Source: Octopus bimaculoides (lineage: Eukaryota). Taken from it: a stretch of 61,002 bases of DNA. The stretch covers positions 35,752,044 through 35,813,045 of the forward strand of contig NC_068998.1 of NCBI RefSeq assembly GCF_001194135.2, written 5' to 3'. Of the stretch, positions 1 through 61,002 are shown piece after piece; position 1 is the stretch's first letter; the number at the start of each line of letters is the position of its first letter. Position numbers and translations under genes: made by a program. Below the pieces are notes generated by a model that worked only from the letters and a program-made list of their open reading frames with translations, made no database searches and had not been told where the DNA came from.

Positions 1-12344: not shown

Positions 12345-12970
12345 NNNNNNNNNNNNNNNNNNNNNNNNNNNNNNNNNNNNNNNNNNNNNNNNNNNNNNNN
12401 NNNNNNNNNNNNNNNNNNNNNNNNNNNNNNNNNNNNNNNNNNNNNNNNNNNNNNNNNNNNNNNNNNNNNNNNNNNNNNNNNNNNNNNNNNNNNNNNNNNN
12501 NNNNNNNNNNNNNNNNNNNNNNNNNNNNNNNNNNNNNNNNNNNNNNNNNNNNNNNNNNNNNNNNNNNNNNNNNNNNNNNNNNNNNNNNNNNNNNNNNNNN
12601 NNNNNNNNNNNNNNNNNNNNNNNNNNNNNNNNNNNNNNNNNNNNNNNNNNNNNNNNNNNNNNNNNNNNNNNNNNNNNNNNNNNNNNNNNNNNNNNNNNNN
12701 NNNNNNNNNNNNNNNNNNNNNNNNNNNNNNNNNNNNNNNNNNNNNNNNNNNNNNNNNNNNNNNNNNNNNNNNNNNNNNNNNNNNNNNNNNNNNNNNNNNN
12801 NNNNNNNNNNNNNNNNNNNNNNNNNNNNNNNNNNNNNNNNNNNNNNNNNNNNNNNNNNNNNNNNNNNNNNNNNNNNNNNNNNNNNNNNNNNNNNNNNNNN
12901 NNNNNNNNNTCTCCCTCACGCAAACACACACACACACATACAATATGATATGATATGATATTATATGATA

Positions 12971-13009
<39 letters not shown>

Positions 13010-13429
13010 AAATATTATACATACGTACCAAATGTAAGGAAGAAATAGTCATTCAGGACACGCAAAGCGAAAAGAACATTGAATAAAACCACCGCTATTT
13101 AAAAACAAATCAATTACAACTCTGGGTAAATATAACCTTGGGTAAATGTTTTATTTACCCCGGGTTATATTGAAGCAAAAACACGGCCGGCCACGTACGG
13201 ATGTGCAATGATTTGCGTAGCGTGAGTTTATTGTGATAACAAACGCAATGTGACACGTGATTCAGAAGTGGTGTCCTGTCAAAAGGCCTCTCACTGCTTC
13301 CTTCCAAAATAAAAATAAAAGCATAATTAAAAGATAACATTCGACAAATATTGAAGTATTGCATTCCTGCTATACATCAATACTATATCCAACATACGGG
13401 CATTATAAATGAGAGGTGTGTGAGTTAAT

Positions 13430-14760
13430 GAAGAGAGACAGTGAGTAAGAGAAGCGAGGAAAATAATATTAACCCGAACACATTTGCGAATATACGAAAA
13501 TTAATAATAAAAAATTAACAGGATTCTGAGAACTGAAATAAAACAACTTCTAGAAAGAATGCACGCTGAAAATAAAACAAGACAATCGACTACACACACA
13601 GAGATGACTTAAGACAAATCATTGAAAACATCACAGTAAAATTCACCGCATACAGAACACATAAGACACTACATAAGAAATAAGACTATATAACACAAGC
13701 GATCATAGATACGTTGAATGTGTCCTCAATACGCAAGGAAGACACTACAGAACCAACCACGCAAGCAGCAAACAAGACATTATAGTACATTAAATATGTA
13801 TACTAAGTTAAGTGAACTAAAACCTAAAATAATGATGAGGTTTATAGAAGTCCCAATGGAAACATTAGACCCAATACACAGCCACAACAAAAACACACCC
13901 AAGAACTCACACTTAACAGTAAATAGAATTAAATACACATGCACACACACACGCGCCCACATACACTACAACAGATCAACAAAAGTTAACATTAAAGAAA
14001 TCTATAATAATAAATAAAATATAGGAAAATATGCCAAGATCGATAAAGATGTATCAATATATAAACACATTCCCAAGCTATACACGAGCAAACAACTCTA
14101 ATAAAAAATAAATAAACGTAGCTTGAAAGAAATTCTGTCAACGGAAATAAATTCCCGAATATCAGCCAAACTTAATGGTCTGTTTAGTTGGCAGTGTCGG
14201 TATCGAGGGAAAACGGTTTCGTTGCTTTCCCACTCCATAAAATATATAATATACAAACCCAGGAAGATCTACCCTTACTAAGTGAAATGAAGCAGGAGAA
14301 AACCAGCGTAAAAAAAAAAAAAAAAATCCAAAAGAATTAGTAATTAAAAATATATCACTGAAACGGTAGACACTTTGAAAGCAAAAGAAGGAGAACCAGC
14401 ATGAAGGAGAAGAATGCTAAAAAATATGCAAATGCTTCTTCCAGGAGAAGAAGGTATTGAGTCGAATACCAACAGATTTTACAGGAACATTAAGGAAAAA
14501 GAAATTCTCTAAAGAAACAAAACAACGATGAGTACATTAGTATCAACGGAAATTCACGCATAGACAGAAGGAGAATTTGAAAGAAAACTATTCAAGTACA
14601 ATAGAAAAAATATAGAATGCATCAGAATAAATGAGAGAAAAATACAGTAACATTTCAAGCATGGCTTATAACAGGGGAAGAATTTACCTACGTATGAAGA
14701 GATCTAAGCAACAGGGAAGCTCCTGGTAGCCATAGAGTTGCCTATTTCTGTATGAAAGAC
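13430..14760 (+). mobile_element. Highly degenerate R4/Dong-like LINE, pre-RT region
   Basis: A/C-rich coding-like bias. Fragments NTNRFYRNIKEKEI and REAPGSHRVAYF resemble the R4/Dong NQxRFY and WKAPGxD..F motifs. Many stops. Confidence 0.45.
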
Positions 14761-14799
14761 CCATATGTTATGTGGTGACAATGTTCAAAATATTTTCTT

Positions 14800-15120
14800 T
14801 TCTTTTGTTTGTTCCTGTCATTGGACTGCAGCCATGCTATGATACCACCTTGAAGGGTTTTTGGTCAAACAAATCCACTCCAGGACTTATTTTTTAAGTT
14901 TGGTACTTATTTTATCGATATTTGTTGCAAAACCGCAAAATTACGAGTACGTAAACACACACACACACACACACACAAAGACAAACGCGCGCGCGCGCGA
15001 ATAACACACTCACGCACACGCACACATATATATATACGACGGGCTTCTGCACTGTTCCTCCTACCAAATTCACTCCAGGCGTAGTGGCTGCGCAGTGGGA
15101 CCGAACCCCAAAACCGCTAT
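14800..15120 (-). mobile_element. SINE family B (internal CA/TA microsatellite), degenerate
   Basis: GTCATTGGACTGCAGCCATGCT..GGTACTTATT..(CA)n..ATACGACGGGCTTCT..CTACCAAAT..GCGCAGTGGGACCGAACCC. Same layout as 16495-16862. Confidence 0.75.
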
Positions 15121-15195
15121 GTATCTTCTCTAGTGTACTAACGATTCTACCAGCTCCCCGCATTATCTCTCTGTTTTTAATAATTCTTTCCATTA

Positions 15196-17046
15196 CACTG
15201 AGGAACATGGGTTGTTGTTTTTTTGTTTCTTTTTTTATGGTGTTGGAAACATGTTTCTTAGTAATTTGAGGATGCTGACTTCAAAAATGCAATCCATTTT
15301 TCTCTATCACATCAAGATTTTTCACAAACTCAAATGTTCATTTTTCAACATTTCCAGTATTGTCACCATTTCTAAGGATAGATTTAGCTTCATCAAATGC
15401 AGATCCATGTACAGAGCTTAACATAACTTTCAAAACATGGTTTTTCAGGAATTTATCTTCAGGTATGCCCAGGCTGTTTCATTTAGTGTGGCTATCAATG
15501 CAAACCAAGTGAGACATATTCTGTTGAACCTTAATCTATTTCTTATGAAAACTGGTATTTTGAATGTGCCTTTTATGTTCTAATTGTGGGGTCACGTGGG
15601 GTCAATGTAACATTTTGTGAAACATGATCAAAGAGCTGTCGGAAGAACTCCATGGCATATATGCTCTTTGCCATCACAAACCGGCATTTGCTTACTCTGT
15701 AACTGTTAACAATTCTGAAATTGCTTTTCCTAGGAGACAACTGGCTTGAAGATATGTTTGTAGTTCAGAAATATGGCTAGTTGTGAGAGAAGAAAATGTA
15801 AAAACAGCCCCGATGTCTTCTGCTATATTTTTGGATGTTACTACTAAGCAGTGAAACAAAATCACAGATTTTGTGAAGAAAGCTTGGCATGAAACTGGGT
15901 GATCAAGGCAAAGCCTTGGTACCCCGTATAGAGTGTAAAACGTTTTGAAACACTGCGACAGTGACTGATTCAAATATTTAAGTTCAAAATTTCCAGCTTT
16001 ATCTTGTGAAAAATTAAGCTTGGTATGTTTGATGGGTCACAGACTTAATGGCTATTTCTGGACAAGCAGTTTTTGGAGACCATGTCTGGCGTTGAAAAAG
16101 AAGCATGGAATGTTTTTGCTGCAGTTTTGTCTGATTCCTTGGGAGACAGGAAGCCATCAAATTATGAAGAACTTATGTAGACACTGTAAGCCAGTTTTCG
16201 AGTACTGGGCTGCAATATGAGCGTAAAAGTGCATTTCCTGCTTAGTCATCTAGGCTACTTGCCTGAAAATCATAGCTGGTTAGCAACAAGAAAGACTGCA
16301 CCAACATATTGAGGCCATAGAAATTAAGTATTAAGGCAGGTGAAACACAAACATGATGGCTGACTACTGCCGGTTTCTGCAAAGAGATTGTCATGATGCA
16401 AAATACTCACGCAAAGCAGCAAAGAGAAAGTTTACTCCTTGAATAATTGAAGCTCCAGTTTGACAGAAATATATCTATCCTAAGATGTATAATTACTCTT
16501 TTACTCTTTTGTTTCTGTCATTTGGCTGTGGCCATGCTGGAGCACCGCCTTTTAGTTGAGCTAATCAACCCCAAGACTTATTCTTTGTAAGCCTAGTACT
16601 TATTCTATCGGTGTCTTTTGCCGAACCGCTAAGTTACGGGGACGTAAACACACCAGCATCGGTTGTTAAGCGATGTTGGTGGGGACAGACACACACACAC
16701 ACACACACATACACATATACATATATACGACGAACTTCTTTCACTTTCCGTCTACCAAATCCACTCACAAGGCTTTAGTCGGCCCGAGGCTATAGTAGAA
16801 GACACTGAACCCGGAACCATGTGTTTCGTAAGCAAGCTACTTACCACACAGTCACTCCAACGCCTATAAACATCTTTTGTAATATATTTGTTAAACGATA
16901 AAACCTACTATTAATTGACTTTTTGGAAGAAAAAGGAATTCCTGCTTCACAAAATACTTGACGTGATAAAAAATTTCTGAAGACATTTCTGAACCCAACG
17001 CCATCAAATTAAGTGGGACTAACTGTAAAAAGCATGTTCCCCAGTA
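15196..17046 (+). mobile_element. Chapaev3-like (CMC superfamily) DNA transposon, internally deleted, transposase pseudogene
   Basis: TIRs CACTGAGGAACATG (15196) and CATGTTCCCCAGTA (17033-17046) match 12/14, with TTA on both flanks. Protein remnants GMKLGDQGKA(W).P..CKT and LGCNMSVKVHFLLSHL.YLPEN..MMADYC.FLQRDC..AKYSRKAAKRKF. Family assignment is from recalled motifs. Confidence 0.8.
16495..16862 (-). mobile_element. SINE family B inserted in the Chapaev3-like element
   Basis: Near-complete copy: TTTTACTCTTTTGTTTCTGTCATTTGGCTGTGGCCATGCTGGAGCACCGCC...CCGAACCGCTAAGTTACGGGGACG..(CA)n..CTACCAAATCCACTCACAAGGC...CTTACCACACAGTCAC. The tRNA-like head is at the right end. Confidence 0.9.
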
Positions 17047-17111
17047 TTATCAATAGAATAATAAAAGCATCTGACCAGCCCTATTTCTTACGGACAAACA
17101 TTACAATTGTA

Positions 17112-18386
17112 TTCGGTGGTCCGGAAAGTTCGTGCCGATTTTTAAAGGAAAGAAAAAGGTCAATAAATACTTGCCATTACATTTTTAATCAACCAAATAT
17201 GAACCATTTTGTTTCACAATGCGTCTCCATCTTTCCTTTAACTTGAAAATACCCTCTTCCCAGAATTGAGGTGGTTTCACGGCAAAGAATTCATCAAGGT
17301 ATCTTTTTACGTCATCCAAGGAACTGAAATGTTTACCATTAAGACTATTCTGCAGAGACCTGAATAAGTGGAAATCCGAAGGAGCAATATCTGGTGAATA
17401 TGGAGGGCTGGGTAACACATCCCAGCCGAGCTGCAGCAATTTTTGTCTGGTTCCCAAAGAAACGTGCAGTTTTGCATTATCATGTTGGAAAACAACACCC
17501 CTCCTGTTGGCCAATTCTGGACGTTTCTCTTGAATTGCTGTTTTTAACTCCTCCAGCTGTGTGCAGTATTTCTCAGAATTAATTGTCTGGTTACTTAGGA
17601 GAAGCTCATAATACAGAATTCCTTTATAATCCCATCAGACACAAAGCATGACTTTTTTAGGGTGAAGACCCGCTTTTGGGGTGGCTAAGGGTCGTTTACT
17701 CCAGGATCGCTTTCTCTGAACATTTCGGTAGATAATCCATTTCTCATCACCTGTCACAATTTGCTTTAAAAAAGGCGCGTTTTCATTCCGCTTATAAAGC
17801 GAATCACAGATGGAAATGGGATCCAAGAGGTTCTTCTCACTCAACTCCTGTGGTACCCAAACATCGTAGCGATTTCTGTACCCAAGCTTTACCAGGTGCT
17901 CATGAACGACGGATTTTGATAGGTTGAGGCTTTCTGCCAATTCTCGGGTTGTGCGATGTGGGTTATTCTCAGTTAATGACTTGATTTGGTCATCATCTGT
18001 AGTGGATGGTCTACCTGATCACTCTTTATCAATAAGGCTACAATAACCAACTCGGAACCTTGCGAACCACTTCCGTACAGTTCTTTCAGATAAAGAAACA
18101 TCACCGTAAAGTGCGCATATTTCCATGGTTGCTTGTGAGGCATTTTTCCCTTTACAGAAAAAGAAAAGCATCAAGTGCCAAAAATGAATTTTCTTATCTT
18201 CCATTTTAAAGGGTTACAGAATTAATACAGGTTATAGGAACATAAACCTTCTTCCACGAAAAGATAGCTTAAACTGTGCTCTAGATAGAGATGTAGTCAA
18301 ATCCTATTTTATGGACGCAACCATGTTCTAAAATAAGTCGAAAGGTAAACTACCATAAATCGGCACGAACTTTCCGGACAATCCAA
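17112..18386 (-). mobile_element. Full-length mariner (D,D34D; mellifera/cecropia-like), frameshifted transposase
   Basis: TIRs TTCGGTGGTCCGGAAAGTTCGTGCCGATTT / AAATCGGCACGAACTTTCCGGACAATCCAA with TA duplications, 1275 bp. Three frames give MEDKKIHFWHLMLFFFCKGKNA.., [18 protein letters not shown] and [20 protein letters not shown]. Confidence 0.97.
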
Positions 18387-18544
18387 TACTTATTCGGAGA
18401 GTAAGCTGCAGAAAAAAAAATACTTGACGCGATAGGAGAAAACTTATTGTAGTTTTGACACCAGTACACCAGTTTTAGTCTAAATCAAGTAAAAAAACAA
18501 CAAACTCAACAGAAATTAAGTTCAAAATTGTTCCCCTGCGTTAT

Positions 18545-18990
18545 AGGCAAAAGGCCTAAAATTCTTGAGGAGGGGGCTGGTAGATTAGATCAACTCCAGT
18601 CCTCAACTAGTATTTATTTCGTCGATCCTACAAGGATCAAAGTCAATGTCAACCTCGGAGGCATTTGACCTCAGAAGGTAAAGACGAACGAAATGCCGGT
18701 AAGCATTTTGTCAGGCGTGATAACGACTCTGCCAGTCCGCCATCTTATCTCTTTTCTTTTAATAATGGTTTCAAATTTTGGCGCAGAAATAGCAATGTTT
18801 TTTTAGGGGAAGGGACAAGTCGATTACATCAACCTCAGTACTTCACTGATACTTATTCTATCGAGCTCGAAAGGATGGAAAGCGAAGTCGTCTTCGGCGG
18901 AATTTCAACTCAGAACGTAAAGACGGACGAAATGCTGCTAAGCATTTTTGCTCGGCGTGCAAATGATTCTGTCAGTTCGCCGCCTTAAGA
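18545..18990 (-). mobile_element. SINE family A, head-to-tail dimer
   Basis: Two successive units, each ending (+ strand) ..GAACTCAGAACGTAAAGACGGACGAAATGC..CAGTTCGCCGCC. Confidence 0.9.
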
Positions 18991-19088
18991 ACAGGCAATA
19001 TCAACAACAACAACATCAACAACACCAACAATATCAATGGCAATAAAATGATGATTTGCAAATGTCCTTACTGTTTACTGAAATTTAC

Positions 19089-19165
19089 CAAATGTAAAAA
19101 AGAATCGCAAAACAAGCAACCAGAAACAGCCTGGAGTCAGCATATACAGACTGTCATCGTGTGAA
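19089..19165 (-). CDS. Candidate exon encoding a signal-peptide-like N-terminus MLTPGCFWLLVLRFFFTF (phase-1 donor)
   Basis: Acceptor CTCTCTGTTGGCAG at 19165, ATG at 19143, donor TTTG|GTAAAT at 19089. Unique non-repeat sequence. No homology evidence. Confidence 0.25.
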
Positions 19166-19439
19166 CTGCCAACAGAGAGACGGTGGCGATACGCGGCGTG
19201 GTGTGGTGTTATGATTCGGCTCAAGAGTGGGCGTGTAGAGGTAAGGAGAGGGAACCACGAGAGGGTGAGGAATACTGGAAGTGATTAAGGGTAGGTTCTG
19301 CAGTTGGATAGTTAGTTGGGTTAGAGTAAAGAGATGGGTATCGGTGAGTGGGTAGGAAGAGGAATGGAACTCTAGCAACGGGTTTTCCTTCTCGGTTATG
19401 TTGTCACTTCATTTAAATACGTCCTGTAATGTTTATATG

Positions 19440-21320
19440 GATGTAAATGCACACACACGCTGCAAACATACACGCGAACACACACATGCAAGCGCACACG
19501 CACACACATGCAAACATATATATACATATACATATATACATCCACACATATATAAATATGCAAATACATATCATACATATACATACCTATATACATATAA
19601 ATATGTGTGTATGTATATATTATATATATACACACACACATGTACTCATATATGTGTGTGTGTATATGTATATACACATGTATGTATAAACACATACATG
19701 TGTGTGTGTATATACAGGCATGCAAACGCAGATGCAGACATTTGAATATCGCCACAAACTATGCACAAGACATATGCAGACATGTTAGACACACTCGAAT
19801 CTGCTCCCATATAACGAAATACACACATAAATATCTATAAAAGAAATACAGAAAATAGATAAGTGGGGAACAAGAAATAAACACACACATCTACATCTAT
19901 ATTCACACATCTATATATACACACATGTATATACACACTTGTATATATATACGCTATACCGGTAAATCTTTATTTGTGACGAGGAAGGGTAGGTCGTCCT
20001 TCCTCTGGCTTTTTTTTTTTTTCATTTTTCTAGCTTTCTTTTCTTTCATTTCTTTTCTTTTCCTCCTCTTTCTTTTTCTCGCTTCCTTCTATTGTTTCTT
20101 GATTTGATTCGTTCCTCTTTTCTGTCATATTTCCTTTCTTCTTTCAGTTTTGTCACTCTCAATCTCTCTGCCCCCCCCTCTATTTCACTCTCTCTTTTCT
20201 TTCTCTCTCTCTCTCTATCTCTCTAATCTCTCATTTCATCTTTCTTTCTTTCATCCTACCTTCCAGATTTTTCTTTCATTTTCTTTAATCCTTCTTTCCT
20301 TTCCTTATTATTTCTCTTTCCTTCATCTCCCCCTCTCTCTCCCCTCTTGTTCTCTCTATTTTTATCTTTCATTTCCTCTTCCTATCATTTTCCCTCTCTC
20401 TTTCTCTCTTTCCTTCTTCTCTCACTGTCTTTCTTTTCCACTTTGTCTCTCTCAATGATTTTCTTTCTTTCTTCCTTTCTTTCTTTCCTTCATTTTTCTC
20501 TTTCATCCTCTCCACCCCCACCGCCTTTCTCCCTCTTTCCACTTCCAAGTACCCCCTCCCCATCAAATTCTCTGATCTCTATATTCCACGATGTTGCAGA
20601 TGTTAAACAGATGTCAAGTTTGTTGTAGTGGAGCAGCAAAGGATTCTCTCAGAAGCCAGCATCCTGGGCCGTATTCTGTCTAAATATGCACCACCACCAT
20701 CACCGCTACCACCACCACCGCTGCCACCACCACCACTGCCACCACCACCTCCAACACTACCATCACCGTAAATTATCTACTTCGCCCTCATTCCCACCAT
20801 CAAAGCAACTACAGTAACACCTACTGTCACTACCTCCCATGCCACCACTACTACTACCCCCTATGTCACCACTAACAACAACAACACCACCATCATCATC
20901 ACTACCACGTCCATCAACACCGCTACCACCGCCACCGCCAACACTACTATTGCCNNNNNNNNNNNNNNNNNNNNNNNNNNNNNNNNNNNNNNNNNNNNNN
21001 NNNNNNNNNNNNNNNNNNNNNNNNNNNNNNNNNNNNNNNNNNNNNNNNNNNNNNNNNNNNNNNNNNNNNNNNNNACCACCACCACCACCACTGCCTTCAC
21101 CACACACTACGACTAACCTCACAACCGCCCCACTGCCACCACCACCACCACCACAATAATAATAATAGCAACACTACCCTCACACTGCTACATTTACCTT
21201 ACCTCTTGCACTACTGTTACCACTACACCAATCACTACCACCACCAACACCATCATACAGTGTCTGCCTCACCCCTTACTCACACCCACCTCTGCACCAC
21301 ACTACCACTACCAGCAACAA
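19440..21320. repeat. CA/TA field, polypyrimidine tract (~19990-20580) and CAC/CAA-rich field
   Basis: Direct inspection. Confidence 0.85.
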
Positions 21321-21484
21321 CAACAACAAAGCTTCATAATACAACCACCCACTATCAACAACGCCGTCTATCTGCTCCCCTCCCTCAACGACCCAACCAT
21401 TTGCGGCCATTGCAAGTGAACGGTGAGCAGAGTCCTTATTTATATAATAGATAATGCGAAACAGATGAGGCCGCCCCGACCAAT
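21203..21484 (-). promoter_or_regulatory. Candidate RNA Pol II core promoter and first exon (TSS ~21417)
   Basis: On the minus strand: CCAAT box (21480-21484), GC box GGGGCGG (21471-21477), TATATAAATA (21446-21437) and TCACTT with its A 29 nt downstream of the first TATA base. A strong donor GAG|GTAAGG follows at 21203. Confidence 0.45.
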
Positions 21485-21615
21485 CAGAAACGGATGTCTA
21501 ACTTGGCTAAAGGTGGCGGCGAAGGCGACGACGAGGGAATGGTGATAGAGAGAAAGAGACAGGAAGGACGAGAGAGAAAGAGAAAGAGAGATAGAATGGA
21601 AGATAAACAGAGAAG

Positions 21616-21619
<4 letters not shown>

Positions 21620-21654
<35 letters not shown>

Positions 21655-22067
21655 GCACACACACACTGAGAAACAGACAGACAGACACATAGAGAAAGAG
21701 ATAGACAGAAAGAAAAAGAAGAAGAAGAAGAAGAAGAAGAAGAAGAAGAAGAAGAAGAAGATAATAGAGTGCATCGAGGATTTAGGGTATGGTAAGAAAT
21801 GAAACAAGGGTCTGTGAAAAATTAGGGGCCAGGACTGGGCTGGGAAGCAGGCTAAGAAGGAAGGAGACCTAAACAGAAAAATAAAGAAAAGAAGAAAAGC
21901 GTACAAAAAGGAAATTTATGCTGACTGTTCTGTCTTTGAGATCGTGTTTGTATATGAGTTAGTATAAATGATTGCCAAGGAAGTACATACAAGTACATAT
22001 ATACAGATAGCTATATGTATGTATATGTATGTATATATATATATATATGTATGTATATGTATGTATG

Positions 22068-22098
<31 letters not shown>

Positions 22099-22247
22099 GT
22101 TTATGTATATATATATATATGTATGTGTTTATGTATATATATATATGTATGTATACATATATATACATCTATAATGTATATATAAATATGTATGTATAAA
22201 CACATTTATATACATATATATGTACACATATCTACCATTAAACAAAC

Positions 22248-22283
<36 letters not shown>

Positions 22284-22400
22284 NNNNNNNNNNNNNNNNN
22301 NNNNNNNNNNNNNNNNNNNNNNNNNNNNNNNNNNNNNNNNNNNNNNNNNNNNNNNNNNNNNNNNCATTTATACGTGTATATATAGATATATATTTCAAAT
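21620..22400. repeat. (GA)n, (AAG)n and (TA/TATG)n microsatellites
   Basis: Direct inspection. Confidence 0.9.
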
Positions 22401-22536
22401 TTATCTACACATTTGCGTATGTATGTAAGTAAATATGCAGTACACTATACACGTTGATATGCATATGTATATATCGGAAAATGCGTGTGTATGTGTATGC
22501 AACATTGTGCACGTAGGAGTGTTCGTGGATGTGAAG

Positions 22537-22850
22537 GCGCGCTGACTAGTGTTTAGAGTGTTTGAATTCACTAGGGCAAGGTCGTGAATTCGATTCCAAG
22601 ACCAGGAGGAGCCTCAAGTTCTTCAGCAAGGCATTTCATTTCATGGTGTTTCTGTTCATTCAACTGAGAAATAAGTACCAGCCTCTCACCATCCATTTAT
22701 CATGTATCGGATGTTTTGTTGTGTCAGTGAGAGTTGAGAGGATGTCCGCGAATTCTGGTGACTACATGGATACCCTAAAGCAATTAGTGAAAGCATGCTT
22801 CAAGAATCTATGCGATACTCGCTTGCGAGTGACGACTGTATATTAAATAA
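22537..22850 (+). mobile_element. tRNA-derived SINE family D, degenerate
   Basis: tRNA-like head GGCGCGCTGACTAGTGTTTAGAGTG...GTCGTGAATTCGATTCC (A/B boxes), followed by CAGCAAGGCATTTCATTTCA..AAATAAGTACC. Confidence 0.65.
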
Positions 22851-23179
22851 AAATTTGTGTGTATATGAACGTAATGTATATATGAATGTATGAATTTGAG
22901 CCTTTTAAAAATCGCTCCCAAACCAGGGTTCTTCTCAAACACCAAGTATAAAACTTCAATCTAAACTTGCTATCGTATTGGCAGAATCGACCCAAGGTTT
23001 TGGTGTTGCCTCAGGTAAGCTAAGTTTAAGAGCCCTTACCAATATATATGTTTGTTTGTTGTTGTTTTTTAATTTGATTATTAACGAAAGTAACAGTATT
23101 AACACCAAAAGGCTCTCTTTATATTCAACTTAAAGTGGATGTATTTTTAGAGCACTGAATATTGCGTTATTTACCTTGA

Positions 23180-23620
23180 GAGGACCTCTCATATAGACGC
23201 ATGGTGCATAAAAGCATACAAACTTATGTCGCTGGCAGTCGAGAATCATCTGCTACGGACGCAAGAACTGCAAGATTACATGATTTCGACGGGTTCCATC
23301 TCTACAGTGGCAGACGTCCTGTAGTCGCATACCACACTGCCAGATGTATGCTTTTTGATATTAATACTGTTTTTGTCACTATTAATTATGTTTTACAAAG
23401 CCTGCTAGGTGTTTGCGATATCAGTTCCTGAAGAGTCAATGAAATTCCATATAGTGAGATTTGATTGCTATGCTGCTACCGAACGTATGTCCCTGAAGAG
23501 ACGGGGCACGTCAAAATTACGTGATCTGGCAATTCCCATGACCATAGCAGACAATTTTCGTTTTCTAGCGATATAAATACGTGTGCTTTTATATACCATG
23601 CGTCCATACGCGAGGTCCTC
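23180..23620. mobile_element. Unclassified ~440-bp MITE with 40-bp TIRs
   Basis: 23180-23219 versus the reverse complement of 23581-23620 is 34/40 identical. No ORF. Confidence 0.7.
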
Positions 23621-23744
23621 TGTAAAGGCAATTAACACGTATTCGGTGCCCTAACAATGTATTTTTTAATTTTCAGAAGGACTAAAACCTGTAAATTCAG
23701 AAATATAATGTTCATTGTATTTTATTAAATATTAGAATAAAGTT

Positions 23745-23985
23745 TAACTGTTGAGAAGGAGAGAGGCGCCTTCTGAGGTGCACCTGGCGGTCAGGACAAC
23801 CAAGATGTGTGGGGTTCCTCCTTTGTCCCTGCGAGTAACTCCTCCTTTTGGGGGTATTTTATTGTTTAATTGTATTGTTAATTGTCATTAGTTTATTGCT
23901 TACTCGATTTTTGTGTTAAATCTTAGTTTTGTTTTGTCCCTATTTGTTTTGTGTTCGGTCCTTGTGGCCAATAAAGAAACGAATA
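23745..23985 (+). mobile_element. Tx1/L1-like LINE 3' UTR remnant
   Basis: Ends CGGTCCTTGTGGCCAATAAA followed by (TTA)n, like the 3' end of the long element (CGGCCCTGGTGGCCAATAAA, ~50140). T-rich UTR. Confidence 0.6.
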
Positions 23986-23991
23986 TTATTA

Positions 23992-24045
<54 letters not shown>

Positions 24046-24369
24046 GAGAGAAGAGTTCTTTACTTTTGTATACGATTGACACAATCCATCACTAAGGTAA
24101 ACATAGCTGACGTAATCGATCACCAAGGCCAACTTAATGACAAAAAGCGCAACTCGAAAGTAACTTATTTATTTTCGCTTTGAACAATATTTCAGCATCT
24201 CGTGTGCCTTCAACAGGTTCAAAATAAATGTCAGTCTAATTCATTTTTTTAGTTCATATAAAGGACTGAAGTAACTCAGCAGAAATGTAATAGATAGAGA
24301 GGTGAGTTCTTTACTTTTGTTACGATAGATTAAATTGTTGGGAAAAATTCCTAGCAACAAATAACTTTA

Positions 24370-25030
24370 GATGCCAAGACTCTTCCTAAGTATCCTAGTT
24401 GTCTCTAATAATACCATTTTATACCTGTTTCCCCAATCTATTTATTCAAATCTTTAGGAATAGTTCCCAATGCACCAATAACTAAAGGGATACATTTTAT
24501 CAGTACTTTTTATAGCCTCTGTAACTCAATGACTAGGTTCTAGTACTTTGTTATTTTCTCTATACCACTCATGTTGACTTTTTCAACATTTGGGACTGTA
24601 AAGTCAATTATCTGGCACTTTTATTCTTTTTGCCTACTACTACTAAATCAGGCATTCTAGCTTCTATTACTCTGTCAGCCTGAATGTTAAAATCCCACAA
24701 CATCTTATATTCCTTACTTTCTAGTATTTTACTACGTTCATGTACATACCCCTTATCAGTATGGTCAAATCCTAGCTTTCTATATAACACTCAGTGGATT
24801 GCTCTCCCTAGATTTTCATGTCTTTTCTTGTATTCTTTCTGTGCCAGCATGCTATCTTCACTTACTATATGAGTAAGACTTTCCTCTTTTGATTTGCATA
24901 ACCTACATTGGGAATTTACCTGGTTTTTGTCTATCTTGGCTTTTATCCACTTAGTTCTCTCAATGCTTGATCTTGTACTGTTGCTAACAAACGTTCTACC
25001 TCCCTTTTCAGCCTTCATTTCCATGTTTTA

Positions 25031-25079
<49 letters not shown>

Positions 25080-25240
25080 NNNNNNNNNNNNNNNNNNNNN
25101 NNNNNNNNNNNNNNNNNNNNNNNNNNNNNNNNNNNNNNNNNNNNNNNNNNNNNNNNNNNNNNNNNNNNNNNNNNNNNNNNNNNNNNNNNNNNNNNNNNNN
25201 NNNNNNNNNNNNNNNNNNNNNNNNNNNNTCATTATTATTA

Positions 25241-25326
<86 letters not shown>

Positions 25327-25440
25327 TCTTGCAGCGATCTTTGGGAATCCACCTTGCAAAGCCTTCTCTTGCCAGTCAGATAAACTTTCTTCACTATTAC
25401 CTACACAGGAGGCCACATCTGCTCTAGCTAACTCCACACA
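24370..25440 (-). mobile_element. R4/Dong-like RLE LINE 3' fragment interrupted by an (AAT)n array
   Basis: WQEKALQG, then the array and gap, then MKAE..TKWIKAKID..CRLCKSKEESLTHIVS (CCHC), KEYKKRH, LWDFNIQADRVIEARMPDLVV (RLE). Confidence 0.9.
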
Positions 25441-25466
25441 GTCTTCTACTTATAATCCTCTTCTTC

Positions 25467-25517
<51 letters not shown>

Positions 25518-25538
25518 GTCATTATATTATTATCATCA

Positions 25539-25612
<74 letters not shown>

Positions 25613-26099
25613 TTCCCCTTTAATTTCATTACTTCTCCAGGCACAGGTTGCTTCGGACAAAATGCCTCAGGTGCCGGCACTTTCAGCTAGCTCTGGGGTC
25701 TCATGACACATGACAACATTTACGAATTAAAGAAAATATCTGTAGTGTACCTTACACGAATATTTCTACTTCATTGCAGTATTATATTGTACATACCACA
25801 AAAAAAAAATATTAAAAAATAATATGTAATGTGCGTTGCTTAATAGGTAAGGTACTCGTGCATGATCATCAGGCTGTGGGTTCAAGATAAAATACTCCGA
25901 AATGCTTTATCTTACAGTCTAGATAGGTGGCACTGCGAGCTGATTCAGGTATATTTTCACAATCTGTCCACATTGAGAAATTTTCTTCATGACAAAACAG
26001 TGAATGGCTTGCTTACGAATTCGAACGTTCCACAAGCGTATTTGAACTGGTAATAACATTGCATTTAATATTCTATTTTCTTTTTATTATTATTGCCGA

Positions 26100-26260
26100 A
26101 ATTGAGGATGGAGGATAGGCAGATACTTGGAGTGTCGGACAAAGTGTTTTGCGGTAGTTGTTCTCGCTTTTGACATTTTGAGCTCGAATTATGCTAAGGT
26201 CAAATTAATTTCTTATGATTCTGGGGTCGATAAAATAAAATGCCAATCGAGTACTAAAAT
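26100..26260 (+). mobile_element. SINE family A, very degenerate, plus orientation
   Basis: GAGCTCGAATT..GGTCAAATT..GGGGTCGATAAAATAAAATGCCA corresponds to the family-A core. Confidence 0.5.
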
Positions 26261-26848
26261 CGCTATTATTAACTAACACTTTTCACAGGCCTGTATTAGA
26301 AGTGTTTGCTGTTTATCTTTCAAATCACCCAAACAACGGAATTTAAAAATCTGAGATTGCTGTTTCGTACATAAGAAAAACACATTGTTGAAAAGACTGA
26401 AAGATGGTTTTCACAGAATTCACAGAAAATTCTGACGAGAATCGCGACAAGAATGCTTGTGGTGTTGTAGAAATGACACTTGGTGGTTATGTTTGCATTT
26501 CAGTCGGCTTACAAAGGAGAACTGTGTGTCGCGGATATGATGTCCATCTGTTGAAACGTATCGAGACTTCATGTGGATGACGTTTGAGTGCAGAAGGAGA
26601 GGGGAGGAAGTTTCCAGTTGTGTCATTTGCAATGTGTGCATGTTTCTGCACTTAGAGGTCACAGCGAGTGGGTAATTGAAGTAGAGAAAGACGGGATTAC
26701 CAAACCCTTGAAATATTCCTAAGTTAATTAAATGCGGGGATTAGAAAGTGCAGGACGGTCGACGTGTCTTGCGATGAAGCAACTTCACAAGAAACTCCTG
26801 ATGATGAATAGTGTTAGAGATGAGTAGTAATTGCTGCTGTTGTTGTTG

Positions 26849-26880
<32 letters not shown>

Positions 26881-26914
26881 GGTGGTGGTAGTGGTGGTGG
26901 TCTATATGGTAGTA

Positions 26915-27290
26915 AAACTGCTGATGTATAACCCCAAGTTGGATCTGTTCAAACAGACCTATGACCTAAAAACATTCTACTCGTGACCATCCAGCCTTTT
27001 AAAACTTTTATAGGTCTAGATCAAGCATGGACCACTTTTTACGAGAAGCGGGTTGCATGAGACATGGATCATCCTCAGGATGGCCGCACTATGACAAAAC
27101 GTTATTTTCCCCGTGAAATTAGACGTGCCATTTAGAAAACCCGGCGGGCAGCGCTTTGTCCATGATCGGGCTAGAGTATCTGATGTATCCTTATGCTTTT
27201 GTAAAGACAGTAGGGTTTTGATTTAAAAGAGATTTAGTCGTTATTTCTACCAGGTCGAGCAACCACGTAAAGGCTCTTTCATTCGGTCAT
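26915..27290 (+). mobile_element. Interspersed repeat family E
   Basis: TATAACCCCAAGTTGGATC..CAGACCTATG and GTAAAGACAGTAGGG..ATTTCTACCAGGTCGAGCAACCACGTAAAGGCTC are mirrored at 35895-36070. Confidence 0.55.
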
Positions 27291-27381
27291 TCTGAGATGT
27301 GTAGTGCCTGTATATGAACAAATTTCTGGCAGGTTCTAATTCATGGTACAACTGAAAGATTTAACAGCAAAAACTTGTCTG

Positions 27382-27423
<42 letters not shown>

Positions 27424-27559
27424 GATAGCTAGCTAACTAGATAGATAGATAGACAGACAGATAGATAGATAGATACACACACACACACACACACATACAT
27501 ATACATGTCCTTTTTTGCAAGTAAGTCTGTACTTTATCATTCTGACGTGACTCTATCTT

Positions 27560-27589
<30 letters not shown>

Positions 27590-27598
<9 letters not shown>

Positions 27599-28146
27599 AT
27601 CTACCTACCTATCTTTCTTCTTACCCATCTCCCCCTCTCGCTCTGCTTCCTTCTGTTATCTTGGCTTCTACTTCAATGCTATACACTTCTGTCTCTTCCT
27701 CCTTGTTCCACTTCCCCTCCCTACCATCCTCTCTCTCTATCTTTCTACCTATCCCTCTATTCTCTACCTATCTATCTTTCTTCTCACCCATCTCGCCCTC
27801 TCGTTCTGCTCCCTTCTGTTGTCGTGGCCTCTACTTCACTGCTATACACTTCTGTCTCTTCCTCCTCGTTCCACTTCCTCCCTCCACCATCTTCTCTGCT
27901 CTCGTGTGACCTGTGGTCAACTTTCTTTTCATTCCAGCCGCTGTGAAGGCAAGACGAATTACTAGCGTTCTACATCAGATTCGCGTTTGGCCGTACGGCT
28001 TTTTAATGTTGTTTTCACTGTCCAATTTTTCCTGTCTTGGTTTGTGTTTGCCACCTTGGAATCCTCTGTTTAGTGGGTTGATCCACTACTCAGGAAGAGA
28101 CTATTCTAGAGTACGTTATGCCTTATCTTCGAAACGTCGGGTTAGA
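27590..28146 (+). mobile_element. Possible Penelope-like element LTR region with a ~165-bp tandem duplication
   Basis: 27594-27730 is repeated at 27760-27890. Terminal GAAGAG..CGAAACGTCGGGTT resembles a PLE minimal-hammerhead context. Truncated by a gap. Confidence 0.4.
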
Positions 28147-28566
28147 NNNNNNNNNNNNNNNNNNNNNNNNNNNNNNNNNNNNNNNNNNNNNNNNNNNNNN
28201 NNNNNNNNNNNNNNNNNNNNNNNNNNNNNNNNNNNNNNNNNNNNNNNNNNNNNNNNNNNNNNNNNNNNNNNNNNNNNNNNNNNNNNNNNNNNNNNNNNNN
28301 NNNNNNNNNNNNNNNNNNNNNNNNNNNNNNNNNNNNNNNNNNNNNNNNNNNNNNNNNTGTGTGTGTGTGTGTGTGTAGCAGAAACTCCCCACCCCCATCG
28401 TCGGCTGGGCCAAAAAAAAACTAAGTTATTCTCTTAGATTGTATTGAACATAAATAAGAAATGGCAGTTAACTTTCATGTAGATGATAGAGTAGTATCCT
28501 TCTCGAAAACATAGAAATGACTGTCAACTTTCATGTGAACGATAGAGCTGTTTCCTTCTGGCCAAT

Positions 28567-28900
28567 ATCATCATCGGCATCGGCAGCAATTTATCGTGTG
28601 TCCGATGATTTATTTGGCTTCTTGACCGCTTCTTCCCTTCTGTCCATGTTTATTCCTCTGATGACTAATGAGGCCGACCCTTGCATAGAAGCATCTATTG
28701 CAAAGTTCACAAGGGATCCGTGGTAGAAGCTTTAGTTGTTGCATCCTCCATTTTTTTTCTTGTCGTTTTCTTTTTGTCAAAATATAATAGCTCTGGCTGC
28801 TTCAGATGCCAAGGTATCAAAAATTGTCAAAGTGTAGTACAACGGTTTTGCTATGGAATGGTGAAACAATGATTTCGCTTTCTGAAAAAGCAACGTTTTG
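28567..28900 (-). mobile_element. RTE-clade LINE 3' end
   Basis: Minus frame PCELCNRCFYARVGLISHQRNKH is the C2H2-like C-terminus typical of RTE/BovB ORFs. It is followed by a GCCGATGATGAT tail. Confidence 0.75.
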
Positions 28901-28974
28901 GACTTACGATACTTTTGCATAATAACAATGATATATATATATATATATTTATATATATTTGTTTGGGGTTTTTT

Positions 28975-30665
28975 CTCTAAATTTCTGTCCAAGGACTGAG
29001 GACACGCTGGGGCACCGCCGTTTACTTTGCTACACTTTCACTAAACCTCTTCTGATACGTTACATTTGGTGGCTGAGGGAGTTTGACTTTGCTGACCTCA
29101 TCTGTGTTTCTTGCCTAGAGGTTGGTTCATCCGGAACTCTTGAGAGGAGATTTAGTTTTGCTTTGAAAAATCCTACATCCACGTCATGCATGGTGGGAGG
29201 ATATTGAAGAGATGTGGGCCTTTGAAACAATTTTGCTGTTTGTGTAAGTGACAATGCCAAAGTTTGGAACAAATTTTTCTAGGATTTTTCAAATGTATAT
29301 TATTGCATATCTTTCCTACCTTCGCCCCAGAGAGTAGAGTCTTAACTCTTTCAGTCTCTTCCAATAGCTGATATACCGCATTGTATCGATCTCCCTTGTG
29401 TAGCTCCGCTGGTTCGCCTCGAGTTCCGTCGTTGATTTTACAGTGCTTGGTGGCCACAGTTGGGTGCAGTAATCCAGGCGGTTGAAAACGAAAGTCCTTC
29501 AGGGGACCATCAAGGTTTCCTTTTCCACTGTTTTAAACGTTCGAAAGATCCACCCGTCCAAACATCTGCATTTTATTGCCAAATTAGTAATATGCACCTG
29601 TAAAGATGCATCATTACTTAGGTCAATGCCCAGGTGACGCACTGATTTTGATTCAGGGATTGAAATCTCTTCAGTGTATCCCATCTGCTTTTCATTGAGC
29701 TTCCTGTGTTGGTAGCGCAAGGCTTGGAATTTTCCAGCATTAAACTGCATGTTATTTTACTCCGCCCACCTGTATATTACTTCCAACTTATGTTGCAGAA
29801 GCGCAACATCTTTAGGGTTCTGCATCCTCTGAGAGACTTTTGTATCTTCTGCATTGCTTGCAAGGGTAGGTACTTGAGCAGCTGAGTGCATGTCAGGGAG
29901 GGACGCTATGAATAGCAGTGGCCCCAGGACAGTTCCCTGTGAAACACCACTCGCTATTTGTATTTTCTTGGAGGTGGCCATGTTGACCACTATTACCTGA
30001 CTTCTATCTTTTAGAAAGTCATGTAGCCATTCTCCAAGTTTTCCAAATATGCTAAGATTTCGGAGCTTGTGACAAATCATACCATAGTCGACTCTGTCAA
30101 AGGCATTTATAAAGTCGAGATATATCACGTCCACATTTAAGTTGTTGAGCAGCTGCTTAAGCACCTAGTCGTAATGCTGCAAGAGCTCTGTCAGGCAGCT
30201 TCTATTCGGTCGAAAACCATGGTGGGTGTCAGTCAGCAAGTCATTCTCTTCAAGGAATGTAATTAATTTCCTTCGGACTAGTCATTCCATGATTTTGCTG
30301 AATTATGAGGTCAGAGAGATAGGCCTATATTTTTAGCCTCTGCACTGCTTTCTCCTTTATGGATAGGGCATATTATTCCCTCCTTTAGTTTATCTGGGAG
30401 CTTACCATTTGCAAAGAAGCTCTATAAAAGTAGTTGCAATAGTTTTTGCAAGGATTCGTTTGCATGACTTGAGGAGGATTGCTGGGAATCCATCGGGGCA
30501 AGCAGCTGGGTTTGCGTCTGTATCATTTATTGCTAGCATTACATCCTTTTCTTCGATGCTGATGTAATCAATTCTTACTGCCTACCATTCAGCTTCTGTA
30601 GCTGTGAAGAATTCTACAGGTTTGTGCGTATAAACTTTTGATTTATGATCTCTAGTATTTCAGTC
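28975..30665 (-). mobile_element. CR1/L2-group LINE, RT region to 3' end, pseudogenised
   Basis: PDGFPAILLK, YRPISLTS, HGFRPNRSCL, VDVIYLDF.NAFDRVD, SGVSQGTVLGPLLF, MQFNAGKFQ, GPHLFNILP and LDLLLSRVPDEP-type motifs. Confidence 0.95.
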
Positions 30666-30668
30666 TAT

Positions 30669-31640
30669 AACTAAAGCAGACATCGCACAAGCATGGTTTA
30701 TATCTAGTACAAGATAACTAAAAACATATGTACTATAATTTATTGAACTTAAGTATTACAACAAACAAAAATGCAAATCGTTTTTCTTAGGCGAATATAG
30801 TGTGACGTTGACAATATTAATTCAAAGTTATTATTCATTCTGCAAATTTTAGTTTCTTGATCCAATGCTAAAAACTACCAGTAGGGGCAAAAATGAAAAG
30901 ATTGTTCTTACTCTCCGATCTGGAGCCTCAACATATAACTGACTGTGTGAAAAACAGTCCCCCCTCTATTTGCAAAGCAGTAACTTTCAAGGTCTGATCT
31001 TAGGGCTTATTAATGGACATCACAATGACAGACGTATTGGAAATTGAAGTCGTTTGAATTCGAAGGGCATACTGAAAGGTATTAAAGGTAAGCGTGGAAT
31101 AAAAAACATTTTCACCTTTTCCACAAAAAGAAATTATTGTGGGTGGCCTGTATGACATTTCTCGTTAATTTCTTCACAACAAGGTTTGTGCCATTGCACA
31201 GCTTTAGTTGAAACAAGTTCTGCAGAAGCATGAATAGAGTGCCTATTTTCAATGGAAGGCAATGGGGAGGAGCTCCTTTTGGATCCAGTAAGTTAAAGAC
31301 TTCAACCGGGTAATTGACAATTTCCGAGTCATCAGCAACAGAGTTTATAGATTTGTTAGTATGTTCATTTCCTGGTAAAAGTTTCTCGAGTCTTTCATTT
31401 AAATCATTCACAGGAATGTTCTTTGGTGCCATCACTGATCTTTCGCACAACCATTGTCAACGTCGGCGATTGTCGTACGCTGAAGAAAAGCTATTTATAT
31501 TTTTGTTTGCTGGAAGTGCAATAAATTATAGTACGTTTAGTTATCTCACTTAGACCGGTCATTTATTTGGGAACTGCGGTATATACATGTTGGAAAAGGG
31601 CCCCGTAGCACCCTTACGAGGACACCTACAGACGGGGACC
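30669..31640 (-). mobile_element. Helitron 3' fragment (PIF1-type helicase pseudogene)
   Basis: [27 protein letters not shown]...LL.NL...LCNGT.LVV and FEFKRLQFPIRLS, plus a CFSH..LY remnant. Broken by stops and frameshifts. A decayed ..TAGT end lies near 30669. Confidence 0.85.
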
Positions 31641-32838
31641 ACGTCCATTGTCTTCGGCATAAAATTTTAAACAAGAATTAGCTTTTAATTTTTATATAAA
31701 TGCTGTAGCCTTTCTTGTTATGGATGGACAGAAAGACAGACAGACACACAGATACGCGCGCGCGCACAAGCACATGTTCATCTTTGTTATATAGATATAC
31801 ACATATATATATGTGTGTGTGTGTGTGTATATATATGTATGTATGTATATGCGTGTGTATATATATATATATATATATATATNNNNNNNNNNNNNNNNNN
31901 NNNNNNNNNNNNNNNNNNNNNNNNNNNNNNNNNNNNNNNNNNNNNNNNNNNNNNNNNNNNNNNNNNNNNNNNNNNNNNNNNNNNNNNNNNNNNNNNNNNN
32001 NNNNNNNNNNNNNNNNNNNNNNNNNNNNNNNNNNNNNNNNNNNNNNNNNNNNNNNNNNNNNNNNNNNNNNNNNNNNNNNNNNNNNNNNNNNNNNNNNNNN
32101 NNNNNNNNNNNNNNNNNNNNNNNNNNNNNNNNNNNNNNNNNNNNNNNNNNNNNNNNNNNNNNNNNNNNNNNNNNNNNNNNNNNNNNNNNNNNNNNNNNNN
32201 NNNNNNNNNNNNNNNNNNNNNNNNNNNNNNNNNNNNNNNNNNNNNNNNNNNNNNNNNNNNNNNNNNNNNNNNNNNNNNNNNNNNNNNNNNNNNNNNNNNN
32301 NNNNNNNNNNNNNNNNNNNNNNNNNNNNNNNNNNNNNNNNNNNNNNNNNNNNNNNNNNNNNNNNNNNNNNNNNNNNNNNNNNNNNNNNNNNNNNNNNNNN
32401 NNNNNNNNNNNNNNNNNNNNNNNNNNNNNNNNNNNNNNNNNNNNNNNNNNNNNNNNNNNNNNNNNNNNNNNNNNNNNNNNNNNNNNNNNNNNNNNNNNNN
32501 NNNNNNNNNNNNNNNNNNNNNNNNNNNNNNNNNNNNNNNNNNNNNNNNNNNNNNNNNNNNNNNNNNNNNNNNNNNNNNNNNNNNNNNNNNNNNNNNNNNN
32601 NNNNNNNNNNNNNNNNNNNNNNNNNNNNNNNNNNNNNNNNNNNNNNNNNNNNNNNNNNNNNNNNNNNNNNNNNNNNNNNNNNNNNNNNNNNNNNNNNNNN
32701 NNNNNNNNNNNNNNNNNNNNNNNNNNNNNNNNNNNNNNNNNNNNNNNNNNNNNNNNNNNNNNNNNNNNNNNNNNNNNNNNNNNNNNNNNNNNNNNNNNNN
32801 NNNNNNNNNNNNNNNNNNNNNNNNNNNNNNNNNNNNNN

Positions 32839-32874
<36 letters not shown>

Positions 32875-34382
32875 TTTAACTTTCCATATGCGCAATGTGT
32901 CAGAAAATGTTTTTTTTATTTGATCTCTGGTGCGCCACAACGTCAAATGTATTGAGAATCATTAGTTTTTTCTGTCTTCTACATGTGTTATGACATGTTC
33001 AGGAGTTGTTTAATGTAACTGATAGTATTGTTGTCTTCGCTGTGTTTGCTTATGTGTGTATGTGCCTGTACATGTGCGTGTGTTTGTGTGTGGCATGTTT
33101 ATGTTGCTGAATATGACGGCTGGATGTGGTTGATATTCTCTTGTGTTGCTAATAAGGAAGAGACAGTGGTTTTGGTAGGTGCCAGTTTATGTATGTTTCT
33201 TTGGAATCATGTTTCTAGATGCTTTGGAATAGTTGCGAAGCCATGTCACGTGATGGGACAGAGGAATGTGTGAGCATGATGTCATCTGTTACGAAACTAA
33301 TTTTTGAGAAGTAAAGCTAAGGCTGTGTTGGTATAGAGTGGAACGGTGTAAACGAGAGGACGGAAGCTTGTTTCACTCCTCAGGAAAGTGTAAGTGGTGG
33401 TTTTTATTTTGTGCACTGCGTAAGTTTCACGGCATCAAGTGGTAATATTTGCCAACTATGATTTGTGAAAACGCGTGGCCCTCCGACTAGGGAGTTGTGC
33501 TCGCAATTGCGAAAATATGGTTTCGATTTCTCTACTGAAGAGGGTGGGGTACGTTTGTGTTTTTGAGCAAAACATTTATTTTCTCTTTGGTCTGCGGTCA
33601 CTTTGGTGTCTTTGACATGTGGCACACACTGTGCACCTGCACAGGTAATGTTGATTTGATGGAGCGAGTGAGCTTATGTACAGCTCAAACGTTTGATCAC
33701 TATAACCAAGTCATGTGTGCAGCTTGTTCAGGCAGAAGTTGCGGACGATAGAAGTCCTATATTGGAGAGTCTTATAATGGTGCCAAAAAAAAAAAAAAAA
33801 AAGTGTATTAAGGTTTACGCTCAGGAAAAATAGAAGAGAAAAACTCATGTTTCGAACAAATACTCTTCTACTAAAAGAAAAGACGAGGACAAAAAATGGG
33901 GAGAGAAGAATAAATGTGTTTCAGACGTTCATTTCATATATTCTTTTACTTCTTTTAGTCGTTGCCAGCCTTGGTAGAATAATCTTATGATTTAAGCTAC
34001 TTAAGCAGTGGCGTCCTTTTGTTTATCTAGCGCTACATTGGCTAATGTGTCCCTTTTTTTTTAAAGACGGCAGGGTGTGAACTCAAGAAAATTGACAGCT
34101 CCTTCGTCTCTTAAGGTGTTGAACATTTTGTGTTTTGTGTAATAGAGACTAGTGAGGAGGGTAGGTTCAAACGTATTCCTGTCGTAGATGGAAGTTAGTT
34201 TCATGCACGTGCGTGTGTTTATGCGAATGGGTGAGTGGCGTGGTTTTGTGTTTGTGTGAGTATAAAGAGATCTCTGTTGAAAATGTTGTGTGTGTTTATA
34301 TATATATATATATAATTGTTTTAACTTCATTAAAATATTAGTTTCAAATTTTGGCATAAAGTACGGAACTCAACCATCATGC

Positions 34383-34490
<108 letters not shown>

Positions 34491-34674
34491 TGTGTAAAAT
34501 ATATTGTGATGGTTGAATTCCGTACTTTATGCCAAAATTTAAAACTAATATTTCTATGAAGTTAAAACAATTATATCTGCTTTATTTAATTGTAGAACAT
34601 TTCTCCAACTATTGTCTTCGCTAAATTACTCTTGAGCCTGCACCGTCAAAACTTGCACTCATTTCATACATACA

Positions 34675-35255
34675 TCGGTTTCAAATTTTGGCACAAGGCC
34701 GGCAATTTCGGAGGCGGAAATAAGTCGACTAAATCGATCCCAATATTTTATCGACCACCAAAGGATGAATAGTGAAGTCGACCTCGGTGGCATTTGAACC
34801 CAGAACGAAAAGACGGGCGACATAATCTTTTCTACTCTAAGCACAAGGCCCGAAATTGTGGGGAAGAGGGCCAGTCGATTAGAGCCACCCCAGTATGCAA
34901 CTGGTACTTAATTTATCGACTCCAAAAGGATGAAAGTCAAAATCATCTGCGGCAGAATTTGAACTCAGAACGTAAAGACAGACGAAATACCGCTAAGCAT
35001 TTCGCCCCGGCGTGCTAACGTTTCATATTTCTTTATTGCTCACAAGGGGCTAAAGATAGAGTGGATAAACAAGGACAGACAAAGAGATTAAGTCGATTAC
35101 ATCGACCCAGTGCGTAACTAGTACGTAATTTATCGATCTGAAACGATGAAAGGCAAATTCGACCTCGGTAGAATTTGAACTCAAAACATAACGACAGACG
35201 AAATATCGCTAAGCATTTCGCCCGTGCTAACGTTTCTGCCAGCTCACCGCCTTAT
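34675..35255 (-). mobile_element. SINE family A, three head-to-tail copies
   Basis: Repeated GGCACAAGGC..GTCGA..TATCGAC..AAAGGATGAA..GTCGACCTCGG..TTTGAACTCAGAACG..CTAAGCATTTCGCCC units. Confidence 0.92.
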
Positions 35256-35559
35256 GCCTTACGTACATATATTAAAAGTGATTCATATTCATGATTTATG
35301 TCAGTAAATGCAGAGTCTAGTGCCCACAGTTTAGTTCTTTTGGTTCGTATGTGAATGTTATTGCCAACAAAGTCCTTTGAAATGTTCGTTACTAAAAAGC
35401 GCTTAAGTCGCTGTACTTAATTCTAAGAAAGATCTTAGTATTACCTTTGAACAAAGGGACATGATAAACTGTGCAGGCAATAAATATGAATGAATAATGC
35501 ATGCGCACCTGTGTGTGTGCGTGTGTGTATGTCTGTGTATGTCTGTGTGTGAGTGTGTG

Positions 35560-35591
<32 letters not shown>

Positions 35592-35894
35592 CGCGTGTGT
35601 GTGTGTGTGGTTGAGATCTTGTCCTTTGTCGCCATATCTTCCTCATCCCTCCCTCTTTGAGGCCTACTCCTGTCAATCTTCACTTCACCTCGCCTAGCAC
35701 GTTTTACTCTATTGATTGTCTCTGAATCTAACTCTCTTCTGTCTCTCATGCTTCTACAGTTACACTCCAGCAGGACAGAAAAATAAATGCATATACAAAT
35801 AAATACACGATGAAGTTTATTATGCTAGACTCATAATTTTTAGTCGTTGCTGATTTATATTTTGGTAGAGTTGTTCTTGGTGGTGGTGGTGATG

Positions 35895-36070
35895 GTGGTG
35901 TTTAATCCAAGGTCAACTGTAACCTGGTAGTCTGATGGTGAAAGATTTTTCTGAGCTCTGTTATTGTACAATCAAACGTTCCTTCTCTGTTTAAGACAGT
36001 AGAGTGAGATCTAAAACACACCTGGTAGCTGTTTCTAGCTAATCGAACGACTACGTAGAAGTTCTCTCGT
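35895..36070 (+). mobile_element. Interspersed repeat family E, second copy
   Basis: TTTAAGACAGTAGAGTGAGATC..GCTGTTTCTAGC..CGAACGACTACGTAGAAGTTCTC matches 27205-27285. Confidence 0.5.
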
Positions 36071-36701
36071 GTGTCGTTTGTGTATTATGTTTGACTGTAT
36101 CCCAAAATGTTATTTGTTGAGTAATTAGGGTTCAATTTTTGTTTCTTTCTGGGATGTTTCGGGAAGCGTTTCTAATTATTTTGTTGTACTGGAGTATTCT
36201 ACGTTAACGATTACGATGTTGTTTGTTGCTCAACCCATGTCAGCGTGGGAGAGTGTACATAAAATAACGATGATGAAGATGATGATAAAGAAGACGAGGA
36301 GAAAAGAGAAAGAGGAGGAAGGGGAGGAAGGGGAGAAGAAGAAAGAGGAGTCATAATATATATCTAATAAACATATTTAGCCTTGTTATAAAATTAAATC
36401 CACGTGGCTAAACTCCATGACCTTCAAAGCCCAGAATGAGGGCAGATCCCAGGCGAGTCTTTCTTAAGACTCATCAGGGATCACTTAGATTGCCTTTCAA
36501 GCTATTGAAGATAAATTACGATGAGGTGCAACTGAAAATGTAAATAAGACTGTGAGAAACATAATGCCATTTACATAATGATACCAGGTTGACGACCGGG
36601 AATTTAATTATAAGAACACCCCTACTGCAGGGGTTGCGTGCGTGTGTCCATGTGTGTGTGCACGTGCATGCATACACACACACGCGTGCACATGTGTGTA
36701 T

Positions 36702-36756
<55 letters not shown>

Positions 36757-37737
36757 NNNNNNNNNNNNNNNNNNNNNNNNNNNNNNNNNNNNNNNNNNNN
36801 NNNNNNNNNNNNNNNNNNNNNNNNNNNNNNNNNNNNNNNNNNNNNNNNNNNNNNNNNNNNNNNNNNNNNNNNNNNNNNNNNNNNNNNNNNNNNNNNNNNN
36901 NNNNNNNNNNNNNNNNNNNNNNNNNNNNNNNNNNNNNNNNNNNNNNNNNNNNNNNNNNNNNNNNNNNNNNNNNNNNNNNNNNNNNNNNNNNNNNNNNNNN
37001 NNNNNNNNNNNNNNNNNNNNNNNNNNNNNNNNNNNNNNNNNNNNNNNNNNNNNNNNNNNNNNNNNNNNNNNNNNNNNNNNNNNNNNNNNNNNNNNNNNNN
37101 NNNNNNNNNNNNNNNNNNNNNNNNNNNNNNNNNNNNNNNNNNNNNNNNNNNNNNNNNNNNNNNNNNNNNNNNNNNNNNNNNNNNNNNNNNNNNNNNNNNN
37201 NNNNNNNNNNNNNNNNNNNNNNNNNNNNNNNNNNNNNNNNNNNNNNNNNNNNNNNNNNNNNNNNNNNNNNNNNNNNNNNNNNNNNNNNNNNNNNNNNNNN
37301 NNNNNATAGTGTACTGTAGTGTAGGGTACAGTGGGGCGGAATTAATAGTCCAGAAAAAAACCACGAAATAAAACCATTTCAAAAATATATATAACCATTG
37401 AAAGCTGCCCTAAATGTTTCTGGAGCCCTCAACCTAATAGCAGAAAAAGGTGGAAAAGCAAAGTAATATAACATACATATAGTCTTAGATTCAACCAACC
37501 GTGTCGCAGTGAAGGGTTCTTTACTTAGATGCACTGTGAGTTACTTCTGGAAGATACACGTAATATACTTCTCCCCCCTCTCTCCTTCTTCTCGTTTCTT
37601 TTTTTATTCTTAGCTAATGTCGATGATGATGAAGATAAATATTCGGGTTGTCGCGTACATTTTGTATCCATATGCATACCGTAAGAGTAGAATAACTGTG
37701 TGTGCATGCAGCATGTATGCGTGTGTGTATACATACC

Positions 37738-37775
<38 letters not shown>

Positions 37776-37791
37776 NNNNNNNNNNNNNNNN

Positions 37792-37842
<51 letters not shown>

Positions 37843-38707
37843 GTACATATATATATATATACACACACATGTATATATGTATATACATACATATATAAAT
37901 ATATGCATATACATGTATATGTACACATACACACACACTCGCGTACACGCACACACATACGGACACACACACACACACACATACACACTCAATTGTACCA
38001 GCCATCACGCGTATCCCACAAGTAAATCCAAAGCATGTTTGCATCCAGAGAAAAGGATGGGGGGACCAAGGTACTTTGTAGTCTGGTCTGTGATTCAAGG
38101 CTAAAAATGGGTTTTCTTCAGACCAACAGAGCAAAGAATTTTGAAAGTTTTAAAGTATTTAATAATTACTTTGAAATCCAAAATTCAAGAAAACCAATTT
38201 TAGATTATTGTTGTGAGCGCAAATGCATTGCTGCGAATAAACAAACATTTAGATCAGTTAAAGTATGTTTAGAAAGTCGTATTCGCTGCTAATTTCCCCG
38301 CTGGAGCTTTCTCGCTGTAGACAATTAACGTGGAAGACCAAATCATTTCAAGGCGCTCTCGCCGGCAGAACGATTAATGCATTTCTAGCTTCTTGGTTAC
38401 CCTCAGCATCGCGTATCGCAAGAGAGACAACCCTAAAATAACTTCGCAGACATTTTTGTCCTTATAATAAATCAGTATCAAAACAGGGACTAATCACGCG
38501 CGACGCCGACTGTAGGTAAACAAAATATTATGGTTACCATACATACATACACACATACATACATACATACATACATACATACATACATACATGCATGCAT
38601 ATATACATATATCATACATGCATACATACATACATGCATACATATGTGGGTGCGTGTGGGGTGCGCGCGTGCGTGCGTGTATTCATGAATGTATGTATGT
38701 ATGTTTG

Positions 38708-40022
38708 TATACACAAAAAGTTCTCGGACTACTACTGTGGCGCGCCAGCAGATTCCAGCACACGGTTGCGTGAGGCAGTGAGAGCTAGCAGCGACCTTCA
38801 TGACATAGTGCGCCGAATGACATCGCTGTTTAATTCGCAAGTTGTGAAATTTGTGTTTTTGGGATCATGTGTACGCTGTAGTCTGCGATTTTATCATGGA
38901 TAGGAAGTAGGGACAGAGAGCCAACGTGAAATTTTGCGTTAAACTTGGGAAGTCTGCTATTGAGACATTGAGCATGCTTTAGCAAGATTACAGTGATGAG
39001 GTAATGGTCGTACGCAAAGTTTCGAGTGGTACGGACGCTTCAAAAGTGGAAGAACGTCCCCGGAAGACGATGAGCGATCTGGAAGACCTTCAATAAGCGT
39101 CACCCCTGGAAATGTAGAGAAAATTGATCAGCGTGTGCAAGAAGATCCTCGAATGGCAATCAGTGACATTCTGATGTTGTTAGTCTGTCGTGTGGGTCCG
39201 TGCAGGCAATCCTAACATTTTAATTGAATATACAGCGTATCTCTGCCAAGTTTGTCCCTACTTGCTGACCACTGAGCAGTAAGAATATCGTATCGAAATC
39301 TGACAGGATCTCCGCCAGCGTGCCGCTGATGACCCATCCTTCATGTCGAGGATCATCACCGGTGACGAGAGTTGGGTCTACGGGTAAGACCCTGAGACGA
39401 AGCAGCAGTTGTCACAATGGAAAAAAAGCTTTCATTTTCACGACCGAAGAAGACACGAAAGAACAATCAAGAGCATGCTCATCCGTTTTTTTTTACTTCC
39501 TCGGTATTGTGTATCGAGAACTCGTCCTCCAGGGCCAGGCCATCAATCGAGAGTTCTACTGCAATATTTTGAAGCGTCTGAAGGAGGACATTCGGCAAAA
39601 AGCAACTGGATTTGCGGAGTTTGAAGAATTTGTATTCTTCACGACAACAAGGCACCCTGTCACTGAGCTCTCCTCACTCATGAGTTTCTAGCCAAAAAAC
39701 AACATGGTATCGCTTCCGCCCCTGCCCTATTCGCCAGATTTAGCACCTGTAGACTTCCATCTTTTCCCCAAGATGAAAATGCAGCTCAAAGGTCGCCATT
39801 TTAACACTGTTGTCGAGATCAAGAACGAACCACGGAAGGTCCTCGACTCTCTTACAGAAAACGACTTTTAGTCTGGATTCCAAAAGTGGCAGGAACGCTG
39901 GGACCGATATATTGCTGCTCAAGGTGATTATTTCGAAGAAAATTTTTAAAACCTAGATAAATATGTTTTTTTTTTCTTTTTATTAAACATAACTAGTCCG
40001 GGAACGTTTTGATACCACCTCG
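38708..40022 (+). mobile_element. Mariner (irritans-like), near full length, transposase pseudogene
   Basis: QRANVKFCVKLGKSAIETLSML, FEWYGRFKSGR..EDDERSGRP, IITGDESWVYG, HDN and YSPDLAPVDFHLFPKMK. Right TIR AGTCCGGGAACGTTTTGATACCACCTCG+TA, with a decayed left TIR. Confidence 0.93.
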
Positions 40023-40199
40023 TATGTATGCATGTAAAATTCCCGTAAAATTATTAAAGAAAAGAAAATTTCGGCAAGAGGAGCGTAAGTGTTTCACCAT
40101 CCTTGTTCTAACTAGTGATCACGTGATCGACCAGACAATCGGATGTTGTTATACATTGCTGTTCACAATGCGCTTTTATTGCATTGTTTTTAACTTTCG

Positions 40200-40386
40200 A
40201 GTGATGCCACCCGGTGGCCAGTCGCCGCAGGGTTACCCATTTACAGCAGAGGGATGGACTGTAGCAACGTGAAATGAAATGTTTTTTTTACTTAAGATCA
40301 CGATGCGCCGCTCGGTCCTGGAATCGAACCCACGATTTTGTGATCCAGGGTGCAACATACTAACCCCTAGGCTACGCGTCTTCACT
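40200..40386 (-). mobile_element. tRNA-derived SINE family D, 5' part
   Basis: The minus strand reads GTGAAGACGCGTAGCCTAGGGGTTAG..GGGTTCGATTCCAGGACCGAGCGGCGCATCGTG (A and B boxes). Confidence 0.75.
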
Positions 40387-41113
40387 GTCATAATTAGTGA
40401 AAGTAGAAAAGCATAGGAGACATAGAGACAGCCTAGGAGTGAGTGAGATACAGAGGGTGAGAGGGAAATAGAAAGAGAAGGGGAGGAGGGACGAAGCTAG
40501 AATTTCAAATATGGGTGGTCTGTGAAGATATCTTACAAAGTACAATAAACCATGAGACCTACTTCAAAGGTCCCATGCATATCGAAACCGCAATGCCTCC
40601 ATTTCCAGATTTATATGTTGTTTGTATTTTGAGATCATAATTTTGCACTGAATTTTTACCTCATGCCGCATTTTTAGAAAATCAAATATTTAGTGTATTT
40701 AAATAAACAAAGTAAATAAGTGCGTCACTCACACACACACACACATACACGTGTGTGTGTGTACGTAATATATATACATATGCATTTATATATATATATA
40801 NNNNNNNNNNNNNNNNNNNNNNNNNNNNNNNNNNNNNNNNNNNNNNNNNNNNNNNNNNNNNNNNNNNNNNNNNNNNNNNNNNNNNNNNNNNNNNNNNNNN
40901 NNNNNNNNNNNNNNNNNNNNNNNNNNNNNNNNNNNNNNNNNNNNNNNNNNNNNNNNNNNNNNNNNNNNNNNNNNNNNNNNNNNNNNNNNNNNNNNNNNNN
41001 NNNNNNNNNNNNNNNNNNNNNNNNNNNNNNNNNNNNNNNNNNNNNNNNNNNNNNNNNNNNNNNNNNNNNNNNNNNNNNNNNNNNNNNNNNNNNNNNNNNN
41101 NNNNNNNNNNNNN

Positions 41114-41169
<56 letters not shown>

Positions 41170-41539
41170 CCTTTGGTATTCGTATCATGCGTATACATTC
41201 ATACACACGTATACGCGTATGCGCAAACATTCAGTCCTGCATTCAAATATGGCAAACACTTCTTTCAAGGGTGTGTTAGAACATTTCACATTTCGGAAGT
41301 TTATAATACCGAAACCTGTGTTTACCCTAAAAAGCTGGGTATCTTGGTTTGGAAGTTGATTCAATCTAATCTTTCATGAATTGCTGTTTAAAATAAAACG
41401 ATGCCAAGTGAAGGGGGGACGCAAAGATGGAAGTAATGAAGCCATGTGTATGGCGGAGTGATAGGGTGGAGTTGGACGGAGAAAATGACGAAGATGCAAG
41501 ATAATGGGTATATACTAAAAGAGGAAGAGATAGGGGTTT

Positions 41540-42465
41540 CAAATGTTGGCACAAGGCCATTAAATTTAGTGGGTGCGGAGTGGATAAGTCGATTGCATCG
41601 ACACAAGTGCTCAACCGATACTTGATTTTATCGACCAGAAAGGACGAAAAGCAAAGGGTACCTCGGCGGAATTTGAACTCACAACGTAAAGCGCTAATAA
41701 TCTTTTTCTTTTTAACCGACGTGCTAACAGTTTTGCCATCTTACCGCCTTTGATAAATGATTTCAAATTTTGGCACAAATCCAGCAATTTTGGAGTTGGG
41801 TGGGATGGGGTGGACTGAGGGAGAAGCTATATCGATTACATCGATCTCAGCGCTTAACTGGTACTTATTTTATCGACTGCGAAAGGTTGGAAGGCAAACT
41901 CGACCTCGGTGGAATTTGAACACAGAATTTCAAGAAGAATTGCTGCTAATAATTTTATCCGGCTCTCTGACGGTTCAGGTATTTCATAATAATGAAAGTT
42001 CTTTCTGCTATAAACTCAAGGCCTGAAATGTTGGAGGAGTGGTTAAGTCGATTACATGAACCCCTANNNNNNNNNNNNNNNNNNNNNNNNNNNNNNNNNN
42101 NNNNNNNNNNNNNNNTTATCGAACTCGAAAGGATGAAAAGACAACCTCAACTTCTGGGAGATCTGAGCTCAGAACGTAAAGTGCCGGAAGAAATGTCACT
42201 AAGCATTTTGTTTGAAACGCTAACGGTTCTATCAGTCCGTCACTTTAATAATCCTTTCTATGATAGGCACAAGGTTTGAAATTTGAGGACGGGGGTAAAT
42301 CGAGATTACATCGACCCATTGCTCGACTGGTACTTATTTTATCGGCCCCAAAAAGGATGAAAAACAAAGCCGACCTTGGCGGAATTTGAACACAGAACGA
42401 GTAAAGGCCGGTAACCATTATTATCCAGTGTGCTAACGATTCTGCCAACTCGCGGCCTTTGAAAA
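41540..42465 (-). mobile_element. SINE family A cluster (about four tandem copies)
   Basis: Four successive family-A units in the same orientation. Confidence 0.9.
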
Positions 42466-43699
42466 GGCAGAAAGAAAAGACAATAACTCTAATGATTCTA
42501 GGCACTGGCACAAGACCACACATGTTGATGCTGTCGTTAATGTTGCTGTTGTTGTTGATGTTAGTGATTGTAGTGGTGGTATCGGTGGTGGCGGTGAGGC
42601 GGCGGCGGCGATGATGGTGGTCACCGTCAACAGTGATGATTTTGCTGCATTTGTCGTCGTCGTCGTCGTCTTCATCTTTATTGCTGTCGTCGTTGTCATC
42701 GTCGTGTTATCCCAGGACGCCGTGATATTATTCCAATTACATGTACACAGCTCCAGAACTTGTTTTTAAAATTGATGAATATACCGGATAAGTTCAGCCC
42801 TTGACAGACAAAAAGAATCATAGCGGAAAAACCGCGTCACCCAGAGAGCCAACGCAGATACAGACGAGGAAACGAAACGTTAGTAAAAAGGATATTTTGT
42901 AGATGATGGAATTAGTTTACTCAAATGCAATATAAACACCATGCTTTACATTACCCTTGTGTCCTGAACTTCTGATAAAAGTTTCAATAACCGTGATCTC
43001 GCAAGAACTCACAGTAAAGAAAATGGAAATGAATACCAGCAGAGTGATTTTATTCGACAATCTAACGCCTCTGTCACTTCGCCATCTTGGTGTAACTTAC
43101 TGGTACGTTTGTTGAGAAACGGAATTCAGAATCGTACACGCTGTTTTTGACCTTAATACTATTACTACTACGACTACTACTACTACTCTTCCTACTAGCG
43201 CTGCTGCTATCTCATGGTATTTTAGAGTAATAGATATAACAAATTCATATAAAAAATCCACCGAGTGTAATGGCATACCACATCATTTATACGTACAAAA
43301 CCATAAAACATAAAAATTTCGAAAGGCGTGTGGGATAGGACAAGTAAGTTATATAAAAACGGAGGTGTGTAAAAGGCGTTATACAATAAACGTGAGAACA
43401 GGTTTTTAAATTTATAGAAAAAAATACAAGTAATTGTATAGAATAATCTAAAAGACTATAATAAAATACGTAATAAATGAAAACAAGGTTTGATTTTAAA
43501 GGAGGCAAACTGCCTACACATAGGCAGGAAGCTCTACCTACGTTGGTCAGGGTACGCTGCGTTACGTCCTGATTACGAAAGCTCTCATAACCTCTGCATA
43601 TGATGTTCGTCACTGGAAAGGCTTGAGCCTTCCACGTGGAGTGTTTTGTCGTAAAATTACATAAAAGTTACGAAACTCCTTCAACCATTAACCGGTCTT

Positions 43700-44024
43700 T
43701 TTGTGGTTCGCGTAATCCGATCCGTTTCAGTCGGTCCTACGAAGGAATGTACAATTTAAATCTAAATGGTAAGAGTTTTCTCAGCACAGGAGACAGATTT
43801 CTTCTTACCAGAGAAAAGGATTTCTTCATGTATGACATCCAAGAATGCCTCCATGTCAACATTTTTCTAATTGCCTTTTTGTCCAATACCTTTTCTGGTG
43901 TATGTTGGTACCAAGCACCCATTACCTCGTATCCATACTTCCGGCATAGTAGCCAGTGAAGGTTTGGGGCTACCTTGTCATGTCTGTGTCTGTACTCCTT
44001 CTGCACAAGACTCTCACAAGCATT
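43700..44024 (-). mobile_element. 5'-truncated R4/Dong-like LINE beginning at an (AAT)n array
   Basis: (AAT)8, then ACESLVQKEYRHRHDKVAPNLHWLLCRKYG..WYQHTPEKVL. Confidence 0.85.
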
Positions 44025-44049
44025 ATTATTATTATTATTATTATTATAA

Positions 44050-44156
44050 CACAATTGAGAGGGTTGACGACGAGTAATTTCCTCTTTGGTCAAGGCCTTT
44101 TTGACCTTTTAAGGTTCCACCTGAAAAGGAAAGTGAGGCTGGAGAGGGAGTTCATT
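44050..44156 (+). mobile_element. Tx1-like LINE ORF2 C-terminal fragment starting after (TTA)n
   Basis: FGQGLFDLLRFHLKRKVRLERE matches the C-terminus of the long element (~49790-49830, FHLVRKMRVERE). Runs into a gap. Confidence 0.7.
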
Positions 44157-44649
44157 NNNNNNNNNNNNNNNNNNNNNNNNNNNNNNNNNNNNNNNNNNNN
44201 NNNNNNNNNNNNNNNNNNNNNNNNNNNNNNNNNNNNNNNNNNNNNNNNNNNNNNNNNNNNNNNNNNNNNNNNNNNNNNNNNNNNNNNNNNNNNNNNNNNN
44301 NNNNNNNNNNNNNNNNNNNNNNNNNNNNNNNNNNNNNNNNNNNNNNNNNNNNNNNNNNNNNNNNNNNNNNNNNNNNNNNNNNNNNNNNNNNNNNNNNNNN
44401 NNNNNNNNNNNNNNNNNNNNNNNNNNNNNNNNNNNNNNNNNNNNNNNNNNNNNNNNNNNNNNNNNNNNNNNNNNNNNNNNNNNNNNNNNNNNNNNNNNNN
44501 NNNNNNNNNNNNNNNNNNNNNNNNNNNNNNNNNNNNNNNNNNNNNNNNNNNNNNNNNNNNNNNNNNNNNNNNNNNNNNNNNNNNNNNNNNNNNNNNNNNN
44601 NNNNNNNNNNNNNNNNNNNNTAATCATTCGTAATACAGTGTAGGTAAAA

Positions 44650-44916
44650 ATGCACTGGAGTCTTTAGTCATCTGTCAAGTCACAACAAGGACCTCAGACA
44701 GATAATACTTTCCTTAAGATGTGCGCTATGACAAATAAGGCTGCTTTTTGCAAGACATCAATCTTACATGGGATTTCCAGTTGCCTTAAGAAGCCTTGAA
44801 GGAGGTGATTTGAAGCGTACCACCGAAAGCCTGATCATTGCTGCACAAGACCATGCTCTCTCTACCTATTCAGAGAAGTATAACATCTATAAAACTTCTG
44901 ACGCCTAGAAATGCAG

Positions 44917-44918
<2 letters not shown>
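44650..44918 (+). mobile_element. R4/Dong-like LINE fragment
   Basis: TESLIIAAQDHALST..KCR corresponds to the ETEGLIxAAQDQ..T motif just before the CCHC knuckle. Confidence 0.7.
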
Positions 44919-44950
<32 letters not shown>

Positions 44951-45189
44951 TCACTGTGGAAGACATAAGACGTGTTTTCAAACGCTCCAGGTTGGTGCAG
45001 CTTAAAACATTCATTTACACCGGTTTTGTGCTTATTTGCATTATTTATTTTATTCCACGTCGTCAATAGAAACACCCGAAACCGGTTACTGGTTTTCTAC
45101 GGTTGTTTAGCCCCACTAGAGGCTATATTCGGCCCACCAACTAAGGTCAGTGGGTGGTTAATTTAATTTAAGCAAACACAACTCAACAA

Positions 45190-47183
45190 AATGGTGGAGC
45201 GAGTCTTGAAAGAGTTGAGAAAAAAACAAAACAAATTCCCCCACGAATCTGGTGACCGCTGAAGACTTCCTTCCCCTTCCTTCCGCTACTGGCAACAATA
45301 CAGGTGAAGGGGAGGAGAAAAACGAAACTGTTACGGTATAAAGTCCACCTCGTAGTACTGGCAGTAGTAGTAGTAACAGCAACAGCGGTGGTAGTCACAA
45401 CAGCAGAAGTAGCAACAGTGAGAGTAGCAGCAGTAGTGGTGATTGCAACAACAACAACAAAAGAGACAGCGACTGCAGTGGCAGTAGCGATAGCAACAAC
45501 AGCAACAACGATAGCAAAAATGACAACAGCAACATCAACAAAACCAATACCAACGACATCGACAACAACAACGACAACAACAACGGCAGCAGCAGCAGCA
45601 ACAACAACAACGAGAACATTACCAACAACAAAAGCACGTTCGCGGCAGCAGCAGCGAAAAAGAAGCAACGTTTTACCGTGGACCTCACAAATAGGGACGA
45701 AATGCTAACGCAGATGATGGAAACTAATTAAACAAGTAAAAACATGGGCCAGTCTAACTACTCCGTCAGAGGCAATTGAAGCAGTGGAGAGAAGAACGGT
45801 TCTTTTCAGATGCATCTCAACAGAAACGAAAAGAGCGGCTTTAATAGCTCAAGTAGATATTGAGGCAGTGCTGAGGTGCATCAGAGATGACATCGAGTAC
45901 ATAGCGAGGAGCAAGCAAACAGTACGGGACTATTTCAGTGCTGTTTAAGTCAGAAGCCTCCGCTGTGAAACATTCAATGACCCTACTGCAAAACCAGCAA
46001 AGTCATTATCTACCCCTCCACATAGGGAAACGTACAGCACGTGTGCGTATACCTAGGATCCCACTAAGGCTTGATATTTGGTGGCTTCTGGGATGCATAA
46101 TCGTGGAGGGTACGAATACTGCCCCGATAGAGGTGGCAAGAACTGCCAAAGAGGACTGGTCCGGGGTTGACTTGGAGATACTTTTCCAGATCAGACCCGA
46201 AAACATGAAAAAATCCCGGACCACATCCGTCCCCAGAAAGGGACAGGGATTCACACCATGACTGAAGGCAAAAGACCGCATTGTTTCGCGTGTGGAGAAA
46301 CGACTCATTCGGAAGCTCGCCGCCACTAACTGGTACAAAGTGCAAGGGTCAAAGGCCTCCACTGCTGCCTACGCCGGGACGAGGACCACAAACAGCACCA
46401 GCACCGGCAAAACCATTAGCAACAACACCAAAGACATTAACCACCCTAGGGGGAAACATTGAAAGCTCTCCCACCCCCTCACACCATACAAAACATACAC
46501 ACATAAGCAAGATTATAGACATACACACAGACGCACTTACAACAACAGACCCCTCATCTTCCAGTAGTGAAGATGAAGGAAAACCAAAAGGTCCCAAAAA
46601 CAAAAATGAAAGCACAAAAGAAAAACTCCATAAAGAATAATAACACCCACAGTGAGAAAAATGGAGACACGACCCACGCAAACATCTCCCCGAAAACACC
46701 AACACCATCACTATCACCAGAACCTCCCAAATACAGACAACCTAAACAGACACAAGAACAGACACCCACACAAACATCTAAAACTGCAGACACCACACTC
46801 ACAACACACACAGACACAACAGAAACGACAAGACCAATCACCACTACAGACAAGCAAACAAATTAAACAACACCAACGCAAAACATTCAACTTCGTACTC
46901 ATCAGAAGGGACAACAAGGAACTGATGGCCCCCGTAACACAAAATGTTGAATTTGAAACAAGGAGAGTGATATTCGAATCGAACACATTTCGCGTACCAG
47001 AAGATTTCCTTCTGGTGCGAATGTCGCTCGATTCCTATACAAAATTTCGAGAGAGCTTTCCGGAGGACATAGGAACCCCGAACGTGAGACCCACATCGAG
47101 GCTCTTAAAGGGATTCCCTAAAAATACCTCACCAACTATGGAGGTCGAACCACCCGACCTTCACAAGACACCCGGAGGTAACT
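45190..47183 (+). pseudogene. Tx1-like ORF1 (low-complexity N-terminus, CCHC knuckle remnant, Thr/Pro/Lys-rich tail)
   Basis: RVRIPRIP..IWWLLGCI and GKRPHCFACGETTH. Frameshifts and stops. Confidence 0.65.
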
Positions 47184-47215
47184 AAACCTTTCCCTTCTCT
47201 CTTTAGCTTGCCAAC

Positions 47216-49900
47216 ATGGCCATATTAAGAGTAGGATTTTTAAATGTTCGAGTCCTGGGGTCGCCCTGGAAGCAAGGGAGCCTACTCAACGACCTCAAGT
47301 GTCTAGAATTGGATATAATTGCTGTCAGTGACACCAGAATTTCCAATACACACGCACTGGCCCCCATCTTCTACGACTATCAGATCTTTGTATCTGATAG
47401 TCGGCCGGAAATAGGGAGTGGAGTGGCAGTTGTATGTAGGAAAGAACTGGATCTTGAGGTAAAGTCGATCTTCCGGGATCCGGACGGGAATTTGGTGATC
47501 CTGGACGTAAGCAATGGTGAATGTAGTGTCTTTAGACTGGTGGCCGTCTATACCCCTACCGGAGCCAAACGACCGGGTTTCTTTAGGCGTCTGGAAGACT
47601 TTCTAGGTACGTCTCACCCTTTACTGTTAGTAGGGAACTGGAACGGAATCTTAGATCAACGCTGGAATTGTGTGGGAGTAACTGATAGACGAGCAGGGTC
47701 CAAAAGCCTCGAGCACTTGGTCAGCCAGTTAAAACTGTCTGGCAGGTACCGACGAGATTTCCCTGATGCGCTAGTGTGGACCTGGGCCAACCGCCTAGAG
47801 TCATCCAGATCGTATATAGATAGGGTTTTCACTTGAAAAATAGATAGTAATAGTGTAAGATGTCCAATTTTTCAAACGGTCGCCTAATCAGACCATAAGT
47901 TTGTAATCTGTACGGTCGACCTAGATTAGACGCGTAGGTTAGGACCCGAGTAGGGGAAGCGGAACAAGTCGTTTCCAGCACGTAAGGCTTACAGGGACCG
48001 AGTCAACAATTTAGTTAAGCAAAAGTTGACAGTGGGGGTGGGGCTCAACAACTGGTGGTGGGCGGTTCTCAAAAAAGAGATCAGAGTAATATCGATAAGG
48101 TTTAGCAAAGAAATAGCGTTAGAAAAAATAGAAAGGAGGAGGGGTTAGTAGCTAAATTAAGCAAGGCTATTTCTAGAGGCACTGCAACCGACGTGCTAGC
48201 AGCGAGAATGGCATTAGACCAGTTCTTCAAACATAAAGGTTGCATTGTCAGAGCTAAGGCGCGTGCTCTAAGAAACGAGGGGATCAAAGCTGTTCGATGG
48301 TCCCGCGTGACAGAGGCGCAGCGTGGTAACAAACCACAGTTCGGTCTTTGACAGACCGAGACGGATACGAGCTGAGCAATTCCAGGCAGTTGCGTGAGAC
48401 CTTTCGCCATCACTTTGCTCGGTTGTTCGGTGAGAGTGGCGTGGCGGAAATGGTGGCAGACTTCAGTCCCTACCTCGACGGATTACCGCATCTATCGACG
48501 GCCGACGCTGAGGGCTATGAAAGGCAGGTAACTTCAGCCGAAATTCAAGATGCCCTTGTCAGCTGCACGAAGCGCAAGTAATCCAGTTTAGATGGTCTGC
48601 CCTATGAACTTTACGTAAATATGCCAGACGTATTCTCCGATCTCCTCAAAGCGCTCTACTGCAACTGGCAGCAGAACGGGAGTATTCCCAGTTCTGTAAG
48701 CCGGGCATAGTGACGCTGAAAGACGTAAACAAGGGAGACACATTAGATAACTTCAGGTCCATAATTCTGTTTAAGACAAGGTTTAAGATTGTGGCCAAGG
48801 TATTAGCGAAGAGATTGGCGCTTGTCGTCGAGGATTTGATTGGAGAGGTACAAACCTGCGCAATCCCGATTAGGTCCATACACGACAACCTCCACCTCAT
48901 GCGATACATCATAGAAAGCGTAGAGTGTAAACCTGGCTTCGGTGGGGCGCTAATCAATTTAGATCAATCGAAAGCATTCGATAGGGTCGACCATCGATAT
49001 CTAGAGGCAGTCCTCAAAGCGGCTGGCTTCGGCCTCGTCTTCAGAGGTTGGATCGCTGCAATGCACAGCGGCATCTGCTCAGTGGTCAAAGTTAATGGCC
49101 ACCTCTCGGAACCGTTTTAGATCTCCCGATTGGTCCTTCAAGAGTGCCTTCTCTCCTCCCTTCTGTAGGCATTGACTCTTAAGCCTTTACTACGGAAGCT
49201 GGAGCTGCTACAGGACATCCCGCTCATGCCAGGACGCAGAAGGGCTGTGTCGGCTTATGCGGACGACATCACCGTGATTGGTGTCGGACACCTCAGAAAT
49301 CAAGGTGTTCGGTACATCATTGGACTAATATGCAAAGTTGACAGGAGCAAAACTTAACCCGGAAAAGTCGGTAGGCATACAACTCGGCACCTGGAGAGGC
49401 AAGTCCATGCTGTCCAACAGCGTCGTTGGGCGCTGGACGGACGGACCGGGAAAGTTGCTTGGGGTTTGGTTCGGACCAGACCTCCAGGTGGATAAGAATT
49501 GAGACAAGATGACGAGTAGGGTAGCCAGTCTCACCCAGAAATGAGCTATGAGGAATCTGTCACTGAAAGAGGTGGCGAATGCCAGTGTCTTTGCATTACT
49601 GACTTGTGGAGTTATGTTGAACAGCTGTTATCACATGTTGGACGGATCCGGCTATCGGCCGAGTCTATAGTGAAGATCGATCTGCTGCCTTCCATTGGTC
49701 CGATAGCAGTAGCGAAAGAGGTGGACCAGGCTGAAAGGACTGAAGACGGACACTTTCCTCTTCGGCCAATCCCTCATCAACTTTTTCAAATTTCACTTGG
49801 TAAGGAAGATGAGGGTGGAGAGAGAAGTGCTGCCCCCATCAGTACATATGCTAAAAGGTGGGTGAATATAGCGAAAATGTGAGTGGACCTACTCTAATAA
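47216..49900 (+). pseudogene. Tx1-like ORF2: APE endonuclease + reverse transcriptase
   Basis: GFLNVR, DIIAVSDTR, VAVY.P, VGNWN and SYIDRV (APE). PGLDGLPYELY, KIVAKVLAKRL, LINLDQSKAFDRVDH and SAYADDITV (RT). Confidence 0.95.
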
Positions 49901-50199
49901 TGCGCCTGTAGGCTAGTGAATTTGAGAGGGAGAGGGGTGCCCTTCCCGGATGCCCTCGAAGAGTCGAGTGGTCCAGGATTGGTGAGGTACATGATTCAAC
50001 CCCAGGTGGTTACCCCCCTATTGGGGAACTTTCATCGCTATATTCTTTTTGTTTGATATTATTATTGTTTTGGTTGTATACTCGTTGTTTTGTGTAAAAT
50101 CCCCACTGTCTACCTCTACTGCATTGTTCCCTATATGTCGGCCCTGGTGGCCAATAAATGAAATAATAATAATTATTATTATTATCATTTAAAACAGGT

Positions 50200-51700
50200 A
50201 CATGGAAAATAGAGTCGATTAAAAGTATTACCCCCGTACTTGACATGGAAATTGTTTCTCAACCCGGAAAGGATGAAAATTAAAGTCGCCCATGGTGGAA
50301 TTCGAACTCAGAACACTATGAGCCGGGAAATTTTATGCATCCACCAACGTCTATGCAGTGAAAATAATAACATTAACAATAATTCTTTCTTAGGTAGACA
50401 TAAAGCCTGGAATTTCGGGGAAGAGGACTAGTCTATTACATCTACCCCAGTGCACAACTGATATTTGTTTTATCGAGACTGAAAGGCGAAATTTGAACTC
50501 AGAACGTAAAGATGGACGAAAGCCGCTCAGCATTTTGCCCGGCGAGCTTACACTTCTGCCAGCTCGCCGCCTTAGCAGCAAGTTCTAATTTATGCACAAT
50601 GTCAGAAGTTTTGAAGAGAGGGAATTAGTCGATTGAATCAGCCTCATTACTCCATTGGTGGAGGCGCAATGGCCCAGTGGTTAGGGCAGCGGACTCGCGG
50701 TCATAGGATCGCGGTTTCGATTCTCAGACCGGTTGTTGTGAGTGTTTATTGAGCGAAAACACCTAAAGCTCCACGAGGCTCCGGCAGGGGATGGTGGTGA
50801 ACCCTGCTGTACTCTTCCACCACAACTTTCTCTCACTCTAACTTCCTGTCTCTGTTGTACCTGTAATTCAAAAGGGTCAGCCTTGTCACACTGTGTCACG
50901 CTGAATATCCTCGAGAACTACGTTAAGAGTACACGTGTCTGTGTACCATAATGTTGAGTGCTCAGCCACTTGCACGTTAATTTCACGAGCAGGCTGTTCC
51001 GTTGATCGGATCAACTGGAACCCTCGACGTCGTAAGCAACGGAGTGCCAACAACAACAACAACAGCTCCATTGGTACTCTATTTTATCGACTCCGGAGGG
51101 ATAAAATGCAAAGTTGACCTGAGCGGAATTTGAACTCAGGACGTAAAGAGCAGAAAGAAACACTGTAAGGCATTCTATTTGATATTTCAAAGACTCGGCC
51201 AATTAAGAAGTACAAAGCCATTTTTTTTCTTTGTGAAAGTCACCCCTTGAAATTTTGACTGGTACTTTACTTTATCGACTTCGGAAGGAAAAGCAGAACG
51301 TTGACTTCAACAAGATTTGAACTCAGAAGGCAAAGAGCTGGGGGTAAAAAAGACAAATCATGACAGCTTGTCTGGCAATGTAACCAATCCGCCAAAAGCG
51401 GATTAAAGATCACAAACTTCTCAGAAGGAAATGGTCTACTAAACTAATTTTAGCATATTACTGGTACATATCAACTGTTGATAGATGAAAGACAAAGTCA
51501 CTCTCGGTGGGATTTGAGCTCAGAACGTAAAGGGACGTAACTGAATACCAAAAGGCATATAATAACAATAATTACTCAGACATAAGCACAAAGCGACAAG
51601 TCTTTAGGGAAAGAGTTGTAGTCAATTTGAATCGACCAGAACGCTTAATTTTATGTAGCCCAGAAGATTGAAAGGCAAAGATGAAGCCGTAGAGATTTGA
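50200..51700 (-). mobile_element. SINE family A cluster (about six co-oriented copies or fragments)
   Basis: Repeated TTTATCGAC..AAAG..TTTGAACTCAGAA units. One is split by the family-C insertion. Confidence 0.85.
50660..51065 (+). mobile_element. Full-length tRNA-derived SINE family C with 10-bp TSD
   Basis: Head GGAGGCGCAATGGCCCAGTGGTTAGGGCAGCGGACTCGCGG..GGTTTCGATTC and a (CAA)n tail. CTCCATTGGT is duplicated at 50650-50659 and 51066-51075. Confidence 0.93.
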
Positions 51701-51733
51701 AATTGGAACCAATAGGGGATGTGATAAAACACG

Positions 51734-51903
<170 letters not shown>

Positions 51904-51959
51904 GCACTATTGCATGATAACGAGGTGATAGAAGCTAACCTTATCCCCAAAAGATCTTT

Positions 51960-52182
51960 TTTTCTTTTTTCAGACTCGCTCCTTATTCCTGCTATTCGTC
52001 TCTCTGGATGACTTCATTAATAAATTTACTGAATCAAACCACCAAAGATACTTTGTGCAAATTATAGACTATCTTTTATATGGATGATTTAAAGCTATAC
52101 ACAAAATACTTTGAATTCAAAGAATGAGAACGGAACCACCCAAACAAGTACTTAGTCGTAGATTAAGCCGATAAGATATAAC

Positions 52183-52239
<57 letters not shown>

Positions 52240-52570
52240 TGTAGAAGAAGAGGCAGCCTAATATTAAATGCCAAATTCAATTCCCAAGATAAGATAGTAG
52301 GTAAAAATACACTCGACAACCTATAATGAATATAATGAATTGGAGTTTAAGTGAACTGAGGAGCCGAGATAAGAAAATGAGTAAATTACTGCATTCCGGA
52401 CCTTTCGTTGTAAAGCTGATATAGGTAGGATATGTCTTATACCAGACATACAGGTGGGTTGAAGCTTAATAAGAGTACAGAACTATAATATAGTAACTAC
52501 AGTGGGCCTAGAAAATACGGAGAAACATTCAGAGTGCATTGGTTAGAGTACTGTTGGTGTTGTAGGATAA
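51960..52570 (+). mobile_element. Degenerate R4/Dong-like RT fragment (with an internal (AG)n)
   Basis: DSLL..LLF (GDSLSPLLF-like), YLLYMDDLKLYTK and LILNAKFNSQDKI..WSLSELRSRDKK. Confidence 0.75.
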
Positions 52571-52614
52571 TACGAAACGCAAAGACAAGCAAGAATGTTC
52601 CCGATGTTTTAATA

Positions 52615-52831
52615 CGAAGGTGTGCAGAAAAGTTTCTGACTTTAAGGGTATCGCGAAAGGCCTGATTGGAGGCCTAACCTTCTGAGTTCTTTTACAGGGC
52701 TTAGAAAAACTGAAAGACCGCTGCAATAAGTGTGTGCATCGGAGAGGGGAATATGTTAGATAAAATCATAGTTAACTGATCCTCCTGTATTGTCTTTTAC
52801 CCAGAGCCAGGAACTTTTCAGCACCCTCTCG
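52615..52831 (+). mobile_element. 217-bp mariner-derived MITE
   Basis: TA-CGAAGGTGTGCAGAAAAGTTTCTGAC ... GCCAGGAACTTTTCAGCACCCTCTCG-TA. It retains the transposase C-terminus GLEKLKDRCNKCVHRRGEYV. Confidence 0.88.
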
Positions 52832-52844
52832 TATATGGCAGCAA

Positions 52845-53045
52845 CAAGACGATGAGGTGACAGAATCGTTAACGTGCCGGGAAAAATGCTTAGCTGTATT
52901 TCGTCCGTCTTTGCATTCCAAGGTAGACTTTACCGTTCATCCTTTCGGGTTCGATAAAATAAGTACCAGTTGAGCACTGGGGTCGACTAATCGACTTATC
53001 CCTTCCCCGAATTTGCTGACTTTGTGCCAAAATTTGAAATCAATA
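52845..53045 (+). mobile_element. SINE family A, plus orientation
   Basis: GGTGACAGAATCGTTAACGTGCCGGG..TCATCCTTTCGGGTTCGATAAAATAAGTACCAGTTGAGCACTGGGGTCGA..GTGCCAAAATTTGAAATC. Confidence 0.9.
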
Positions 53046-53900
53046 TTTGACACCAATAAAGACCAACCATAGAAGCTATGGAAAATAAGATTAAATACAA
53101 ACAAAACAAGGGGGGAAATATTTCACGAAGACCAACGTCAAAGCTAAACTTCAAAAATACTAAAGAAAAGATGGGAAAAAGAAGCCTGTCTTTGAGTAGT
53201 GTCCTGCAAGACTCGACAAAGAAAAGATGAGACAACAGTTTCAAAGACCGTAGGCTGAATGCAGAAACGGTAGGTCTCAGTTTTTAGCTAAACAATATCA
53301 GTATTTAGTCTGAAAAATATCTAGGTAAATAAAAGATTGAAAAAAAAGTTGTTACCGACGACTGTAGATTACAGTTTTATAAATAAGCACTGAGTCACTT
53401 AATTTCCAGTGTTATCCAGTTCAAATAAAGACGTGGCAGGGTTGAGGGGCAATATCCAGACACTTTCACGGGAACGATGAACATCAGCGGTAAATATAAG
53501 CATGTAGCAAATCTAGCATGGGAGTTGTCATAGCAACATATCGAAGTCTATTTTCTGGGCCTTTGTACCTCATGCTCGCCATTTTCATCTTTGAGTTTTT
53601 GTTGTTGTTTTTTTTTTTGAGAAACGGATATTTTTAGTTGTTCTGTTACTACCCCCATTTGCATCACTTTTGAACTGTGCTTTTATCCGGATCTATTCAA
53701 TTAAATATAAGTATGACAGCAGGCAACTCGTTTAACCTTTCATGTATGATAGAGAAAGCGAAAACAGAGGAGGATGCTGTTTTTTTATTTTTTCAAGAGA
53801 GGAGTGTTATCCCTAAAATAAAATTATGTAAAAATAGACTTTCCACCATGTGTATGTTCTTTTAGCCTATGTAATTTCTTTGACGACCAGCAAAACACCA

Positions 53901-54003
53901 ATCCTAACCCCAAACACTAACCCCAGCTCCAAATCCTAAAATTAAACCCTAGCACTAACCCTAACTCTAAACCCTAACCCTGGAACCTAACCTTATCCCT
54001 AAC
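53901..54003 (+). repeat. Degenerate (CCCTAA)-like interstitial repeat
   Basis: CCTAACCC..CTAACCCC..AACCCTAGCACTAACCCTAACTCTAAACCCTAACCCTGGAACCTAACCTTATCCCTAAC. Confidence 0.7.
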
Positions 54004-54899
54004 GAAGAGTATTTTTTAAAAGTTTTTGCAAAAAACATTCCGTTGAGGAGATTTTCCTTTTTAAATTATTTACATAGGCGACTCTACCAGCTCACCACAT
54101 TCATAATGATAATAATAATATATGAGCTTGATATGAGGTGACTGGATATTTGCTGGTGATGAAGCTAACACGCAGAAATCCAGAACCAGCTGAAGTTCTG
54201 AAGTTGATATTTTTCTGCGTATTTAACTCTATAAGAGATACTTTCTCAAGACGAATACCGCAGTTTAAAAGGCTTGCCATCGTGCACACATCCATTTTAA
54301 GTATATACACAGATTGCTGCTGCTGCTGCTGCTGCTGCTGNNNNNNNNNNNNNNNNNNNNNNNNNNNNNNNNNNNNNNNNNNNNNNNNNNNNNNNNNNNN
54401 NNNNNNNNNNNNNNNNNNNNNNNNNNNNNNNNNNNNNNNNNAGGAGGAGGAGGAGGAGGAGGAGGAGGAGGAGAATCATGAAGTTACAGCATCGTTTCGG
54501 GCTGAGTAACAACGTGAGATAGGGAAAACAGAGCTCTCTGTAAAAGCTGGAATAAGTCCGATAATATCACCAAAATCTAAACACAATTTACAAAAATAAA
54601 CAAATAAATAAAATAAAATGAATAATAATTGAAGAAAGTTGTTATAAGGATCTCAGTAAGTACAGCTGGCGCTTATTTTATGTATAACATGTGATTATTG
54701 CACACAAAATATATCATTAAAATGAAATACATGTGTGTAAATAAGGTCAACATCACGAGGGAGCAACAACACAGAGCAAAAGGAATTTGGGGACACAAAG
54801 GAAACCCAAAAGAAAGCAACAAAAAAAAAGAAAAATCTCTGAAGATACAATTGATACTTATATGTGATTATTACATATAAAATGTTCTACTTTATTGCG

Positions 54900-55030
54900 T
54901 TCCGACCACGTGGTTTCGAAGATTCAATATACTGCACCTTGGACAAGCGTCTTCTATTATAGCTCCTGGCCGACCAAATCTTTGTAAGTAGATCTGGTAA
55001 ATGGAAACTGAACGTTGGACGTCACATATG
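54900..55030 (+). mobile_element. SINE family B 5' part
   Basis: ACCACGTGGTTTCGAAGATTCAAT..CACCTTGGACAAGCGTCTTCTATTATAGCTCCTGGCCGACCAAA..GGAAACTGAA. Confidence 0.75.
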
Positions 55031-55142
55031 TATGTGTGTGTGTGTGCATGTGNNNNNNNNNNNNNNNNNNNNNNNNNNNNNNNNNNNNNNNNNNNNNNNN
55101 NNNNNNNNNNNNNNNNNNNNNNNNNNNNNTGTGTGTGTGTGT

Positions 55143-55182
<40 letters not shown>

Positions 55183-55794
55183 TGTAGGAAAAATCATCTT
55201 GTGGCATGCAAGAATGGAAATTATTCTGGATCGACATTCACAACTACGATTTTGTTCAGAGGGATCTGGTACTATGGCAGTTACGTTGATTTCATAGGCG
55301 ACGACTGCAAACTTCTCCCTCTCTCATCTTAAGTGTAGTACACTTAAAAACACTCGAATTTTGTAAAAGAGGCTCAAGTGTTTACATGTACAAAAGTAGC
55401 ATGAGTGAGACCATAATGTTGACTGGTTTCTTCTACTAGTGACCGTTAACTTAAACAACTGAACGGATATTGTTGTTCAATGCCTTAACGCTTGGCTGAA
55501 ACTGATTACCTGTGACACAGCCTCAACATCCTGGCGGTTTGGCCTGTCAAATTTTTTTCAATTGATCCAAACTGATTACAGCGAAACCAAAACCAGATTG
55601 TGTCCTTTTCCTCTCTACTCTGTTTATCATTAGATGGATGTTGTCTTCATCTCCTTACCCATCAACGCCATGAGCGTGAAATTCATTACGTTACTTTTTC
55701 TTCGCCCTTTTTCAACATGTGTACGCCCACTCTCGCACATACAAGCATATCACACAAATATTTAATAAAGGTAACGACAGTAATAATCCTTTAG

Positions 55795-56180
55795 GTTATA
55801 GGCACAAGGCCTGAAATTTGGGAGATGGGCAGTAGCCGATTACGTCGACCTCAGAGTTCAACTGGTACTTATTGCATCAACCCCGAAAGAATGAAAAGCA
55901 AAGCTGACATCGGTAGGATTGAACTCATAACATAAAGAGCCGGAAGAAATTTCGAAAAGGATTTTGTATGATGCACTAACGTTTTTTCCAGTTCACTGGC
56001 TTAATAATTATTTCAAATTTTCGCACCAGGCCAGCAATTTCGGTGGAGGGGTTAGTCTATTATATCGGTCGCAGTGCGTAACGGATACTCCTAGGCGGAG
56101 TTTTAACTCAGAACGAAAAGCCGAAAGAAATACCGCAAAGCATTTTGTCCGGCGTGCTTATGGTTCTGCCAGCCTGCCAA
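55795..56180 (-). mobile_element. SINE family A dimer
   Basis: Two successive family-A units. Confidence 0.9.
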
Positions 56181-56221
56181 CTTCATGATGATGATGATGG
56201 TGGTGGTAGTGGTGATGATGA

Positions 56222-57653
56222 TAATAAGAGAATTAGACCAAAGCCAGACATACAAATACTTAGGAATCCATAAACTAGATACGATAAAACACACACACAA
56301 ATGTAAGAAAAAATTTTTTAAAAGAATACTATAGACGAGTAAGATTAATAATGAAAACAGAGCACAATGCGAAAAACAAGATAATAGCTCTCAACATTCT
56401 AGCCGCCCCAGGTGGTATAAGTTACAGCTCTAATATCCTTAACTGTACACTAAATGGACTAATCAAAATGGACAGGAAAACAAGAAAAATAATGACAGGA
56501 TTTAAGATGCACCACCCAAAATCTGACATAGAACGATTATATATACAACGTATCGAAGGTGGTAGAGGCTTTATACAGCTAGAAAACTATTACAAAATAA
56601 CTACCATAGGACTACAAAAATATCTACTTCAGAAGCAAGGAAAACTAATACAAACAGCCACAAAACACGAACAAAACAAAAAAGTGTTTTCAGTCTTTAA
56701 GGAAGCTGACAAATACAAGAAAGAAGTCATAGTACCTAACAACTATGGAGAAATAGAAGAAACAACAAAAGCTGTAAAACAACTGAAATCAAAACCAAAA
56801 CTGGAACAGCAATGGATCATGATAAAACGATGGCAAGAAAAGCCCCTTCATGGCAAATAATAGGCTAAACGCAAAAGAAATAGACAAAGCAAAATCCCAA
56901 CAATGGATGAGAAGCTCAGGACTCAAAGCAGAGAGTGAAGGATTTTTAATTTCAGCACAAGATCAAAGCCTTCCTACCAGAAATTACCAAAACTTGCAGA
57001 ATATGTGGAGATGGAGAAGAAACAATAAATCATGTTTCTTTGGCTGCCCAGTCCTGGCTAAGAAGGAATATATTCACAGACACCACAGAGTCGGGACCTA
57101 TATACATTGGAGGCTATGCCAACATTATGGAATAACAACAGAAAAAAGGTGGTTTAGGCACACGTCTGAAAAGTTCACAGAAAATGAGAAAGCAACCATA
57201 CTATGGGATATGCTAATACACACAGACAGAGAAATCGAGGCCAAATAGCCGGATATAGTTGTCAGATCACAAAAAAAAATGCTTTTTAATCAATGTATCA
57301 ATACCAACAGATGTCAATGTTTCTCTAAAAGAAACGGAGAAACTTTCAAAATACAAAAACCTGGAAATAGAGGTAACTCAAATATGGAGTCTAAAAACAG
57401 AAAGAATTCCTATCATAGTAGACGTGTTAGGTATGATAAAAAAATATTCAAACAAATACATAACAAAAACACCAGGATTAACAAGTATATATAATATACA
57501 GAAAATAACACTACTAGGCACCGTGCTCATCCTACGTAAAACACTTTCAATACAGTAAAAATAAGAGCTTCACAACAAACCACAGCACATACCCAAGGTA
57601 CACGGAAGCTGCACTCGATAGTGCAGTGAAAGCACGTCATAAAAATAAGACTA

Positions 57654-57656
<3 letters not shown>
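56222..57656 (+). mobile_element. 5'-truncated R4/Dong-like RLE LINE ending in (AAT)n
   Basis: TYKYLG, MDRKTRK, LY..R.EGGRG, WQEKPLHG, GLKAESEGFLISAQDQSLPTR, CRICGDGEETINHV (CCHC), PDIVV..LINVSIP (RLE) and QKITLLGT..ILRKTL. Confidence 0.96.
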
Positions 57657-57722
<66 letters not shown>

Positions 57723-57821
57723 CTGGTGTACCCTTATCAGACGGGTAGTCATGATGGGTATACTGGGCTTCGTATATTTTACCCCAGTGTCGCTTTGATG
57801 GCATGCACTGCTCTCTCACTC
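57723..57821 (+). mobile_element. 5'-truncated copy of family F between (AAT)n arrays
   Basis: Near-identical to 9549-9647 and ends at the same base (CTCACTC) before AAT repeats. Confidence 0.9.
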
Positions 57822-57906
57822 AATAATAATAATAATGATGATAATAATAATGATCATGGTAATGATAATGATAATGATGATAATAATGATAATAATAATA
57901 ATAATA

Positions 57907-57999
<93 letters not shown>

Positions 58000-58001
<2 letters not shown>

Positions 58002-58880
58002 AAATATGGTCCGGTGTCTTCTGCCGAACCGGGGTCATCCCTTGACCTTAGGGTCACAGCAGGCCCTCATCTCATGGAGAGTACACGGCGTAAAATGTAT
58101 TCGGAACCTAGCAACACTATTTTCTGAAGTTCTCCCACGTTAACACTGCAAGGGAGTCTATTGAGCTGCTTATCAAAGCCCTTTTTAATTAGCCCTAACA
58201 CTCCAGTCACCACTGGTGCTGTGCTGCTTTTCATTCCCCACACCTTGGTCATTTCTATTTCTAGGTCTTTGTACTTAAATAACTTCTCAATTTCTATAAT
58301 GGACACATTTCTCTCTGATGGTACTGTCACATCTATCATTAAGCATTTCTTATTCTTCCCATCTTTGATGATTATGTCCGGCCTGTTTGCCTTGGTTTCT
58401 TTATCGGTGTTGATTGGCATGTCCCAGTGTACTGTTACATCATCTTTTCAGGTTTATGCTGGTACCATCCTTCTGAAGTTGGAAGCTGGTATTGTTTACA
58501 TATCTTCCAATAGATATATAGTGCTACTCTATCGTGTCTATGAATATATTCGGTTTTTGCAAGCGCTGTGCATCCAGTTAAGATGTGGTCCACTGTTTCA
58601 TCCTGCTCATGACACATTCTGCATTTCGGATCAGTGCCATCGTTCATGATTTTGTTGTGGTAAGCCCTGGTTGCCAAGCTTTGCTCTTGTGCTGCTATTA
58701 TATAAAAAAAAAACCTTCGGTTTCAGCCTTCAGTCATGAGCTCATCCACACATGAGTGTCTCGGTTTTCTACGTCTGGTTTGTTCACTCTACATGGGTAT
58801 CGGCCATGCATCGGTTTTTCTAGCCATTCTTCTTTGCTCTTCTTCTGGGCTTGTTTTCAGCACAATCAACTGGCAAATTA
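58000..58880 (-). mobile_element. 5'-truncated R4/Dong-like LINE, second subfamily
   Basis: LKAET..IIAAQEQSLATR, CRMCHEQDETVDHILTGC and RPDIII..CLMIDVTVP..EK..KY. Poly(A)+(AAT)n tail, with (AAT)n at the 5' junction. Confidence 0.95.
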
Positions 58881-58889
58881 TTATTATTA

Positions 58890-59377
58890 TTTTATGTTTG
58901 ACTTTTGTTTTGCATTTGTACAAGTTGGATCCAAGTCTCACCCAGAGACCTCAAGAGACAACAAGTTAGAAGTTCATGTAGGTGTTATGCCTAGGGTACC
59001 ATATATTTGGATTTGTACAGTTTTGTTCAAGTGAATGTTTAAGAAACCATAAGAAAATTATGTGTTTGCTTTAAAATTTGAGATCACATAGACAGTATTT
59101 TACGTAGGATATGGGCAGTTCCCATGAGCACTGTCTTTTGAACTTCAGCCATTTTGGGGTTTCCTGGTATCTGAGCTAGGTAGTAATCAGCCCGTTTCGC
59201 TGTCATTCTCAGGGCACCTATGACAATAGGTATTGTTTTCGTCTTCAGATTCCACATTTTGCTAATTTCTATTTCGAGATCTTTATATTTGCTCAGTTTT
59301 TGATAGGTCTTGACAGATACGTTTATATCGATTGGGACAGTCATATCAATGAGGAGGCATGATTTTTGTCTGAAGTC

Positions 59378-59378
<1 letters not shown>
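58890..59378 (-). mobile_element. 5'-truncated R4/Dong-like LINE, third subfamily
   Basis: CLLIDMTVP.D.NVSVK..QKLSKYKDLEIE..QKTVLMGTAHILRKIL. (AAT)n at both ends. Confidence 0.93.
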
Positions 59379-59436
<58 letters not shown>

Positions 59437-59599
59437 ACAAATAATATAAAAGAGTAAATTAAAACAACAACAAAACAACTAGCATCTTCCCGATACCCGA
59501 GGGCCACCAACATGGGTCAATGAAGGAAACCCACGGATCTTGGAACGCCTTAACACCCAAGTGCCAATGTAGATTTCTCACGAAGGTACAACTTAATGT

Positions 59600-59664
59600 G
59601 CAGAAGCAGCGGCAACAGCAGTAGTAGTTGTTGTTGTTGTTGCTCTTGTAATAGTAGTGGTAGC

Positions 59665-59723
<59 letters not shown>

Positions 59724-59725
59724 CG

Positions 59726-59799
<74 letters not shown>

Positions 59800-59900
59800 T
59801 GTTGTTGTTGTTATACTAGTTGGGGTAATTGTAATAGTAGTATTAGAAATAATAGTAGTTGTTATTGTAGATGTAGTGTATGTGGATGTACGTGTGTGTT

Positions 59901-59943
<43 letters not shown>

Positions 59944-59969
59944 GTGTGTGTGCGTGTGTNNNNNNNNNN

Positions 59970-60004
<35 letters not shown>

Positions 60005-60035
60005 GTGTGTGTGCGTGTGTGAGTGTGTGTGTGGT
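59600..60035. repeat. (AGT)/(AGC)/(GTT) and (TG)n microsatellites
   Basis: Direct inspection. Confidence 0.92.
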
Positions 60036-60367
60036 ATAGAGGGTTAGAGGGGAATGATCTTGCGGCATGCAAAAATGGAAATTATTCTACCAGAAGACAA
60101 ACCAAAAGAAAGTTTCAGCAACATGGCTACGGCTGAGTTGGGGAAAATACCTCAGGGAACAGAGACCTGAACACACAGAATACAGATACGATTGTTTCTC
60201 ACAAATGTAACAAAGTGAGTTGAAAAACAAAACTACGATTAAATGAAGTTATCCAAATAATGTGTAAACAAAAACTCCCTCTGTGGATATTTACAATTTA
60301 ATAACATTATGCTTCAGTAAAAATCAACTGATCGATATTTTATGACGATATAATCAATATAAACGAC

Positions 60368-60470
60368 ATGGATTGGAGTGGATCTGGTCTTCAAAGCCAA
60401 CTAGTGACAGGAACGGACATGTTTCGGTTTTATTCAGCTCCCTCAGTGGAGGATATTCTCTACTCATTTG
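60368..60470 (+). CDS. Candidate coding exon MDWSGSGLQSQLVTGTDMFRFYSAPSVEDILYSF (or a 33-nt microexon 60438-60470)
   Basis: Consensus donor TTTG|GTAAGA at 60470. ATG in GACATGG context at 60368. Alternative acceptor GTTTTATTCAG at 60437 gives a phase 1-1 exon. Unique sequence with no homology evidence. Confidence 0.3.
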
Positions 60471-61002
60471 GTAAGACTAAGATTGATTAATATATCTATA
60501 AAAGCAGAGGGAATGTGGTATTGATTATAATTGTAAACACTGGCCGAGGGAAAGTATATCAGGTGAGATTTCTGTATACTAAATACAAATCTGGTATGGA
60601 CACACACACACACACACACACACGTGTGTGTATGTGTGCATATATATTTATAATACGTTGAGAAACTTCGACCAGCTAGGATTGTCATGCAAGCAATTAA
60701 TAGATAAAACTTCTTCAGTTGGTGTAAGAAATCTTCAACTAAAATATAATCAACAACAAGAAATGCAGAAACCACGAATGAGTTCATAAAATCTTTTTGA
60801 AAATTAAGTACACAAACACGGTTGTGCGTGAGCGCGTATGAGTATGTGTTGGTATATACATATCTATATATATATATATATATATACTTATACTCACATA
60901 CATATACATACACACACATACACACACATGCTTACACTCATACACAGACACATATACATATTTATATACATACAGACATACACAGGTTATTAAAGGGAAA
61001 GA

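What the first reader, a model, noticed from the sequence alone, without database searches (positions are those of the whole stretch)
56222..59440. Chain of divergent R4/Dong-like retrotransposons strung together on (AAT)n microsatellites
Seen: three RLE-type LINE copies with clearly different protein sequences, plus a truncated family-F element. All but one of their junctions are (AAT)n arrays on the element's sense strand. The exception is the 5' end at 56222, which has only GATAATAAG. The 58890-59378 copy is joined head-to-tail to the 58000-58880 copy through a short AAT array. The same polarity holds at 44025-44048 and 25030-25330. Established: silkworm Dong (R4 clade) inserts into TAA repeats. 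Inference: several octopod Dong-like lineages share this target, each insertion leaves AAT repeats at its ends that serve as new landing sites, and so self-seeding clusters form. This could contribute to the AAT load of the genome.
Basis: partly seen in the sequence, partly recalled or inferred. Interest (0 to 1): 0.72.

Follow-up and report, generated by a model that had tools for sequence, protein, structure and literature searches.

The report
Dong-type LINEs chained on AAT repeats
This stretch holds four dead, 5'-truncated copies of retrotransposons that insert specifically into (TAA/AAT)n microsatellites, so they pile up head-to-tail on such repeats; this is real, but it is the known behaviour of the Dong/R4 group of LINEs.

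Summary
Window 56222-59440 holds three 5'-truncated LINE copies (A +, C -, D -) that encode a CCHC finger and a restriction-like endonuclease (RLE). They are only 34-47% identical to each other. A 100-bp fragment B of a non-coding element is also present. Seven of the eight junctions are (AAT)n arrays that read AAT on the element's own sense strand.

The same protein family in about 80 contigs from unrelated animal genomes shows the same signature. Sense (AAT)n lies 70-150 nt after the stop codon in 39 of 71 copies. It lies at the 5' edge of 19 of 42 truncated copies, against 3.2% of random windows. It also lies directly in front of full-length copies. Head-to-tail chains recur in those contigs. 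The arrays are therefore insertion targets, not just 3' tails.

Architecture, target and polarity match Dong (R4 clade). Published work already reports the (TAA)n specificity of Dong in insects, molluscs and cnidarians, and Dong-R4 LINEs are already annotated as abundant in octopus.

The claim that insertions raise the genome's AAT load is untested. Flanking arrays are similar in length on both sides, as expected from splitting an existing array.

A 3'-UTR hairpin supported by covariation, about 40 nt before the AAT tail, was noticed in passing.

The parts
56014..56186 (+). SINE-like repeat whose 3' trinucleotide run carries A's 5' junction
   Evidence: Sequence. A related copy lies at 18653-18746.
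56187..56229 (+). (ATG/GTG/TGA)n run ending in GATAATAAG. This is the 5' flank of copy A, with only two TAA units.
56222..57656 (+). Copy A: a 5'-truncated, decayed Dong-like LINE. It runs from the end of the RT and thumb through the linker, CCHC (about 56995-57050) and RLE, with the stop at 57556-57558 and the 3' UTR at 57559-57656.
   Evidence: HMM 738-1194, domain E-values down to 9e-52; tblastn; weak zf-RVT hit; degenerate hairpin at 57586-57628, E 0.36
57657..57722 (+). (AAT)22 between A and B, sense for both
57723..57822 (+). Fragment B: the last 100 bp of the non-coding 'family F' element. The fuller copy at 9102-9648 is itself flanked by AAT arrays on both sides.
   Evidence: blastn 93% over 100 bp; sequence
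57822..57906 (+). Mixed (AAT/GAT)n array, sense for A and B
57907..57969 (-). (AAT)21 on the minus strand, forming the 3' flank of copy C. The repeat polarity switches at 57906/57907.
57970..57997 (-). A28 run (minus sense) between C's 3' UTR and the AAT array
57998..58876 (-). Copy C: a 5'-truncated Dong-like LINE. It runs from the linker through CCHC and RLE, with the stop at 58067-58069 and the 3' UTR at 57998-58066.
   Evidence: HMM 930-1194; 460 homologues at 50-75% identity; CCHC and RPD..D..E.K motifs
58020..58059 (-). Conserved 3'-UTR hairpin of C (ACCCTAAGGTCAAGGGATGACCCCGG)
   Evidence: Best hit in the whole window of model R1, which was built without window sequences: 22.9 bits, E 6e-4
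58877..58891 (-). (AAT)5 joining D's 3' end to C's 5' end, head-to-tail
58892..59377 (-). Copy D: a 5'-truncated Dong-like LINE. It holds the last 97 aa of the RLE with an open frame (59084-59377) and a 192-nt 3' UTR.
   Evidence: HMM 1098-1194, E 1e-34; tblastn
58921..58961 (-). Conserved 3'-UTR hairpin of D (CTTGAGGTCTCTGGGTGAGACTTGG)
   Evidence: Second-best R1 hit in the window: 17.3 bits, E 0.02
59378..59436 (-). (AAT)19 on the minus strand, forming the 5' flank of D
24046..25027 (-). Further copy E outside the finding. The coding part is 24441-25018. It lies between ATT arrays 23984-24045 and 25028-25079.
43869..44021 (-). Further fragment (HMM 1023-1073) with (AAT)8-9 on its 5' side at 44022-44048

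Best explanation
The region is a graveyard of target-specific non-LTR retrotransposons of the Dong type (R4 clade, RLE-bearing LINEs).

Proposed mechanism:
1. The element protein has an RT, a CCHC finger and a C-terminal PD-(D/E)XK endonuclease. It recognises (TAA)n/(TTA)n DNA and nicks it.
2. The freed 3' end of the TTA strand primes reverse transcription on the (UAA)n-tailed element RNA (target-primed reverse transcription). This fixes the orientation, so the element's sense strand always reads AAT on both sides.
3. Reverse transcription often stops early, which gives 5'-truncated copies.
4. An insertion splits the array into two halves that remain valid targets, and other Dong lineages share that target. 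Later insertions therefore land next to earlier ones and build head-to-tail chains (D-AAT-C, A-AAT-B).
5. A conserved 3'-UTR hairpin about 40 nt before the tail is the likely RNA handle for the RT.

Shown here: the domain content, AAT arrays of fixed polarity on both sides of truncated and full-length copies in many genomes, the recurrence of chains, and the covarying hairpin.

Inferred: the cleavage specificity, the priming and annealing step, the order of insertions, and clade membership.
For: Domains:
- Invariant C..C..H..C and RPD / D / E.K motifs.
- The profile matches the RLE and zinc finger of solved R2 proteins, E 7.5e-5.
- An intact 1101-aa relative is collinear with R2 over 770 residues, E 1e-35.
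- Pfam finds RVT_1 plus zf-RVT, and neither an APE domain nor an N-terminal zinc finger.

Target:
- In the window, 7 of 8 junctions are sense AAT.
- In about 80 loci from other genomes, the first microsatellite after the stop is sense AAT in 39 of 71 copies and antisense in 1.
- 19 of 42 truncated 5' edges carry sense AAT, against 3.2% of random windows, p 9e-18.
- Full-length copies L002, L010, L050, L067 and L073 have (AAT)n 128-176 nt before the ATG, at the start of the 5' UTR.
- 5' and 3' arrays co-occur: both present 13, 3' only 7, 5' only 2, neither 7.

Chains:
- L002, on a 2.8-Mb contig, carries three copies strung on AAT arrays.
- L006, L077, L011 and L059 also carry chains.

Hairpin:
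- RNAalifold on a MAFFT alignment finds a 6-bp stem in which 5 of 6 pairs show compensatory changes.
- 88% of cells are paired, against 68% after shuffling and 49% or less after sliding.
- A model built without window sequences ranks the 3' UTRs of C and D first and second in the whole window. It hits 45 sites in the loci, 43 of them on the sense strand just after the stop.

Literature:
- Dong targets (TAA)n in Bombyx, Anopheles and the snail Biomphalaria (PMC3812793).
- Sense (TAA)7 directly precedes the Dong 5' end (PMC3774820).
- Dong-R4 LINEs are abundant and recently active in Octopus (PMC13282606, PMC8967140).
Against: - No RT tree with Dong (L08889) or R4 (U29445) could be built, so another RLE clade is not formally excluded. 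HERO has some microsatellite-specific families (PMC4640811).
- A's 5' junction has only two TAA units.
- About 45% of truncated 5' edges in other genomes show no AAT within 60 bp. Part of this is imprecise homology edges. Part is lineages flanked by other repeats such as (ATG)n.
- C has an A28 run between its 3' UTR and the AAT array.
- The arrays of opposite polarity that meet at 57906/57907 are not explained by a single target array.
- No cleavage or activity data exist, and every window copy is dead.
Confidence: 0.85

Rival explanations
1. The arrays are only 3' tails. These would be LINEs that end in a (TAA)n tail, as the Drosophila I factor does, and insert at random. On this view the AAT on the 5' sides is just the tail of a neighbour that happens to lie upstream.
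For: Sense AAT at the 3' end is the most constant feature, 39 of 71 copies. Seven truncated copies have 3' AAT but no 5' AAT, copy A among them.
Against: 5' edges at many different truncation points are directly preceded by sense AAT in 19 of 42 copies, against a 3.2% background. Full-length copies start right after an AAT array. Many 5' arrays are not preceded by another element. Even where they are, landing on a neighbour's tail is itself target preference.
Confidence: 0.04
2. The chain is an assembly artefact. A short-read scaffolder joined unrelated AAT-flanked repeats through their shared microsatellites.
For: N gaps sit inside or beside AAT arrays (25080-25228, 44158-44620, 59961-59970).
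Against: The D-C joint is a 15-bp array, and the other arrays are 57-66 bp, which ordinary reads can span. The same chains occur in a 2.8-Mb contig from another organism (L002) and in several independent contigs. Each single element-array junction is independent of scaffolding.
Confidence: 0.07
3. The mechanism and target are the same, but the clade is different. The elements would belong to HERO or another RLE lineage that independently targets (TAA)n, not to R4/Dong.
For: No reference-based tree was possible. HERO contains microsatellite-specific families (PMC4640811). Pfam and PDB profile searches did not detect the N-terminal Myb/SANT-like domain reported for R4/Dong. Rfam found no 5' HDV-like ribozyme in full-length relatives.
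Against: - The (TAA)n target, the sense polarity, and the single ORF without N-terminal zinc fingers all fit Dong.
- Close relatives occur in Exaiptasia, corals and other taxa in which R4/Dong-like elements with a TAA target were described (PMC7998251).
- In Octopus, Dong-R4 is the abundant RLE clade: 1129 recent insertions against 13 for Hero (PMC13282606).
- Full-length relatives share a conserved N-terminal W..EE..W..NKLANVRRDI domain of the size and position of the reported Myb-like domain.
Confidence: 0.1
4. The endonuclease has little sequence specificity. The AAT preference and fixed polarity would come from annealing of the (UAA)n RNA tail to any nicked or broken TTA-strand end, giving microhomology-driven capture at fragile AT-rich microsatellites.
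For: Polarity is exactly what tail annealing predicts. Some relatives sit in other A/T-rich repeats or (ATG)n. A's 5' end lies in a TGA/TAA run.
Against: RLE LINEs of the R2, R4, NeSL and CRE clades are mostly sequence-specific through their proteins (PMC4640811). The near-exclusive use of AAT across phyla argues for protein recognition. This cannot be separated with sequence data alone.
Confidence: 0.15

Closest known systems
Dong (Bombyx mori) and its relatives DongAg (Anopheles) and DongBg (Biomphalaria glabrata), R4 clade
   Same: - A single ORF with the RT followed by CCHC and a restriction-like endonuclease.
- Insertion into (TAA)n with sense-strand TAA on both sides.
- Frequent 5' truncation.
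- Presence in molluscs, cnidarians and insects (PMC3812793, PMC7998251, PMC3774820).
   Different: Nothing essential was found to differ. Sequence relatedness to the reference Dong could not be measured here. The window copies are fragments of several lineages only 34-47% identical to each other. Copy C has an A28 run before the AAT array.
Dong-R4 LINE families annotated in Octopus vulgaris and O. bimaculoides repeat libraries
   Same: If the window is from an octopus, these copies are most likely members of those families. The libraries list 5 recently active families and 1129 near-full-length insertions averaging about 4.2 kb (PMC13282606). Full-length relatives here are about 3.7-3.9 kb.
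   Different: Those papers never mention the terms AAT or TAA in a full-text search. The species of the window was not verified.
R4 (Ascaris) and R2 (arthropods, vertebrates)
   Same: RLE-type LINEs with the same RT-CCHC-RLE order. The R2 structures are the closest solved proteins. Both use target-primed reverse transcription at a specific repeated target.
   Different: Their target is 28S rDNA, not a microsatellite. R2 has N-terminal zinc-finger and Myb domains that Pfam did not detect here.
Drosophila I factor (TAA-tailed LINE)
   Same: A (TAA)n repeat at the 3' end of the element. This comparison is from my own knowledge.
   Different: The I factor has an APE endonuclease and RNase H, does not require TAA at the 5' side, and is not array-specific. 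Here AAT flanks both sides and the nuclease is an RLE.
Eel UnaL2 and other 'stringent' LINEs (3' stem-loop plus short tandem-repeat tail)
   Same: A conserved 3'-UTR hairpin at a fixed distance from a repeat tail, plausibly read by the RT. Non-autonomous riders could share that 3' end. This comparison is from my own knowledge.
   Different: UnaL2 is an APE-type L2-clade element with a (TGTAA)n tail and no microsatellite target specificity.
Other microsatellite-targeting LINEs: Waldo (ACAY)n, Mino (AC)n, Kibi (TC)n, Koshi (TTC)n, Togen (TG)n
   Same: The same strategy of hiding in simple repeats, and the same expected clustering (PMC3812793, PMC4640811).
   Different: They use different repeat units and mostly belong to APE-type clades (R1, Tx1). 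Togen is NeSL-like.

Membership tests
RLE-type LINE (R2 group: R2, R4/Dong, NeSL, CRE, HERO) | RT followed by a CCHC motif and a C-terminal PD-(D/E)XK restriction-like endonuclease, with no APE domain | tested here: met
   Invariant CCHC and RPD/D/E.K columns. The profile hits the R2 RLE and finger in solved structures, E 7.5e-5. A full-length relative is collinear with R2, E 1e-35. Pfam finds only RVT_1 and zf-RVT.
Dong lineage of the R4 clade | Insertion into (TAA)n microsatellites, with the repeat on both sides and in sense polarity | tested here: met
   In the window, 7 of 8 junctions. In relatives, 39 of 71 at the 3' end, 19 of 42 at truncated 5' edges against a 3.2% background, and AAT directly in front of full-length copies.
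Dong lineage of the R4 clade | RT (or post-YADD) phylogeny groups the element with Dong L08889 and R4 U29445 | not testable with these tools
   No reference sequences were reachable, and the Dong paper PMC309301 is not held. Support is indirect only: close relatives in taxa where Dong-like elements were described (PMC7998251).
Dong lineage of the R4 clade | No N-terminal zinc fingers, and a divergent N-terminal Myb/SANT-like domain (PMC7998251) | tested here: inconclusive
   The window copies lack the N-terminus. Full-length relatives have no zinc-finger hit and share a conserved W..EE..W..NKLANVRRDI domain. Neither Pfam nor a profile search against PDB identifies that domain as Myb/SANT. The paper needed HHpred to see it.
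Dong lineage of the R4 clade | 5' HDV-like self-cleaving ribozyme that cuts at the (TAA)n/element junction (PMC3774820) | tested here: inconclusive
   All window copies are 5'-truncated. In full-length relatives Rfam finds nothing at E<=0.1. A conserved 5'-UTR core YCGG-GTTGGYRT-CCGR with a covarying 4-bp helix exists in L002, L010, L050 and L061 but was not modelled.
I-factor-like TAA-tailed LINE | APE endonuclease, with the TAA repeat at the 3' end only and non-specific targets | tested here: not met
   The nuclease is an RLE rather than an APE, and AAT is enriched at 5' junctions.
R2 | Specific insertion into 28S rDNA, with N-terminal zinc-finger and Myb domains | tested here: not met
   The flanks are AAT arrays, not rDNA. 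No N-terminal zinc finger is detected. Similarity to R2 is distant.

The most novel reading that the evidence does not exclude
Dong-type insertions may do more than occupy AAT arrays. They may also make and lengthen them through RNA-templated (UAA)n tails and RT slippage. Each insertion would then add target sequence, clusters would grow autocatalytically, and Dong activity, together with non-autonomous riders such as family F that share the target, would be a main driver of the AAT-microsatellite load and of TE islands in this genome. The deeply conserved 3'-UTR hairpin plus tail would be the minimal cassette needed for this.
Probability: 0.15. Interest if true: 0.5.

Novelty: already known. 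Interest (0 to 1): 0.22.

Why it matters
As it stands this is a correct annotation, not a discovery. It explains why AAT arrays in this genome are so often bordered by LINE fragments. In this window, 9 of the 12 arrays of at least 24 bp, and half of all AAT-array bases, abut such a fragment. It also warns that AAT-flanked repeats are weak points for assembly.

Two by-products may be useful:
- A cross-phylum, quantitative confirmation that the AAT arrays are targets on both sides, with fixed polarity.
- A covariation-supported 3'-UTR hairpin that could serve as a sensitive marker of Dong 3' ends and as a candidate RT-recognition element. This matters to people who study RLE LINEs as site-specific integration tools.

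Tried and rejected
- Pfam on the window peptides gave only sub-threshold zf-RVT hits. The RLE has no Pfam model, so it was identified through motifs and the R2 structures instead.
- Rfam (E<=0.1) on five loci with full-length relatives found no HDV-like ribozyme or any other family.
- The N-terminal domain of relatives got no credible match from Pfam at E<=10 or from a PDB profile search.
- The Dong reference paper PMC309301 is not held, and no reference Dong/R4 protein could be obtained, so no tree was built.
- SINE tails as the seed of AAT arrays: too few complete SINE 3' ends lie in the window to say. Only A's 5' junction clearly lies in a SINE-adjacent trinucleotide run.
- Fragment 25327-25467 between two ATT arrays: its minus-strand translation contains DWQEKALQGGFPK, which resembles the family's W.EK.LHGQYPK motif. 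The HMM does not detect it at E<=1, so it is not claimed.
- The R1 hit at 13130-13172 (E 0.09) has no AAT array downstream and is treated as chance or very old.
- RT-like fragments at 29895-30566 (-) and 48719-49201 (+) score weakly against the family HMM and have no AAT flanks. They are probably other LINE clades and serve as an informal internal control.
Full report
**What is in the sequence**

I read 55800-61002, translated the four pieces in six frames and compared them with the rest of the window.

- Copy A (56222-57656, +) runs from the end of the RT (YKYLG) through a linker, a C..C..H..C motif and a C-terminal domain to a stop at 57556. A 98-nt 3' UTR follows. The copy has several frameshifts and stops.
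- (AAT)22 follows at 57657-57722.
- B (57723-57822) is a 100-bp non-coding piece.
- A mixed (AAT/GAT)n run reaches 57906.
- At 57907 the repeat polarity flips to (ATT)21, followed by T28.
- Copy C (57998-58876) lies on the minus strand.
- (ATT)5 follows at 58877-58891.
- Copy D (58892-59377, minus) comes next.
- (ATT)19 closes the chain at 59378-59436.

Read on the minus strand this is (AAT)19 - D - (AAT)5 - C - A28 - (AAT)21, a head-to-tail chain.

A profile HMM built from four intact relatives places A at positions 738-1194 of 1194, C at 930-1194 and D at 1098-1194. All three are 5'-truncated at different points and complete at the 3' end. They share only 34-47% protein identity.

Seven of the eight junctions are AAT arrays on the element's sense strand. 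The exception is A's 5' end, GATAATAAG, inside a (ATG/GTG/TGA)n run that follows a SINE-like repeat.

Only 2.8% of random 75-bp windows of this window contain any AAT/ATT array of at least 4 units. Seven of eight junctions, with polarity, is therefore far beyond chance (p about 1e-12).

**Other copies in the window**

- Copy E has its coding part at 24441-25018 (-). It lies between ATT arrays 23984-24045 and 25028-25079.
- Fragment 43869-44021 (-) has (ATT)8-9 at its 5' side.
- A pair at 44697-44774 (-) and 44795-44920 (+) lies beside (ATT)10 at 44917-44946.
- B is the last 100 bp of a 547-bp non-coding element at 9102-9648, which is itself bracketed by AAT arrays.
- Nine of the 12 AAT arrays of at least 24 bp, and half of all AAT-array bases in the window, directly abut one of these elements.

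**What the elements are**

- The C peptide finds 460 homologues at 50-75% identity in cnidarians, echinoderms and many unnamed eukaryotic contigs.
- Their alignment has invariant C..C..H..C and RPD / D / E.K(Y)K columns.
- A profile of that alignment matches the zinc finger and the restriction-like endonuclease of solved R2 retrotransposon proteins (E 7.5e-5).
- Intact ORFs of 1101-1227 aa were recovered from related loci. They carry RVT_1 in the middle, zf-RVT near the C-terminus, and no APE or N-terminal zinc finger.
- One of these ORFs is collinear with R2 proteins over about 770 residues (E 1e-35).

These are therefore RLE-type LINEs of the R2 group, but not R2 itself.

**Target or tail?**

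A scan of metagenome contigs gave 80 loci from host-associated samples. Two more came from exact-protein look-ups.

- 3' ends: the first microsatellite after the stop codon is sense (AAT)n, 70-150 nt downstream, in 39 of 71 copies. It is antisense in one.
- 5' edges of truncated copies: where upstream sequence is available, 19 of 42 have sense (AAT)>=4 within 60 bp, 4 have antisense, and 19 have none. Random windows of the same loci carry sense AAT in 3.2% of cases (p 9e-18).
- Full-length copies: L002, L010, L050, L067 and L073 have an AAT array 128-176 nt before the ATG, that is, right at the start of the 5' UTR.
- Co-occurrence: 5' and 3' arrays occur together (both 13, 3' only 7, 5' only 2, neither 7), and their lengths show no systematic asymmetry.
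- Chains: head-to-tail chains through short AAT arrays recur in L002 (three copies on a 2.8-Mb contig), L006, L077, L011 and L059/L075.

The arrays are therefore insertion targets used in one orientation, not merely element tails. Chaining is a regular outcome in many genomes.

**Comparison with what is known**

- (TAA)n-specific insertion is the defining property of Dong (R4 clade). It is reported for Bombyx, Anopheles and the snail Biomphalaria (PMC3812793, citing Kojima and Fujiwara 2004 and Xiong and Eickbush 1993).
[quoted passage not shown] It describes R4/Dong as RT plus REL-endonuclease, without N-terminal zinc fingers but with a divergent Myb-like domain (PMC7998251).
- The Eickbush laboratory used a (TAA)7-Dong co-transcript to show a 5' HDV-like ribozyme that cuts at the junction (PMC3774820). 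This also documents sense TAA directly upstream of Dong.
- Dong-R4 LINEs are annotated as abundant and recently active in octopus genomes (PMC13282606, PMC8967140), although the words AAT and TAA do not occur in those papers.

The window's elements meet every Dong feature I could test: architecture, target and polarity. Placement on an RT tree was not possible, because no reference sequences were reachable. The Myb-like domain and the 5' ribozyme were inconclusive. A different RLE clade with the same target, such as HERO, keeps about a 10% chance.

**Mechanism**

The best-supported model has three steps:
- An RLE nick in the (TAA)n/(TTA)n duplex.
- Priming from the TTA-strand 3' end on the (UAA)n-tailed RNA.
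- Frequent premature termination.

An insertion splits an array into two halves that both remain targets, and several lineages share that target, so later insertions land beside earlier ones.

The strong form is not supported by anything here. It says that insertions create AAT and raise the genome's AAT load. The flanking arrays look like the two halves of a pre-existing array. The genome is rich in trinucleotide arrays of every kind, and at least A's upstream flank belongs to a SINE-associated repeat run.

The meeting of arrays of opposite polarity at 57906/57907 shows that the plus-strand cluster (A, B) and the minus-strand cluster (C, D) used different arrays, or that an inversion or an antisense insertion occurred. 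I cannot tell which.

**A by-product: a conserved 3'-UTR hairpin**

- The 3' UTRs of most lineages share a motif CCYWAGG - 6-bp stem - UGGNU loop - stem' - CYCGG, lying 36-46 nt before the AAT tail.
- MAFFT plus RNAalifold recovers the stem, and 5 of 6 pairs show compensatory changes.
- Pairing is 88%, against 68% after shuffling and 49% or less when the partner is slid. There are 29 double-change cells, against 9.6 expected.
- A covariance model built only from non-window sequences ranks the 3' UTRs of C (E 6e-4) and D (E 0.02) first and second in the whole 61-kb window. A's decayed UTR ranks fourth.
- The model hits 45 sites in the loci, 43 of them on the sense strand just after the stop.

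This hairpin is a plausible RT-recognition element. I did not find it described, but I did not search the literature for it specifically.

**Verdict**

However, it describes the known biology of Dong-type LINEs, in a taxon where such elements are already annotated. Interest is low to moderate. The AAT-load speculation and the hairpin are the only parts that could add something new.

Noticed in passing
window 58020-58059 (-), 58921-58961 (-), 57586-57628 (+, degenerate); loci L001-L082 just after the ORF stop: A conserved 3'-UTR hairpin (CCYWAGG - 6-bp stem - UGGNU - stem' - CYCGG) lies 36-46 nt before the AAT tail. It is shared by copies from many unrelated genomes and is supported by compensatory changes. 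A model built without window sequences finds it. It is a likely RT-recognition element.
   Followed up: yes
L002 3223-3383; L010 51-226; L050 40-197; L061 1-146: Full-length relatives start right after (AAT)n with a 130-180-nt 5' UTR. This UTR contains a conserved core YCGG-GTTGGYRT-CCGR whose 4-bp helix covaries (CCGG/CCGG, CCAG/CTGG, TCGG/CCGA). It may be the Dong-type HDV-like ribozyme, but Rfam found nothing.
   Followed up: partly
window 9102-9648 and 57723-57822: The non-coding 'family F' element is bracketed by AAT arrays. It is present once as 547 bp and once as its last 100 bp (93% identical). It behaves like a 5'-truncating retroposon with the same target. It is either a non-autonomous rider on the Dong machinery or the long 3' UTR of another lineage.
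   Followed up: partly
window 44641-44946: A minus-strand C-terminal piece (44697-44774) lies next to a plus-strand piece of a more upstream part of the protein (44795-44920, HMM 968-1009), beside (ATT)10. The layout resembles a 5' inversion by twin priming.
   Followed up: partly
window 44049-44157 (-): This is probably the 3' UTR end of yet another copy. A hairpin GGTCAA/TTGACC (44088-44106) lies 39 nt before the AAT array at 44022-44048. The copy runs into the N gap and is chained head-to-tail to fragment 43869-44021. It was seen by eye only, and the covariance model did not report it.
   Followed up: partly
L038 about 5115-5150; L059/L075 about 4120-4140; L077 about 2040-2060: Some relatives, apparently from insect-associated samples, are followed by (ATG)n or mixed ATG/AAT arrays instead of pure AAT. 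This hints at shifts of target repeat within the family.
   Followed up: no
window 25080-25228, 44158-44620, 59961-59970, about 12700-12909: Runs of N sit inside or beside microsatellites, twice within AAT arrays next to Dong-like copies. The true arrays, and possibly further copies, are longer than assembled.
   Followed up: no
window 25231-25610: (ATT)32, a 141-bp fragment, then (ATC)n(ATT)23. The fragment's minus-strand translation contains DWQEKALQGGFPK, which resembles the family's W.EK.LHGQYPK motif, but the HMM does not detect it. If real, it would be an unexplained 3'-truncated piece ending in AAT. The sequence after 25610 looks like a SINE 3' end that abuts the AAT array.
   Followed up: partly
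window 24046-24083 and 24298-24335: The last 37 nt or so of copy E's 3' UTR (minus sense ...CAAAAGTAAAGAACTC.TCTCT) is repeated about 250 nt upstream. This may be an internal 3'-UTR duplication or a second, very short copy joined without an AAT spacer.
   Followed up: no
window 29895-30566 (-) and 48719-49201 (+): RT-domain fragments score weakly against the family HMM and have no AAT arrays at their edges. They are probably other LINE clades.
   Followed up: no
L002, L010, L015, L050, L061, L067, L073 (first about 150 aa of the ORF): A conserved N-terminal domain K..W(T).EE..V..A(F)Y...TY..W....NKLANVRRDI.K.KRLTD.E...IR lies in the position of the Myb/SANT-like domain reported for R4/Dong. 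Pfam and a PDB profile search do not recognise it.
   Followed up: partly
window 59590-59830 and throughout: The window is extremely rich in long trinucleotide arrays of many units, including (AGT)n/(AGC)n right next to the cluster and GTA, AAG, ACC, AAC and TGA elsewhere. AAT is only one of many abundant repeat types here.
   Followed up: no
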